A stretch of DNA of 61,030 bases, the filler included, from an uncultured bacterium (GTDB lineage: Bacteria; DAOPZR01), in assembly GCA_964637655.1 (NCBI GenBank). It is 3 parts of 3 records of this genome, joined end to end, with 100 filler letters (N's around TTAATTAATTAA, not from the genome) between each part and the next. Parts side by side here need not be neighbours in the genome. Positions count along the whole stretch, not along the records: positions 1 to 20,447 come from CAZWUZ010000028.1; 2 more parts are not named here. One strand, given 5' to 3'. The notes under the pieces were generated by a model. That model did not search any database. It had not been told where the DNA came from and saw only the letters and a program-made list of their open reading frames with translations. The position numbers and the translations under genes were made by a program. Below, piece by piece: positions 1-61,030 of this stretch (positions are counted from its first letter, which is position 1; each line of letters begins with the position of its first letter).

Positions 1-600
1 CGCGCGCGCGCAGGCCTGCGCCAGCGATTCCTCACCAAAGCCCTGCGCCGTGCGCAGGTACTCCGCGAACGCGCCCGTGCCGGCGAAGACCCCGCAGTCG
101 ATGCCGTCATATACGCGCAGCTGCTTGCTGATGGCGGTCACCTTCTCGTCGCGGTCCGCCTGTACCTTCATCCCGTCGTCGATATCATGGATGCTGCGGC
201 TGTCGCGATCGAGGCCCACCGTCGCGGCGCAGTCGCGCCGTCGCTCACCCCACACGCGGTGCACGAGGTCGGGCGACACGAGATGGTCGCTCATCAGCAG
301 CAGGAACTCCCCGCCTGCCGGCAGCGACTCGAGGCCAAGGCGCACCGAGATGCCGTTGCCGCGCGCGTAGTCGGGATTGTGCACGAAGTGCAGCCGGACC
401 TTGCACCGCCGTGTCCCGAGCGCCTGCTGCAGGGCCGCGCCCTCCCACCCCGTGACCACCCACGCCTCGCGCACGCCGTTGACCGCGAGCGCTTCGAGGA
501 TATGATTGATGAGCGGGCGCCCGTGCACGGGCGTGAGACACTTGTGCTCCCGTTGTCCCAGCCGCGTCCCCATGCCCGCCGCGATAATCAGCGCCTTCAT
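1..600 (-). CDS. NTP transferase family protein (choline-/inositol-phosphate cytidylyltransferase-like), 3' end outside window
   Basis: Not in ORF track; manual translation from ATG at 600 gives MKALIIAAGMGTRLG..HKCLTPVHGRPLINHIL..NPDYARGNGIS..LMSDH, a nucleotidyltransferase signature; frame open to the window edge. Confidence 0.85.
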   Translation of the reverse strand, partial: MKALIIAAGMGTRLGQREHKCLTPVHGRPLINHILEALAVNGVREAWVVTGWEGAALQQALGTRRCKVRLHFVHNPDYARGNGISVRLGLESLPAGGEFLLLMSDHLVSPDLVHRVWGERRRDCAATVGLDRDSRSIHDIDDGMKVQADRDEKVTAISKQLRVYDGIDCGVFAGTGAFAEYLRTAQGFGEESLAQACARA

Positions 601-608
601 ACGCAGTC

Positions 609-637
609 ACTATAACTCTCCGTCAGGCGAAAAGCAA
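609..637 (-). promoter_or_regulatory. Putative sigma70 promoter of the NTP transferase (near-leaderless)
   Basis: Minus strand TTGCTT-17-TATAGT, 8 nt before the ATG, no Shine-Dalgarno. Confidence 0.5.
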
Positions 638-667
638 ACGCGAAAACCGGGCGGTTGCGCGCGTGCA

Positions 668-696
668 TTGACGCCGGTTGCCGGCGGTGCTACGAT
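668..696 (+). promoter_or_regulatory. Sigma70 promoter
   Basis: TTGACG-17-TACGAT with TG extension; AGGAGG precedes ATG at 720. Confidence 0.65.
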
Positions 697-719
697 GCTG
701 CGATGATCAGGAGGCGGAT

Positions 720-2156
720 ATGACGCTGGGCGAAAGCGCTCCGGCTGCGGCGGCCGCAGGCGGACGACGGCAGTGGTGGCTCATCGGCGGCTGCGGCTGC
801 CTGCTGCTGCTTGCCGCCTGGTTCGCCGTCGGCGTGGTGCTCGTCGTGCGCGCGGTCGCGCACCGCCCCGGCCTGACGGAAACCGTGACGGAACTGGTGG
901 CCCCCGGCCACGACGCGGCGCCGCTGCCGGTCGCTGACGTCGCGCTCCCCGTCATGCATACCGATACCGCCTGGGTGTTCGTCGATATCGCCGCCTGCCG
1001 CGCCGACCTGCAGGCCGGCAACTTCGCCGCCCTGGAACAGTACTACCGCGCGCAACTCGCTGACCGCCTCGACTACGACGCCCGCTACAACCTCACGCAG
1101 TTCGTCCTGCAGCTGGGACGCAGCGACACCGGCATCGACGCCGCGCTGCAGGCATGGGCGGCGGCGCTGCCGCAATCGCACCTCGTGCACCTGCTGCTCG
1201 GGCGGCGCGCCATCGTCCGCGCCTGGGAGTCGCGCGGCAGCGACTGGGCGGCCACGGTCTCCGACCGCGGCTGGCGCGGCTTCCGGGCCGAACTGGCTGT
1301 TGCCGACCGCGCACTGCGCCGCGCCTATGACCTTGACCCGTCCGACCCGAACATCGGGGCGCAGGGCATCACCTGCGCCATGGGGCAGAGCGCGGGTGAG
1401 GCGGTGGAACGCGCCTGGTTCGACCGCGCCGTTGCCGCCGACCCGTACCACACCCTGGCGTGGCAGAGCCGCATGAACGCGCGCTATCCCAAGTGGGGCG
1501 GCTCGTGGGCGCAGGCGCGGGAGGTGGTCGACGTGGCGCTGCTGCTCACCGACAGCAACCCGCAACTCTTCGTTCTGCTCCCGCTCTGGCATGACGAGCA
1601 CGTGGCGCGGGCGACGGATAACAGCGGGAACAATGCGCGCGCCGACCGTCGCGCGGCGCAGCAGCAGGCCTATACCGGCGATCTGCGCGACGCGTACCGC
1701 GACGCTGCGGCCCGCTACCCGCTGGAATACGAGATCCACGCGCGCTACGCCTTTGCCGCCAGCACCAACCGCGAGCCGGACACTGCCATCCGCACGTTCC
1801 GCCATATCATCCCGCTGCTCGAGCACGGGCAGGTGATGCCCCTGCCGCACGACGAGGAGCGCAACGATCAGGCGCAGTACATCATCAACAAGTACGCGTG
1901 GATGCTCGCCACCTCGCGTGACAACCGCATCTACGACCCCGCGCGCGCGCTGGTCTACGCGAACAAAGCGGTGGCGCTGAATCCCGACTGGGAATGGGCG
2001 CTCGACACGCTCGCCTGCGCTTATGCCGCCAACGGACAGTTCGACCGGGCCATCGAGGCGCAGCGCGAGGCGCAGCGACACGGCAACGCCGGCTTCCAGC
2101 GGCACTGTGACGCGGATATCGCGAAGTACGAGCGCGGCGAGTCGCCGCGCTACTGA
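720..2156 (+). CDS. Membrane-anchored DUF4034/TPR-like protein
   Basis: N-terminal GCGC transmembrane helix, AWESRG and PKWGGSW motifs, C-terminal TPR-like helices; SD before ATG 720. Confidence 0.65.
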   Translation: MTLGESAPAAAAAGGRRQWWLIGGCGCLLLLAAWFAVGVVLVVRAVAHRPGLTETVTELVAPGHDAAPLPVADVALPVMHTDTAWVFVDIAACRADLQAGNFAALEQYYRAQLADRLDYDARYNLTQFVLQLGRSDTGIDAALQAWAAALPQSHLVHLLLGRRAIVRAWESRGSDWAATVSDRGWRGFRAELAVADRALRRAYDLDPSDPNIGAQGITCAMGQSAGEAVERAWFDRAVAADPYHTLAWQSRMNARYPKWGGSWAQAREVVDVALLLTDSNPQLFVLLPLWHDEHVARATDNSGNNARADRRAAQQQAYTGDLRDAYRDAAARYPLEYEIHARYAFAASTNREPDTAIRTFRHIIPLLEHGQVMPLPHDEERNDQAQYIINKYAWMLATSRDNRIYDPARALVYANKAVALNPDWEWALDTLACAYAANGQFDRAIEAQREAQRHGNAGFQRHCDADIAKYERGESPRY

Positions 2157-2167
2157 CGGGGATACCC

Positions 2168-3877
2168 ATGGCACGCAAACCGGCGAACCTCATCTACGCG
2201 GTCGACGAACCACCGCCGTGGGGCATGTCGTTCATCCTCGGCCTGCAGCATGTTTTTCTGCTCTCCATCGCCTTTATCTTTCCCGTGGTCGTCATCCAGG
2301 CCATCGGCGGCTCGGAGGCGATGGCGGAAAACCTCATCGCCATGGCGATGATCGCCACCGGGCTTGCCACCATCCTGCAGGGGCTGCCGCGCGGCCCCGT
2401 CGGCTCGGGCTATCTCTGCCCGCTGCTCAACGGGCCGGCCTACCTTTCCGCCTCGCTCCTCGCCGGGCAGGCCGGCGGCCTGCCGCTCATCTTCGGCATG
2501 ACCGCGGTCGGCGGCGTCTGCGAGGGATTGTTCTCCCGGCTGGTGCCGCGTCTGCGCGCGGTTTTCCCCCCGGCAGTGACCGGCACGGTCGTGTTCATGG
2601 TCGGCATCGAAGTCATCCGCGTGGCTATCCCGCTCTTTTTCGGCGGCACCGCGGCGGCGCCGCGGGTCGACGCCACCGCCACCTTCGTCGGCTGCGCCAC
2701 GTTCCTTGCCATGGCCGCGAGCAACGTCTGGGGGCGCGGCCGGTTCCGCCTCTATTCCGCGCTGGTCGGCCTGGGGGTGGGCTACTTCGTCGCGCTGCTT
2801 ACCGGCGTCCTGCCGCTGACCCGCGTCACGGAGTTCATCGCCACGCCGCTGCTGCGCGTCCCGCAGTTCGCCGCCTACGGCATGACGTTCTCCTGGGCGC
2901 TGCTGGTGCCCTTCCTCGTCGCCACGCTGTCGTCGGCACTCAAGACCATGGGCGACCTGACGACCTGCCAGAAAATGAACGATGCCGACTGGAAGCGCGC
3001 GGACATGCAGGTGCTGGGCCGGGGCGTGCTCGCCGGCGGTGCCGGCAACGTCATCTCCGGCCTGCTCGGGGCGCTCGGGCAGTCGGTCTCGTCGAGCAAT
3101 ATCGGGCTCGCCATCGCCACCGGCGCGGCCAGCCGGCGCATCGCCTGGACCATCGGCACCATCCTTATCGGGGCCGCCTTCCTCCCCAAGCTGGCCTTCA
3201 TCTTCGTCCTCATGCCGCGCCCGGTCATGGGCGCCGCGCTCGTCTTCTCGGTCAGTTTCATGATCGTTGCCGGCCTGCAGATCATCACCGCGCGCATGCT
3301 CGATGCGCGCAAGACCTTTGTCGTCGGGGTGGCGGTTATTTTCGGGCTCAGCGTCGATTTCTGCCCCGCCCTCTACGCGCAGCTGCCGCACTGGTGCCAG
3401 CCGCTGTGCGCCTCGTCGCTGTCGCTGGCCACCCTCGCCGCCGTGGTGCTCAACCTGTTCTTCCGCCTCGGGATCAGCCGCACGCTCGTGCTCGACCTGC
3501 GCACCGGCGAGGACGCCGCCGACACCATCTTCCGCGCCGTCGAGCAGCAGGGGGCGGCGTGGGGGGCGCGCCGCGAGGTGATGTACGCGGCCAAGGCGGC
3601 GCTCACCGAATTCATGGAAGCGGCGGCGGAACTGCCGCTCACCGACCCGGTTGTGCGGGTCACCCTGACGTTCGACGAGTTCAACCTCGACGCGCGCCTC
3701 CGCTACGCCGGGCCACTGCTCCCCGACGGGGCGGTGCGCCCGACCCGCGACGAACTGCGCACTGACCCGCAGGCGCCGCTGCGCCTTGCCGCCTTCCTGC
3801 TGCGCCAGTATGCCGACCGCGTCACCGGCACGGCGGTGCCCGGCGGCAGCGAAGTCACGCTGCATTTCGTGCACTGA
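2168..3877 (+). CDS. NCS2 (xanthine/uracil) permease with C-terminal cytoplasmic extension
   Basis: LGLQH motif, multiple TM helices, NCS2 signature SSSNIGLAIATG; about 135 aa soluble tail. Confidence 0.85.
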   Translation: MARKPANLIYAVDEPPPWGMSFILGLQHVFLLSIAFIFPVVVIQAIGGSEAMAENLIAMAMIATGLATILQGLPRGPVGSGYLCPLLNGPAYLSASLLAGQAGGLPLIFGMTAVGGVCEGLFSRLVPRLRAVFPPAVTGTVVFMVGIEVIRVAIPLFFGGTAAAPRVDATATFVGCATFLAMAASNVWGRGRFRLYSALVGLGVGYFVALLTGVLPLTRVTEFIATPLLRVPQFAAYGMTFSWALLVPFLVATLSSALKTMGDLTTCQKMNDADWKRADMQVLGRGVLAGGAGNVISGLLGALGQSVSSSNIGLAIATGAASRRIAWTIGTILIGAAFLPKLAFIFVLMPRPVMGAALVFSVSFMIVAGLQIITARMLDARKTFVVGVAVIFGLSVDFCPALYAQLPHWCQPLCASSLSLATLAAVVLNLFFRLGISRTLVLDLRTGEDAADTIFRAVEQQGAAWGARREVMYAAKAALTEFMEAAAELPLTDPVVRVTLTFDEFNLDARLRYAGPLLPDGAVRPTRDELRTDPQAPLRLAAFLLRQYADRVTGTAVPGGSEVTLHFVH

Positions 3878-5868
3878 TGTTCGTCCGCCGCCTGCTGCTG
3901 CTCCTCACCGGCCTGCTGCTGGTGAGCGGGCTGAGCGCGCTGTTGCTCACCGCTCTGGTGCTGCGCGCGGCTGTGGGTGGACAGGTGGCACGGGCGGCGG
4001 ACAATGGCGTGCGCCAGCTGGCGGCGCGCATCGACGGGGCGGCGCGCGAAATCGACCGCTACCGCGCCGCGGCGCTGGCTGCCCGCCGCCGGCAGCTCGA
4101 AGACGCCGCCGGCCTGCTCGTCGCGCACTTTGACGCCCACCGCGCGCTGGCTGCCGCCGGCCGTCTGACCGACGCCGAGGCGCGGCAGCGCGCGTACGCT
4201 GCCGCCGGCACCATGCGCTACGGGCATGACGACTACTATTTCGTCTACGACCGCCAGGGTGTGAACCTGGCCCATGCCGATCCCGCCATCCGCGGGCGGA
4301 ACATGCTCGGGTTCCGCGATGTGCGTGGCGCGCTGGCAACGCAGCAGATGCTGGCCGTCGCCGCGGCCGCCGATTCCGGGTATCTCACCTTCTGGTTCTG
4401 CCGCCTCGGTGACAGCGTGCCGTCGGAGAAACTCAGCTGCATCCGCCGCTACGAGCCGTGGCAGTGCGTCATCGGTACCGGGGTCTATATCGACGACATC
4501 GAGCGCGAGGTTGCCGCCTACCGCGCGCAGCTCATCGCGTCGCTGCGCGCGGAACTGACGGGGCTCGGGCCCGGCCCGCACAGCCGCTTCGTCATTATCG
4601 ACCGGCAGGGCGGTGTCATCGCCCATGCGCAGGGCCTGACGGCACTGGCGCGGACGGATGTGCGGGTGGCGGAGGCGGCCCGGGCTGTGCACGCCGGCAC
4701 GGTGTACCGCGGCCCGTTCGACGACGGGATGACCCCGGTGACGGTGCGCGGCCGGCACAGCGCGCCTGCCGACTGGTATATCCTGGCGGTGCTCGACGAC
4801 CGCGACCTGGACGGGCCGGTGCACCGGGCGCTGGCGCTGCAGTGCGCGCTGCTGCTGCTTGCCACGCTCGCCGCCATCCTCGCCGCGCTTGTCCTCGCGC
4901 GGCGGCTGACCCGTCCGCTGCCGCTGCTGGCGGCACAGGCGCAGGCGCTGGCGACGGGCGGATTCGGAGCGCTCGACGGGGCCGCGGGTGCGTGCCGCGA
5001 ACTGGCTGCCGGGCGCGACGACGAACTGGGTAAACTGGCGCAGGCGCTGGCGACCATGACCGCCGCGCTGCAGCGGCATGTCGCGGAACTGGCGGATGCC
5101 ACCGCGGCGCGCGAACGCATGGCGAGCGAACTGCGCATCGCCCGCGATATCCAGATGGCGATGCTCACCCCGCCGGCGGTGCCGCCCGGAGCGCCGTATG
5201 AACTCGCGGCCTATCTCGCCCCCGCCCGGGAGATCGGCGGCGACCTCTACCTGTGCCTGCCGCTCGCCGATGGACGCCTCCTGCTGGCGGTCGGCGATGT
5301 CTCCGGCAAGGGGGTCCCCGCCGCCCTGCTGATGGCGCGCACGGTCACCGCGCTGCGCCTGCTCGCCGCCGGTGACGCGGCCGGCGATCCGCCGCGCCTG
5401 CTGGCGCGGCTCAATGCCGAACTGGTGCGGGATAACGACCAGTGCCATTTTGTCACGCTCTGGTGCGGGGTCTACACCCCCGCCACCGGCGTGCTCGCCT
5501 ATGCCGGCGCCGGGCACTGCCTGCCGCTGCTGCGCGAAGCCGCAGGCGGTGTGCGTGCCGGTGAGCAGTTGCGCGGCGGGCCGCTCGGCCTGCGGGAACA
5601 GGCGGTGTTCACGGGCACCGCGCTTACCCTGCCGCCGGGCGCCACGCTGCTCGTCTACACCGACGGCGTGACGGAGGCGCAGAATGCGACCGGCGGGTTT
5701 TACGGCGACGAACGCCTGGGTGACTGGTTCGCGGCGCGGCCGTCCGGTGAAACGGCAACTGCACTGGTGGCGGCGCTGGTGGCCGAGGTGGCGGCTTTTG
5801 CCGCCGGCGCGCCGCCGGCCGACGACCTGACTACGCTGGCGCTGCGGCGCCAGCCCGCGGGAGAGTAG
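3877..5868 (+). CDS. Cache-HAMP-PP2C (SpoIIE/RsbU-like) serine phosphatase
   Basis: Cache motifs (DYYFVYD, IGTGVYIDDI), HAMP DELGKLA, PP2C motifs GGDLY, GDVSGKG, YTDGVTEA, DDLT. Confidence 0.9.
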   Translation: MFVRRLLLLLTGLLLVSGLSALLLTALVLRAAVGGQVARAADNGVRQLAARIDGAAREIDRYRAAALAARRRQLEDAAGLLVAHFDAHRALAAAGRLTDAEARQRAYAAAGTMRYGHDDYYFVYDRQGVNLAHADPAIRGRNMLGFRDVRGALATQQMLAVAAAADSGYLTFWFCRLGDSVPSEKLSCIRRYEPWQCVIGTGVYIDDIEREVAAYRAQLIASLRAELTGLGPGPHSRFVIIDRQGGVIAHAQGLTALARTDVRVAEAARAVHAGTVYRGPFDDGMTPVTVRGRHSAPADWYILAVLDDRDLDGPVHRALALQCALLLLATLAAILAALVLARRLTRPLPLLAAQAQALATGGFGALDGAAGACRELAAGRDDELGKLAQALATMTAALQRHVAELADATAARERMASELRIARDIQMAMLTPPAVPPGAPYELAAYLAPAREIGGDLYLCLPLADGRLLLAVGDVSGKGVPAALLMARTVTALRLLAAGDAAGDPPRLLARLNAELVRDNDQCHFVTLWCGVYTPATGVLAYAGAGHCLPLLREAAGGVRAGEQLRGGPLGLREQAVFTGTALTLPPGATLLVYTDGVTEAQNATGGFYGDERLGDWFAARPSGETATALVAALVAEVAAFAAGAPPADDLTTLALRRQPAGE

Positions 5869-5873
5869 ACGCG

Positions 5874-6218
5874 ATGCAACTGACGGAACTACGGCAGGGG
5901 AATGTGGTGGTGCTGGCGGTGCGCGGGCGGCTTGACGCGCTGACGGCGCCGGAACTGCTGCAGCGGGGCAGCGCGCTCTTCGCGCGCGGCGACCGGTGCC
6001 TGCTCATCGACTGCAGCAACCTCGAATACCTGAGCAGCGGCGGCGTGCGCGCCTTTTTCGCCCTCGGCCGGCAGGTGCCTGCGGGCGGGACACTGGCCTT
6101 TGCCGGGCCTGACGCCAACGTGCGCAAGGTCATGGTTATGGTCGAACTCGACCGCGATTATACCGTGTATGCCGATGTGCCCGCGGCGCTCACCGCGCTC
6201 GCGGAGACGGGCGGATGA
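5874..6218 (+). CDS. STAS anti-sigma factor antagonist (RsbV-like)
   Basis: GRLDA and [10 protein letters not shown] phosphorylatable Ser motif. Confidence 0.9.
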
Positions 6219-7291
6219 CCCGTGGTGCGCGCCTGCGCCTGCTCGTGCTGTCGCTGCTGCTGGGCGTACTGCTTGCCGCCTATGTCCGTTCCGGAGGGAC
6301 ACCCATGACCGGCACCAATGATACCGCCTGCACCCCGGAGGCCTGCACCTGGCCGACCGACGACGCAGAATTGCGCCGCCTGCTTACGCCCGAACAGTAC
6401 CGCATCGTGCGCGAAAACGGCACCGAGCAGCCCTTCGCCAACGCGTACTGGAACCACCACGACACCGGTATCTACGTCGATGTCGTCTCGGGGGAAGCGC
6501 TCTTTGCCTCGACCGACAAGTTCAACTCCGGTACCGGGTGGCCGAGTTTCATCCGCCCGGTTACCCCGGACGCGGTGGTCGAGCGGCGCGACAGCAGCCA
6601 CGGGATGACCCGCACCGAGGTGCGCAGCGCGCGCGCCAACTCACATCTCGGGCATCGCTTCGACGACGGGCCCGCCCCGACGGGGCTGCGCTACTGCATC
6701 AATTCCGCCGCCTTGCGTTTCGTCCCGGTGGACGAACTGGCGGCGGGCGGCTACGGCGCGCTGCTGCCCCGCTTCGGACGCAGCGCCGACACCGTTGCCA
6801 ACATCGCCATCTTCGGCGCCGGTTGCTTCTGGGGAGCGGAAGCATATTTCCGCCGTGTGCGCGGCGTGCGCACGGTTGCGGTCGGCTATGCCGGCGGCAC
6901 CGTGCCGTCGCCCACCTATGAGCAGGTGTGCAACGGTACCACCGGGCATGCCGAGGTGGTGCGTCTCACCTTCGACCCCACCATCATCACCTACGAACAA
7001 CTGCTGCGCCATTTCCTGCGCATGCATGATCCGACCTCGCTCAACCGGCAGGGGAATGACCGCGGCACGCAGTACCGCTCCCTTATCGTCGCCACGACCG
7101 CCGCGCAGGAGCAGGCGGCGCGCGCGGTATTGCAGCGCGCCGCGGCCCGCTATCCGCGCCCCCTCGTCACGGAACTCAGCCGCGCCGACGCCTTCTGGCC
7201 GGCCGAGGACTACCATCAGGACTACCTCGGGCAGAATCCCGGCGGCTACTGCCACGTCGACCTCGACCTGGCCGCGCAGCCGCTCGATTGA
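6215..7291 (+). CDS. msrAB: Bifunctional methionine sulfoxide reductase MsrB-MsrA with N-terminal signal/TM
   Basis: Msr[19 protein letters not shown]; Msr[22 protein letters not shown]. Confidence 0.95.
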
Positions 7292-7316
7292 CCGGAAGGC
7301 AGATGCTTGGTACGAT
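7288..7316 (+). promoter_or_regulatory. Putative sigma70 promoter
   Basis: TTGACC-17-TACGAT with TG extension. Confidence 0.5.
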
Positions 7317-7354
7317 GCCGGCAGGGATGCAACGTTGCAGTCGGTTCCATGTTT

Positions 7355-7463
7355 TCCTCTCCCGCCGGGAGAGGAAGCCGCAGGGCGGCAGGTGAGGGGT
7401 GCACAATTGGACGTAGCCCCTCACCCGACGCTGCGCGTCGCCCTCTCCCCGGGGGAGAGGGGA
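7355..7463. repeat. Inverted pair of BoxC/REP-like palindromic units (CCCTCACCC..CCCTCTCCC..GGGAGAGG)
   Basis: cctctcccgccgggagagg..aggtgagggg facing cccctcacccgacgctgcgcgtcgccctctccccgggggagaggg; related units at 45991-46077. Confidence 0.75.
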
Positions 7464-7507
7464 CTACTGGCAGAACAGTGCTGTTGAAGTAACTTGAGGG
7501 GAAGAAC

Positions 7508-7738
7508 ATGGCTGAACCGGCGGTGCAACGCTTCCTGGTGTGCGTCAACAACCGTGGGTATGCGGTTTCCCTGGAAAAGCGGAAAATCCATGTGGCGTTG
7601 CCTGACAGTGAGGCGGACAAACACGGGCAGGTGCGCGTTATCGATGAATCGGGAGAGGAGTATCTCTATCCGCAGTCGATGTTCATCGAAATTTCCCTGC
7701 CGGTTGCCGTGCAACGGGCTGTGACGAAAGCAGCATGA
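7508..7738 (+). CDS. Small conserved hypothetical protein
   Basis: SD GAGGGG; CVNNxGY..SLEKRKI..RVIDESGEEYLYP pattern resembles a small uncharacterised family. Confidence 0.7.
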   Translation: MAEPAVQRFLVCVNNRGYAVSLEKRKIHVALPDSEADKHGQVRVIDESGEEYLYPQSMFIEISLPVAVQRAVTKAA

Positions 7739-8241
7739 GTGTAATAACCGGCCGCAAAATTTCCGCCATGAGTCACGAAGATGCGCAGTGCGCGCAGGAA
7801 ATGCTGCGCCTGCTGGCCACCACACGCACCATCGCCCTTGTCGCCATCATCGGTGGCACCCTCCCCATTGCCGGCATCATCGTCTGGCAGCTGCAGGGGC
7901 AGCTGCCGCTGGCGGCGCTCGCCGGTATTGCCACGCTCATTGTCGTCATGGACATCGTCGGGGCTGCTGTCATCTGGCAGGTCATGGGGCGGCAGCAGGC
8001 GGCGCTGGCCGACGAGGTGCAGCGCGGGCAGGTCGAGGAGATCATCTGCACGCTTCCCGACGGACTGCTCTGGTACAGCACGCTCGCCCGGGAGTGCAAT
8101 CTGCCCGAGGGGAAGGCGTCAGGCGCGCCCCGCGCCGTGCGCACGCTGCAGCTGCTGCGCCGCAAACTGCACCCCGGACAGCAGGTGCGCCTGCGTGTGC
8201 TGCCGCAGAGCCGCCAGCTCCTCAGCGCCGCACCCTGCTGA
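7735..8241 (+). CDS. Hypothetical membrane protein (2 TM)
   Basis: ATGA overlap with upstream gene, two hydrophobic helices. Confidence 0.6.
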   Translation: MSVITGRKISAMSHEDAQCAQEMLRLLATTRTIALVAIIGGTLPIAGIIVWQLQGQLPLAALAGIATLIVVMDIVGAAVIWQVMGRQQAALADEVQRGQVEEIICTLPDGLLWYSTLARECNLPEGKASGAPRAVRTLQLLRRKLHPGQQVRLRVLPQSRQLLSAAPC

Positions 8242-8269
8242 TTGACAGGCGGCGCGGCTGTGATAGAAT
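8242..8269 (+). promoter_or_regulatory. Promoter of hicBA
   Basis: TTGACA-16-TAGAAT with TG extension; GGAGG SD downstream. Confidence 0.65.
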
Positions 8270-8289
8270 CATGCCTGCGGAGGTGACAC

Positions 8290-8484
8290 ATGCAATACCG
8301 TGTGGTGCTGAAAAAAAATCGTGAGGGGTATGCGGTACACTGCCCGGGACTGCCCGGCTGCTGGTCGCAGGGCAAAACGCGCAAAGAGGCGCTGGCCAAC
8401 ATCGCGGCAGCGATAAAACTGTATCTGGAAACAGTGGAGGAACTGACCGGCAGGACGTCCACTGCCCTGGTTGATGTTGCCTGA
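8290..8484 (+). CDS. hicB: HicB family antitoxin (short form)
   Basis: YAVHCPGLPGCWSQGKTRKEALANI signature. Confidence 0.9.
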   Translation: MQYRVVLKKNREGYAVHCPGLPGCWSQGKTRKEALANIAAAIKLYLETVEELTGRTSTALVDVA

Positions 8485-8696
8485 TGCCGCGTCTGCCGGG
8501 CAGCAGCCATCTGCGGGCGATTGCCGCGCTGCAGAAGGCGGGGTTCCGCGTGGTACGGCAGGGGAAGCATACGGCGATGACCGACGGGCAGCGCATCCTG
8601 ATCATCCCGCGCGCCAATCCCGTCAACGCGTTCACCATGGGCGGTATCGCCCGTGATGCCGGCCTGACGCCGCAGCAGTTCCGGCGCCTGCTCTGA
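8484..8696 (+). CDS. hicA: HicA family toxin
   Basis: LQKAGFRVVRQGKH..GIARDAGLT; TGATG coupling with hicB. Confidence 0.85.
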   Translation: MPRLPGSSHLRAIAALQKAGFRVVRQGKHTAMTDGQRILIIPRANPVNAFTMGGIARDAGLTPQQFRRLL

Positions 8697-8699
8697 CCG

Positions 8700-10229
8700 A
8701 TGCGGCCACCCGTCAGCGGCAACGTCATCCTGAAACTTATCCTCCCCGGGGTGGTGGCCAATCTCCTCGGGGCGCTCTTCACCATCCTCTACTTCGCCTA
8801 CTTTTCCGTGCATGTGCCCGCCGCCATCGCGCCGCAGGCATTCGCCACCGCCGCGGCGGTGGCCACGCTCTTCTGCCTCAGCGGCGTGACGGTCAACTAC
8901 TTCCGCCCTGAACCGAAGACCATCCGGCGTTATTTCAGCACGGGCGAGGAAGCGCCCGCGGCGCTGGAACATCTCGCGCTGCTGCCGCGCGCGGCGGCCG
9001 GTATCGCTTTCCGTCACTGGTGCGGCGGCGGCCTGCTGTTTGCCGCCCTGTACTGGACTGACGCCGTTACGGGAAAAATATTCGGCGGCGGCATGCCGCC
9101 CGGCGACGCGTGGTATATCCTTTTCGGCACCGTCGGCGTCGGCGGCGTCTTTTCCGCGCTCGCCACCTTCCTGCTGCTCGAGCACGCGGTCGCCGCCGCG
9201 CTGCCGCGCCTCTTTCCGGCTGACCTGCTCGCGGGACGGCAGCCGTCCCGCCTCTTCGGGCTGCGCGTGCGCCTCATCGCGCTCTTCCTCGCCACCGGGG
9301 GCGTCCCTGCGGCTACCATCGGGGTCATCGTGCTGATGATGCGCCTCGACCTCCTTGCCGGGCTGGCGCTCGTCGTCGCGCTCTTTGCCGTGCTCGCCGC
9401 TGTCGGGGTCGCGCTCCTTGTCGCGCGCAGCGTCGGTGCCCCGGTGGAGACGCTGCTCGCCGCGGCGCGGCGCGTGCGCGCGGGTGACCTCGACGCGGCG
9501 GTGCCCGTCACCGCCGCCGACGAACTGGGCGACCTGCAGGCGGGCTTCAACCTCATGCTGCGCGGGCTGCGCGAGCGCGACTACATCCGCGACGTCTTCG
9601 GGCGTTATGTCACCGCGCAGGTGGTTGACGAGGTGCTCAGCGGGCAGTTGCGCATGGGAGGCGAGACGCGGCAGGCGACCATCCTCATGTCCGATATCCG
9701 CGGCTTCACCCGCATGGCGTCCGTGCTCTCCCCCGCCGAGGTGGTCGCCTTCCTCAACGATTACCTGACCCACATGGTCGACGCGGTGGTGGCGGAGGAG
9801 GGACGGCTCGACAAGTTCATCGGGGACGGGCTGCTTGCCGTCTTCGGGGCGCCGCAGGAGCATCCTGACGACCCGCAGCGCGCCTGCCGCGTGGCGCTGC
9901 GCATGCGCACCGTGCTCGCGGAACTCAACGCGCAGCGCGCGGCGCAGGGGCTGGCGCCCATCGCCATCGGTATCGGCATCCACACCGGGCCGGTGGTGGC
10001 GGGGAATATCGGTTCCGCCCGGAAAATGGAGTATACCGTGATCGGCGACACCGTCAACGTCGCCTCGCGCATCGAGCAGCTCACCAAGCAGTACGGGACC
10101 GACATCATCGTCAGCGCCGCGACCCGCGCCGCCGTCGGTGAGGCGTTCGTGCTGCGTGAACTCCCCCCCGCACAGGTGGCCGGCAAGGATGAACCGCTGC
10201 TCGTCTTCGCCCTGGAGGGCGGCGCCTGA
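8700..10229 (+). CDS. Membrane class III adenylate cyclase with HAMP domain
   Basis: TM helices, HAMP, SDIRGFT, DKFIGDG, YTVIGDTVNVASRIE. Confidence 0.92.
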   Translation: MRPPVSGNVILKLILPGVVANLLGALFTILYFAYFSVHVPAAIAPQAFATAAAVATLFCLSGVTVNYFRPEPKTIRRYFSTGEEAPAALEHLALLPRAAAGIAFRHWCGGGLLFAALYWTDAVTGKIFGGGMPPGDAWYILFGTVGVGGVFSALATFLLLEHAVAAALPRLFPADLLAGRQPSRLFGLRVRLIALFLATGGVPAATIGVIVLMMRLDLLAGLALVVALFAVLAAVGVALLVARSVGAPVETLLAAARRVRAGDLDAAVPVTAADELGDLQAGFNLMLRGLRERDYIRDVFGRYVTAQVVDEVLSGQLRMGGETRQATILMSDIRGFTRMASVLSPAEVVAFLNDYLTHMVDAVVAEEGRLDKFIGDGLLAVFGAPQEHPDDPQRACRVALRMRTVLAELNAQRAAQGLAPIAIGIGIHTGPVVAGNIGSARKMEYTVIGDTVNVASRIEQLTKQYGTDIIVSAATRAAVGEAFVLRELPPAQVAGKDEPLLVFALEGGA

Positions 10230-11680
10230 TGCGCCCGGTCTCCCGCCGTATTGCGCAGCTGCTGCGCCGCTACCGCCGCCGCCTCGCCTGGCTGCTGGCG
10301 GCGGCAACCGTTATCCTGCTGCTGCTCGCGCTCGGGCGCGGCGACGCCATCCCCTTCAGCAACTGGGGCGCCATCCCGGGGATGATCTTCCTTATCGCCG
10401 GTGTCGGCCTGGCCGCGTTCCTGACGCATCGCGGATTTCTCGGCGGCGGGCGCGGCCTCGGGCCGGGCAACGCCGCTGAGGTCATGCGCGCGGCGCTGCT
10501 GCAGGTGCGCCTGCTGGCGTACTATCTGACGATTGCCGCCGTCGGCATGCTCGTTTGCTATCCGGGCGCGTCGGAGGATGTCGCCCGCGCGGTGCTGCGC
10601 CCGCTCGGGCTGTCGTCCGCACTGCCGGCACCCGCGCCGCCCGCCCGCCCGGCGGCGCCGGCGGCCGGACTCGAGCCGGTCGGGCGCTGGCAGCCGGACA
10701 TCGAGCCGTACCGCGCGGCGCTGCAGGCGCGCCTGGTCGTGGTGGCGGCGCAGCCGCGTTCGCTCCCGGGCGAGGTGCTGGGAACGTATTACTACCGCAG
10801 CGCGGCGCAGGAACTTGCCGGGCGCGTGGCGGGGATCACCGACCCGGCTGCCCGCCGGCAGGAAGTGCGTTCCTTTGTTCTCGGAACCGAGGCCGCCCTG
10901 CGCCTGAGCCTTGAGATTGCGTTTCAGACAGCGCAGGACCCGACGCTGATGGGCAGTGAAGGAGCGCAGCGCCTCTTCTGGCAGTCCGCAGCGCGCGTGG
11001 CGGAGAATCCGCTCGCGCCGGCGCCGGCGGTGGCGACGGACTCGCTGACCGCCGAGGAAATACTCGCGCAGCAGGCGGGTGAACTCTTCACCGCGCTGCT
11101 GCTTGCGCTCGACGACCAGCTTGAGGCGGTGTTGCAGCAGATGATTACCACGGGACGCTGCTACAACTGGGTCGAGGCCCTCGGTACGCTCCCCCCCGGA
11201 CTGACGCCGGCCGAACTGCTGGCGCAGTACGGGATGCTCCCCGGCGCGACGGTGGCGCCCATCGTCGCTGCCCTGCTGCAGGGGAACAGTTCCGGCGGGA
11301 CGACCGGTGGTGGCACAACCGGCGGCACGACGGGTGGCGGAATAACGGGCGGCGATACCGGGAGCGGAACAGGCGGCGATACGACCGCCTGGCCGTCCAT
11401 CGAGGCGGAAATCATCCGGCTCTATCGCGAACAGTATCCCGAAACGACGCACCGGCAGGAACTCATGACCTCGTATCGTCGCGCCGACGGGCAGAATGTC
11501 GCGTGGCTGGAAACGCATAAGGCGGCGATGACCCCGGCGGAACGCGCGGCGTATGATCGCGCGGTGGAAATCGCCGCGCATGACGGCGGCCCGCCGCTCG
11601 ACGAGCGCTACCGCTCCTACAGCGGCTGGGATACGGCCGCCCTGCGCGAACTCTATCAGCGCTACCGCACGGGCAACTGA
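10229..11680 (+). CDS. Hypothetical membrane protein with Gly/Thr-rich linker
   Basis: TGATG coupling to the cyclase; 3 TM helices; GGTTGGGTTGGTTGGG linker. Confidence 0.65.
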   Translation: MRPVSRRIAQLLRRYRRRLAWLLAAATVILLLLALGRGDAIPFSNWGAIPGMIFLIAGVGLAAFLTHRGFLGGGRGLGPGNAAEVMRAALLQVRLLAYYLTIAAVGMLVCYPGASEDVARAVLRPLGLSSALPAPAPPARPAAPAAGLEPVGRWQPDIEPYRAALQARLVVVAAQPRSLPGEVLGTYYYRSAAQELAGRVAGITDPAARRQEVRSFVLGTEAALRLSLEIAFQTAQDPTLMGSEGAQRLFWQSAARVAENPLAPAPAVATDSLTAEEILAQQAGELFTALLLALDDQLEAVLQQMITTGRCYNWVEALGTLPPGLTPAELLAQYGMLPGATVAPIVAALLQGNSSGGTTGGGTTGGTTGGGITGGDTGSGTGGDTTAWPSIEAEIIRLYREQYPETTHRQELMTSYRRADGQNVAWLETHKAAMTPAERAAYDRAVEIAAHDGGPPLDERYRSYSGWDTAALRELYQRYRTGN

Positions 11681-11687
11681 CGCGGGT

Positions 11688-12467
11688 TCAGGCGGAAGCA
11701 GCGTCGAGCAGCGCCAGCGCCTCTGCCGTGCGCGCCGGACTGCCGCAGAGCAGCGCCACCACCGCGCGGAACCGTTCGCCATTGCCCGCCAGCGTCGGTG
11801 ACAAACGGAAGAGCGCCAGCGGCTGCATCACTCCCTTGAGCCGGTGCTCGAACAGGTAGAAGAGCATCAGGCGCTGGCTCAGCAGGTTCAGGTCGTTGTG
11901 GTGCGCCATGATGGCGGAAAAATCGCGCAGTTTCTCCTCGCTCGCCAGCACCACCGACCCGTACTCCGCGGGGAAGAGCGTGCGTACCAGCGTGCGGTAG
12001 AGCCGGTTGCCGACCAGCAGCCGCGTGCGGTGGAACGACTTGGTGCGGTTCTCGATGCGCGCCGCGACGTTGATCACCGACCCGAGCCAGGTCTCGATGG
12101 CCCCGTCCGCCGCCACCACCCGCTCCACCTCACCCTCCTCGATGCCGATGCCGAAATTGAGCTCCTGCCCGTGCGCCGCGCGGAACGTGGCGGCGCGTTC
12201 GCCCAGCAGGCGGTCGAGCAGCAGCCCGTAGAGGTAGCCCGCGTGCGCGTGCCGCTCCCCGAAAAAGATGGTCAGCAGCCCGTCGCCCGTGTTGTGGATG
12301 TGCACCTCCGCGCCGCCGGCAGCGAGCTGCGCCAGCCGGTGCCCGGTGCTGTAGAATTCCGCCATGAAGGCGGCGAAGGCACCGTCGCCGCGCGCGGCGA
12401 ATTCGTCGAAGATGGTGGTGAAGTCGCGCAGGTCGGTGACGGCGACGGTGGCGGGAACGGGCGGCAT
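11688..12467 (-). CDS. Stand-alone class III nucleotidyl cyclase-like protein
   Basis: TDLRDFT, TGDG, GIGI, INVAARIE; GGAGG before ATG 12467. Confidence 0.75.
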   Translation of the reverse strand: MPPVPATVAVTDLRDFTTIFDEFAARGDGAFAAFMAEFYSTGHRLAQLAAGGAEVHIHNTGDGLLTIFFGERHAHAGYLYGLLLDRLLGERAATFRAAHGQELNFGIGIEEGEVERVVAADGAIETWLGSVINVAARIENRTKSFHRTRLLVGNRLYRTLVRTLFPAEYGSVVLASEEKLRDFSAIMAHHNDLNLLSQRLMLFYLFEHRLKGVMQPLALFRLSPTLAGNGERFRAVVALLCGSPARTAEALALLDAASA

Positions 12468-12507
12468 GGCGGCACCTCCGCGATGGTTATAGCACGCCCC
12501 GCGCGCT

Positions 12508-13407
12508 TCAGGCAAAGCCGAACAGGTGCGCGAGCAGCCGCACGGCCGGGGCGGTCAGCAGGGTCAGCAGCGTGGTCAGCGCCACCATCGTCCCGGCAAA
12601 CACGTGGTCCGCCCCGTAGCGCCGCGTCAGGATAACGGTTGCCACCGCGCTTGGCAGCCCCGCGCCGAGCAGCAGCACCGCCGCCGTGACGCCGGTCGCG
12701 CCGCTCAGCACGATGAACAGTCCCATGATGCCGAAGCCGAGCGCGTATTTCCAGCCCGCCCACCACGCGGCGTCGCGCAGGCAGGGGAGGCAGGTGCCGT
12801 GCAGCCCCGCCCCGAGCAGGAAGAGCAGGCAGGGGAGCGCGGGGAGCGCGAGCACGGAGAGCAGCGCATCGAGCGCCGGCGGGAAGACGGTGCCGTTGAG
12901 CACGAAACCGGCCAGCGAGGCGTAGAAGAGCGGGAGCTGCAGTACCGCCGCGATGCCGCGCAGCACGCTGCCGCGCGCCCCGACCAGCGCCACCCCGTAT
13001 GAGTAGTGCATCACCGCGGTGACCAGCGAAAAGATGACGCTCAACTCCATACACGCGCGCCCGAAGAGGAAGGTGCCGAGCGGGATGCCGAGAGTCCCCG
13101 TGTTGGGGAAACTGAACGGCAGGACACGGTCGCGCAGCGCCGCGTGGCGCCGGCGCGCCAGCGGGACCGCTGCCAGCGAGCAGAGGACGGGCGAGAGCAT
13201 GGCGCCGAGCGCGACCAGCCCGGAACTCTCCCATGACAGCACCGACCGCGAAATGGTGTAGAACATCAGCAGCGGCAGGAAGAGGGTCAGCACGACCGAG
13301 GTGAAGAACGCGAGCCGCGGCGCGGTCAGCCACCCCGCGCGCGCACAGAGGTAGCCCGCGAGTATGGCCACGGGCACGGCAAAGCCGATGTTGGTGAGCA
13401 TCTCCAT
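12508..13407 (-). CDS. AEC (auxin efflux carrier) family transporter
   Basis: About 10 TM helices, FPNTGTLGIP and LPSAV motifs; start placed just after a promoter. Confidence 0.85.
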   Translation of the reverse strand: MEMLTNIGFAVPVAILAGYLCARAGWLTAPRLAFFTSVVLTLFLPLLMFYTISRSVLSWESSGLVALGAMLSPVLCSLAAVPLARRRHAALRDRVLPFSFPNTGTLGIPLGTFLFGRACMELSVIFSLVTAVMHYSYGVALVGARGSVLRGIAAVLQLPLFYASLAGFVLNGTVFPPALDALLSVLALPALPCLLFLLGAGLHGTCLPCLRDAAWWAGWKYALGFGIMGLFIVLSGATGVTAAVLLLGAGLPSAVATVILTRRYGADHVFAGTMVALTTLLTLLTAPAVRLLAHLFGFA

Positions 13408-13414
13408 GCCGCGC

Positions 13415-13443
13415 ATCCTAACACGCTGCCGCCGGCGCGTCAA
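13415..13443 (-). promoter_or_regulatory. Sigma70 promoter, leaderless, for AEC transporter
   Basis: TTGACG-17-TAGGAT-7-ATG. Confidence 0.65.
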
Positions 13444-13500
13444 AAACCGGTATGTATCATGATGAAAATCAGCGGGATATAACATTGATGCAAAAACCGC

Positions 13501-13528
13501 TCAAGCGGCGCGCTCAAGCTGCCGATAA
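13501..13528 (+). promoter_or_regulatory. Sigma28 (FliA)-like promoter
   Basis: TCAAG..GCCGATAA, with an exact FliA -10 consensus. Confidence 0.55.
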
Positions 13529-13567
13529 TGAGGATGATAGGGGCAGTTCTCGTCCAAGGAGGGACCG

Positions 13568-13726
13568 ATGGATGTCAACAGTGTCGCGTCAGCACAGGTG
13601 GCGGAAGTGACCCAGGCGGTCACACAGGCCATCAACCAGGAAGCAGCCCTCGCCGAAAAAATGGTGAAGATCGCCGCCCAGCAGACCATCAGCGGGGTCG
13701 GCGCAAACCTTGATGTCGTGCGCTGA
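13568..13726 (+). CDS. 52-aa YjfB-like putative motility protein
   Basis: Below ORF-track cutoff; SD AAGGAGG; MDVNSVASAQ..GVGANLDVVR with a GxNLD C-terminus. Confidence 0.7.
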   Translation: MDVNSVASAQVAEVTQAVTQAINQEAALAEKMVKIAAQQTISGVGANLDVVR

Positions 13727-15328
13727 TCAGCGCGCGCGCCGCCACAGCCGGTAGAGTACGCCCGGATGCTCTTCACCGGCGCCCTGCGCGCCTGCTACCT
13801 CGTCATAGTGTACCTGCAGCCATTCCTGCGCCTCCGGCCACGCGGCCAGTTGCGCCTCTGACGGCTGCCGTTCCACCGGATTCATTTCCCCGCATTCCAC
13901 CACCACCCAGTCGGGCGGCGTGCGCTGCACATCGGCCATAAACTGCGCCCGCAGTTTCCTGCTGAGTGCATCGTCCGCCGGCAGCGCGTGCAGCGGAAAA
14001 TCGTAGAAAAAGCGCGTCGCCGGCCGCAACCCCGACAACAGGTAGATCGTCCCGTCATAGCCGAAGACCTGCAGCCGCTCGCCCGGCTGCGCCAGCGCCC
14101 GCAACTGCGCTGCCGCTTTCCCGTAGCGCGCCAACGTGTAACTGTTGAGGCGGTTCTCCGGGATGGTATCCAGCAGGCGCAGCTCGCGATACGCGGCGTC
14201 GACTGAATCGAGCGCGCGGTAGGCGGCCAGGTGGCTGACCGCGCCCGCGGCCGCGACAAGTACTGCCAGCGCGGTGCACAGCAGATGGACCGCGCCCGTG
14301 CCGATGGTTGCGGCACGCAGCCAGAGCACGCGCAGCAGCGCGAGCAATGCCGGGATGACGATCAGCCAGTGATAGTACCAGTAGCGTCCCGCCACTGCCA
14401 CCGCCGCGACGCTCCCCAGCCACCAGAGCGCGGCCGCCCGCTCATCCGCGCCGCGCGGGCGGATGAGCAGCACCAGCGCCGCGCCACCCAGCGCGGTGAG
14501 CAGCAGCGCGGTCAGCGGCTGCTGTTGCCAGAGCGCCATAACGAACCCGGCCGGCCCGATGCCGCTTTCGCTGTAGCGCAGGTTGAAGCGGACCACCGCG
14601 TCATACGCGTCCGGGAGCGACCCGCTCCCCGCGAGCAGCAGCAGCGTCAGCACCGTCGGGAAGGCGAGCGCGGCGAGCAGCAGCAGCCCGTGCCCGCGCC
14701 GGCGCGGCCACCATACCGCCAGCGGTAGCAGGCAGAGGACGAATTGCGGCTTGATGAGCGGCAGCAGCCCGCCCGCGAGGCCGGCAGCGACGAGCAGCGC
14801 CGCTGATGGCTGTGTGTGATAGCGCTGCAGGCAGGCGAAACAGAGGACGAGCGGCAGCAGGGCCAGCGTCTCCGCCTGACCCAGCGCCCAGTAGTCCATG
14901 GCCCGCGCGAAGACGGCCACCGCGGCGAGCGCGAGCGCCATCCAGATGACGTTCGGCGTTGCCCTCCGCCACTGCCAGAACAGTGCGACGAAAGCACCGA
15001 CGACGAACAGGCCGGCGCCGATGGTCGGCACGGCATTGCTCGCCAGCAGCCCGGTCAGGTCGGTGGCTGCCGCGATGTACCGGTAGACGACGAATACCGC
15101 GGGGGGCTTGTTGTCCCAGATGCCGGTATAGAGGCGCGCGCCCTGCTGCTGCTCGCTGCCGACGACGAGAAAATTGGCGACGTCGCGCGACGGGGGAAGG
15201 ATGGCGGTCATGATGCCGAACTGCGCCAGCCACAGCGCGCAGAGCAGTACCCAGAGCAGTGCGGCGCGCGGTGCGGCCGGCTGTCGCGCGACCAGGACAT
15301 CGTGCCAGCGTGCGGGCGTGTTGCTCAT
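13727..15328 (-). CDS. GT-C fold (PMT/ArnT-like) membrane glycosyltransferase
   Basis: LYTGIWDNKPP, multiple TM helices, IKPQ, YWYYHW. Confidence 0.75.
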   Translation of the reverse strand: MSNTPARWHDVLVARQPAAPRAALLWVLLCALWLAQFGIMTAILPPSRDVANFLVVGSEQQQGARLYTGIWDNKPPAVFVVYRYIAAATDLTGLLASNAVPTIGAGLFVVGAFVALFWQWRRATPNVIWMALALAAVAVFARAMDYWALGQAETLALLPLVLCFACLQRYHTQPSAALLVAAGLAGGLLPLIKPQFVLCLLPLAVWWPRRRGHGLLLLAALAFPTVLTLLLLAGSGSLPDAYDAVVRFNLRYSESGIGPAGFVMALWQQQPLTALLLTALGGAALVLLIRPRGADERAAALWWLGSVAAVAVAGRYWYYHWLIVIPALLALLRVLWLRAATIGTGAVHLLCTALAVLVAAAGAVSHLAAYRALDSVDAAYRELRLLDTIPENRLNSYTLARYGKAAAQLRALAQPGERLQVFGYDGTIYLLSGLRPATRFFYDFPLHALPADDALSRKLRAQFMADVQRTPPDWVVVECGEMNPVERQPSEAQLAAWPEAQEWLQVHYDEVAGAQGAGEEHPGVLYRLWRRAR

Positions 15329-15358
15329 GCCGCTATGGTAGCATAGGTTGTTCAGGCG

Positions 15359-15419
15359 CGGCTACGATGAGCGCTCTGCGGGCGCTGCCGTCTGCGCCCG
15401 CTGCGGCGCGAAGTTATGC
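15359..15419 (-). repeat. attC site 1 (distal; R' reads GTA)
   Basis: ggctac-gatga-gcgctctgcgggcgc..gcgcccgctgcggcgc-gaa-gttatgc. Confidence 0.85.
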
Positions 15420-15422
15420 CGT

Positions 15423-15713
15423 TTATTTTCTGTGCTTCCAATAATCCGGTTCGCGATGAAGGTGCATGACGGCAAGAATAAATATTCCGTGCGGCTCAAC
15501 ACTGTATAATACGCCATATGGAAACCTGTGAACGAGGCAGCGTCTGATTTCTGGTGCGATTTCCGGCCACATTTTGGGGTAATCGAGGGAATTTTTTATG
15601 GTCGTGTAAACTTCCCGGGAGAAGTCGAGCCCGAGGCCGATTTCACATTCTTCGTAATAGGCAACGCCGGCAACAAATTATTCATCCGCTTCCGGATGAA
15701 AAGTAAAAATCAT
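15423..15713 (-). pseudogene. parE: RelE/ParE family toxin with in-frame TAA at codon 12
   Basis: MIFTFHPEADE*FVAGVAYYEECEIGLG..RRCLVHRFPYGVLY..ILAVMHLHREPDYWKHRK; stop at 15678-15680. Confidence 0.85.
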
Positions 15714-15937
15714 ACATCGAACCGCTGCCGGATTCTAGCGAAAACCTCTTCCCCTGGGATGGGGGCAACACGACCGGATCGCAGTTCGTCAAGTCTTCGT
15801 TTTGCCACCTCGGCCCATTTCTTGTCAATTTCAGGGTCAGGCGGATTCAGTGAACGCAACAGGGATTCCACTACCAAGGCCCGCTCTTCTACGGGAAGAG
15901 ACTCGGCTTCCTGAATTATTTTGGCGGTGTTCGGCAT
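15710..15937 (-). CDS. Addiction-module antitoxin
   Basis: LPVEERALVVESLLRSL..WAEVAKRRLDELRSG; SD AGGAGG; ATGA overlap with toxin. Confidence 0.85.
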   Translation of the reverse strand: MPNTAKIIQEAESLPVEERALVVESLLRSLNPPDPEIDKKWAEVAKRRLDELRSGRVAPIPGEEVFARIRQRFDV

Positions 15938-16007
15938 AATGTCCCTCCTATGTTGCAGTATAGCATATCGGTTGATATTTTGCCCGATTTAAAATCATCT
16001 CGTTCAG

Positions 16008-16067
16008 GCATAACGATGAGCGCTCTGCGGGCGCTGTTGTATGCGCCCGCAGAGCGCGAAGTTAGCA
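16008..16067 (-). repeat. attC site 2
   Basis: gcataac-gatga-perfect 15-bp stem-gaa-gttagca. Confidence 0.9.
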
Positions 16068-16085
16068 GATCTTGATCGGGGGATA

Positions 16086-16337
16086 CTAAGCAGCGCGGCG
16101 TTTCTTGCTGCGGCCATTGCCATGTTTTGCCCTGCCCGCAGAACGGGCGACTTTGATAAGTGAACGCAGAGCATTGTTGACTGCGGCTTCATCTGGAAAC
16201 ACCTCGGCCACATCAGCTCCGAGTAATACCAGGGTTGTGCCGGAAGTGTATGCCTTGTGATATTTCCCGCGTAGCCCACGACCAAGGTCATCCCGGCGAT
16301 ATTCGGCTCTCAGCCCATTTTGTTTAACCTTCTTCAT
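16086..16337 (-). CDS. BrnA-like antitoxin
   Basis: LRAEY..RGKY..LVLLGADVAEVFPDEAAVNNALRSLI; overlaps the brnT remnant. Confidence 0.75.
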   Translation of the reverse strand: MKKVKQNGLRAEYRRDDLGRGLRGKYHKAYTSGTTLVLLGADVAEVFPDEAAVNNALRSLIKVARSAGRAKHGNGRSKKRRAA

Positions 16338-16476
16338 AGATTGTCCTTTCGTTTTTGGTCGCAGTCCGCGCGCTGATGATTCGAATGACGTTCGAACGTG
16401 AGGTGTGTGCAACAACCAGCAAACGCTGATTATTGGAAAGCCCGAAAGTCAAGTATCTCGTTTCGTCCGCATGATC
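16324..16476 (-). pseudogene. brnT: 3' half of a BrnT toxin, truncated exactly at attC site 3
   Basis: DHADETRYLTFGLS..RLLVVAHT..IRIISARTATKNERTIYEEG*; no start codon; first codon GAT is the attC core. Confidence 0.85.
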
Positions 16477-16533
16477 GATGAGCGCCCTGCGGGCGCTGTT
16501 GTTTTTCGCGCCCGCTGCGGCGCGAAGTTCGGC
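16470..16533 (-). repeat. attC site 3 (R' = GATCATG, non-canonical)
   Basis: catgatc-gatga-gcgccctgcgggcgc..gcgcccgctgcggcgc-gaa-gttcggc. Confidence 0.88.
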
Positions 16534-16536
16534 TGT

Positions 16537-16764
16537 TTATGATGCCCATTTCAACTCGAGCTTCTTTTGATGAAGGGCACACTCCCGGAGGTATAGGTTG
16601 ATGAGGTTTTGATAGGGCATACCCAGTTCTGTCGCCAAGGCCTTGAAATAGCTGACTGTGTGCTTGTCTAATCGGATAGTGATCGGTTGTTTCAGCCTGA
16701 CCGCGTAAGGGTTCTTGACCCCCTTCATTTTCGCAAAATCATAGTGTTTTCTCATGGCTTTCAC
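16537..16764 (-). CDS. brnA: BrnA antitoxin
   Basis: YDF..KNPYA..KQPITIRLD..YFK..GMPYQNLINLYLR. Confidence 0.88.
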   Translation of the reverse strand: MKAMRKHYDFAKMKGVKNPYAVRLKQPITIRLDKHTVSYFKALATELGMPYQNLINLYLRECALHQKKLELKWAS

Positions 16765-17045
16765 CTCCAGTAGTTTTCAGCTTCTTGTTTGTCGGCTTTT
16801 CTGGCCGAGATAAGTCGAATAACCGAGTCGTTTTCACGGTAGCAATGGCAGACAACCAGCACGCGTAATTTGAAACTCAATCCGAGCATGATGAATCTCG
16901 CCTCATCTTCCGAATGGTCTGGGTCGAAATAGCGGATCGCCTTTTCATCGAAAAACACAGCTTGCGCCTCTTCAAAGGACACTCCATGCTTCTTTCGATT
17001 GGATTTGTTCTTGTTTTCGTCCCAGGCGAAGGTGATCTTGTTCAT
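16761..17045 (-). CDS. brnT: BrnT toxin
   Basis: FAWDENKNKSNRKKHGVSFEEA..DPDHSEDEARF..IRLISARKA. Confidence 0.92.
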   Translation of the reverse strand: MNKITFAWDENKNKSNRKKHGVSFEEAQAVFFDEKAIRYFDPDHSEDEARFIMLGLSFKLRVLVVCHCYRENDSVIRLISARKADKQEAENYWR

Positions 17046-17051
17046 GCGTAT

Positions 17052-17080
17052 ATTATACAATATTATATGTACATTGTCAA
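17052..17080 (-). promoter_or_regulatory. Perfect-consensus leaderless promoter of the brnTA cassette
   Basis: TTGACA-17-TATAAT-6-ATG. Confidence 0.85.
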
Positions 17081-17093
17081 TATCTATCTATCA

Positions 17094-17154
17094 GCCGAAC
17101 GATTAGCGCCCTGCGGGCGCGGTTATCTGCGCCCGCTGCCGCGCGAAGTTGGCC
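17094..17154 (-). repeat. attC site 4
   Basis: gccgaac-gatta-gcgccctgcgggcgc..gcgcccgctgccgcgc-gaa-gttggcc. Confidence 0.9.
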
Positions 17155-17178
17155 ATAGAACTAATTTCAGGCGTGCTG

Positions 17179-17589
17179 CTATTTCCAGGGATTGATGACT
17201 TCAAGGCCGGGAAAGCGAAAATCTTTCTCGTTTCGGGTCACAAGGCGGAGTCCTCGTTCAAGCGCGGTCGCCGCTAAGAGGCTGTCAATCGCCGGCACCG
17301 AACGGCCAACCTCAGCCAACAACCGACCCCACCGTTCTGCAATTGCGGCATCAACAGGAATCAAGCGGTGTTCAAACCAGGAAGTGAGCTCGGTTTCAAG
17401 CCAGAGACGCAACTGTTCCCGCTTTGGTCCCTCCGGCAACAATTCAACTCCGCGTCGAATCTCGCCAAGCGCGATAACGCTCAAATAGAGCGAACCGGAC
17501 GGCACCGCATCAAGCCATCTACTGACTGCCGCCGCGGGTCGCGCTTTGGCTGCTTCGGAAATGATATTGGTGTCGAGAAGATAACTCAC
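17179..17589 (-). CDS. vapC: VapC PIN-domain toxin
   Basis: YLLDTNIISE, GEIRRG, DSLLAATA, VTRNEKDF. Confidence 0.93.
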   Translation of the reverse strand: MSYLLDTNIISEAAKARPAAAVSRWLDAVPSGSLYLSVIALGEIRRGVELLPEGPKREQLRLWLETELTSWFEHRLIPVDAAIAERWGRLLAEVGRSVPAIDSLLAATALERGLRLVTRNEKDFRFPGLEVINPWK

Positions 17590-17834
17590 AAATTGATTCT
17601 CCGCACGGCATCGCGGGAACGAGTCAGTTTTAGTCGTACTCCAGCCAACGGTGATTTTTTAAGGAATTCCCCGAGTTTTCGCGGGCGCCGGTGCAACCGG
17701 TCATATTCAGCGCGTGAAAGCACGATCGCCGCTGATTTACCGCGTACGGTGATCTCCTGCGGCCCGTTGAGGCATGCGGCCCGTACCACCTCGCTTAAAT
17801 TTGCCTTTGCGCTCTGTAATTGCCAACTCGTCAT
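17586..17834 (-). CDS. Phd/YefM family antitoxin
   Basis: WQLQSAKANLSEVV..GPQEITVRGK; SD GAGGTG. Confidence 0.9.
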   Translation of the reverse strand: MTSWQLQSAKANLSEVVRAACLNGPQEITVRGKSAAIVLSRAEYDRLHRRPRKLGEFLKKSPLAGVRLKLTRSRDAVRRINL

Positions 17835-17850
17835 AATGTTCACACCTCAT

Positions 17851-17900
17851 ATAGTCAGTCTGACTATTTAAGTTGTACCACGTTTTAGGCCGAACGTCAA
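17851..17900 (-). promoter_or_regulatory. Promoter and palindromic operator of phd-vapC
   Basis: TTGACG-17-TACAAC followed by perfect inverted repeat ATAGTCAG-T-CTGACTAT (17851-17867). Confidence 0.7.
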
Positions 17901-17947
17901 GACATTTTGCGGTTTTGCTCTGGAAGTTATCACATCATCTCATTATA

Positions 17948-18009
17948 GGCTAACCGATTAGCGCTCTGGGCGCCGCTGTTGGGCGGCGTCCAGAAGCGCG
18001 AAGTTAGCC
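17948..18009 (-). repeat. attC site 5
   Basis: ggctaac-cgatta-gcgctctgggcgccgc..gcggcgtccagaagcgc-gaa-gttagcc. Confidence 0.88.
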
Positions 18010-18078
18010 AATTCGCTTCGTGATTGCATTGGTTCTATTCCTCCGCACCCGTGCAACTGAATAACGCCAAAGGTAACA

Positions 18079-18657
18079 TTAATGGCCCCTCAACTCATGA
18101 GGAGTATCTGTCAGCACCAACCAAGGCGAATTCGGTTCACTGCGTGCTAACGGAGCATTGTATATTAGCGCGCTTAGCGCCGCCTTACTCGCAGTAACAT
18201 CTTCCGGTGCAACCGCTTGATTAAACATAGGACCTGATTTATCGATGAATAGCATCGACGATACGATCGCAAGTAGTGCAAGCAAGCAGCATAGCGAAAC
18301 CTCTGCCGTCGTGGAAGCTCTCGATGAGTCATATTTTGAGTAACCGATGCCGATGAAGATAATGACTATTGACTCTGGCAATACCGGAATAACGTTAAAT
18401 ACCCGAATAAGGTAGAGCAGAAACACACCACTGGCAATAAGCATACGAAATGGATGACGCGATGCCAGCATAGCGATAGTGGCAATAGCCAACAACACCA
18501 TCCAAAGGCCGTCATTGAGCCAACCGTGTTGCTGGTTGTGGGCAAGGTGACCGCACATACAGAAATGACCGAGACAACAATAATAGAACGGCAACGCTAC
18601 AAGGAAAAATATCAATGCAACGCGGCGGTTAATTAAGTCAGTCATCATCGGCACCAC
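18079..18657 (-). CDS. Hypothetical membrane protein (cassette)
   Basis: Only long ORF between attC5 and attC6; several TM helices; CCLGHFCMCGH motif; start uncertain. Confidence 0.6.
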   Translation of the reverse strand: MVPMMTDLINRRVALIFFLVALPFYYCCLGHFCMCGHLAHNQQHGWLNDGLWMVLLAIATIAMLASRHPFRMLIASGVFLLYLIRVFNVIPVLPESIVIIFIGIGYSKYDSSRASTTAEVSLCCLLALLAIVSSMLFIDKSGPMFNQAVAPEDVTASKAALSALIYNAPLARSEPNSPWLVLTDTPHELRGH

Positions 18658-18707
18658 ATGTTGAAGTAATTGTTTCGTTATCTGCCTTTGTCATTATTTT
18701 CGCCGTA

Positions 18708-18772
18708 AGGCTACGATTAGCGCTCTGCGTTGAGCTGCGCCAGCGGCGAAGCGCAGAAGCGCGAAGTTCGCC
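18708..18772 (-). repeat. attC site 6 (R' reads GTA)
   Basis: ggctac-gatta-gcgctctgcgtt..aagcgcagaagcgc-gaa-gttcgcc. Confidence 0.88.
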
Positions 18773-18803
18773 GTTACGCACGTTCATCATTTTCCCCGCC
18801 CCT

Positions 18804-19697
18804 TTACCGTTCTCGATCGCCCGCGAGACGCACGCGCGAATTGCGAACCACTTCCAAGCACCGAGTAAAGTACTCCGCCCTCTTTTCGATATCCGTCTCA
18901 ATAATCCAGAGATAGCACCGCTGCCCGTTGTTAAAACGAATATCAAGCGAAGGCAGTATGAACCCGGAACGTCGGTTGTCGAGCGTTAGCGAATCTGAAA
19001 CGATTAGCCATTGAAAACTAGTCATCGAGGAGATTCCGTCCCAGAAATGCCGCTCATAACCCATAAAATATTCCCTCGTTGTACTGTGAAAATACCACGC
19101 CGGAAAAGCAGTTTGGCCGCCGCCATAGTCACAACCACGACGATATTCTCCGCGGGGAGTAAGAATACCAATCGAATCCATAAGATCGACCATCCGGGGT
19201 GCGGGCCGGTCAAGTATAACAATATTTGCAGTGGGAAACGTATCTCCAAAGACGTGATAGGCCAGATCAAAGGGAATATCGCCAATAACGGTTGGTCTGC
19301 CGTCATATCTGTGTTCGGCAAAATCCGCAGTATCTATTGCTTGGCAATCAAGTTTTGCCATCTCGCTCCATATTTTTGTCGTAATCTGACGTCCGGGATC
19401 GCGCTCCCGCCCCATGTAGTGCCACCCGCATCGCAATCGCAGTAAATCACCGTCGGCAATAGGGACAAAACTGGTTAGTTCTCCACTCGCGCGTAGGCGC
19501 CGGCCGTGCCATGTGTTCGGATCGGAATCTGTATTGTTTTCATAAAAAACCGCCGCCGAGCATGTTAGCGGCCGATAGAAAAGGTCGTACGACACCATCG
19601 TGCTGCTCGATGCTCCTGACGGCATAACCAGAACAAGAGCCATAACAGCAAACGCCAACTTTCCAGTCATAAATGGAATAAATCGGGCACCGACCAT
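18804..19697 (-). CDS. Hypothetical exported protein (cassette)
   Basis: SD GGAGG, signal-peptide-like N-terminus, fills the cassette. Confidence 0.7.
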   Translation of the reverse strand: MVGARFIPFMTGKLAFAVMALVLVMPSGASSSTMVSYDLFYRPLTCSAAVFYENNTDSDPNTWHGRRLRASGELTSFVPIADGDLLRLRCGWHYMGRERDPGRQITTKIWSEMAKLDCQAIDTADFAEHRYDGRPTVIGDIPFDLAYHVFGDTFPTANIVILDRPAPRMVDLMDSIGILTPRGEYRRGCDYGGGQTAFPAWYFHSTTREYFMGYERHFWDGISSMTSFQWLIVSDSLTLDNRRSGFILPSLDIRFNNGQRCYLWIIETDIEKRAEYFTRCLEVVRNSRVRLAGDRER

Positions 19698-19737
19698 TAA
19701 TGCGACCTCCCGGGTTTATCTATCATCATTACTTTCC

Positions 19738-19802
19738 GGCGAACGATTAGCGCTCTGCGTTGAGCCGCGCCAGCGGCGAAGCGCAGGAGCGATAAGTTAG
19801 CC
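19738..19802 (-). repeat. attC site 7
   Basis: ggcgaac-gatta-gcgctctgcgtt..aagcgcaggagcgataa-gttagcc. Confidence 0.88.
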
Positions 19803-19909
19803 CTATGCCTGCTATTTTACCGCGTTCCGGGTAGCCGGTCAACATGCTTCCGCAGATGCACTCGGACTGGATTTCGAGGCGATACACACCTACGGCTGAA
19901 TCCTTCATA

Positions 19910-20447
19910 TCATTCCTCCGATGCGATACTAGGGATTGCTTGTAGAATCAGTTCACCTCTCCGAACATTTCCATATCTTATTACATATTGCCTGCAATAT
20001 CGTATATAGTCCTTCACCGCTTGGTCGGGAGGAACACTCGGGATATGTCCATACAATTTGCAGTTCCTATAGTATAATTTGGCATAGTCAACTGCTGCAG
20101 CGAATTCCGTATTCCAAGTATCCCCCATATCGTCTACCGGTTCCGACCCAATTTTCACATAAACATATTCTGTTGAGGGGGATTGTCGAATATCTATGTA
20201 GCGTCGAATATCTGTGGAACCACGACGGATGTAGTAGCCGTGCGTCATGTGTATTGATACACCAGTCGCTATACTTGGTGATATCATGTCCGCGACAACA
20301 TATTTCCTAGGAAAGAATGCTATCCCATTGGTATCGGTAAATGCTACTTCAGAAGACAACGTATATTCGTTTAACAATCCCGCGCGGTAATCTGCGTATT
20401 CTGACAAACCTCGCCGCCCCATTCTGATAAACTTCGCCGGGTGATTC
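19910..20447 (-). CDS. Hypothetical protein (cassette), probably 5'-truncated by contig end
   Basis: AT-rich ORF whose frame stays open from ATG 20422 to the gap. Confidence 0.6.
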
Positions 20448-20547
20448 NNNNNNNNNNNNNNNNNNNNNNNNNNNNNNNNNNNNNNNNNNNNTTAATTAAT
20501 TAANNNNNNNNNNNNNNNNNNNNNNNNNNNNNNNNNNNNNNNNNNNN
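20448..20547. other. Artificial contig linker
   Basis: N44-TTAATTAATTAA-N44, stops in all six frames. Confidence 0.97.
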
Positions 20548-21024
20548 TATCGCCAGCTGCTGGAAATCGGGCGCTACCACGCGGCGCATGCGCGGCACGC
20601 GGAGGCCATGACGGTCTTCCGCCAGCTGCTCGACCTGACGCTGTTCGACAAGGTCGAAGTGCGCTTCGAACTCGGGCGCGCGCTCGCGGCGCTCGGGCAG
20701 CATGACGAGGCGATCACCCACCTGCAGCAGGTCAAACGCGGCAACGCCCTGATGCGCTGGCAGGCGCGGCTGCATATCGCGCTCTGCCTGCTGGCCAAGG
20801 GGATGCCCGAACTGGCGCTGGCGCAGCTCGAGGAGATTCCTGCCGACACGGCCGGCTTCGATCCGGAACTGCGGCTGGCGGTCTGCTACTACCGCGGGCG
20901 GGCGCTCGAGGAACAGGGGAACGCGACTGGGGCGGCGGAACAGTACCGCGCGGTGCTGCTCGGCGACCTCAAGTACCGTGACGCGGCGACGCGGCTGGCC
21001 CGCCTGACGGCGCCGCGCGCCTGA
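20548..21024 (+). CDS. TPR repeat protein, 5' partial
   Basis: TPR-like helices (FELGRALAALGQHDEAI, YYRGRALEEQG), YRDAATRL C-terminus. Confidence 0.75.
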   Translation, partial: YRQLLEIGRYHAAHARHAEAMTVFRQLLDLTLFDKVEVRFELGRALAALGQHDEAITHLQQVKRGNALMRWQARLHIALCLLAKGMPELALAQLEEIPADTAGFDPELRLAVCYYRGRALEEQGNATGAAEQYRAVLLGDLKYRDAATRLARLTAPRA

Positions 21025-21030
21025 ACCGCC

Positions 21031-22758
21031 ATGCGTCACCTGCGCGACAATCTCGTGGTCGCGCTGCTCATCCTGGTGCTGGCCCCGGCGCTGTTCTTCA
21101 CCCTCTACACGTTCTCGCTGCTGGATACGCTGCTGCGGGAACGCGGGGAGGAGCGGCTGACCCTGCACGGGCAGCAGGCGCAGGCGCGCTACCTGCAGGC
21201 GCGTCGCGCGGGGGCGGCGACGGCACTGCTTGACAGCGACGCCGTGGCCGTCGATACCGACGTGGTGGTGCTGCAGCTCGCGGACGGGCGCAGCCCGGTG
21301 CCGCGGGCGCTGTGGGACGGGGTGCAGGCGGGGGATAACGTGCTGGTGACGACTGCCGTGGCCCGGCCGTATCCGGACGGTCTGCGGCATGCCCCGGCCC
21401 GCCTGTTGCTCTGGCGCACCCCCGACGGGCCGGTGCTCGCGCTGGTGCAGCAGGTGGCCGAGGAAGCGGCGCGGCGGCAGCGGGTGCTCATCGATACGCT
21501 CGCCTGGAGCGGGGTCTTCATCGCCTTCGCGCTGCTCCTGGCGCTGCTGCTTGCCCGCCGCCTCACCCGCCCCGTGCTCTTTCTGCAGCGCTGGGCGGAG
21601 CAGGTGGAGCGCGGCGAGCGGAGCGCCACGCTGCGCATCACGCGCCGCGACGAACTGGGACGCCTGGCGGCTTCCCTGCAGCGGATGAGCGAACGACTCA
21701 ACGAGCAGATCGGTCACCTGCAGGAACTGCGGCAGTATAACGACTGCCTCATCGAGTCGATGTTCAGCGGGCTGGTGACGCTCGAGGCGGACGGGCGGCT
21801 GCGTGCGCTCAACGGGCGCGCGCGACAGCTGCTGGCGCTCCCCGACGGCGACCTGCGCGGCCGCCCGTACCCGGAGCTCTTCGCCGCGCAGCCGGACCTG
21901 CAGCGGGTGATGCACGCGACGCTCGCGCGGGGGCGGGAGGCGCAGCGCGAGGAAATCAGCGTCAGTACCGGCGGCGGGGAGCGGACGTTCGGCATCAGCA
22001 GCAACCGCCTGCGCAGCGCTGACGGCGCGGTGCACGGCGCCGCGTTCTTCTTCCAGGACCTGACGGAAATCAAGGAACTGGAGCGGCGCGTGCGCCAGCA
22101 GGAAAAACTGGCCGCGCTCGGGGAGATGGCGGCGGCGGTGGCGCACGAGGTGCGCAACCCGCTCAACCCCATCCGCGGCTTTGCCCAGCTGCTGCAGGAG
22201 GAGGACGACCCCGCCGAGGCGCGGCAGTACGCGGGGATCATCATCAGCCAGGTCGACGCGCTGCGCCGGCTGGTTGACAACCTGCTGCTCTATGCGCGGC
22301 CCGGCGATGTGACGGCCAGCGACCTCGATGTCGCCGACCTGGTGACCGAGTCGCTGACGTTGCACCGGCAGCAGTGCACGGAGAAGGAACTGCGCGTGCA
22401 GGCCGCCGTGCCGGCCCCGCTCCCGTGGCGCACGGGACTGGCGCAGTTGCGGATGATCATCGATAATCTCGTGCGCAATGCCGTGGCGGTGCTGCCGGCC
22501 GGCGGACTGCTGCGCGTGACGGCGGCGGCGGCGGACGGCTGGCTGACGGTGACGGTAACGGACGACGGGCCGGGCATCGCCCCGGAACACCAGCCGCATC
22601 TCTTCACCGCGTTTTTTACCACGCGGGCGCAGGGGACGGGGCTCGGGCTGGCGCTGGTGAAGAAGATGACGGACGATTGCGGCGGCACGGTGAGCGTGGT
22701 CTCGCGCCCGGGCGCGGGGGCGGCCTTTACCGTGCGGCTCCCCTGGAGGAACAGCTGA
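21031..22758 (+). CDS. HAMP-PAS sensor histidine kinase (NtrB/ZraS-like)
   Basis: AHEVRNPL H-box, NLVRNA, DDGPGI, GTGLGL. Confidence 0.92.
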   Translation: MRHLRDNLVVALLILVLAPALFFTLYTFSLLDTLLRERGEERLTLHGQQAQARYLQARRAGAATALLDSDAVAVDTDVVVLQLADGRSPVPRALWDGVQAGDNVLVTTAVARPYPDGLRHAPARLLLWRTPDGPVLALVQQVAEEAARRQRVLIDTLAWSGVFIAFALLLALLLARRLTRPVLFLQRWAEQVERGERSATLRITRRDELGRLAASLQRMSERLNEQIGHLQELRQYNDCLIESMFSGLVTLEADGRLRALNGRARQLLALPDGDLRGRPYPELFAAQPDLQRVMHATLARGREAQREEISVSTGGGERTFGISSNRLRSADGAVHGAAFFFQDLTEIKELERRVRQQEKLAALGEMAAAVAHEVRNPLNPIRGFAQLLQEEDDPAEARQYAGIIISQVDALRRLVDNLLLYARPGDVTASDLDVADLVTESLTLHRQQCTEKELRVQAAVPAPLPWRTGLAQLRMIIDNLVRNAVAVLPAGGLLRVTAAAADGWLTVTVTDDGPGIAPEHQPHLFTAFFTTRAQGTGLGLALVKKMTDDCGGTVSVVSRPGAGAAFTVRLPWRNS

Positions 22759-23201
22759 TGCGCACTGCGCTGGTGGTCGACGATATCGCCTATACGCGCC
22801 TGCTCTACGGCAAGGCACTGAAAAAACTCGGCTATGCGGTCACCGAGGCGGAGAACGGCAAGGAGGCGGTGCGCCGCGCGCTGACCAGCCCGCCCGCCCT
22901 TATCCTGCTCGACCTCAATCTGCCCGACCTCAGTGGTCTCGAAGTGCTGCAGACGCTGCGGGCGCAGCAGATGACCGCCCCGGTCATCGTCATTACCGCC
23001 AATGAGGACCGGGCGCTGGTCATGAAACTCGTCGCGCTCGGCATCAGCGACTACCTGATCAAGCCCGTCGATATCTTCGAACTGCAGCAGCGGGTGCAGC
23101 GCGCGCTGGGCGAGGCGCCGGCGGAAACACCGCCGCCCGCCGCCGCCCCGCCGCCGGCGCCGGCAGCGGGCGGCACCACGGAGGATGATGATGACGACTG
23201 A
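22758..23201 (+). CDS. Single-domain response regulator
   Basis: LVVDD, LLDLNLPD, ITA, IKP; TGATG coupling. Confidence 0.9.
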   Translation: MRTALVVDDIAYTRLLYGKALKKLGYAVTEAENGKEAVRRALTSPPALILLDLNLPDLSGLEVLQTLRAQQMTAPVIVITANEDRALVMKLVALGISDYLIKPVDIFELQQRVQRALGEAPAETPPPAAAPPPAPAAGGTTEDDDDD

Positions 23202-24315
23202 ACGGCTGTACCACTTTGACTGCCGCCACTACCGGGGCGACCGTCCCTGCGCCGCCGGCGGCGACTGCGGCGGCTGCACACAGTACCGGCGCTTCGGGCA
23301 CCGCATCCTCATCATCAAGTGGGGGGCGCGCGGCGACACGCTGCGCACCACGCCGGTGCTGCGTGCGCTGCGCGCGCAGTGGCCCGACGCGCATATCTCC
23401 TGGCTGACCGCGCCTGAGTCGGTGCCGCTGCTCGTCCACAACCCGCTGGTCGACCGGGTCTATGCCTTCGACGCGCTCGGGGTGACCGCCCTGCTGCCGC
23501 AGACCTTCGACCTGCTCCTCTCGTTCGACAAGGAACCGGGGGCGCTGGGCATGGCGATGCAGGTGCGCGCGACGGAAAAACGCGGGTTCGCCATGACCGA
23601 GCACGGCGCGCTGACGGTGTTCAACCCCGCCTCGCGCTACGCGCTGCAACTCGGGGTGGATGACGACCTCAAGTTCCGCCGCAATACCCTCACCTATCCC
23701 GAGATCATTTTCGCCATGGCGGAACTCCCGTATCGGCATGAGACCTTCGTACTCGAGGTGGCGGAGGAGGAGCAGGCCCGCGCCCGCGCCCGCCTGCGCG
23801 GGTGGTTCGGCGACCGCCCGGTCATCGGGCTCAATACCGGCTGCGGCCGGGTCTATGCCGCCAAGTCGTGGTCGCAGGAGAATTTCATCGCGCTGGCGCG
23901 CACCCTCATCCGCCGCGGGCAGCAGGTGCTGCTGCTCGGCGGGGCCGACGAGCGCGCGCGCAACGAGGCGATCAGCGAGGCGACGGACGGGCGCGCGGTT
24001 ATCGGGGCGACGCAGGACAACCTGCGCGACCTGGTGGCGCTGATCGACCGCTGTGCCGCGGTGGTGACGGGCGACACGCTCGCCCTGCACGTGGCCGTGG
24101 CGCGGCAGGTGCCCGTGGTCGCGCTTATCGGCCCGACCTCGGCGACGGAAATCGACCTGTACGGGCGCGGTGAGAAGGTGGTGACACAACGGGAGTGCGC
24201 CCCCTGCTACAAGGCCGCCTGTCCGCTCCCGGTTTCCTGCATGCAGGAACTCCGCCCGGATACCGTGCTGGCGGCGCTCGACCGCGTGCTGGCCCTGCCG
24301 CCGCGGCAGGCCTGA
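23185..24315 (+). CDS. Glycosyltransferase family 9 (LPS heptosyltransferase-like)
   Basis: IIKWGARGDTLRTTP, VTGDTLALHVAVA, GPT, CAPCYK. Confidence 0.9.
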   Translation: MMMTTERLYHFDCRHYRGDRPCAAGGDCGGCTQYRRFGHRILIIKWGARGDTLRTTPVLRALRAQWPDAHISWLTAPESVPLLVHNPLVDRVYAFDALGVTALLPQTFDLLLSFDKEPGALGMAMQVRATEKRGFAMTEHGALTVFNPASRYALQLGVDDDLKFRRNTLTYPEIIFAMAELPYRHETFVLEVAEEEQARARARLRGWFGDRPVIGLNTGCGRVYAAKSWSQENFIALARTLIRRGQQVLLLGGADERARNEAISEATDGRAVIGATQDNLRDLVALIDRCAAVVTGDTLALHVAVARQVPVVALIGPTSATEIDLYGRGEKVVTQRECAPCYKAACPLPVSCMQELRPDTVLAALDRVLALPPRQA

Positions 24316-24320
24316 GGACG

Positions 24321-25928
24321 ATGGCGGAACGTACGTCGCGGCGGCGCGACCGCTGGCTGCTCGCTGCCGCGGAGCGCCTCGGCGGCTGGTATCTGCGGTG
24401 GCTGGAGCCGCGGGTCGATGGCGACAGTTATTTTCGCGAGTACCTGACCGACGCGCGTGCCGCGGGCAAGGGGGTTATCCTCGCTTTCTGGCACGCGCAG
24501 ATGATCCCGCTGGCGGTCACCTACCGGCAGCAGGATATCGCCGTGCTCATTTCGACGCACCGCGACGGGGAAATTATCGCGCGGCTGATTGCGGCGCGCG
24601 GTTTTTGCTGCGTGCGCGGCTCCACCCATCGCGACCCGGCGCGTGCCTCGGTGCGGGTGCTGCGGCTGCTGCGTGAAGGCGCGACCGTGGCCATCACGCC
24701 CGACGGGCCGCGCGGACCGCGCGAGCGGGTGCAGGGAGGCATCATCCGGCTCGCCGGTATGAGCGGGGCACCCATTGTCACGATGGCGACCGCGGCACAC
24801 CCGGTATGCCGCCTGCGCAGCTGGGACCGCTTCCAGGTGCCGCTGCCGTGGTCGCGCTTTCACGTGCGCCTCGGGCCGCCGCTGCATGTGCCCCCCGGCC
24901 TGACAGAAGCGCAGGCGGAGGAGTACCGGCGGCGGCTGGAACAGCAGCTCGCCAACCTGACCGCCGAGGCGGAAAAATCCGTGGCGGACGCGCGCGTCCC
25001 GCTGCGCAACCGCTGCGGCGAATGGCTGCTGCGCGCCGCCGCCGTGTGCTGGCGGCTGCTGCCGGCGCGCGTGGCGCTCGCCAGCGGGCGGCTGCTCGGG
25101 ACGCTGGCGTATGCCGCGCTGCGGCGCCACCGCGAACTGGCGGTGGCCAACCTGCGGCAGGCACTGCCGCAGTACGGCGACGCGGAAGCGCGGCGTATCA
25201 TCCGTGACAATTTCCGTCACTACGGGCTTTGCCTCGTCGAATTCGTCCGCCTCAAACAGTTTGCCGCGGGTGGGCACCTCCTCGCCATCCCGTTTACCGT
25301 CGAACAGCACCTGCGCGACGCCTACGCGGCGGGCAAAGGGCTCATCATCCTCACCGCGCACCTCGGCAACTTCGAACTGCTGGGCGCGGTCATCACCGCG
25401 CGCGGGCATAATTTCGTGACGCTGGCGCGCGGCGCCGACGCGCCCGCGCTCGAACGCCTGCTGCAGGAGGTGCGCCGCTCGGTTGGCATGCGCATGATCG
25501 ACAAGGACGCGGCGGGACGCAACCTCCTCTCGGCGTTGCGCCGCAACGAGGGCATTGCCGTGCTGGTCGACGTCAACGCCGGGCACAAGGGGATCTTTGT
25601 GCCGTTTTTCGGGCGGCCTGCCTCGACCTATGCTATTGTTGCGGAACTGGCGCAGCGCACCGGGTGTGCGGTGGTGCCCCTGTTCATCCGCCGTCTGGCG
25701 GACGGAACGCATACGGTGACCATCGCGCCGCCGCTGCCGTGGCTGCCGGCTGCCGAAGGGCAGGACGCCATTGCGGTCAACACCGCGCAGTACAACGCGG
25801 TCTACGAGCAGTTCATCGCCCGGTACCCGGAGCAGTGGTTCTGGGCGCATAACCGCTGGAAAACGCGCCCGGCCGGGCCCGCGGCGGATCATGAAGTACG
25901 AGGAGGAGAATCATGCGTGCAGGAATGA
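24321..25928 (+). CDS. Fusion of DUF374-type acyltransferase and LpxL/HtrB-type lipid A acyltransferase
   Basis: FWH, STHRDG, RGS, TPDGPRGP, SWDRF, then TAHLGNFE, VPFFG, PEQWFWAHNRWK. Confidence 0.85.
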   Translation: MAERTSRRRDRWLLAAAERLGGWYLRWLEPRVDGDSYFREYLTDARAAGKGVILAFWHAQMIPLAVTYRQQDIAVLISTHRDGEIIARLIAARGFCCVRGSTHRDPARASVRVLRLLREGATVAITPDGPRGPRERVQGGIIRLAGMSGAPIVTMATAAHPVCRLRSWDRFQVPLPWSRFHVRLGPPLHVPPGLTEAQAEEYRRRLEQQLANLTAEAEKSVADARVPLRNRCGEWLLRAAAVCWRLLPARVALASGRLLGTLAYAALRRHRELAVANLRQALPQYGDAEARRIIRDNFRHYGLCLVEFVRLKQFAAGGHLLAIPFTVEQHLRDAYAAGKGLIILTAHLGNFELLGAVITARGHNFVTLARGADAPALERLLQEVRRSVGMRMIDKDAAGRNLLSALRRNEGIAVLVDVNAGHKGIFVPFFGRPASTYAIVAELAQRTGCAVVPLFIRRLADGTHTVTIAPPLPWLPAAEGQDAIAVNTAQYNAVYEQFIARYPEQWFWAHNRWKTRPAGPAADHEVRGGESCVQE

Positions 25929-26299
25929 AGATGGCAGTGCTGGTACTGCTGGCGGCGGGAGTGTGTGCCTGCCAGCGGCCGGCGTCACACCTGGCGCCGG
26001 CGGACGAAGTGGTGCAGGCGCGGGTCGGCAGCGAATTCACTGTCGCCCTGAATGCCAATCCGACCACGGGCTACCAGTGGAAACTGGTGCCGCTGGCCAC
26101 TGAGGCGTCGGTGCAGTTCGTTTCGCGCAGTTTTGTCGCGGACACGCCGCAGCGGCTGGGGAGCGGCGGGACGGAAACCTGGACCTTCCGCGCCCTGCGT
26201 GCAGGTGCAGCGCAGCTCGAATTCACCTACGTGCGGCCGTGGGAGGCGGGGGTTGATCCCGTCCAGCACCGCACGATCAACGTCGAAATTCTCCCGTAA
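25913..26299 (+). CDS. Chagasin/I42 protease inhibitor lipoprotein
   Basis: NPTTGYQW, GSGG, YVRPWE; lipobox-like Cys. Confidence 0.9.
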   Translation: MRAGMKMAVLVLLAAGVCACQRPASHLAPADEVVQARVGSEFTVALNANPTTGYQWKLVPLATEASVQFVSRSFVADTPQRLGSGGTETWTFRALRAGAAQLEFTYVRPWEAGVDPVQHRTINVEILP

Positions 26300-26310
26300 G
26301 GAGCCCGACT

Positions 26311-26940
26311 ATGCACACGACTATCGGTCGGCTGATGGTGATCACGGACAGCACGCAGACGGCGGCGCGCGGCCTGCTGGCGGCGGCTACCGCCTGCCTG
26401 CGCGGCGGCGCCGACATGGTGCAGTACCGCGAGAAGGGGCGGTCGGACTATGCCCGGCGCGAGGAGATCAATGACCTCCTCTATGTCACCCGCCCGCGCG
26501 GCGTGCCGCTGGTGGTCAACGACTGGTTTGATCTGGCCATCGCCTGCGGCGCCGACGGGTTCCAGCTCGGGCAGCAGGACATGTCGGTGGCGGATGCGCG
26601 GGTTATCGGCGGCGACTGTCTCATCGGCTGCACGGTGCATTCGCTGGCACAGGCACGGAAAGCGGTGGCTGACGGGGCCGACTTCCTCATGGCCGGGCCC
26701 GCCTTTCCGACCCGTGACGAGCATTTTCCCGATGCGCCGGGCGGTCTTACACTCATCCGCGACCTGGCCGCGGCCGGAATCACCGTGCCGTGGTTCGCGG
26801 CCGGCGGCATCAATGAGCGGAACGCGGCGGAAGTGGTGGCGGCGGGAGCGCAGCGTCTCGCGGTCTGTACCGCGCTGATGGCGGCGCCTGACCCGGCGGC
26901 GGTTGCCGCAACATTCGCCGCCCTGCTGACCAGAAAATAG
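26311..26940 (+). CDS. thiE: Thiamine phosphate synthase
   Basis: VQYREK, VVND, LGQQD, AGGI. Confidence 0.85.
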   Translation: MHTTIGRLMVITDSTQTAARGLLAAATACLRGGADMVQYREKGRSDYARREEINDLLYVTRPRGVPLVVNDWFDLAIACGADGFQLGQQDMSVADARVIGGDCLIGCTVHSLAQARKAVADGADFLMAGPAFPTRDEHFPDAPGGLTLIRDLAAAGITVPWFAAGGINERNAAEVVAAGAQRLAVCTALMAAPDPAAVAATFAALLTRK

Positions 26941-26973
26941 CCGCAACGCGTTTTCGCGCCGCGGCCTGAACGG

Positions 26974-28266
26974 TTACGCTTTCAGTGCGGCGCAGGCCCG
27001 GTGGAGGTTCTCGAACAGTTCGGGGATGTCGCTCGCTTTTGCCGAGGAGAAGGCGATGCGCAGCACGCTCCCCAGCGCGATGACCGCGGTGTCGTACTCC
27101 GTGAGCAGTTTCTGCCGCACCTGCTCGGGGTCGAGCCCGCCCTTCAGTTCCACGCACATAAAGTAGCCGGAATTGTACGGCAGCGGGGCGAAATACTGCG
27201 CGTATTTTGCGTCCGCGAGGACTTCGCGCACCTTCCGGTAGCGCTGTTGCAGCAGCACGAATTTCTCCTGTTTTTCCGCGGCATACGCCGGCGAGGTGAA
27301 CGCCTGCAGCAGCAGCGACTGCGAGGGCATCGGTGCGTTCGAAATGTTGCCGCGGATGGCGCCCCCCGTCTTGTTCTCCAGCGCCGCCGCCACCGCCGGG
27401 GTCATCCCCTTGCAGCCGTAGGTGATGAAACCGACACGGAAGCCCCAGACATAGTCCTCCTTGGTCGGGCCGTCCGCCTTCACCGCCAGCACGCGCTCAT
27501 GCAGGTCAGCCAGCGGGGCGAACAGCGACTCGGGGTAGATGTCGTCCTCGTAGTTGAGCCCGAAGTAGGCGTCGTCGCAGACCGCGAGGATCTCGTCCCC
27601 CGCTTCCGCGCGCTCGCGGATGGCGGCGATGATGGCCGCGGCTTCCGCTTTCGTCGGGGAATAGCCCGTCGGGTTGTTCGGGAAATTGAGCACGACCACC
27701 TTCTTGCCGGTCCTGCCGCCCAGCGCCGTGCGGAAGGCGTCGACATTGAAACCCTGCCCGGCGAACGTCGGGAAGAACTTCAGCTTCGCCCCGTAGGCGA
27801 GTTCGAAGGTCAGGTCGTAGTTCTCCCAGTACTTGTCGGCGAGGATGACCTCGTCACCCGCGTTGAGGAAGAGGTAGCCGATCATCGACAGTCCGTGGGT
27901 CAGCGCGCAGGAGACGACGGGATTCGACACGTGCGCGGGGAGTGACGGGTTCTTGGCCTGCATCTGCTGCCGCCACGCGGCGCGGATCTCGGGGGTGCCG
28001 AAGCTCGGGGCGTAGGGGAAGACCTGCGCGGGGGGGAGCGCAATCTTGCCGGCGATGCTCGGGAGCCGCATCGGCGTGCCGTCATCATCGATCCCCGCGC
28101 CGATGGTGGCGTTGATGCGCTTGCCCTTCGCTTCCGCCGACTGGGAGAGAATGCCCAGTTTCGGGAAGTAGATGGCTTTGCCGCGGTCGGAGAGCAGCTT
28201 GAGCACGGTGGGGCATGCCTGTAGGGCGTCGTTGAGCTGTACTGCCTGCGGATTGAGGGTCGACAT
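26974..28266 (-). CDS. PLP-dependent aminotransferase class I/II
   Basis: NATIG, NFPNNPTGY, DDAY, DGPTKE..WGFRVG; SD GGAGG. Confidence 0.9.
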   Translation of the reverse strand: MSTLNPQAVQLNDALQACPTVLKLLSDRGKAIYFPKLGILSQSAEAKGKRINATIGAGIDDDGTPMRLPSIAGKIALPPAQVFPYAPSFGTPEIRAAWRQQMQAKNPSLPAHVSNPVVSCALTHGLSMIGYLFLNAGDEVILADKYWENYDLTFELAYGAKLKFFPTFAGQGFNVDAFRTALGGRTGKKVVVLNFPNNPTGYSPTKAEAAAIIAAIRERAEAGDEILAVCDDAYFGLNYEDDIYPESLFAPLADLHERVLAVKADGPTKEDYVWGFRVGFITYGCKGMTPAVAAALENKTGGAIRGNISNAPMPSQSLLLQAFTSPAYAAEKQEKFVLLQQRYRKVREVLADAKYAQYFAPLPYNSGYFMCVELKGGLDPEQVRQKLLTEYDTAVIALGSVLRIAFSSAKASDIPELFENLHRACAALKA

Positions 28267-28378
28267 GGTCGTTTCCTCCGGTCGTGATGGCGCGGCCGGA
28301 ACGGCCGTATCATCCGCCCGGCCGATGCCCGACGGATAATGCGCGGTAGCATAGCAGAAGCAGGCGCCACGCGCAACA

Positions 28379-28407
28379 TTGACGTGCCGGCAGCGCGGTA
28401 GTACCAT
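28379..28407 (+). promoter_or_regulatory. Leaderless sigma70 promoter
   Basis: TTGACG-17-TACCAT-6-ATG. Confidence 0.65.
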
Positions 28408-28413
28408 GCCCGC

Positions 28414-28899
28414 ATGCAGCAGGAACAGACAGGTCGCTGGTGGCGTATCCTGCAACCGGGGGTGGCGGTATGCCTGCTCCTGCTGGGCACGGCACTCGTG
28501 CATGCCGGGCTGACGACCGCGCGTGATGATGTGGCGGCCTGGCGGGCCCGCTCACTGCCGGCGACCGGCACCGTGGTCGCCCTCGAGGAACAGACCGCGT
28601 ACAGCGGCAGCGAGGGCCGGGAACGCGTGACGGCGTTCCCGGTGATCACCTTTGTCACGCGGGAGGGGCGGACCGTCACCTATCGCGACCCGGCCCCCAA
28701 CACGCCGGTGCAGGCATTCCTGGTCGGCGACACGGTGCCGGTACGCTATGACCCGGCTGATCCGTCACGCGCGGGGCTTGACACGCCGCTGACTGCCCAT
28801 GCGCCGCCGGTGATCATCACGGTTGTCGGTGGTGTGCTGGCCCTGGCCGGCGCCTGGCTGCTGCAGGGAACCTGGCGCCGGATGCGCGCTGCCCGGTAA
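28414..28899 (+). CDS. DUF3592-like membrane protein
   Basis: TM-ATGTVV..PVITF..GDTVPVRYDPADP-TM. Confidence 0.8.
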   Translation: MQQEQTGRWWRILQPGVAVCLLLLGTALVHAGLTTARDDVAAWRARSLPATGTVVALEEQTAYSGSEGRERVTAFPVITFVTREGRTVTYRDPAPNTPVQAFLVGDTVPVRYDPADPSRAGLDTPLTAHAPPVIITVVGGVLALAGAWLLQGTWRRMRAAR

Positions 28900-29984
28900 T
28901 GCTGCCGTTGCCGTCGCTGGCCGCGTTTTTCGCTGCCGCCCTGCTGCTGGCCCTCGCGCCGGGCCCGGACAACCTCTTTGTGCTGGCACAGTCGGCACTG
29001 CATGGTGCGCGCAAGGGGATTGCCGTCACGCTTGGTCTCTGCACCGGCCTGCTCGTGCATACCGCGCTGGTGGCGCTCGGCATTGCCGCGCTGCTGCATG
29101 CCGTGCCCGGGGCATTCCTGCTCGTCCGCCTCTTCGGGGCCGGCTACCTGCTGGTGCTTGCGTGGCAGGCGCTGCGCGTGCCGGTCACCGCCGCCGATGC
29201 CGACGGTGAGGCCATGCCGCTGCTGCGCTATTACCGGCGCGGCATCATCATGAACATCACCAATCCCAAGGTGGCGCTCTTTTTCCTTGCCTTCCTGCCG
29301 CCGTTCACCGACCCGCAGCGGGGGTCCGTACCGCTGCAGGTCATGCTGCTCGGTGCGCTCTTTATCGCCGCCGCGCTCATCGTCTTCGGGACGCTATGTC
29401 TCGGGGCCGCTACCATCGGCGTACACCTGCGCCGCCACCCGCGCCTGCAGCAGCTGCTCAACCGCGCCGCCGGCACGCTCTACCTGCTGCTGGCCGCGCA
29501 TCTCGCGGTGTCAGCCACTGACGGAGGAGAAATCATGGAACGCTACCTGCCGCTGCTCGCCCTGCCCGCTTTCCTGCTGCTCTGGTGCGGGGTGCTGTTC
29601 CTGCTTGCGCGTCTGGGCGGCTGGACAGAGCTGGCGCAGCGCTACGCGACGGAACTGCCGTTCCCCGACGGCTGCCGGTATTTCGTCAGTGCGCAGTTCC
29701 GCGCGCTGACGCGCTACGGGGGCTGCCTGATCGCCGGGGCGGATGCACAGGGGATTTACCTCAAGCCGTGGCTGTTGTTCCGCCCGTTCCATCCGCCGCT
29801 GCATATCCCGTGGGCGGAGATTGCGGTCACGGACGAACAGCAGTGGCTGTGGCGCTGTGTACGGTTCACCTTCCCCGGCGTGCCGGGTGCGTACTGCCGG
29901 TTCCGGGCCGCCACCGCGGCCTTTCTTCTCCGCCAGCGCACGGCCGGTCCCGTCTCTGTTGACCCCGGCGGCGGAATAAGGTAA
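28899..29984 (+). CDS. LysE family translocator read in frame into a second small membrane protein
   Basis: PGPDNL, GAGYL, NITNPKVALFF; internal GGAGGAG and in-frame ATG at 29535. Confidence 0.8.
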   Translation: MLPLPSLAAFFAAALLLALAPGPDNLFVLAQSALHGARKGIAVTLGLCTGLLVHTALVALGIAALLHAVPGAFLLVRLFGAGYLLVLAWQALRVPVTAADADGEAMPLLRYYRRGIIMNITNPKVALFFLAFLPPFTDPQRGSVPLQVMLLGALFIAAALIVFGTLCLGAATIGVHLRRHPRLQQLLNRAAGTLYLLLAAHLAVSATDGGEIMERYLPLLALPAFLLLWCGVLFLLARLGGWTELAQRYATELPFPDGCRYFVSAQFRALTRYGGCLIAGADAQGIYLKPWLLFRPFHPPLHIPWAEIAVTDEQQWLWRCVRFTFPGVPGAYCRFRAATAAFLLRQRTAGPVSVDPGGGIR

Positions 29985-30026
29985 CTTTTTCCGGTGCTGC
30001 CGCGCGGCGGCAGGAGGAGAGGCACC

Positions 30027-31199
30027 ATGCGGAATATCGGGATGCTCGCTATGCTCATCGCCCTGCTGGCGTCCGGCTGCGGTGGCGGGCAGCAGGGAAC
30101 CACGACGACGGGCGTGGAGGGAACCACCATCGTTATCGGCGGTGTGTTGCCGCTGACCGGCGAAATCGCCACCTATGGCGTCTCCATGCGCAATGCCATC
30201 CAGTTATATTTTGACGAACTGAACGCGCGGGGCGGCATTACGCTCGCCGACGGCAAGGCATATACCGTCCGCTTCGTCTGCGAGGACGACGGCAGCAAAC
30301 CCGAAGGGGCGAACAACGCCTTCCGCAAGCTCATCGACCAGGACAAGGTCTTCGCCATTATCGGCTCGCTGACCAGCAACTGCTCGCTGGCGGGCGCACC
30401 CGTCGCACAGGCGGCGAAAGTTGTCACCATCGCTCCGGTCTCGACCAACGTGGAGGTGACAAAAATCGGCGACCATATCTTCCGCGCCTGCTTTGTCGAC
30501 GCCTTTCAGGGCGAGGTCATGGCGCGCTATACCTATGCGTATGCGGGCGCGCGCCGCGCCGCGGTCATCTACGACAACGGCAACGACTATTCCAAGGGGC
30601 TGGCGGAAACGTTCCGCGCCGCCTTTACCCGACTGGGCGGCGAGGTCGTGGCGGCGGAGGCGTTCACCGACGAGGCGCGCACCACCGACTACGCGGCGCA
30701 ACTCACCAGCATCAAGGCGGCCAATCCCGACCTGCTCTTTGTGCCCTGCTACTATACCGCCACGGCGCATATCGCCAGACAGGCGCGCGGGCTCGGGCTG
30801 ACCGTGCCGCTGGCCGGCTGCGACGGCTGGGATTCGCCGAAACTGGCGGAACTTGCCGGCGCCGCCATCGAGGGTGGCGTCTTCTCCAATCATTACAGCA
30901 AGGACGACACGCGGCCCGAGGTGCAGGCCTTTGTCAGCGCCTACCGGGCGAAGTACGGCACCGATCCGGATGCCATGGGGGCGCTCGGCTACGATGCGGC
31001 GCTGATGCTGGCTGACGCTATCCGCCGCGCCGGTCGGGCTGACCGTGAGGCGGCGCGCGCGGCGCTGGCTGCGACCCGCGACCTGCAGACGGTTTCCGGG
31101 CGAATCTCACTCGATGCGAACCGCAACCCGGTCAAGAGCGCGGCCATATTGCGCCTGACGGGCGGGAGGCAGACCTATCTGCTGACGGTCAACCCGTAA
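30027..31199 (+). CDS. livK: Branched-chain amino acid ABC transporter substrate-binding lipoprotein
   Basis: Lipobox, PLTG, FRACFVD, NDYSKGL; first gene of the liv cluster. Confidence 0.88.
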   Translation: MRNIGMLAMLIALLASGCGGGQQGTTTTGVEGTTIVIGGVLPLTGEIATYGVSMRNAIQLYFDELNARGGITLADGKAYTVRFVCEDDGSKPEGANNAFRKLIDQDKVFAIIGSLTSNCSLAGAPVAQAAKVVTIAPVSTNVEVTKIGDHIFRACFVDAFQGEVMARYTYAYAGARRAAVIYDNGNDYSKGLAETFRAAFTRLGGEVVAAEAFTDEARTTDYAAQLTSIKAANPDLLFVPCYYTATAHIARQARGLGLTVPLAGCDGWDSPKLAELAGAAIEGGVFSNHYSKDDTRPEVQAFVSAYRAKYGTDPDAMGALGYDAALMLADAIRRAGRADREAARAALAATRDLQTVSGRISLDANRNPVKSAAILRLTGGRQTYLLTVNP

Positions 31200-31205
31200 A
31201 CATGC

Positions 31206-32246
31206 GTGCTGACACAGGCGGGGGCGCCTGTGCCACATAACCTGCGCCGGTGCCTGTGCTGGGGCGGCGTGCTGGCGGCTGCCGTAGCTGGCGGCGTGGC
31301 CTGGCTGGGCCCCGCCACCTTTACGCAGCAACTCCTCAACGGGCTGCACCTCGGCAGCATTTGCGCGCTCATCGCACTTGGCTACACCATGGTCTACGGT
31401 ATTCTCAAACTCATCAACTTCGCGCATGGCGACCTCTTCATGTTCGGTGCCTATGTCGCCTGTTTCACCGGTACGGCGGCGCTGGCGCGCGGGCAGGTGG
31501 CGTGGGTGGCGCTCCCCGCGGTGCTTATCGCCGCGATGGCGGCGACGGGGCTGCTCGGCTGGTGCATCGAGCGTTTCGCCTACCGCCCGCTGCGTGCCCA
31601 GCCGCGCCTCTCGGCGCTGATTACCGCGCTCGGCGTCTCGCTGCTGCTGGAAAACTTCTTTGCGCTGCCGCCGCAGGATGTGCCGTGGCCGGTCAGTGCC
31701 GTCGTCTTCGGGCCCGACCCCGTCGCCTTCCCGAAACTGATTGAGGATGTGCCGCTGACCGTGGCCGGGGTGTCGTTCAGTTCGGTCAAACTCGCCTGCC
31801 TGCTCGTTGCGGTCGCGCTCATGCTCGGGCTCGAGTGGTTCGTGCACCGCACCCGCACGGGCCTCGCGATGCGCGCGGTGGCGCAGCAGCGCGACGGCGC
31901 GGCGCTCATGGGCATCAATGTCGACCGCATCATCGCGTTGACCTTCGTCATCGGCAGTGCGCTCGGGGCGGCAGGCGGGCTGCTCTTCGGGCTTTCCTAC
32001 GGCTCGCTCAACTCCCCGACGCTCGGTATCACGCCCGGGCTCAAGGCGTTCATCGCCGCGGTGCTTGGCGGCATCGGCAGCATTCCGGGCGCCATGCTCG
32101 GCGGCTACCTGATGGGCGTCTCCGAGACCTTCGCCACCGCGCTCAACTCGAACCTCGGCAGCGGCATCGCCTTTGTCATCCTCATCCTCGTGCTGCTGTG
32201 GAAACCGACGGGGCTGCTCGGCAGCACGCGCAGGGAGAAGGTCTGA
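31206..32246 (+). CDS. livH: Branched-chain amino acid ABC permease
   Basis: ALGYTMVYGILKLINFAHG, KAFIAAVLGGIG. Confidence 0.9.
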   Translation: MLTQAGAPVPHNLRRCLCWGGVLAAAVAGGVAWLGPATFTQQLLNGLHLGSICALIALGYTMVYGILKLINFAHGDLFMFGAYVACFTGTAALARGQVAWVALPAVLIAAMAATGLLGWCIERFAYRPLRAQPRLSALITALGVSLLLENFFALPPQDVPWPVSAVVFGPDPVAFPKLIEDVPLTVAGVSFSSVKLACLLVAVALMLGLEWFVHRTRTGLAMRAVAQQRDGAALMGINVDRIIALTFVIGSALGAAGGLLFGLSYGSLNSPTLGITPGLKAFIAAVLGGIGSIPGAMLGGYLMGVSETFATALNSNLGSGIAFVILILVLLWKPTGLLGSTRREKV

Positions 32247-33305
32247 GTGCGCGCGCTCGGTGCCTTCCTGCGCGGCGACGCGGTGCTCATCGCGCTGGTG
32301 CTGACGGTGCCGCTGCTTATCGTGCTTACCGACGGCACGCTGCTCCCCGGCTTCGCGCCGCTCCCCGCCTACGTGCGCGCCCTCGCCCTGCAGGTCGGGG
32401 TCAACCTCGTCGTGGTCATCGGCCTGCTGCTCATCAACGGGCTCTGCGGGCAATTATCGCTCGGGCATGCGGGGTTCATGGCGCTCGGGGCCTACAGTGC
32501 GGCGCTGCTGACGAAGGCGTACGGGGCGCAGCCGCACACGGTTACCGGCACCTTTCTCATGGTCGCAGGGATGCTGCTCGGCGGGCTGGTGGCGGCCGCT
32601 GCCGGCTGGCTCATCGGCAAGCCGACCTTCCGCCTGCGCGGCGATTACCTCGCCATTGTCACCCTCGCCTTTGCCGAGATCATCGGCGCGCTGCTGCGCG
32701 CCTCGGATGAACTGGCGCCGCTGGCCGGGCAGGTGTGGCCCGCGGCGGGTGAACTGCTGGCGCAGGTGCGCGGTCCGCGCGGTATCATCGCCATCCCCGC
32801 GCTTGCCGACCCGTGGCTGGTTTTTTTCACCGTGCTTGCCGCGGTGCTCACCGCGCGCAATTTCATCTTTTCCACGCATGGGCGCGCCTGCCGCGCGCTG
32901 TGCGACGACGAACTGGCGGCGCAGACGCTCGGCATCGACACGGCGCGCTACGCCACGCTCGCCTTCTGCGCCGCCGCCTTCTGGGCGGGCGTCGGCGGCG
33001 CGCTCTACGCGCATCTCTTCGGGTTTATCGATCCCAACAGTTTCTCCTTCCTCAAGACCATCGACTATCTCATCTACCTTTACGTCGGCGGCATGCACAG
33101 TTTCAGCGGGGTGCTGGCGGCGACCACCGGGCTGACGCTCCTCCCCGAGGCGCTGCGCGCGCTCGACCTCGCGCAGTGGCGCATGGTTGCCTATCCGCTC
33201 ATCCTCATCGTGCTCATGCTCTGCAAGCCCGCCGGGCTCTTCGGGCGCCGTGAATGGCGTCTGCTGCTGCCGCCCGCGCTGCGCCGCCGGGAGCCGCGCG
33301 CATGA
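32247..33305 (+). CDS. livM: Branched-chain amino acid ABC permease
   Basis: GQLSLGHAGF, RLRGDYLAIVTLAFAEI. Confidence 0.9.
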   Translation: MRALGAFLRGDAVLIALVLTVPLLIVLTDGTLLPGFAPLPAYVRALALQVGVNLVVVIGLLLINGLCGQLSLGHAGFMALGAYSAALLTKAYGAQPHTVTGTFLMVAGMLLGGLVAAAAGWLIGKPTFRLRGDYLAIVTLAFAEIIGALLRASDELAPLAGQVWPAAGELLAQVRGPRGIIAIPALADPWLVFFTVLAAVLTARNFIFSTHGRACRALCDDELAAQTLGIDTARYATLAFCAAAFWAGVGGALYAHLFGFIDPNSFSFLKTIDYLIYLYVGGMHSFSGVLAATTGLTLLPEALRALDLAQWRMVAYPLILIVLMLCKPAGLFGRREWRLLLPPALRRREPRA

Positions 33306-34078
33306 ATATCCTGGAACTGCGCGGCGTCTCGGTCGCGTTTGGCGGCCTGCAGGCGGTGGCGGGGATCGACCTGGCGGTGCGGCGCGGGGCGAAACATGCC
33401 ATCATCGGGCCGAACGGCGCAGGCAAGACGACGCTCTTCAACCTCATCACCGGCCTCTACTCGCCTGACGCGGGGGAAATCATCGGTGACGGCGAGCCGC
33501 TGCAGGGGCTGCCGCCGCATGCGGTCAATGCGCACGGCATCGCCCGCACCTTCCAGAACATCCGCCTTTTCCCGTCGCTCTCCGTGCTCGACAACGTGCG
33601 CGTGGCGGCACATGCGCGGCTCGCCTACCCGCTGCCGGCGGCGCTGCTGGCCGGCGGCACGGCGGCAGCGGGCGAAGCGCGCATGGAGCGTGCGGCGCGC
33701 GACCTGCTGAAATTGTTCAACCTCGACGCGGTGTGCGACCAGCCGGCGCAGTCGCTCCCCTACGGCGAGCAGCGGCGTCTCGAGATCGCCCGTGCCATCG
33801 CCTGCCGCCCGAAACTGCTGCTGCTCGACGAGCCGGCGGCGGGGATGAACCCGGCGGAAATCGGGCAGCTGCGCACGCTGCTGCAGGCGGTGCACGAGGA
33901 ATACGGGCTGACGACGCTGCTCATCGAGCACCATATGCAGCTGGTTATGGAACTGTGTGAAACGATCACCGTGCTCGATTTCGGGAAGGTGATCGCCACC
34001 GGCACGCCGGCGGAGGTGCAGCGCCACCCGCGCGTGCTTGCCGCCTACCTCGGTGACGACGGGGAGGAGACCGCATGA
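33302..34078 (+). CDS. livG: Branched-chain amino acid ABC ATPase
   Basis: GPNGAGKT, ARTFQNIRLF, LPYGEQRRLEIARA. Confidence 0.92.
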   Translation: MNILELRGVSVAFGGLQAVAGIDLAVRRGAKHAIIGPNGAGKTTLFNLITGLYSPDAGEIIGDGEPLQGLPPHAVNAHGIARTFQNIRLFPSLSVLDNVRVAAHARLAYPLPAALLAGGTAAAGEARMERAARDLLKLFNLDAVCDQPAQSLPYGEQRRLEIARAIACRPKLLLLDEPAAGMNPAEIGQLRTLLQAVHEEYGLTTLLIEHHMQLVMELCETITVLDFGKVIATGTPAEVQRHPRVLAAYLGDDGEETA

Positions 34079-34791
34079 ACGGCGGCTTCCTGCTCACTGT
34101 CGAGCGCCTGCGCGTCGCCTACGGCGCCATTACCGCGCTGGACGACGTCACCCTGACCGTCGGGGCGGGCGAGGTGGTCGCCATCGTCGGGGCCAACGGG
34201 GCGGGCAAAACGACGCTGCTGCGCACGCTGTCGGGACTGCTGCGCCCGGCGGCGGGGGAAATCCGCTTCAATGGAGAACGGCTCGACGGGCTGGCGCCCG
34301 ACGCCATCGTTCGGCGCGGCCTTATCCATGTTCCCGAGGGGCGCTGCATCTTCCCGGAGATGACCGTGCGCGAAAACCTGCGCCTCGGGGCCTGCCTGCG
34401 GCGCGATGCGGCGGCCATCGCCCGCGACGAGGAAAAGGTGCTCAATCTCTTCCCGCGGCTGCGCGAGCGGCTGGCGCAGCGCGGCGGCACGATTTCGGGC
34501 GGGGAGCAGCAGATGCTCGCCATCGCCCGCGGCCTGCTGGCGCGCCCGACGCTGCTGCTGCTCGACGAGCCGTCGATGGGGCTCGCCCCGAAACTGGTGC
34601 GCGAGATCTTCCGCATCGTCGGGGAGATCAGCCGCGACGGGGTGACGGTGCTGCTCGTCGAGCAGAACGCGCATCTCGCGCTGGCGGCGGCACAGCGCGC
34701 CTACATTCTCGGCAACGGGCGCGTGCTCATGGACGGGGCGGCGGAGAATTTTGCCGACGACCCGCGCGTGCGCGATGCCTACCTGTCCTGA
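34075..34791 (+). CDS. livF: Branched-chain amino acid ABC ATPase
   Basis: GANGAGKT, VPEGR, SGGEQQMLA, VEQN. Confidence 0.92.
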   Translation: MNGGFLLTVERLRVAYGAITALDDVTLTVGAGEVVAIVGANGAGKTTLLRTLSGLLRPAAGEIRFNGERLDGLAPDAIVRRGLIHVPEGRCIFPEMTVRENLRLGACLRRDAAAIARDEEKVLNLFPRLRERLAQRGGTISGGEQQMLAIARGLLARPTLLLLDEPSMGLAPKLVREIFRIVGEISRDGVTVLLVEQNAHLALAAAQRAYILGNGRVLMDGAAENFADDPRVRDAYLS

Positions 34792-34804
34792 AGGGAGGAT
34801 GACC

Positions 34805-35992
34805 ATGGCGGTTGATGTGCTGGTGCTCAATGCGCTGATTCTCGACCTGCGCAGTCCCGCGTTTACGTTCGCCGGGAAACTGGCCGGACCGGGCGGGCTG
34901 GCGAAATGCGCGACCGCCGATCTTCCCCCCTACACGCCGGCGGAACTCGACGCGTTCATCGCGCGCAGCGCGACCGCGGGCGGCGCGGGGAACGTGGCGC
35001 CGCTGCTCACCCGCGCCGGACTCGCCGCCGCGGTGGGCGGCTATCTCGGGCGGGGACCGTATCACGGGCTGGACAGCGCAGGACGCGCCTTCCACGACCT
35101 GCTCGCCGCGGCCGGAGTCGACCTCTCCGCGGTGCTCGTCCACCCGACGCTGCCGAGCGGGATGACCTTCATTCACGAGGTGCCGGCCGGGGAACGGGGC
35201 GGGCTCGCCTGTTTCCTCAATGCCAATGACGATTTTGATTTCGCGGTCTTTGCCCCGCATGTCGCGCGCCTGCAGCCGCGCGTGGTGCAGTATCTCTATT
35301 CCGGACTCTCGGCGCGCGGTGACGCGCATGGCGGCCGCGACCTGGCGGCGTTCATCGGTCAGTGCCGCGAACGTGGGGCGCTGACCATCGTCGACAGTCA
35401 CACGCTGACGGGCGATCCGCAGGCGCATATCGACCGGCGCGAGCCGCTTGCCGCCTACCGCCTGCTCGAGCCGCTCCTCCCCGAGCTGGACATCTTTTTC
35501 ACTTCGCAGGACGAGGCCCGCCTGATCCGCCTCACGCTCGACCCGGAGTACCGTGGCGACACGGATGCGCCGGGGTTCCTGCAGTTTCTCGCCCGGCGTT
35601 TTGCCGACCGCCGCCGCACGCAACTCTTCGGGGTGACCGTGCGCGACGGCGCGCATACCTGCCTGGTGACACCGGACGGCGCTCTCCAGCCGCCGGTGTT
35701 CCATGCCTCGCGCTTCATGGTGGGCGAGGTGCGGGACCTGGTTGGAGCGGGTGACGCGTTCCGCGCCGGCCTGCTCACCGTGCTGGCCCGTCAGGCGGAT
35801 GCCTTCCGCCGCGGCACGCCCGACCTTGCCGCCGCGGTGCAGACAGGCAACCTGATGGCGGTGCTCTATATCACCGCGCCGCTGCATGACCGCTACCGCG
35901 GCATACCCGATGCCGCGACACTGGCGCGCGTGGTGCAGAGCGGGCGCTCGTTTGCCACGCTGGCCGACCTGCGCGTGGCGCTGGCCGCATGA
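34805..35992 (+). CDS. PfkB family carbohydrate kinase
   Basis: AGGAGNVA and DLVGAGDAF. Confidence 0.85.
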   Translation: MAVDVLVLNALILDLRSPAFTFAGKLAGPGGLAKCATADLPPYTPAELDAFIARSATAGGAGNVAPLLTRAGLAAAVGGYLGRGPYHGLDSAGRAFHDLLAAAGVDLSAVLVHPTLPSGMTFIHEVPAGERGGLACFLNANDDFDFAVFAPHVARLQPRVVQYLYSGLSARGDAHGGRDLAAFIGQCRERGALTIVDSHTLTGDPQAHIDRREPLAAYRLLEPLLPELDIFFTSQDEARLIRLTLDPEYRGDTDAPGFLQFLARRFADRRRTQLFGVTVRDGAHTCLVTPDGALQPPVFHASRFMVGEVRDLVGAGDAFRAGLLTVLARQADAFRRGTPDLAAAVQTGNLMAVLYITAPLHDRYRGIPDAATLARVVQSGRSFATLADLRVALAA

Positions 35993-36021
35993 CCTGCGCG
36001 CCGGGGCGGTGAGCGGAACCC

Positions 36022-36885
36022 ATGTGGCTCGTCTACACGCTGGCTGCGACACTGCTCTACGGCGTCATGAACTTCGTCAACAAGGTCGCGGTCGAGCGCG
36101 GCTACAGCGCGCCGGTGATGGTCGCGGTCTCGGCGGCGACGGTCAGCACCGGCTGCCTGCTGGCGCTGCTGCTGCGCGGCACCATGCCGGCGGCGGCGGG
36201 ACTGCTGGCTGTTTTCGCCTGTCTCAACGGGTTCTTCTACGGGAGCGGACACCTGGCCAAACTGGCGGCGCTGCGGCGCGCGCCGGCGGGTGTGGTCTTT
36301 CCGCTCGACAAGTTCAATGTGCTGTTTGTCATCATCATCGGGATACTCTGGTTTGGCGACCGCCCGACGGGGATACAGGCGGCGGGAATGGTGCTGGCGG
36401 TCGCGGTGCTCGTCCTGCTGGTGCGGCAGGACCCGGGGGAGCGGAAAGCGGCCCATACTGCAGGGGTGCTGCTGGCACTGCTGGCCGCCGGCTGCACCGC
36501 GCTGTCGATGACGGCGGGGAAACTTGCCGCCGAACGCGTCGACAAGGCGGGCTACATGTTCGTGTCGTATACGCTGGTGTTCGGCTATGCGCTGCTGCTT
36601 GCCCGGCTGCGCCTGTCGCGCTCCGCGCTGCGCGCGGCGCTTACCGACCGCCGCCAGGTCGCGGCAGGGATGCTCATCGGGCTGCTCAACGGGATCGGCT
36701 ACTACTGCATCCTGCACGCGTTTGCGGCGTACCAGCTGGCGCTTATCCAGCCGGTGTTCGCCCTCTCGATTCTCATTCCCATCATCCTCTCGGCGATGGT
36801 CTATCACGAACACCTGAACGCGCGGCGGTGGGGCGCCATCGTGCTCGCCCTGCTGGCAGTCATCCTCATCAAGGCCGGCGGCTGA
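36022..36885 (+). CDS. EamA/DMT family transporter
   Basis: About 10 TM helices in two repeats. Confidence 0.8.
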   Translation: MWLVYTLAATLLYGVMNFVNKVAVERGYSAPVMVAVSAATVSTGCLLALLLRGTMPAAAGLLAVFACLNGFFYGSGHLAKLAALRRAPAGVVFPLDKFNVLFVIIIGILWFGDRPTGIQAAGMVLAVAVLVLLVRQDPGERKAAHTAGVLLALLAAGCTALSMTAGKLAAERVDKAGYMFVSYTLVFGYALLLARLRLSRSALRAALTDRRQVAAGMLIGLLNGIGYYCILHAFAAYQLALIQPVFALSILIPIILSAMVYHEHLNARRWGAIVLALLAVILIKAGG

Positions 36886-36907
36886 TGCGGACAGGAACGG
36901 TGGCGTC

Positions 36908-38563
36908 GTGAGAGACCGCCTGTCAACTGCTGTGCGCCGCCGCCGTGCCCGCCGCTGGCTGCCGCTCGCCGGGCTCATGCTCGCGGTTGCCGCGCTGCTG
37001 GTGCTGACGGCTGATGACCTTGGGGTTACGGTCGATGAGGCGCGCTACCTGCGGCGGGCGGAATCGATGCGCGACTATCTTGCCGGGAGCATGGCGGCGC
37101 TGCGGGCCGACGATCTGCAGACGCCGTTCTCGCCCGACTTCATCGATTATCATTTCCACCGCTACGCGTGGCTCCCCGGACACCCGGACTTCTACCGGCT
37201 GGTCAATGCCGGCTTTCTCGTGCTCGCCGGCGATACGCTCGGACCGTTTGCCGCCGTGCGACTTGGCACGCAGGTGGTCTTCGTGCTGCTCTTCCTGCCG
37301 CTGTGGTATGGCGAACTGCGGCGGCGTGCCGGGACGGGCGTGGCGCTGTTCTTTGTCGTGGCACTCTGCGCCAACGGGCGCGTCTGGCATGAACTGCATC
37401 ATGCCACCTTCGACGCGCCGGCGATGATGATGACCTGGTTCGCCCTGCTGGCCCTGATGCGTCTGCCGGCGCGCCCGGGGGCCTGCATCGCGGCGGCGGT
37501 GCTGGTCGGCTGCGCACTCAATACCAAGTCGCAGACCGCCGCGGTGCCGGCTGCGCTCGTGCTGCTTGCCCTGCTGGTACGCGACCGCGCCCTGCGCCGT
37601 TTTGCCGTGGCGGTGGTGCTGCTGGCGCCGCTGGTCTACTGGGTCGGGCGTCCCTGGCTCTGGCACGATCCGTTCGGCCGTATGCTGGCGACCGCGCAGT
37701 ATGCCCGCACCTGGAGCCAAAATACGCCGCTCTTCGGCGGACATACGACGGTGCCGGTACGCTATCTGGACACGATATGGGTGCGCGTGGCGGATCGTGG
37801 CGGCCCGCCCTGGCATTATGTGCCGGTGATGATAACGGCGACGCTGCCGCTGTTTGTCACTGTGCTCCTGCCGGCCGGCATCCTGGTCATGCTGCGCCGC
37901 GGCGGCCGCGCCCGCCTGCTGCCGCCGGCGGTGATCGCCGTCTTCCTCGCCATGCTGCTGACACCGGGGGCGCCGCGCTATGACGGGGTGCGTCTGTACC
38001 TGGTTATCTGGCCGCTGCTCTACCTGGTGGCTGCCGAGGGGTACGTCGCGCTGCGCCGGCGGTATGCGTGCCTGCGCCGCCCGCTGGCCCGTACTGGCTG
38101 CCTGCTGCTGCTGGCGGCGACCGTGCTGCAGACCGCGTCACTGCGGCCGTATTACGAAATGTATTACAGCGACGCGTGCGGCGGACCGGCGGGAGCGCAG
38201 CGCCTCGGACTGGAAACGCAGTACAGCGGCGGGTGTATCAATCGCGAGTTCATCGCGCGCTACCTCAAGCCGCTGCCGCCCGGCACCCGTCTTGCCCTGC
38301 TGCCCGACATCATTCCCGTCCTGCGCATCTACCGCGATCTGGGTGAACTGCGCCCCGACGTGGTGCCGTACCCGGCGTCCGATACGGAAGCGGTGGTGGT
38401 CTGGTACCGCGAGGGGTATCTGGATTCCGCCATGCCGCCGGCGCTGCGGGCGACTGATCCGGTGCGGACGGAGACCCGGGCCGGGGTTACGGTCTGGGAA
38501 CTCTACGCGCTGTCACCGCGGGTGCGGGAGGTCTGGGCCGCGCCGCCGCGTGCAAGCAGATGA
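36908..38563 (+). CDS. GT-C fold (PMT-like) membrane glycosyltransferase
   Basis: GVTVDEARY, NTK, PWLWHDP, PWHY, YDGVRLYL; many TM helices. Confidence 0.75.
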   Translation: MRDRLSTAVRRRRARRWLPLAGLMLAVAALLVLTADDLGVTVDEARYLRRAESMRDYLAGSMAALRADDLQTPFSPDFIDYHFHRYAWLPGHPDFYRLVNAGFLVLAGDTLGPFAAVRLGTQVVFVLLFLPLWYGELRRRAGTGVALFFVVALCANGRVWHELHHATFDAPAMMMTWFALLALMRLPARPGACIAAAVLVGCALNTKSQTAAVPAALVLLALLVRDRALRRFAVAVVLLAPLVYWVGRPWLWHDPFGRMLATAQYARTWSQNTPLFGGHTTVPVRYLDTIWVRVADRGGPPWHYVPVMITATLPLFVTVLLPAGILVMLRRGGRARLLPPAVIAVFLAMLLTPGAPRYDGVRLYLVIWPLLYLVAAEGYVALRRRYACLRRPLARTGCLLLLAATVLQTASLRPYYEMYYSDACGGPAGAQRLGLETQYSGGCINREFIARYLKPLPPGTRLALLPDIIPVLRIYRDLGELRPDVVPYPASDTEAVVVWYREGYLDSAMPPALRATDPVRTETRAGVTVWELYALSPRVREVWAAPPRASR

Positions 38564-38617
38564 ACGATGAGCGTTCAGCGGGCTGTTTTCCGCGCCCGCT
38601 GCCGCGCGAAGTTCGCA
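38559..38617 (-). repeat. attC site 8 (distal; R' overlaps the stop codon of the chromosomal GT gene)
   Basis: gatgaac-gatga-gcgttcagcgggc..gcccgctgccgcgc-gaa-gttcgca. Confidence 0.85.
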
Positions 38618-38619
38618 GG

Positions 38620-38909
38620 TTATTGTTTTTCCAATAATTCGGATTGCGGTGCAGATGCATGACCGCAATGATGACGATCTTTCCTGGTCGTTTGCGGAAC
38701 AGGACGCCGAAAGGAAATGTTTATGTGAGACAGCGGCGTACATCAAGCTCGACAATTTGATACAGGTTGGGGTTTAGAAAAATGCGATTGACTGCGTCTT
38801 GCACTGACATTAGAAAGCGTTTGCCGAGACCAGCTTGCTGCCCTTCATAATACTTGGCGGCTGCCTTTAGTTCGGAATCAGCAGCCGGGTGAAACCTGAC
38901 GATTTTCAT
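38620..38909 (-). pseudogene. parE: RelE/ParE family toxin with in-frame TAA
   Basis: MKIVRFHPAADSEL..RRCLT*TFPFGVLF..IIAVMHLHRNPNYWK; stop at 38721-38723; homologous to 15423-15713; 3' end approximate. Confidence 0.82.
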
Positions 38910-39136
38910 GTGAGTGATGCGTACGCCTTAGCAAATACGGTGTCTGCGGCGCGGAGTTTTACCGCGCCGCGATCCACCTCAGCGCAGCGTCGACGGACTT
39001 CCTTTTTCCACTTTGCCGATAAAGGGGGGGCGGGTGGCGCGTCAAGGCTTTCGATCAATTTCTCGGCCACGAACGCGCGTAATGCAGGGGGTAGCCCCAT
39101 TGCTTCCGCCATAACTTTTTTTGCCGTAGTACCCAT
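38906..39136 (-). CDS. Addiction-module antitoxin
   Basis: LPPALRAFVAEKLIESLD..WKKEVRRR; SD AGGAGG; homologous to 15710-15937. Confidence 0.85.
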   Translation of the reverse strand: MGTTAKKVMAEAMGLPPALRAFVAEKLIESLDAPPAPPLSAKWKKEVRRRCAEVDRGAVKLRAADTVFAKAYASLT

Positions 39137-39257
39137 GAATATCCTCCTTCTTAATATATCATCATCCCTTGACTCAATCAGATACTACCACAACGTCCGG
39201 CACAGAGCAACTATTTGCCGCCATTTATCATCTTTCGATTCATATCTGATTATTTTG

Positions 39258-39322
39258 TGCGAACGATGAACGTTCTGCCTTGAGCCGTGCCAGCGGCGAA
39301 GCGCAGCAACGCGAAGTTGTGG
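39258..39322 (-). repeat. attC site 9
   Basis: tgcgaac-gatga..ttgagccgtgccagcggcgaagcgcag..gaa-gttgtgg; same subtype as attC6 and attC7. Confidence 0.88.
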
Positions 39323-39338
39323 CGGATGCTGTCCATCA

Positions 39339-40562
39339 TTACCGCCCAATACCAAGAGCAGTGATGCTTTCGGCAAAGAAACTCTCGAGAGAAACATAGC
39401 GATAAACGGTAGCCTGATCGGCTTCCGGCGAGAGAAGTACTGTTTCTGCTTTCGGATAACGGCGCTTGAAGGCGGCGAGCCCGGACAATGTCTTGCCGGG
39501 GACACCCGACTTGACTTCAATGGCCAGCAATCGATCTCCGTATCGCACCACATAATCGACCTCATAATTTCGCTCACGCCAGTAATACAGCTCGCCGCCT
39601 ACCGCCAGCGCCAGCGCGTACAATTCGCGGCCAACCGCATTTTCCAGCCAGAAGCCCCGCAGCGCCGGTTCACGCATGAGGCGGCTGCGCTGGATACCGG
39701 TGATTGCGGCAATCAGACCGTTATCCATGACGAGGATTTTGGGAATCGACCCGCGCTGACGTATGTGGCCTCCGCTCCAGCGCTCCAGTGGAACGACAAG
39801 AAACGCCATCGCCAACAAGCGCAGATATGAGGCGATAGTCGTCACATTGCCCGCATCGTTGAACGTGCCCAGCATTTTCTGATAGCTGATGATGCGGGCC
39901 GGATTTGCCACCGCCAGCGTGAAGGATTGGCGCAGAAGGATTGGTTTTGACACCGGTGCCAGCAGCAACAGGTCGCGCCCGAGCACGGTTTCGATCAGCG
40001 ACTCGCGTAAATAACTTGCCCAGCGTTGCGGTTGATTGCGTAGGCCGAGGCCGCCGGGGTAACCGCCGAAATACAGAAATTCGTCGAAACTCAGGCCGAA
40101 ACAGGCGTGACATTCGGCAAATGACCACTGGAGATGCCGATGCAGTTCAAAACGGCCCGCCATACTTTCTGCGAGGCCTTTCTGCATCAACAACGCTGAT
40201 GAACCCAGAAGGATGACGCGCAGATTGATGTCCCGGGCGCGATCTTCATCAAACAAGCGCTTTACCTGTTCACTCCATCGGGGAACTTTTTGGATTTCGT
40301 CCAGTACCAGCAGGCCGGGTTTCCGGCGACGGCATAGCCGGCGGGCTTGCAGCCAGTGTTCGTTTAGCCACTCCGGACCAGGCACTTCCGGTCGGTCAGC
40401 AGTTTGGTAGAGCGTTTTGCCCGGCCAGCGCCTGATTAATTGCAAGGCCAGTGTCGATTTTCCCACCTGTCGCGGACCGACAATAACCTGCAGCAGGTTC
40501 GGTTCTCCGGACAACGCCAGCCACAGCGCGTCATAGTGATGACGGCGAATATACCGTTTCAT
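39339..40562 (-). CDS. AAA+ ATPase (AAA_14 plus DUF4143-type, C-terminal nuclease-like motif), cassette-borne
   Basis: GPRQVGKS, LDEIQ, GSS, ESMAGR, GGYP, YWR..EVDYV..IEVKSG. Confidence 0.88.
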   Translation of the reverse strand: MKRYIRRHHYDALWLALSGEPNLLQVIVGPRQVGKSTLALQLIRRWPGKTLYQTADRPEVPGPEWLNEHWLQARRLCRRRKPGLLVLDEIQKVPRWSEQVKRLFDEDRARDINLRVILLGSSALLMQKGLAESMAGRFELHRHLQWSFAECHACFGLSFDEFLYFGGYPGGLGLRNQPQRWASYLRESLIETVLGRDLLLLAPVSKPILLRQSFTLAVANPARIISYQKMLGTFNDAGNVTTIASYLRLLAMAFLVVPLERWSGGHIRQRGSIPKILVMDNGLIAAITGIQRSRLMREPALRGFWLENAVGRELYALALAVGGELYYWRERNYEVDYVVRYGDRLLAIEVKSGVPGKTLSGLAAFKRRYPKAETVLLSPEADQATVYRYVSLESFFAESITALGIGR

Positions 40563-40569
40563 AGCGCGA

Positions 40570-40598
40570 AATATAGCATATGTTTATGCCGCCGTCAA
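40570..40598 (-). promoter_or_regulatory. Leaderless promoter of the ATPase cassette
   Basis: TTGACG-17-TATATT-7-ATG with TG extension. Confidence 0.7.
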
Positions 40599-40684
40599 CA
40601 ATTATCTCAATCAGTTGAGATAATTGAATATTCGGACTGCAACCGGTATCATCCTGGCAATTTTGTTTCGTTCATATATTTTTG

Positions 40685-40745
40685 CCACAACGATGAGCGC
40701 CCCGCGGGCGCTGCCGTCTGCGCCCGCTGCGGCGCGAAGTTGGCA
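40685..40745 (-). repeat. attC site 10
   Basis: ccacaac-gatga-gcgccccgcgggcgc..gcgcccgctgcggcgc-gaa-gttggca; body differs from attC1 at 2 positions. Confidence 0.9.
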
Positions 40746-40797
40746 GATCTTGATCGGGGGATACTAAGCAGCGCGGCGTTTCTTGCTGCGGCCATTG
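40743..40797. repeat. 55-bp exact copy of 16065-16119 (3' end of the BrnA-like cassette)
   Basis: gcagatcttgatcgggggatactaagcagcgcggcgtttcttgctgcggccattg at both positions. Confidence 0.95.
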
Positions 40798-40897
40798 NNN
40801 NNNNNNNNNNNNNNNNNNNNNNNNNNNNNNNNNNNNNNNNNTTAATTAATTAANNNNNNNNNNNNNNNNNNNNNNNNNNNNNNNNNNNNNNNNNNNN
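40798..40897. other. Artificial contig linker
   Basis: N44-TTAATTAATTAA-N44. Confidence 0.97.
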
Positions 40898-41125
40898 GGC
40901 GCCGTGAGAGCTGCGCGACGAGCCGGTGGTGGCGATGTGGGCCTTCGACAGCAGCTCAAGGCGGGCCAGCTGCCGGCTGCCGCGCAGCTGTCGGCCCTGC
41001 CTGCCGCCGCTCCCGCAGTGGCGCCGCCGGCACTGCGAGACCCGTCAACCCCGCCGCCGGATGCCGTGTTGCCGGCAGCACCATCAGGCGCGCTGCCGAC
41101 CACCCTGCGCAACGACGCCTCCTGA
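40898..41125 (+). CDS. 3' end of an unknown protein (Pro/Ala-rich tail)
   Basis: Open frame from the contig start ending 4 nt before the oppB start. Confidence 0.4.
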   Translation, partial: GAVRAARRAGGGDVGLRQQLKAGQLPAAAQLSALPAAAPAVAPPALRDPSTPPPDAVLPAAPSGALPTTLRNDAS

Positions 41126-41129
41126 CCTG

Positions 41130-42110
41130 ATGCTTCGCTACCTCGGGCGCCGGCTGCTCAACCTCATCCCGCTCATCCTCGGTATCACCGTCGTCTCGTT
41201 CACCGTCATGCAGCTGGCCCCGGGTGATTATCTCGACCAGTTGCGCCTGCGCCCCGAAGTGTCGCCCGAAACGGTGGCGCGCCTGAGCGCGCAGCTCGGA
41301 CTGGACCGCCCGCTCTGGGAACAGTACGCGCGCTGGCTGTGGGGCGTGGTGCGCGGTGATCTCGGCTACTCGTTCGCCTGGCATATCCCGGTGGGTGATG
41401 TCATCGGCCTGCGACTGAGCAACACGCTGCTGCTGACGGTCACCGCCATGGCGCTGTCGTGGCTCATCGCCATCCCGCTGGGGGTCTACGCGGCGCTGCG
41501 CGACGGGCGCCCTCCCGAGCGCGCGCTCTCGCTGCTGGCGTTTGTCATTCTCGCGGTGCCCGAGTTCTTCCTCGCCTTCCTGCTGATCTGGCTGGCGGCG
41601 CGCACCGGCTGGCTGCCGACGGGGGGGATGGTCTCGCCCTACCACGATGAACTGGGCACCTTTGACCGCCTGCGCGACCTTATCAGCCATCTCATCATTC
41701 CCGCAGGCGTGCTCGCCCTCGGCAGTGCCGCGTCGCTGCAGCGCTTTCTGCGCAGCACCCTGCTCGAGGTCATGCATCGCCCGTTTGTCACCGCGCTGCG
41801 CGCGCGCGGACTCGCCCCGTGGCGGGTCAACTACCGCCACGCGCTGCGCCTCGCGCTCAACCCGCTGATTACCATGTTCGGCTACCAGTTGTCGGGACTC
41901 TTTTCCGGCGCGGCGCTGGTCGAGATTATCACCGGCTGGCCGGGGATGGGCTCGCTCATGCTCGAGGCCGTCATCGGGCAGGACCTCTACCTGGTCATGG
42001 CGGCGATGCTCGTCGGGGCGGTACTGCTCGTGCTGGGCAACCTGCTCGCCGATCTCCTGCTGGCGCTGGCTGACCCGCGCGTGCGCCTCGCCGACAAGGA
42101 GGCCACATGA
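41130..42110 (+). CDS. oppB: Peptide ABC transporter permease (OppB/DppB)
   Basis: MLRYLGRRLL, APGD, LGLDRP, GDLGYS, GWPGMG. Confidence 0.88.
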   Translation: MLRYLGRRLLNLIPLILGITVVSFTVMQLAPGDYLDQLRLRPEVSPETVARLSAQLGLDRPLWEQYARWLWGVVRGDLGYSFAWHIPVGDVIGLRLSNTLLLTVTAMALSWLIAIPLGVYAALRDGRPPERALSLLAFVILAVPEFFLAFLLIWLAARTGWLPTGGMVSPYHDELGTFDRLRDLISHLIIPAGVLALGSAASLQRFLRSTLLEVMHRPFVTALRARGLAPWRVNYRHALRLALNPLITMFGYQLSGLFSGAALVEIITGWPGMGSLMLEAVIGQDLYLVMAAMLVGAVLLVLGNLLADLLLALADPRVRLADKEAT

Positions 42111-43051
42111 GCGCCGCGTTGCGCCGCCGCCCGCTGCTGGCGGCTGCCGCCGTCGTGCTGGTGCTGCTCTACGGCCTCGCCCTCTTTGCCGATGTGCTCG
42201 CTCCCTGCGCCCCCGACCGCATGCAGCGTGAACGCGCGCATTGCTCACCGTCGCTGCCGTCGGCAGTCGCCTGGTTCGCGCCGGGCGACCCGTACGTACT
42301 CTGGGGGCTTATCCCCGGAGAGCGCCACCTGTTCGTGCTGCCGGAAGGTGAATTCCTGCTCGGCAGCGACCAGTTCGGGCGCGACCAGCTGTCGCGGCTC
42401 ATCCACGGCAGCCGCATCTCGCTGAGCATCGGGCTGATCGGCGTGGCGATTTCGTTCGCCATCGGGCTGGCCGTCGGCGGCATCGCCGGCTATTGCGGCG
42501 GCCGCACTGACGCGCTGCTGATGCGCGCCTGCGAGGTGATCATCGCCTTCCCCGCGCTCTACCTCATCCTCGCGCTGCGCGGGATCTTCCCGCTCGACAT
42601 GTCCTCGGGCCAGGTCTACCTGATGGTCGTGGTGGTGCTGTCGCTGGTCGGCTGGGCGGGGCTGGCACGCATCATCCGCGGGCTGGTGCTGGCGCTCAAG
42701 GAGGAACCGTTCATCCGCGGCGCGCTTGCCATCGGCGCGTCGCCCGCGCGCATCATCTTCCGCCACCTGCTGCCGCATACCATGTCGTTCACCGTCGTGG
42801 CCATGACGCTGAGCGTGCCGGGCTACATCATCGGCGAAGCGGCGCTCTCGGTCATCGGGCTTGGCATACAGGAACCGCAGGCGTCGTGGGGAAACATGCT
42901 CAACGCCGCGCGCTCGGTGCAGGTGCTGGCCAACGAGCCGTGGCTGCTCATGCCGGGGCTGTTTATCGTCATCACCGTCATGGCGTTCAACCTGCTCGGC
43001 GACGGGTTGCGCGACCTGCTCGACCCGTACGACAAGGGGGCGCGGCTGTGA
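42107..43051 (+). CDS. oppC: Peptide ABC transporter permease (OppC/DppC)
   Basis: LGSDQFGRD, RISL, SWGNML, FNLLGDGLRD. Confidence 0.88.
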   Translation: MSAALRRRPLLAAAAVVLVLLYGLALFADVLAPCAPDRMQRERAHCSPSLPSAVAWFAPGDPYVLWGLIPGERHLFVLPEGEFLLGSDQFGRDQLSRLIHGSRISLSIGLIGVAISFAIGLAVGGIAGYCGGRTDALLMRACEVIIAFPALYLILALRGIFPLDMSSGQVYLMVVVVLSLVGWAGLARIIRGLVLALKEEPFIRGALAIGASPARIIFRHLLPHTMSFTVVAMTLSVPGYIIGEAALSVIGLGIQEPQASWGNMLNAARSVQVLANEPWLLMPGLFIVITVMAFNLLGDGLRDLLDPYDKGARL

Positions 43052-43986
43052 CCGTCGCCGCGCTGCGCGATCTGCGCGTCACCTTTCCCGGTCACCCGCC
43101 GGCGGTTGACGGGGTGTCGCTGGCACTGGCTGCGGGCGAATTCCACGCGCTGGTCGGGGAGAGCGGGTGCGGCAAGTCGCTGACTGCACTCGCCTTTCTC
43201 GGACTGCTGCCGGGCGCGGCGACCGCGTCAGGGAGTGTCACCTACGGCAGCGATACGGGCGCCGTGCGTGATGAAGCGTTTTTCGTTGCACGCCGCGGCA
43301 CGGCGGCGGGGATGGTTTTTCAGGAGCCGCTGGCGGCGTTCAACCCGCTCTACAGCATCGGCAGCCAGCTGGCCGAGGCGGTGGCGGCGCACCGCGCGGG
43401 CGACCCGCAGCCGGTAGTACACGAACTGCTTGCCGCGGTCGCCATCCCCGACCCGGAGCGTATCGCCCGCGCCTACCCGCATCAGTTGTCCGGGGGCATG
43501 CTGCAGCGGGCGATGCTGGCCGTCGCGCTGGCGGGGGAGCCGCGCCTGCTGCTCGCTGACGAACCGACCACCGCGCTCGACCTTTCGCTGCAGCAGGGAG
43601 CGATGGAACTGATTGCCGGGCTCTGCCGGAGCCGCGGGCTGGCCGTGCTTTTTATCACACACAATCTCGGGCTGGCGCACGATTATGCGGATAATGTGAC
43701 CGTCATGTACCTCGGGACGGTGGTCGAGCGCGGCCCGGCGGCGATGGTGCTGCGCACGCCCGCGCATCCCTACACCCGCGCGCTGCTGGACACGCTGCCG
43801 CGCATCGACGCGCCGCCGGGGAGCGCGATGCGCACCGTCCCGGGCGAACTGCAGCGACCCGCGCAAGGGTGTGTGTTTGCCCCGCGCTGCCCGCGTGCGA
43901 CGGATGATTGCCGCGCGGCGGTGCCTGCCTGGCGCGGCGATGCGCTGGCCGGTTGCGCCTGTTTGTATCCGGAAACGCCGGCATGA
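43048..43986 (+). CDS. oppD: Peptide ABC transporter ATPase (OppD/DppD)
   Basis: GESGCGKS, YPHQLSGGM, ADEPTTALD, HPYT; GTGA overlap. Confidence 0.88.
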   Translation: MTVAALRDLRVTFPGHPPAVDGVSLALAAGEFHALVGESGCGKSLTALAFLGLLPGAATASGSVTYGSDTGAVRDEAFFVARRGTAAGMVFQEPLAAFNPLYSIGSQLAEAVAAHRAGDPQPVVHELLAAVAIPDPERIARAYPHQLSGGMLQRAMLAVALAGEPRLLLADEPTTALDLSLQQGAMELIAGLCRSRGLAVLFITHNLGLAHDYADNVTVMYLGTVVERGPAAMVLRTPAHPYTRALLDTLPRIDAPPGSAMRTVPGELQRPAQGCVFAPRCPRATDDCRAAVPAWRGDALAGCACLYPETPA

Positions 43987-44003
43987 AGACAACGGCGAAG
44001 GCG

Positions 44004-44363
44004 TTCACCACGGAGCACACGGAGCACGCGGAGCGTCTGCGGTCTGCCGGCGTCGGTTCCGCAGTCCACGCTGCCGGTCATTCCCGCATTGTGCTATCGG
44101 GAATCCAGCCCGGTCATGGTGCAGTCCTCCGTGCCCTCCGTGTGCTCCGTGGTAAAGGTTGTTCCGTTCTCCGTGTGCTCCGTGATAAGAATGTATTTTG
44201 TTCTGCAGCAGCGGCCCCGCCTGTGGTGCTCAGGTCAGTACTCTGCGTGCTCTGTGTGCTCTGTGGTGAACGGTTATGCCGTTCGGTAGTGTCGTCACTG
44301 ATCAGTCAGACCCCATGGGNNNNNNNNNNAGTGCTCCGTGGACTCCGTGTGCTCCGTGGTAGA
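44004..44363. repeat. Cluster of five 9-nt-periodic CTCYGTG repeats (one forward, four reverse) containing a 10-N gap
   Basis: Units at 44004-44033, 44127-44156, 44169-44188, 44241-44270, 44334-44363. Confidence 0.85.
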
Positions 44364-44389
44364 ACGAAGTTCCGGCAGGAAGTGGCGGC

Positions 44390-45331
44390 ATGCTGAGCGC
44401 GCACGGTCTGCAGAAACGCTTCCGCATCCCGGGTCCCACCCCGTGGGCGAAACAGCGCATGCTCTACGCGGTCAACGGCATTGACTTTGACCTTGCGACC
44501 GGAGAATGTCTCGCGCTGGTCGGGGAAAGCGGCTGCGGCAAATCGACGACGGCGAACCTGCTCGCCGGGCTGCTGGTCGCTGATGCGGGCACGGTTACGC
44601 TCGACGGAGAATTGCTGCGCCATGATCATGCCGGTCGACTCGCCATCGCCCGCCGCATCGGGCTGGTTTTCCAGAATCCCGGGGCGGCGCTCGACCCGCG
44701 GCAGACCGTAGCCGCGGCGCTGGCCGAACCGCTGCAGGTGCACGGGCGCGACGGGGCGGAGGAGAAGGTACCGGCCCTGCTCGCGTCGGTTGGCATGGAC
44801 GCCGCAATCGCGACGCGCCACCCGCACGAGTTTTCAGGCGGGCAGCGGCAGCGGCTCGCGGTGGCGCGTGCGCTGGCGCTCGACCCGCAATTCCTCATCG
44901 CGGATGAGCCGACCGCTTCGCTCGATGTCTCCGTACAGGGGGGTATTGTCAACCTGCTGCTCGACCTCAAACGCGAACGGCAGCTCGGGCTGTTGCTTAT
45001 CGCTCATGATCTCTGCCTCGTGCGTCACCTGGCCGATCGCATCGCGGTGATGTACCTCGGGCATATCGTCGAGGAGGCGCCCAACGCGGAACTCTACCGC
45101 AGTCCGCGCCATCCCTACACGCGCGGACTGCTCGCCGCGCTGCCGCGTTTCTACGGCTGGGACGGGCCGCGCGCCGAACTGCGCGGTGAGCCGCATGCCG
45201 CGCTGGCCATCCCGTCGGGCTGTCCCTACCGCGACCGCTGTCCGCTGGCACAACCGCGCTGCACGACGGAAATGCCGGCCCTGCGCGAGTGCGGCGGCAG
45301 CCGCGTCGCCTGCCATTTCGCGCAGTGCTGA
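44390..45331 (+). CDS. oppF: Peptide ABC transporter ATPase (OppF/DppF)
   Basis: GESGCGKST, PHEFSGGQRQR, SLDVSVQ, VACH. Confidence 0.88.
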   Translation: MLSAHGLQKRFRIPGPTPWAKQRMLYAVNGIDFDLATGECLALVGESGCGKSTTANLLAGLLVADAGTVTLDGELLRHDHAGRLAIARRIGLVFQNPGAALDPRQTVAAALAEPLQVHGRDGAEEKVPALLASVGMDAAIATRHPHEFSGGQRQRLAVARALALDPQFLIADEPTASLDVSVQGGIVNLLLDLKRERQLGLLLIAHDLCLVRHLADRIAVMYLGHIVEEAPNAELYRSPRHPYTRGLLAALPRFYGWDGPRAELRGEPHAALAIPSGCPYRDRCPLAQPRCTTEMPALRECGGSRVACHFAQC

Positions 45332-45333
45332 GC

Positions 45334-45894
45334 ATGGACGAGCGTTCCGTACTGCGGCGGCAGGCGAAGAAGCAGCGCGCGGCGCTCACTGACCGCGCGG
45401 CGCAGAGCGCAGCCATTTGCGCGCGGCTGGTCGCGCTGCCGCAGTGGCAGCAGGCGCGCTGCGTCTTCAGCTATGTCGCGGTGCGCGACGAAGTCGATGT
45501 CAACCCGCTGCTGCAGACGCTGCCGGGCGGCGGGGAAAAACTGCTCTGCGTGCCGCGCGTCTCGCGGGCGGGACACATGGACGCCGTCGCGCTGATCGCC
45601 GACTGGGCGGAACTGGCTGACGGACCCTTCGGCCTGCGGCAGCCCCCGGCGGACCGCGCCCCGCTGCCGCCGGAGAGCATCGACCTCATCCTTGTCCCCG
45701 GTCTGCTCTTCGCCCGCGACGGCAGTCGCCTCGGCTACGGCGGCGGCTATTACGACCGGTTCCTCGCCCGGCTGCCGCGCGTGACGCGCGTCGGGCTCTG
45801 CTATCGCGAACTGCTGGTCGATACGCTGCCGGCGCGGCCTGATGAACCGCGCTGCCACCTCATTCTTACCCCTGAGACGCTCCTCGTCCCCTGA
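45334..45894 (+). CDS. 5-formyltetrahydrofolate cyclo-ligase
   Basis: DLILVPGLLF..RLGYGGGYYDRFL. Confidence 0.92.
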   Translation: MDERSVLRRQAKKQRAALTDRAAQSAAICARLVALPQWQQARCVFSYVAVRDEVDVNPLLQTLPGGGEKLLCVPRVSRAGHMDAVALIADWAELADGPFGLRQPPADRAPLPPESIDLILVPGLLFARDGSRLGYGGGYYDRFLARLPRVTRVGLCYRELLVDTLPARPDEPRCHLILTPETLLVP

Positions 45895-45910
45895 GTGACC
45901 ACGGGAAAAG

Positions 45911-46086
45911 GCAACTATTCAGCCCGTCTGTCCCCTCGCCCGCGGTTCATAGCGGGAGTCCCGTAGGGTCGCTCCGGAGGATGCGTGGAAGACGCGCAGC
46001 GTCAGGTGAGGGTTGCAAGGCGCACACATTTTTCACCCTCACCCCTGCCCTCTCCCTGCAGGCAGCGGGAGAGGGTGAATAGTTAC
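45911..46086. mobile_element. 176-bp MITE, IS66-like ends, 8-bp target duplication
   Basis: Ends GCAACTATTCA / TGAATAGTTAC; flanking direct repeat GGGAAAAG at 45903-45910 and 46087-46094. Confidence 0.75.
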
Positions 46087-46145
46087 GGGAAAAGTTAGTA
46101 ACGATCCGGGTCTCCGTCCCTGTTTTTGTTACTAACTGCGGGGCG

Positions 46146-46175
46146 TTGACCGGATGGGGGGAAGTGCGGTATACT
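46146..46175 (+). promoter_or_regulatory. Putative sigma70 promoter
   Basis: TTGACC-18-TATACT, preceded by inverted repeat AGTTAGTAAC/GTTACTAACT (46093-46137). Confidence 0.5.
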
Positions 46176-46222
46176 TGTCGTGTCGGGACGCGCGCACGAC
46201 GCGTACCGGCACGGGGGTGGCC

Positions 46223-46579
46223 ATGATGGAATTCAGCATCAGCGAACGATCCGGGGGCGAGGGCGTCGCCATCTTCCGCTTTCAGGGTGATATCACTGCA
46301 GCCCACGGGCGGCAGTTGCGCGCCTTCTTCACGGGCCTGCCGGCGACAGGCGCCACGCGCGTCGTCGTCGACCTTTCCGGCGTCAACTACATGGCAAGTG
46401 TCGGGCTGGGCGAACTGGTCAATGCCCATCAGCTGCTGGAAGAAGCCGGCGGTGCGCTGGCGGTTGCGGCCCCGCAGCAGCGCGTGAAGGAACTTTTCCA
46501 CCTGTCGCGCATCGACGTGGTGCTGCAGCTCCATGCGACGGTTGACGCGGCGGTGGCGGCACTCAAGCCCGCCGGCTGA
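46223..46579 (+). CDS. STAS anti-sigma factor antagonist
   Basis: VVVDLSGVNYMASVGLG. Confidence 0.88.
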   Translation: MMEFSISERSGGEGVAIFRFQGDITAAHGRQLRAFFTGLPATGATRVVVDLSGVNYMASVGLGELVNAHQLLEEAGGALAVAAPQQRVKELFHLSRIDVVLQLHATVDAAVAALKPAG

Positions 46580-46582
46580 ATC

Positions 46583-47002
46583 GTGGACGAACAGTTCGGG
46601 CCGCGCCTGCGCCCCGTGCATCTCATCGTCCTTGCCGTCGCCGTCACGCTCTCCGCCCTGCTCTGGTGGCAGATGATCGTGCGCAATCCCGCGGCGGAGC
46701 AGTACGAAGAGGCACGTGCCCTCCAGGGTGAAATGGAGACCGTGCGCGCCGCGGTCCGCGAGCAGATTCTGCGCGAGACGACGCTGCAGCGGGCACCCAC
46801 CCCCGACGAGCGCGAGGTGATACGCACGCGCACCGAATCGCTGCTGCAGCAGCAGTATGCCGGCGGTGACATCCCGCTGGAGTTGCAGGAACAACTGTCA
46901 CGCACGGTCAACCTCGATATCGAAGAAAACTTGTACTCGCGCACTGATACTTCGGTGGTGCGTCCGCAGCCGGCAGCCGATACCGGCATCCGCCTCTACT
47001 GA
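46583..47002 (+). CDS. Hypothetical membrane-anchored protein
   Basis: GTG start, one TM helix then helical region. Confidence 0.6.
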   Translation: MDEQFGPRLRPVHLIVLAVAVTLSALLWWQMIVRNPAAEQYEEARALQGEMETVRAAVREQILRETTLQRAPTPDEREVIRTRTESLLQQQYAGGDIPLELQEQLSRTVNLDIEENLYSRTDTSVVRPQPAADTGIRLY

Positions 47003-47014
47003 ACAGATTGGTAC

Positions 47015-47043
47015 TTTACGCGGCGGATTGAATAGGGTATACT
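47015..47043 (+). promoter_or_regulatory. Leaderless promoter of the kinase cluster
   Basis: TTTACG-17-TATACT-6-GTG. Confidence 0.6.
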
Positions 47044-47049
47044 CAATTT

Positions 47050-50000
47050 GTGAAACCCGTCGCGAAGAAGAAAACAGCGAAAAAAAAACGTGTGCGGTCG
47101 CGTGCGTCTGCGCGGGCCGTGACATCGCGCACGGCAGCAGCAACACCCGACGCTGCGGCACTGATTGCGCTGTTCCGCACCCTGCGCGACAACTGTCCTG
47201 ACGCCATTATCTGGGCGGACGGGAAAACCGGAAAACTGATCGAAGCGAACCGCGCGGCGGTGCGCCTGACGGGCTATGCGCGCGCGCGGCTGCTGACCAT
47301 GCATCAGGCGGAACTGCATCCGCCGGCGGATGCGGCAAAGTACCGGCGGATTTTTCGTGCGGCGCTGCGGCAGCGGCAGGCGCTGCAGGAAGTGATTATC
47401 CGGCGCGCCAACGGCAGCGACGTGCCGGTGAGCGTGAGCACCACGCTGGCCCGGCATGGCAGCCAGGTCATCGTCCAGGGGATATTCCGCGACATCAGTG
47501 AGCGCGTCACTGCGCAGCAGGCGCTGGCGCAGGCGGAAGAACGGTTCCGCATCACCATGGAAGGGGTGCGTGACGGGCTCTGGGACTGGGACTACGCCAC
47601 GGGGGCCGCTTACTTTTCGCCCGGCTATTACACCATGCTCGGTTACCGGCCGAACGCGTTTCCCGCGTCGGTGCGCGAGTGGGAAAAGCGCATCCACCCC
47701 GACGACCGCGCGGCGACGCGCGCCACGCTGCAGCGTTTTCTCAAGGAGCGCGGACGCTATTTCAGCATGGAATTCCGCATGCGTACCGCGACGGGCGGGT
47801 GGCGCTGGGTGCTCGGGCGCGGCACGGTGGTGCAGCGCGCGGCGGACGGCAGCCCGCAGCGTTTGACCGGCACGCACGTCGATATCACGGTGCTCAAGGA
47901 AGCGGTGGCGGCGGCGCAGGAGGCGCGCACCTTCGCGGAGAACCTGACGGCCACCATCTCAGTCGGGGTGTTTGTTATCGATGCCCGCGGCAGGATCCGC
48001 TCGGCCAATGCCGCGCTCGGGGCACTGCTCGGCCGTCCGCCCGCGCGCCTGGTCGGACGCGAGTACCTGCCGTATGTCGCGCCCGAGGCGCGGACGCGCC
48101 TGCGCGCCACGTTCGCCCGGGCGCTGCGCGGGGAGAACGTCACCGAGGAATTCCCCGCGCTGCATGCTGACGGGACACGCCGCTGGGTGCTCGCCTCGGC
48201 GACGCCGCTGCGCGGCAGCGACGGGACGATGCGCATCATCGGCAGCGCGCTCGACCTTACCGCGCGGCGGCAGCACGAGGAGGAGTTGACACGCAGCCGC
48301 GCGGAGTTCGCCGCCATCTTCACCCATACCCCGGTACCGGTGCTGATGTTCGACACGGCACTGCGCGTGACCCAGTACAACCGTGCCGCGTCACAGTTTG
48401 CCGGGGGCGGGACGCCGCCGGCGAGTGCGGGCGCCGCGCTCGACTGCCTCAACCATCTCGCGGGCTGCGGCAGTGCCCCGGGCTGCGCGCGCTGCGGGCT
48501 GCGGGCCACGCTCAACCGCACCCTGCGCACCGGGCAGCCGGCCAACCGCTATGAGGCGGCGGTATCGATCCGGCGTGACGGGGGGACGGTGGCGGCCACG
48601 GTACTGGTCTCGACCGTGGCAGTGGGCTCCGACCGCGGGCGTCACGTGCTGGCCGCCATCGAGGATATCACCGACCGGCGCGACCTCGAACTGCGCCTGC
48701 GCGAGCAGGAACAGCAGTTCCGTTCGCTGGCGGACAACCTCCCTGACATCATCCTGCGCTACGACCACCATCTCTGCCACCGCTATGCCAACCGCCAGGT
48801 GGAGATGCTCACCGGGCAGCCCGCGGCCTCCTATCCCGGCCGCCCGCTGCACGCGGCGGGACTGCCGGCGGCCTTTCACCCGGCCTGGGACGAGGCGCTG
48901 CAGGGGGTGCTGCGCCACGGGCAGGAGCGGACACTGCGCCTGACCCTCGACCCGCCGCTGCGCGGCACGCGCGATCTCGAGGCACGCCTGCTGCCGGAAT
49001 TCGGCGGCGACGGCATGGTGGCCGGGGTGCTCTGCCTGATCCGCGATATCACCGGGCAGCAGTCGGCCCAGGAGCGGCTGCGCACCTACGCCCGCCTGCA
49101 GACGATCATCAGCGAAATCTCCTCGGAATTCGTCCGGGTCACCGGGGACGAGGTGGATGCGGGCATCCTGCGCGCGCTGGCTTCGCTCGGGCGTTTTGCC
49201 AATGCCGACCGGGCCACGCTCTTCCGCTTCAACCCCGAGGGAACGCGCATGCACAACACGCATGAGTGGTGCGCTCCGGGCGTCCGCTCGCACCGCGACG
49301 AGCAGCACGACCTGCCGTGCAACGACCTGCCGTGGTGGAGCGCGCAACTCCGCGCGCAGCAGGTCATCAACCTGCCCGCGCTCGCCCTGCTGCCGGAACA
49401 GGCGGCGACGGAGAAGGCAGTGCTCGCGTATCGCGGGGTCTGCTCGCTGCTGGCCGTGCCGCTGGTGGCAGGCAACGAGGTGCGCGGCTGGATCGGTTTT
49501 GACGCCGAACGGGCATCGCAGTCGTGGCCTGACGAGGTCGTCTCGCTGCTGCGCGTCGCCGGGCAGGTGCTGTTCGAGGCGCTCGAACGGCGGCGGCTGG
49601 ACGGGGTGCTGCAGACCTACGCCACCGACCTCGAGCAGATGGTCAAGGAGAAGAGCGCGCAGCTGACGGCGCAGTCGCGCATCGCGCAGCTCGGACTGCT
49701 CGCGGGTGGTATTGCGCACGACATCAACAATCCGCTCAGTGTCGTGCGCGGCAATGTCGAGGCGCTCGAAGCGCTGCTCCCCGCACTGCAGGCGGAGCTG
49801 CCCCCCGCGGCGGCGGAACTGGCCGGCGAGTATCCCGCGGCGCTGGCCGCGGCGCGCGAAGGGTGCGAGCGCATCTTCGAGACGGTCAACCGCCTCCGGG
49901 TTTTTGCCCGCCCGCGTGACGACAGTTTCGCCGTCTTCGATCTGTACGAGGCGCTGCGCACCGCCATCATCGTTACGCGCGACCGCTGGAAGCACAAATG

Positions 50001-50409
50001 CGCCTATATCACGCAGGAATTCACCGCCCCGCTGCCGCAATGGGTGCGCGGCAACGAGAATGATCTCGCGCATGTCTTCGCCAACCTGCTGGTCAATGCG
50101 ACCCAGGCGGTGCGCGCGGGCGGTCGCATCGCGATGACGGTGACCACGCCGGCACTGCGCCGGGTCTGCGTGCGCATCAGCGATGACGGCTGCGGTATCT
50201 CCGCCGCAGTGCTGCAGCGGCTCGGGCATGAGGTCGTGACCACCAAGAGCGCGGCGGACGGCACGGGACTCGGTCTGAAGATGGCCTATGACATTGTCGC
50301 GCAGCATCGCGGGGTTATCTGGGTCGAGAGTGAGGAAGGGCAGGGGACGTCGGTGTTCGTCACCCTGCCGCTGAGCGGCGAAGGAGGAGCAGGCGATGGA
50401 ACTGACTGA
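47050..50409 (+). CDS. Multi-PAS/GAF soluble histidine kinase
   Basis: About 5 PAS domains, GAF (NTHEWC), AHDINNPL, NLLVNA, DDGCGI, GTGLGL. Confidence 0.92.
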   Translation: MKPVAKKKTAKKKRVRSRASARAVTSRTAAATPDAAALIALFRTLRDNCPDAIIWADGKTGKLIEANRAAVRLTGYARARLLTMHQAELHPPADAAKYRRIFRAALRQRQALQEVIIRRANGSDVPVSVSTTLARHGSQVIVQGIFRDISERVTAQQALAQAEERFRITMEGVRDGLWDWDYATGAAYFSPGYYTMLGYRPNAFPASVREWEKRIHPDDRAATRATLQRFLKERGRYFSMEFRMRTATGGWRWVLGRGTVVQRAADGSPQRLTGTHVDITVLKEAVAAAQEARTFAENLTATISVGVFVIDARGRIRSANAALGALLGRPPARLVGREYLPYVAPEARTRLRATFARALRGENVTEEFPALHADGTRRWVLASATPLRGSDGTMRIIGSALDLTARRQHEEELTRSRAEFAAIFTHTPVPVLMFDTALRVTQYNRAASQFAGGGTPPASAGAALDCLNHLAGCGSAPGCARCGLRATLNRTLRTGQPANRYEAAVSIRRDGGTVAATVLVSTVAVGSDRGRHVLAAIEDITDRRDLELRLREQEQQFRSLADNLPDIILRYDHHLCHRYANRQVEMLTGQPAASYPGRPLHAAGLPAAFHPAWDEALQGVLRHGQERTLRLTLDPPLRGTRDLEARLLPEFGGDGMVAGVLCLIRDITGQQSAQERLRTYARLQTIISEISSEFVRVTGDEVDAGILRALASLGRFANADRATLFRFNPEGTRMHNTHEWCAPGVRSHRDEQHDLPCNDLPWWSAQLRAQQVINLPALALLPEQAATEKAVLAYRGVCSLLAVPLVAGNEVRGWIGFDAERASQSWPDEVVSLLRVAGQVLFEALERRRLDGVLQTYATDLEQMVKEKSAQLTAQSRIAQLGLLAGGIAHDINNPLSVVRGNVEALEALLPALQAELPPAAAELAGEYPAALAAAREGCERIFETVNRLRVFARPRDDSFAVFDLYEALRTAIIVTRDRWKHKCAYITQEFTAPLPQWVRGNENDLAHVFANLLVNATQAVRAGGRIAMTVTTPALRRVCVRISDDGCGISAAVLQRLGHEVVTTKSAADGTGLGLKMAYDIVAQHRGVIWVESEEGQGTSVFVTLPLSGEGGAGDGTD

Positions 50410-50824
50410 CGGGCTCAAGGCGCTGCTGCATGCGCGGCGTTTCCTGCTGGTGGACGACGAACCGGGCATCCTGCAGATGCTGCGCCTCAATCTCGTGAGC
50501 GTGGCGGGAGTGCCGCGCGAGCAGCTGGCGACGGCGGGGAGCGCGGAAGAGGCGCAGGCGCTGCTGGCGGACGGCCTGCAGCCCGACGTCATCATCTGCG
50601 ACCATGGCCTGCCGGGGCAGAAGGGACTTCCCTGGCTGCTGGCGCTGACGGTGCCGCCCGCGGTGCGCGTGCTCGCGACCGGGGTGGCCATGCCCGAGGA
50701 GGTGCGCGCCATCGAGGAACAGTGCACCGCGGCGGGCATACTGCTCTACTTCAAGCCGTTCCGGGTCGGTCCGCTGCTCGCCGATATCGCGCGCCGCCTG
50801 CCGCCCGCCGGTGGCGCGGCATGA
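50396..50824 (+). CDS. Single-domain response regulator
   Basis: LLVDDE, IICDHGLPG, ATG, FKPF. Confidence 0.85.
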   Translation: MELTDGLKALLHARRFLLVDDEPGILQMLRLNLVSVAGVPREQLATAGSAEEAQALLADGLQPDVIICDHGLPGQKGLPWLLALTVPPAVRVLATGVAMPEEVRAIEEQCTAAGILLYFKPFRVGPLLADIARRLPPAGGAA

Positions 50825-52722
50825 ACGCCGCCCTCGACCTGGCCGGCACCGTCGGCCGGCAGCTGGTCGAGCACCTGCTGGCCCGTTCGCCCGAGCTGTT
50901 CATTGTGCTCGACGCGCAGGGGCGCGTGCAACTGGTCAATCGCACGCTGTGCGCTTTGCTGGAGTGGGAGCAGGAGGAACTGACCGGCAGCGACTGGTTT
51001 ACCTGCTGCATTCCCGCGGAGGAACGTGACGCGGTGCGTGCGGTCTTCGCCCGCATCGTCAACGGTGACGGTGAGCTGCCCGCCGTGCATGAGAACACCA
51101 TCGTCACCCGCCATGGGGCGCGGCGCACCGTGCGCTGGCACAACAACTACCTGCGTGCTGCGACCGGCGCGGTGGCCGGGTGTATCAGCGTCGGGGAGGA
51201 TCTGACCGCGGAACGCACCACCGCGACAGCGCACGCTGATGCCCAACGCGCGCTGCGCGCGCTGCTCGATGCCATTCCCGAAAGCGCCTTCCTCATGCGT
51301 CCCGACGGGACGCTGCTGGCAGCCAATGCCACCGCCGCGCAGCGGCTCAACCTCACCCCGGCAGCGCTGGCGGGACGCAACATGTTAGAGGTTATCCCGG
51401 CGGAGGTGGCGGCGGCCCGCCGGGCGCGCCTGGCGGAAGCGGTGCGCGAACGGCGGCAGGTGCGGTTTACCGACCGCCGCTTCGGGCGCACGCTCGACAA
51501 CATCATCAACCCGGTGGTCACGGCTGACGGGACGGTCGAGTCGGTGGCGGTCTTCGCCCTGGATATCACCGAACGGCAGGAACTGATCGATTCGCTGCGC
51601 CAGTTCCGCGCGCTGGCGCGCAGCGCCAACTTCGGCACGGCGCTGCTCGATGTCGACGGGCGCTTTACCTGGGTCAATGCCTGCTTCGCCTTTATGCTCG
51701 GGCATGCGCCTGACGCCCTGCTCGGCGAAGACCTGACGCGCGTCTGCTGCGACCAGCAACAGGCGCTGGGACTGCTGCGCAGCGCCAGCGAAGGGGGCTT
51801 CGAGCCGCGCGAGGTGCGCCTGTGCCATTACGACGGGCAGCAGGTGCCGCTGCTGCTCAGCGCGGTGACGGTCAAACTTGAAAACCGGGCGACCTTCATC
51901 GGGCTGACTGCCGTCGACCTCAGCACGCGTCTGGCCATGGAACGCGAACTGCAGGCCAGCGGGCAGCGGCATCGCGCACTGGCGGAAGACCTGGCACGGG
52001 CCAACGAACTGCTGCGCGCGGCGGACCGCCAGAAGGACCACATCCTCTCGGTCGTCTCGCATGAACTCCGTTCGCCCGTCACCATTATTCGCGGTATGGC
52101 CGACCTGCTGCGGATGGGCAACAATGGCGAACCGCTCAGCGAACGCCAGCAGGAATATGCGCAGGCGATTATCAGCGGCAGCGACCGCCTCAGCGCGCTG
52201 ATCAACAACCTGCTCGACCTCGCCAAACTCGAGGCCTGCTCAGCGGCGACGCTGGCACTGGCCCCGGTCGACCTGCTGGCGCTGGCCACAGAACAGGGCG
52301 CGGCGGCCGTCATCCTCGGAGGCGCGCGCCGGGTGACCTGCCGGGTTGACGGGCAGCCGCTGACCGTGACAGGCGATCGTACGCTCCTCGCGCAGGCGCT
52401 GCTCAACCTGCTGAGCAACGCGGTCAAATTCTCGCCGCCACAGGGGGAAGTGGTGCTCACCGTGACGGCTGACGGGGAACGCGCGCTGCTCACCGTCACC
52501 GACCGCGGGCCCGGGGTGCCGCCCGATGCACGCGAACGCATCTTCGACAAGTTCGCGCAGGCAGCACGTCCGCAATCGGGGGAAAAGGGGACGGGTCTCG
52601 GGCTCGCCATCGTCCGTGAAATCGTGCTGCTGCACGACGGCAGCATCACGGTCGACGATGCCCCCGGCGGTGGCGCGGTGTTCGTGCTCGCCCTGCCGCG
52701 CGGCGGGCCTGCCGGGCAATGA
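50821..52722 (+). CDS. Triple-PAS histidine kinase
   Basis: SHELRSP, NLLSNAVKF, DRGPG, GTGLGL. Confidence 0.9.
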   Translation: MNAALDLAGTVGRQLVEHLLARSPELFIVLDAQGRVQLVNRTLCALLEWEQEELTGSDWFTCCIPAEERDAVRAVFARIVNGDGELPAVHENTIVTRHGARRTVRWHNNYLRAATGAVAGCISVGEDLTAERTTATAHADAQRALRALLDAIPESAFLMRPDGTLLAANATAAQRLNLTPAALAGRNMLEVIPAEVAAARRARLAEAVRERRQVRFTDRRFGRTLDNIINPVVTADGTVESVAVFALDITERQELIDSLRQFRALARSANFGTALLDVDGRFTWVNACFAFMLGHAPDALLGEDLTRVCCDQQQALGLLRSASEGGFEPREVRLCHYDGQQVPLLLSAVTVKLENRATFIGLTAVDLSTRLAMERELQASGQRHRALAEDLARANELLRAADRQKDHILSVVSHELRSPVTIIRGMADLLRMGNNGEPLSERQQEYAQAIISGSDRLSALINNLLDLAKLEACSAATLALAPVDLLALATEQGAAAVILGGARRVTCRVDGQPLTVTGDRTLLAQALLNLLSNAVKFSPPQGEVVLTVTADGERALLTVTDRGPGVPPDARERIFDKFAQAARPQSGEKGTGLGLAIVREIVLLHDGSITVDDAPGGGAVFVLALPRGGPAGQ

Positions 52723-53993
52723 CCGACGCGCGCAGCGCGCTGGCGCGGCTGCCGCTGCTGCTGGTGACTGCCGATGACGGCCTCGCGACCCACGTGCGTG
52801 CGTTGCTGGCGTCGTGCGGACAGCGGGACCTCACGGTCTGCGCTGACGATGCCGGGGCCACCGGGGCGCTCAGCGAACAGACCTTTGCGGTGCTGCTGCT
52901 CGATACCCGCGGCCCGCTGCGCGCCGGGACGCTCATCCCCGTCATCAACACCAGCACGACCCAGCCCTACCTGCCGATCATCGCTTTTGCCGCGGATGCC
53001 GCGGGTACGGCAGCGGCGTTCGACGATGGCGCGGACGATGTGCTTGTGCTGCCGCTCGATGATGACGAGTTCCTGCGCCGGTTGCGCGTCGCCTGCCGCC
53101 ACCACACCCTGCAGGCGGCGGCCTTCGAGCAGTACCGCGCCGCGGATTCGCTGTCGGAGAACATCATTGCCACCTCGCTCGAACTGCTGCAGGAGCGGGA
53201 ATCGAGCACCGCGGCGCAGGAACGCCTGCGCCAGCAGATCCAGGCGAAGACCGACCAGTTGCTGCATGCGGAACGCCTCGCCACGATCGGCACCATGGCG
53301 GCGCAGATCCTGCACGAATGTAATAATCCCGTCGCCGTCATCAAGGGGAGCGCGGAATTCCAGCGCACCTACCTGCCGCAGGCGCGCGCCCGCTGCAGCA
53401 CCGCCATCGCCGCTGACACCACGCTCAAGCCGCTGTTTGCCGAACTCGAAGGCAGCGCGGCCGACGGACTCGAAGCGGTCGCGCGGCTGGAGCGATTTCT
53501 CACGTCGCTGCGCACGCTGACGCGGCGCGGGCAGGATGAACACGGGAGTGTCGATCCTGGCGAACTGGTGCGCCGCACGCTGCAACTGCTCACGCGACTG
53601 GTACCGCCCGGCGTGACGCTGCGCTGGCCCGACGCGGAAATCGCCCGCATGACGGTACGGGGCAGCGCGCCCGCGCTCATGCAGCTGCTCATCAACCTCG
53701 TGCAGAATGCCGCGCAGGCCTGCGCGGCGAATCGCGGCACTGTCACCGTGACCCGCGGACGCAGCGGCAGTCGCGCGGTGCTCACCGTGGCCGACACGGG
53801 CAGCGGCATGCCGCCCGACATGCTCGCCCGCATCTGGGAACCGTTCTACACCACCAAGCCCGAGGGGCAGGGGACGGGGCTCGGGCTGGCCATCGTCCGC
53901 GACATTGTCAAGCAGCACGACGGGGAGATCACTGTCAGCAGCGCTCCCGGTCGCGGCACGGTGTTTACTGTCTACCTTCCGCTCGCCGCCTGA
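52719..53993 (+). CDS. Receiver-like domain plus histidine kinase
   Basis: Degenerate REC (GADD), LHECNNP, NLVQNA, EPFYTTK, GTGLGL. Confidence 0.85.
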   Translation: MTDARSALARLPLLLVTADDGLATHVRALLASCGQRDLTVCADDAGATGALSEQTFAVLLLDTRGPLRAGTLIPVINTSTTQPYLPIIAFAADAAGTAAAFDDGADDVLVLPLDDDEFLRRLRVACRHHTLQAAAFEQYRAADSLSENIIATSLELLQERESSTAAQERLRQQIQAKTDQLLHAERLATIGTMAAQILHECNNPVAVIKGSAEFQRTYLPQARARCSTAIAADTTLKPLFAELEGSAADGLEAVARLERFLTSLRTLTRRGQDEHGSVDPGELVRRTLQLLTRLVPPGVTLRWPDAEIARMTVRGSAPALMQLLINLVQNAAQACAANRGTVTVTRGRSGSRAVLTVADTGSGMPPDMLARIWEPFYTTKPEGQGTGLGLAIVRDIVKQHDGEITVSSAPGRGTVFTVYLPLAA

Positions 53994-55198
53994 TGCGCAT
54001 CCTGCTCAGTTATCCCGCTGTTGCCGGCGGGCATAACGACTATTTCCTCACCGTGGTCCCCGCCGGTCTCATCAGCATCGCCGCGTCGCTGCAGCGCGAC
54101 GGGCACGAGGTGCTGCTCGCCAACGACAGTACCCGCTCATGGCGTACGGCGGTGCGTGATGCTGTCGTCTTCCGACCCGATGTCGCCGGGGTGTCACTGC
54201 TCGCGCATAACCGCACTGACGGTATCGCGTTCATACGCGCACTCAAGCGGCGACTCCCGCAGGTACTGACCGTGGCGGGCGGGCCGCACGCCGCGGCGCT
54301 GGCGGAACCACTGCTGCGTCGCGTGCCGGAACTCGATGTCGTGGTGCAGGGCGAAGGAGAGGAGGCGCTGCGCGACCTCTGCCGTCGCGTGGCGGCAGGT
54401 GAGCAGCCGCGCGGCATCATCCGCGCGCCGCGCCTGCGCGACCTCGACGCGCTGCCGCCGGCGGCGGGGTTTGCCGGGGCTATGACCGGTATCGACCCGG
54501 CGAAACAGTTCGGGGTGCTCATCACGTCACGTGGCTGCCCGGAACAGTGTGCCTACTGCTGTTCCCCGACGCTGTGGGGACGGCAGGTGCGCTTCCGGTC
54601 GCCTGATTCGCTGCTGGCGGAACTGCGTCTCGTGCGCCGCCGCTTCGGGCTGCGCGAGTTCTCCGTGCGTGACGACAATTTTCTGCTGCAGCCGCGGCGC
54701 GTGCGCGAGTTTGCGCGGGGATTGCGCGGCTGGCGCTGGAGTTGCCAGGCGCGCGCGGAATGCGTTGACGCGCGATTGCTGCGCGACCTGCAGGCGACCG
54801 GGCTCGAGCATATCCAACTCGGGCTGGAATCCGCCTCCGCGCGCGTGCTCGCCGCGCTCGGGCGGCGTGACAGCAGCGACGCGCTGCGCCGTGCCTGCGA
54901 CGCGGCGCAGCGCGCCGGAGTCGGGGTCAGTGTCTACCTGATGACGGGAACGCCGGGGGAAACGACGGCCGATATCGAGGCGACCGCAGCGCTCGTGCGC
55001 GAACTGCAGCCCGACGGCATCGTCGTCTCGCCCGTGGCATACTATCCGGGCACAACGCTCTACGCGCAGGCGAAAGCCGCGGGCGCCATCAGCGACGATG
55101 TCTGGTTCGACCGTGATGACGCAGGCATATTCGTGCGCACAGACAAAGCGGCGCGCGCGTTTCCCGCCCGCTTCCGCCGCGCCATCGCGCATGGCTGA
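53993..55198 (+). CDS. B12-binding radical SAM protein
   Basis: GGPHA, GEGE, SRGCPEQCAYC, DDNF, GLES. Confidence 0.9.
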   Translation: MRILLSYPAVAGGHNDYFLTVVPAGLISIAASLQRDGHEVLLANDSTRSWRTAVRDAVVFRPDVAGVSLLAHNRTDGIAFIRALKRRLPQVLTVAGGPHAAALAEPLLRRVPELDVVVQGEGEEALRDLCRRVAAGEQPRGIIRAPRLRDLDALPPAAGFAGAMTGIDPAKQFGVLITSRGCPEQCAYCCSPTLWGRQVRFRSPDSLLAELRLVRRRFGLREFSVRDDNFLLQPRRVREFARGLRGWRWSCQARAECVDARLLRDLQATGLEHIQLGLESASARVLAALGRRDSSDALRRACDAAQRAGVGVSVYLMTGTPGETTADIEATAALVRELQPDGIVVSPVAYYPGTTLYAQAKAAGAISDDVWFDRDDAGIFVRTDKAARAFPARFRRAIAHG

Positions 55199-55946
55199 AC
55201 TGACGGAAATCAGCGTCAAGACGGCGCTGACCAAATCGCGCATCTACGGGGTCGAGTATGTCATCAATCCCTACCTCGGGTGCAGTCATGGCTGTCGCTA
55301 CTGCTACGCCACCTTTATGCGCCAGTACGCACGCACGCATCAGCAGGCGCGCTGGGGCAGTTTTGTCGAGGTCAAGGCCAACCTGCCGCAGGTGCTGGCG
55401 CTGGAACTGGCCCGACGGAAAAAGCCGCCCGCGGCCGCGATGCTGTCGAGCGTCTGCGACCCCTACCAGCCGTGCGAGGCGCGCTACAAACTGACCCGCC
55501 AGTGTGTCGAATTGCTGCATGCGCATCGCTGGGAGGTCGGCATCCTGACCCGCTCACCATTGGTTATGCGCGATGCCCAGTTGCTGCGCGCGGCCGGGGC
55601 CAGCGTGGGCATGTCGATTCCCACTGAGGATGACCGCATCAGGAAACTGCTCGAGCCCGACGCGCCGCCCATCGGGGCGCGCCTCAAGACGCTGGAACGG
55701 CTCAAGGCGGCGGGCATCAGCACCTGGGTGTTCGTTGCGCCGATGCTGACGCAGCATCCCGACCGTCTGCATGAACTGGTGGCGCCACTGGTCGACAGCG
55801 CCATGGTCAGCCGGCTCAATTACTACGAGATGGTGGCGCCGCTGCTCAAGCGGGCCGGACTCACCGTGCTGCTTGACCGCCAACTCAGCATGGCGCATGC
55901 CGCGCGCTTGCGCGAACTGTTTGGCGAAGGTACACCGGAAGTATGA
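55191..55946 (+). CDS. Radical SAM protein, spore photoproduct lyase-like
   Basis: INPYLGCSHGCRYCYA, DPYQP. Confidence 0.85.
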   Translation: MAELTEISVKTALTKSRIYGVEYVINPYLGCSHGCRYCYATFMRQYARTHQQARWGSFVEVKANLPQVLALELARRKKPPAAAMLSSVCDPYQPCEARYKLTRQCVELLHAHRWEVGILTRSPLVMRDAQLLRAAGASVGMSIPTEDDRIRKLLEPDAPPIGARLKTLERLKAAGISTWVFVAPMLTQHPDRLHELVAPLVDSAMVSRLNYYEMVAPLLKRAGLTVLLDRQLSMAHAARLRELFGEGTPEV

Positions 55947-56719
55947 AACTGCAGGCCGGGGAAACGACGGTAACGCTGCACGGGCAGATGTGCCGGATTC
56001 GCGTCTGGCAGCGGGCGGGACGCTTGCCGCGCTTATTGTATCTGCATGGACTTGGCTGTGACGGGCAGGATGCCGAAATGCTGCTGACGCAGCCGGCCTT
56101 GGCCGGTTTTGCGGTCGGTGCACCCGATTTGCCCGGGCATGGCGGCACAAGTTTGCCTGCAGGGGTTCGCCTGACCCTTGATGATAGCGTTGAGGTTGCA
56201 CATCAGGTTGCCGGGGATGATGCTGTAGTGCTCATCGGGCACAGCATGGGCGGGACGATTGGGTTGCTGTATGCTGAACGCCACCCGGCAAAGTGTTATA
56301 TCAACCTCGAAGGAAACCTCGCTCCCGAAAACTGCCATTTTTCGCGTGAGAGCAAGAGAAGGACAGCAGAAGAGTTTGCCGGTGTGTCATTGCCGGCATA
56401 TCTGGGCAAGTTGCGGGCCAGTGGACAGGCAGTACTGCAGCGCTATGCTGAGACATTGGCGGCGGCTGAACCGCAGGCCCTGTATGACGTTGGCAGTTCC
56501 TTGGTCGACTATTCCGACAGCGGTACGCTTATCGAGCGGTTCGGACGTCTGCCAATGCCGAAACTGTACGTGCATGGCGACCGCAACCGGGGTCTGACCT
56601 ATCTGCCGGCCTTGCGCAAGGCGGGCCTGCCGGTGATAGAGATAGCCGACAGCGGCCATTTCCCGCACCTGGACAACCCCAAGGCACTGGCCAGCGCAAT
56701 AGCCGAATTCATTGCCTGA
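55943..56719 (+). CDS. Alpha/beta hydrolase
   Basis: LHGLG, DLPGHG, GHSMGG, SGHF. Confidence 0.9.
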   Translation: MKLQAGETTVTLHGQMCRIRVWQRAGRLPRLLYLHGLGCDGQDAEMLLTQPALAGFAVGAPDLPGHGGTSLPAGVRLTLDDSVEVAHQVAGDDAVVLIGHSMGGTIGLLYAERHPAKCYINLEGNLAPENCHFSRESKRRTAEEFAGVSLPAYLGKLRASGQAVLQRYAETLAAAEPQALYDVGSSLVDYSDSGTLIERFGRLPMPKLYVHGDRNRGLTYLPALRKAGLPVIEIADSGHFPHLDNPKALASAIAEFIA

Positions 56720-56765
56720 CACGCCGTCGTTTCCCGTCGCTGCCCAACCTTTCCCCCGATAATCA

Positions 56766-56793
56766 ACTACCGATAATATGTATTATGTAAAGT
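56766..56793 (+). other. dif-like XerCD recombination site
   Basis: ACTACCGATAA-TATGTA-TTATGTAAAGT, 11-6-11 architecture in a convergent intergenic region. Confidence 0.8.
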
Positions 56794-56921
56794 CGTTGAT
56801 GAAGAGGGGACGGAGATTAAGTTATTAAGTTTTGCCGGGATGTCGCACAAAGCCATGCTAAAAAACAATATATGTCGCGCTCAAACTGTTCGCGAAACGG
56901 ATAATTTTTGCCCTGTACGCG

Positions 56922-57578
56922 TTATTCGCTGATTTTAACCGGTGTCCACCCCGGGCAGGCCGCCCATATCTCTTCCACATCGGCATTATCGAGCGCGATG
57001 CATCCGAGCGTCCAGTCAGCAAAATTTCCAGAGCCGTGAATGCCGACCGCGCCCCCTAAAACCGTATCCCAGGGCGGCGTCTGGCGCGCGTTTTCCGCCC
57101 CGATTATCGCCTCGGCCGCGGGGGTGTCGATACGACCGCCGGCCAGCGCTGCGCGGGCATCAGCAGCGTTCGGATAGTTGAGCCCTAAAAACAGCCAAAA
57201 GGCCGTACTTTTTGTGCGATTACACAGGTGGTAATTGCCGACCGGCGTGCGCTGGTCGCCTTCGCGCTCTTTGTGCCCCTCAGGCGCGCCCCCCAGCCCG
57301 ATTTTGTAGCGCTTGATTTCGCGGTCGCCATCATACAGCGTCAGTTGGCGTTCGCTTTTGTCGACGACAATGCGTGCATTGCGCAATGGCAGCGTCGAGG
57401 TGTCGAGCGGCGCCTCGTGCCTGATAGTTGTCGTGATGCGCGCCGCCCCGGCCTCAGTGTCAGGCGCCCCGGCAGCATTGCCATAGCGTTGTATGGCCCA
57501 GAACGCCCATGGCCCCGCCTGCCATAGCCCATAGAGCGCGACAATCAGTATGCCATATATAATCAGCCGCTTACGCAT
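56922..57578 (-). CDS. L,D-transpeptidase (YkuD family)
   Basis: IVVDKSER, KEREGDQRTPVG, GIHG..WTLGCIA. Confidence 0.92.
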   Translation of the reverse strand: MRKRLIIYGILIVALYGLWQAGPWAFWAIQRYGNAAGAPDTEAGAARITTTIRHEAPLDTSTLPLRNARIVVDKSERQLTLYDGDREIKRYKIGLGGAPEGHKEREGDQRTPVGNYHLCNRTKSTAFWLFLGLNYPNAADARAALAGGRIDTPAAEAIIGAENARQTPPWDTVLGGAVGIHGSGNFADWTLGCIALDNADVEEIWAACPGWTPVKISE

Positions 57579-57586
57579 GACGGCCG

Positions 57587-57597
57587 ACTTTACATAA
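57587..57597 (-). other. Second XerD arm, inverted, with degenerate XerC side
   Basis: ACTTTACATAA is the exact reverse complement of 56783-56793. Confidence 0.55.
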
Positions 57598-57684
57598 CAT
57601 CGCGCGCGGGTCGGTTAGCAAAAAGGGCATTCGTGATGCGTTGCACCGACGTTTTCCGACGGCTACTCACGGCTCGCGGATGTC

Positions 57685-58677
57685 TCACGGTTTATCCTGC
57701 TTTGACGACGGTAATTGTTTCACCGCGCGGTCAAAGTCAGATTCGAGGGAACAATCTTCAGCCCGGCGATACGCAGTGAATTCACGCTCCGCATGTGCTT
57801 TGGCAAGTTCTGCCGAAACCTTGCCGGCATCCCGCAAAATCTCACGGTCATTCAAGGTCAGGAACCCCTCCAGTTTGCTGATCCAGTCATGCATGGTCAT
57901 GGCAATGCGACGTTCGGCCTGCCCTTCGGCAAAGATGAGATACTGCTCGACCAGGTTATTGAGCGCCCGCAGTTCTTCTTCGCTCAGGTAGTTCTTCGCG
58001 ATGGCAACATCCGTCTTGCGGATTCGCGCCCCCTCCCAACTGGTAAGTCCCATGTGCGGCTTGCTGCTGTCGGCACGCGCGACAATTACCTCAGCCGCCG
58101 TCTGCCCGTGGATGGCATAGTGTACCTTTTTCTGCACCGTGGCGAAAAACTCCTTTGTCAGCGGATCGTCCCTGTCGTAGTCGATGCTCGTGGCATAGAT
58201 GTCCGTGATCTTCTGATAAAAACGCCGCTCGCTCGTGCGGATGTCCTGAATGCGGCGGGTAAGTTCCTCAAAATACTCATTGCCGGCCTGCGGGTTTTTC
58301 AGGCGTGCATCATCCAGCACAAACCCCTTGACGATATATTCCCGGAGTTTTTCCGCGGCCCATTGGCGGAAACGCACTGCCGCCTGGCTGCGCACTCTGA
58401 ACCCCAAGGCCAGCACCATGTCGAGGTTGTAGCATTCCACCTCGCGGACAACCTCCCGTTCGCCCTCTTTTTGAACTGTTCGGAATAACCGAACAGTTGC
58501 GCCTCTTTCTAACTCATTATCATCATAGATGTTGCCGATATACTCGCTTATCGTTCCCTTGGCTTTGCCGAATAATTCGGTGAGTTGTTTCTGGCTGAGC
58601 CAGACATCACGCCCCTCAAGACGCACATCAAGTTTCGTACGTCCGTCTTCGCTCTGGTAGATGACTATCTGGTCCAC
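57685..58677 (-). CDS. rhuM: RhuM family protein
   Basis: VWLSQKQL, YNLD, FRQWA, KGFVLDDARLK, DIRTSERRFYQKITDIYA. Confidence 0.92.
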   Translation of the reverse strand: MDQIVIYQSEDGRTKLDVRLEGRDVWLSQKQLTELFGKAKGTISEYIGNIYDDNELERGATVRLFRTVQKEGEREVVREVECYNLDMVLALGFRVRSQAAVRFRQWAAEKLREYIVKGFVLDDARLKNPQAGNEYFEELTRRIQDIRTSERRFYQKITDIYATSIDYDRDDPLTKEFFATVQKKVHYAIHGQTAAEVIVARADSSKPHMGLTSWEGARIRKTDVAIAKNYLSEEELRALNNLVEQYLIFAEGQAERRIAMTMHDWISKLEGFLTLNDREILRDAGKVSAELAKAHAEREFTAYRRAEDCSLESDFDRAVKQLPSSKQDKP

Positions 58678-59783
58678 TACTTGAGATCTCCGATGTATTC
58701 TGATTCCCCACCGGAACGATGCACAGTCACCGGAATGCGCTGATACCGTGATGCAGGCATCGGAGGAATAAACTCAGGTTCGCCTGCTGACGCGGGCGGG
58801 GCAGGAACAGCCCTCGGCGCCGGGGCAGCAGGAACAGTAACCGTTGAGGGTGCGACGGGCTGTGACTGGCCAAATCGATAGCGCATCGTCAAATGGTGCG
58901 CATCGTCCAAGTCGCCATAGGGCACATACGCGTAATCAACAAGGAACTGGTTGTCGAGATTGACACCAAAGCCAGCAGTCAAGCCACTGCCGGCATCGTT
59001 GTCACCAAGGTAGCCAAGACGCAGGGCGAGCATGTCAGCCAGTCGCCATTCAGTCCCGAGATTGAGGAACACGCGGTCATCATTGGGGATAATGCAATCA
59101 GCCAGCAGCACCAGCGGGACACGGTCCAACTGATACGCGCCACCAAGCCGCAACTGCAGCGGCATGTCAGCATCGTCGCGGTCGAACTTGAGGCCATTCC
59201 CCATGTTTCTGAGCACCGCGCCAAGCGTCAGGCCGCGCACGCCGGTCTCACGCATCACTATGCCGGCATCAAAGGCCAGCCCCGTGGCCTTCACCGAGGC
59301 GATATCCTGCTGGATGTACTTCACAGCGATACCGATATCAAGATTGCCATATTCACGCCCGTAACCGAGCGTAAGTGCCATGTCATTGGCATCTGTCGTC
59401 CCCAGATTGGTCAACGGGGCCTGCCCGTTGATGCGCGTGATATTGATGCTGCCGTAGTCGAGCAGCGTAATGCTTCCCCCAACTCTCCCCCCTATCACGC
59501 TTTCACCATGAACATACGCGAGATGGTTGTAGGTCAGGTCATTCAGCCAAGGCGTATGCGTAAAAAGCAGTTCGCAGGCATCCTGCCGCGCCAGGCCGGC
59601 CGGATTCCAGTAGAGCGTTGCCGCCCCGCCCGGCGGGACAGTCCCCGCCCCTCCGCGTGCCGCAGTTGCTGCATCAGGTGCTATCCCGAGGAACCCGGCG
59701 CCGCTGGAGCCGGGGTCATTGGCATACACGATCCCCGGCACAGCCACCAGCAGCATCAGGATGAACGCCGCAGTTTTCCCCAT
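58677..59783 (-). CDS. PorV/PorQ-like outer-membrane beta-barrel
   Basis: Signal peptide, GAGFL, YWNPAGLA, amphipathic strands, DYAYVPYGDL. Confidence 0.8.
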   Translation of the reverse strand: MGKTAAFILMLLVAVPGIVYANDPGSSGAGFLGIAPDAATAARGGAGTVPPGGAATLYWNPAGLARQDACELLFTHTPWLNDLTYNHLAYVHGESVIGGRVGGSITLLDYGSINITRINGQAPLTNLGTTDANDMALTLGYGREYGNLDIGIAVKYIQQDIASVKATGLAFDAGIVMRETGVRGLTLGAVLRNMGNGLKFDRDDADMPLQLRLGGAYQLDRVPLVLLADCIIPNDDRVFLNLGTEWRLADMLALRLGYLGDNDAGSGLTAGFGVNLDNQFLVDYAYVPYGDLDDAHHLTMRYRFGQSQPVAPSTVTVPAAPAPRAVPAPPASAGEPEFIPPMPASRYQRIPVTVHRSGGESEYIGDLK

Positions 59784-59789
59784 CTTCTC

Positions 59790-61030
59790 CTACCGCACGA
59801 TAAAGATCTTCTGCACGACTTTTTCGCTGCCATTGATGAACACGGCAAGATACACGCCGCTCGTCACATCTTCTCCGCCCTTGTTGCGCACGTCCCACTG
59901 CACCGCGCCCGTGCCGGCGGGAACGCTCATCTCGTCCACCAACCGCCCGCGCACGTCGTAGATTTCAATCTTTGTCCCGGGCACCAGCCCGTTGAAGTAG
60001 ATGCCAGAGCCATCTCCCTGCCCGCGGTACGGTACGCCGGTTGTGGCATCGCCATCGTTGGGGCGGTAGGGATTGGGGTAGATAAGCAGGTTCTGCAGGT
60101 TGGCGGCCGGCGTGGCAAAAGCCGCACCCGAGAATATCCCGTAGATGGAAAAGTGCGTGAGTCGGGCGCGTATGGTACCCGCCGCAACATCGACTTGCGT
60201 GCCGCCGATGGGGACCCATTTCCGGCTGCTTTCGTTGAACCAGAAAAGGTCAAGATGCGCCCGGTCTGACGCGGACAGGCCGGCAAGCACCGTCGGCGAG
60301 ACGTGGAATGTCACCCATAGGCCGTCAAATGAAGTGGTGTCACCGCCAATATCGGCGCCGGTATCACTTAGCAGCGTGAATTCAAAGATACTGTACTTGA
60401 ACTCATCCCAGCGATAGAGTTGGTCAGTGCCCGTATGATAACTGTCCGGGTCTGCCTGCTGCGCTACGAACTGTACCGCGCTATCACGGGTGTTGAGTTC
60501 CACACACCACGTGTCTCCAAAGAAATTGCCGCTGGTGTGAAGGACGGGGACAGCGATGATCAGCGTGTCGCCAGTCGGCACAATCACAACCACCCCACCC
60601 GCGCCCGTGTCAGACGGCACGTTGACCGTGGTATCTGTCGAGTCAGGGGTGATGACAAGAGCGGCCCGTGTCAGCGTGCAACCGTACGTAGCCACGTTGC
60701 CGGCCGCATCTGTGCCCGTGATAAACAGGTAGTTGCCACCAAGAGCAAGCGCCACCGAGCAGGTGAAATTCCCGCCGGCGAGCGCTACGATACTGGTTGC
60801 GCCGTTGCAGGTCACCGCTACAGTGCCGGAAGTCGCATAACTGTCGAGCAACACACCTTCGAGCGTTGCCGTCGGACCGCTGAACGCACGGGTTTCTGTC
60901 AGCAGGTACAGCATCGGTGCGGTCTTGTCGTAGGTGATGGAATCGCTCGCCGCCGCCGAGGTTTCGCCTGCGGCATCAAGCACCCGGATGTAGTAGGTGT
61001 GTACTCCTTCGCTGTCTGGCAGTATGATAG
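59790..61030 (-). CDS. Large secreted Ig-like protein with T9SS/FlgD-type C-terminal domain, 5' partial
   Basis: DKTAP, DAAGN, THFSIY, IYPNPYRP..IYDVRGRLV..WD..SGVY; frame open to window end. Confidence 0.8.
   Translation of the reverse strand, partial: IILPDSEGVHTYYIRVLDAAGETSAAASDSITYDKTAPMLYLLTETRAFSGPTATLEGVLLDSYATSGTVAVTCNGATSIVALAGGNFTCSVALALGGNYLFITGTDAAGNVATYGCTLTRAALVITPDSTDTTVNVPSDTGAGGVVVIVPTGDTLIIAVPVLHTSGNFFGDTWCVELNTRDSAVQFVAQQADPDSYHTGTDQLYRWDEFKYSIFEFTLLSDTGADIGGDTTSFDGLWVTFHVSPTVLAGLSASDRAHLDLFWFNESSRKWVPIGGTQVDVAAGTIRARLTHFSIYGIFSGAAFATPAANLQNLLIYPNPYRPNDGDATTGVPYRGQGDGSGIYFNGLVPGTKIEIYDVRGRLVDEMSVPAGTGAVQWDVRNKGGEDVTSGVYLAVFINGSEKVVQKIFIVR

Follow-up and report, generated by a model that had tools for sequence, protein, structure and literature searches.

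Gene content of the locus

A 5'-truncated brnT toxin gene and an intact antitoxin gene share one cassette of an attC array, and the truncated gene directly abuts attC3, the recombination site of an upstream cassette that carries a complete brnT-brnA pair. The locus lies in a window (the whole 61 kb stretch of DNA that was analysed) consisting of three contigs of one MAG, spaced by N/TTAATTAATTAA. This MAG (G000) has 485 contigs and a completeness of 90.55%. Two of the three contigs, C28 and C29, pass from GC-rich chromosome (~0.70) into a lower-GC cassette array (~0.50) that continues up to the contig end. Toxin-antitoxin (TA) cassettes in the window include brnTA, vapBC-like (PIN and Phd) and ParE-type pairs. 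The contigs and the features of the locus are as follows:

1-20447: contig C28
20548-40797: contig C29
40898-61030: contig C30
16008..16067, minus strand: attC2, belonging to the truncated cassette itself; R'' TGCTAAC at 16067->16061
16086..16337, minus strand: intact antitoxin ORF of 83 aa, its start overlapping the brnT stop
16324..16476, minus strand: 5'-truncated brnT, codons 40-89 and stop
16475..16476, minus strand: junction; G 16476 is common to attC and target, A 16475 belongs to brnT only
16470..16533, minus strand: attC3, recombination site of the upstream intact brnT-brnA cassette
16476->16470, minus strand: hybrid R' core of attC3, GATCATG, not GTT-type
16533->16527, minus strand: R'' of attC3, GCCGAAC
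16537..17080, minus strand: upstream intact cassette (promoter, brnT, brnA)
16764->16537, minus strand: intact brnA, Pfam BrnA_antitoxin
17060/17045->16761, minus strand: intact brnT, Pfam BrnT_toxin 1-77 of 77, E 4.9e-30
17080->17052, minus strand: promoter of the intact cassette, sigma-70 match 12/12
17094..17154, minus strand: attC4, whose R' GTTCGGC opens the intact brnTA cassette
40732..40797, minus strand: end of C29, a second context of the truncated cassette's 3' end, with a different attC (40690-40741)

Comparison within the same family was made with a single genome, G001; the remaining relatives share the domain at closest. When the cassette DNA was searched in 61 genomes, it matched its own genome alone. 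Most of the window stretch is contained in four runs of one study (labelled as wastewater metagenome). Logan contigs were compared from X1 and X2, which belong to the wastewater study, and from X5 and X6, which come from two other studies and whose contigs cover 15900-17200 in part.

The truncated toxin gene and its antitoxin

Translation of the minus strand from 16476 gives DHADETRYLTFGLS...IYEEG* (DHADETRY...IYEEG-stop), within which an internal TTG at 16452 opens a 42-aa ORF. The remnant matches positions 38-77 of the 77 positions of Pfam BrnT_toxin (PF04365; E 2.5e-13); its score of 50.6 bits exceeds the gathering cut-off of 34.5, yet this partial profile coverage marks it as a fragment and not a whole member. 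Compared with P0001, a full-length BrnT of 89 aa, the remnant is identical at 49 of 50 positions (98%), beginning from Asp40-His41, and the P0001 residues ahead of the match (..TFDDP) have no counterpart in the window. Alignment of P0001 with 7vd7_A, a solved toxin chain, runs from end to end, and what is left therefore corresponds to 56% of one small domain. No sigma-70-like site was found on the minus strand from 16476 to 16337. The sequence-only reading had stated that the promoter and the 5' half of the toxin were gone and that the antitoxin was intact; the loss and the open antitoxin frame agree with this, but the missing portion (39 of 89 codons, or 44%) is slightly under half.

The 83-aa antitoxin is identical to P0136 at 82 of 83 positions. 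It has no Pfam match even at E 10 (BrnA PF14384 and CopG PF12441 included) and no NCBIfam match. Full-length brnT lies immediately upstream in 50 of 80 loci with antitoxin relatives, and from this position we take the 83-aa ORF to be the predicted cognate antitoxin of brnT. The locus resembles the BrnT/BrnA family (PF04365/PF14384) in the match of its remnant to the C-terminal half of the BrnT profile, and departs from it in that residues 40-89 alone are left and the partner antitoxin fits neither BrnA, CopG nor any other model.

P0001 and P0136 are each found on a single 1544-bp contig. The window's two differences from these proteins map to SNPs that the runs also show, with T35N resulting from 16234 in all four runs and K84 from 16343 in X2. 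These matches suggest that an intact brnT-antitoxin pair, approximately 99% identical, probably exists. A metagenome scan with P0001 returned 80 loci, the best 76% identical; the contig of P0001 itself was not among them. The sequence-only reading would be in difficulty if full-length homologues had no GAT at the breakpoint, and such a GAT is common in them. In the 80 full-length homologues (64-76% identical), codon 40 is GAT in 42 and GAC in 29, with the hexamer GATCAT in 34. The 12 closest homologues all have GAT at codon 40, and codon 39 in the closest homologues is CCC or CCT.

The junction between attC3 and brnT

On the plus strand, positions 16470-16481 read CATGATC|GATGAG, in a place where NNNNAAC is found in the array's other attC sites; the plus-strand attC consensus in the MAG is NNNNAAC-GAT(G/T)AG ... 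CGAAGTT-NNNN. When five window sites were aligned with two from G001, the 3' arm proved invariant through G16476, and the base that follows is T in six of the seven sites and A in attC3 alone. This alignment bears out the earlier description of the minus-strand core as GATCATG and not GTTRRRY. It also places the junction at the attC3 core, as had been proposed, with attC homology stopping and BrnT homology starting at G16476. The onset of BrnT homology coincides with the junction in such a way that GAT corresponds to D40 of P0001.

With the exception of its R' triplet GAT, attC3 has the features by which attC sites are defined (inverse cores RYYYAAC ... GTTRRRY and a single-strand fold). It is an imperfect palindrome that folds at -19.2 kcal/mol (plus strand) or -18.2 kcal/mol (minus strand), with z ~ -3. 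Its R'' (GCCGAAC) is complementary at all seven positions to the start of its own cassette (GTTCGGC), and nothing in the site has been replaced except six bases 3' of the G. The break thus separates the R' G, to the nucleotide, from the base after it and leaves the rest of the attC intact, as expected of an attC x attG product. By hand estimate, the probability that the five bases after G would fit GAY-CAY in frame is ~1/256. The target G of GAT is deduced from Asp40 of P0001 and from the homologues, while AT itself is present in the window; similarly, the deleted segment and the parental codons 39-40 are predicted from the protein.

The sequence common to both sides of the break amounts to 1 nt, or 2 at most. 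This is compatible with an integrase-independent deletion (for example by slippage during replication, or by illegitimate recombination, at the foot of the attC hairpin) whose left end reached the R' G by chance and which was kept since loss of the toxin was harmless or useful. We regard this explanation as unlikely, though it deserves serious attention. The left end of the deletion coincides to the base with the integrase crossover point, with the attC and the R'' pairing untouched. As a rough estimate, a left end placed at random (within ~150 nt) would fall here in ~2% of cases and a random target would be G-W-T in ~3%.

Assignment of the top strand and integrase genes

The minus strand is the top strand of the array, which puts the break at the integrase crossover point G|N. 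The sequence-only reading came to the same strand by arguing that the junction fixes it; the assignment stands, but that argument is circular and the evidence has to come from elsewhere. First, contig C115 of G001 carries an intI gene, with its start at ~5390 on the plus strand, and three minus-strand ORFs to its left:

5182->4646, minus strand: cassette ORF diverging from intI
4624->4163, minus strand: cassette ORF diverging from intI
4044->3628, minus strand: cassette ORF diverging from intI

At least the first two of these ORFs are each followed by the same type of attC (plus strand AAC-GATTAG). As this divergent layout is canonical, the ORF-sense strand is the top strand. Second, the longest ORF lies on the corresponding (minus-type) strand in 20 of the 23 bounded cassettes of the MAG; the other three are TA cassettes, and in these too the genes recognised by Pfam or as ParE-like lie on the top strand. 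Third, the plus strand folds more stably in all three attCs that were folded, and in the one D3-type attC folded, the plus strand shows GAA in the loop and a bulge of one base in the arm that faces AAC. In the available excerpt of Nivina et al. (2016), the bottom strand is described as having extrahelical bases opposite AAC, being purine-rich and forming the more stable fold; the stability and bulge placement seen here fit that description and support the minus strand as top.

The opposite assignment, with the plus strand as top, was also considered. It had been suggested by the asymmetry of the spacers beside AAC (5 nt versus 3 nt), but this asymmetry lies in the unpaired central spacer and is non-diagnostic. 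Two further hints were the boundary of the C28/C29 duplicate (where sequence is shared only from plus-strand G|TT rightwards) and contig C446, which has an intI C-terminus, hicAB and an attC in the plus sense. The layout of G001 C115, the ORF tally, the D3-type bulge and the Nivina criteria overrule this assignment. In C446 (160-930), the attC is 700 bp downstream of the intI stop with hicAB between them, in a sense that suits an inverted-intI integron; this contig conflicts with the G001 layout unless it is the end of another array.

A search of the MAG for complete intI (TIGR02249) returned none above the cut-off. What was found were C-terminal matches only, of 52-67 residues, at the starts of three contigs (L163-L165):

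C215:1-200, C168:1-227 and C446:1-165: intI fragments, three different C-terminal fragments

That no complete intI was found, in a MAG of this completeness and contig number, favours a deletion made without integrase. A TTCGGCATAAT-rich repeat shared by two of the three fragments precedes the intI sequence, directly ahead of the RHSFATH motif; an Rfam search of the three contigs gave no family. One possibility is that a mobile element entered several intI copies at one site; another is a break in the assembly. In G001, the intI of C115 (L174, 5390-6035) has an internal deletion, its N-terminal 50 residues running into model positions 153-314, and a second, complete intI (378 bits) is encoded on C280.

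attC cores across the genome

A pattern search of the MAG gave at least 37 attC matches, which represent 36 distinct sites. Without exception the 37 have AAC/GTT on the R'' side, and variation in the core triplet is confined to the R' side, where the triplet is GTT in 28 matches, GTA in five, GTC in one and GAT in one; of the remaining two, one site has an extra base and the other is a nested artefact. Four of the five GTA sites are the last attC detected before a flank of 0.59-0.70 GC, and the fifth, an internal site, is explained by a 1-nt deletion. Beyond the GTC site no further attC was detected on the contig, and the flank there has a GC content of 0.50.

For 23 cassettes bounded by two detected attCs, the 5' core was scored against the cassette's own R'' (one row arising from a nested match was dropped as an artefact). 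Complementarity was 7/7 in 15 cassettes, 6/7 in three and 5/7 in one; the resulting 18 of 23 cassettes at six or seven positions, together with cassette spacing, identify the region as an attC array. A score of 4/7 was obtained for one 1.9-kb interval that may contain an undetected attC, and scores of 3/7 for two cassettes are both accounted for by 1-nt indels. The attC at 17949-18009 has an extra base in its R' core and the attC at 18708-18772 lacks a T there; each matches its cassette's R'' once the indel is allowed. The cassette with the truncated brnT scored 2/7 (core GATCATG against R'' TGCTAAC) and is the only one of the 23 with a truly non-complementary core, in agreement with the earlier statement that this core does not pair with the cassette's R''. 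The original 5' core of this cassette, as predicted from the R'' of attC2, was GTTAGCA.

These counts bear on a further explanation, that an ordinary GTT-type core underwent a later T->A mutation, with brnT starting at CAT or further in and the Asp codon being coincidental. Small lesions do occur in other attC cores (the 1-nt deletion at 18708 and the extra base at 17949), and GTA is present at five sites. For the window junction, the additional change would have to recreate the conserved in-frame Asp of the DPDH motif; the letters TCATG would still be brnT and non-complementary to R'', and the junction would still be within 1-2 nt of the crossover. We therefore consider a later point mutation very improbable.

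In at least 10 contigs of the MAG (C28, C29, C5, C59, C74, C87, C107, C170, C221, C271 and C280), an attC array abuts DNA of higher GC content, which is presumably chromosomal. The terminal R' triplets in some of these arrays are GTA and not GTT. This suggests that the 4-Mb genome has many integrase-less arrays, or that cassettes were inserted at genomic secondary sites.

Support from metagenome contigs and a second copy

The junction was found in contigs assembled per run from two runs. Record 1 of X1 (947 bp) covers 15900-16717 with one mismatch, and record 10 of X2 (581 bp) covers 16054-16557 with five mismatches; both bridge 16476, with at least 54 bases on each side. As both runs come from a single study, and the source sample may be among them, this support is independent of the assembler and not of the data. 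The support across 16476 that the sequence-only reading called for is thus available at the level of contigs. A chimera formed at a repeated attC in a fragmented MAG could be suspected because the window consists of three spacer-joined contigs, the cassette is repeated and C29 ends inside it. The bridging X1 and X2 records speak against such a chimera, and the boundary of brnT and attC is a unique word that a graph misjoin inside the attC could not be expected to create; we find a chimeric origin scarcely credible.

The end of C29 is identical to 16054-16119 at 65 of 66 bases (40732..40797), and a full-length brnT was anticipated in the copy continuing beyond 40797. X2 record 10 contradicts this. 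The record begins with C29-type attC letters and has G at 16064 as in C29, and its order is C29-type attC, antitoxin, truncated brnT, the same junction and attC3. The copy in the C29 context is therefore equally truncated and hides no full-length gene, and the junction is older than the split of the two contexts. The block consisting of the brnA 3' end, attC3, truncated brnT and antitoxin is found with two downstream attCs, attC2 in C28 and X1 and another in C29 and X2. Between 40690-40797 and 16008-16119, homology breaks at the R'' AAC and not at the R' G|TT, the canonical exchange point; gene conversion or a rare top-strand exchange is possible. The attCs look mosaic, with attC1 made of parts of both downstream attC types.

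Record 18 of X5 is 97.5% identical to the window over 16187-16470. On its top strand, a canonical 7-nt core is followed by one further base and then by brnT from codon Ala42. As this core is complementary to the R'' of the truncated cassette at six of seven positions, the original 5' end looks to have been kept. Its junction looks like an internal deletion 5-7 nt away from that of the window and off the crossover point. Such a nearly identical deletion, with a left end 7 nt inside the cassette, indicates that almost the same loss of toxin is possible without the crossover-point signature, and it is the weightiest argument against an integrase origin of the window junction. The two truncations may have arrived within 6 nt of each other by separate routes, or the region may be a hot spot. 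Convergence would perhaps follow from a need to preserve TTG at 16452 together with the coupling to the antitoxin. In X5 and X6, the cassette with truncated brnT and antitoxin comes last, the flank is homologous to 15330-15358 and the 15420-16007 cassette is absent; this terminal junction (left of 16013) has six extra bases relative to the attC1 junction of the window.

Toxin decay in the arrays and in the family

Other toxin genes in the same arrays are also disabled. Two ParE-like toxins (15420-15722 and 38617-38909, both minus strand), each downstream of an intact antitoxin, are interrupted by an in-frame TAA stop, one after FHPEADE and the other after VRRCLT. Loss of toxin here therefore has several routes, a point in favour of integrase-independent deletion at brnT.

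Decay of the toxin with the antitoxin kept is common in the family outside visible attC sites (L003, L005, L032, L054, L071 and C347), and these truncated or frameshifted brnT genes beside intact antitoxins likewise favour a deletion that needed no integrase. The brnT genes of L032, L054 and L071 are frameshifted. In L003 and L005 (2170-2530 in each), the antitoxin's two closest genomic relatives, the upstream brnT is reduced to its final 5-14 codons. Orphan members of this antitoxin family are thus found repeatedly, in other phyla as well. In C347 (2604-2720), a 5'-truncated brnT (residues 51-89 relative to P0001) is followed by a short ORF, in GC-rich DNA with no attC nearby.

Proposed mechanism

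Taking these observations together, the best explanation of the junction is an IntI-mediated exchange between attC3 and a GAT site that removed the promoter and brnT codons 1-39. We consider this probable, and place it ahead of a deletion made without integrase. The older secondary-site consensus is GWTMW, which GATCA would fit. That integron integrases use secondary sites of the GWT type, which the sequence-only reading had given as known, is documented in the excerpted text of three studies. Loot et al. (10.1101/2022.09.11.507474) give GWT, cut after the G, as the attG consensus and describe recombination of a double-stranded attG with a folded attC. In Souque et al. (2023, PMC10127599), cleavage at G|AT occurs at a secondary site on an evolved plasmid. 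In Frumerie et al. (2010, PMC2811028), GAT is a preferred secondary site, with identity needed at G alone and the second base tolerant. Integrase cleavage is described in the corresponding passages as occurring between A and C opposite GTT (Nivina 2016; Frumerie 2010, PMC2811028). A target triplet that is itself a documented secondary site, as GAT is in these excerpts, is not anticipated by integrase-independent deletion. The excerpt of Loot et al. also describes a CRGM motif at positions 6-9 of attG hot spots; at the brnT site this motif is one base off position and is not counted as support.

The folded attC3 bottom strand would have recombined with a double-stranded attG-like site, G|ATCA, formed by brnT codons Asp40-His41 in the next cassette downstream. 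In the simplest topology, both sites would have been on one molecule and the outcome an intramolecular deletion, which would take out brnT codons 1-39 together with the promoter and the 5' core (GTTAGCA, as predicted above) of that next cassette. Having no attC, the excised circle would be lost. What would remain is attC3 ending in G, the letters AT-CAT, the last 50 codons of brnT and the intact antitoxin. Lacking a promoter of its own, this remnant lies downstream of the intact, strongly promoted brnTA operon; it is presumably non-toxic, and the antitoxin is presumably still expressed. A comparable outcome is known from the excerpt of Loot et al. (10.1101/2022.09.11.507474), in which excision outside the insertion point deletes adjoining genome DNA.

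Two other routes could give the same junction: cassettes may have been inserted into brnT and the 5' half lost afterwards, or the truncated cassette may have been excised and re-inserted. A tblastn search of the MAG with P0001 found no N-terminal half of brnT elsewhere, which leaves the insertion route unsupported and adds nothing to the deletion route either. We infer a deletion rather than an insertion or re-insertion, with the integrase as the likely maker of the junction. On this last point the sequence-only reading, which described an integrase event at a non-att site, is upheld as to the junction at the crossover point and a GAT triplet known as a secondary site, while the part played by the integrase is still a matter of interpretation. 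What the data themselves show is the junction, its position on attC and BrnT, its presence in two runs and the strand assignment.

Comparison with known systems and implications

The proposed event resembles the attC x attG recombination described in the excerpts of Loot et al. and Frumerie et al. in its G-W-T partner, in the cut after G and in the order of a whole attC followed by target sequence. Those excerpts concern assays of IntI1-3 in E. coli and a few plasmid cases. The window differs from them in presenting a putative natural event in a chromosomal array of an uncultured lineage, with a gene of the neighbouring cassette as the target and a MAG without complete intI. Plasmid R388 offers a second comparison, since there too a junction was read for an integrase signature and the cut in GAT was G|A (Souque et al. 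2023, PMC10127599, in the part available). According to the same excerpt, the R388 rearrangement was an off-target product of IntI1 that disrupted costly genes and was adaptive; it involved inversions between two double-stranded secondary sites in laboratory evolution, with an integrase-deletion control. The window junction, unlike that of R388, is of the deletion type, involves a true attC and is natural, with no such control.

TA cassettes with their own promoters stabilise sedentary chromosomal integrons such as the Vibrio cholerae superintegron. The arrays studied here are similar to such superintegrons in carrying TA pairs as cassettes in long arrays, and differ from them in that three of the five toxins in view are disabled with their antitoxins intact, one of them carrying an integrase-type junction. 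Recombination of attG by integron integrases is well shown in the laboratory. To our knowledge, natural attG footprints are few and mostly on resistance plasmids. The mechanism is thus already known and it is the setting that is unusual.

A more speculative proposal is that integrases repeatedly act off target at GATCAT, the conserved hexamer for Asp-His in the DPDH motif of BrnT, and that through this hot spot arrays could strip TA toxins and give rise to promoterless orphan antitoxins acting as anti-addiction modules. We hold this to be doubtful. If it were true, the truncations in the window and in X5, which lie within 6 nt of each other in two unrelated studies, would be the first traces of this hot spot.

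If the junction was made by an integrase, it is a footprint of that enzyme in an environmental chromosomal array, and off-target activity would edit the content of cassettes beyond moving them. The toxin of an addiction module would then be removable with its antidote kept, which bears both on the stabilisation of such arrays and on escape from it.
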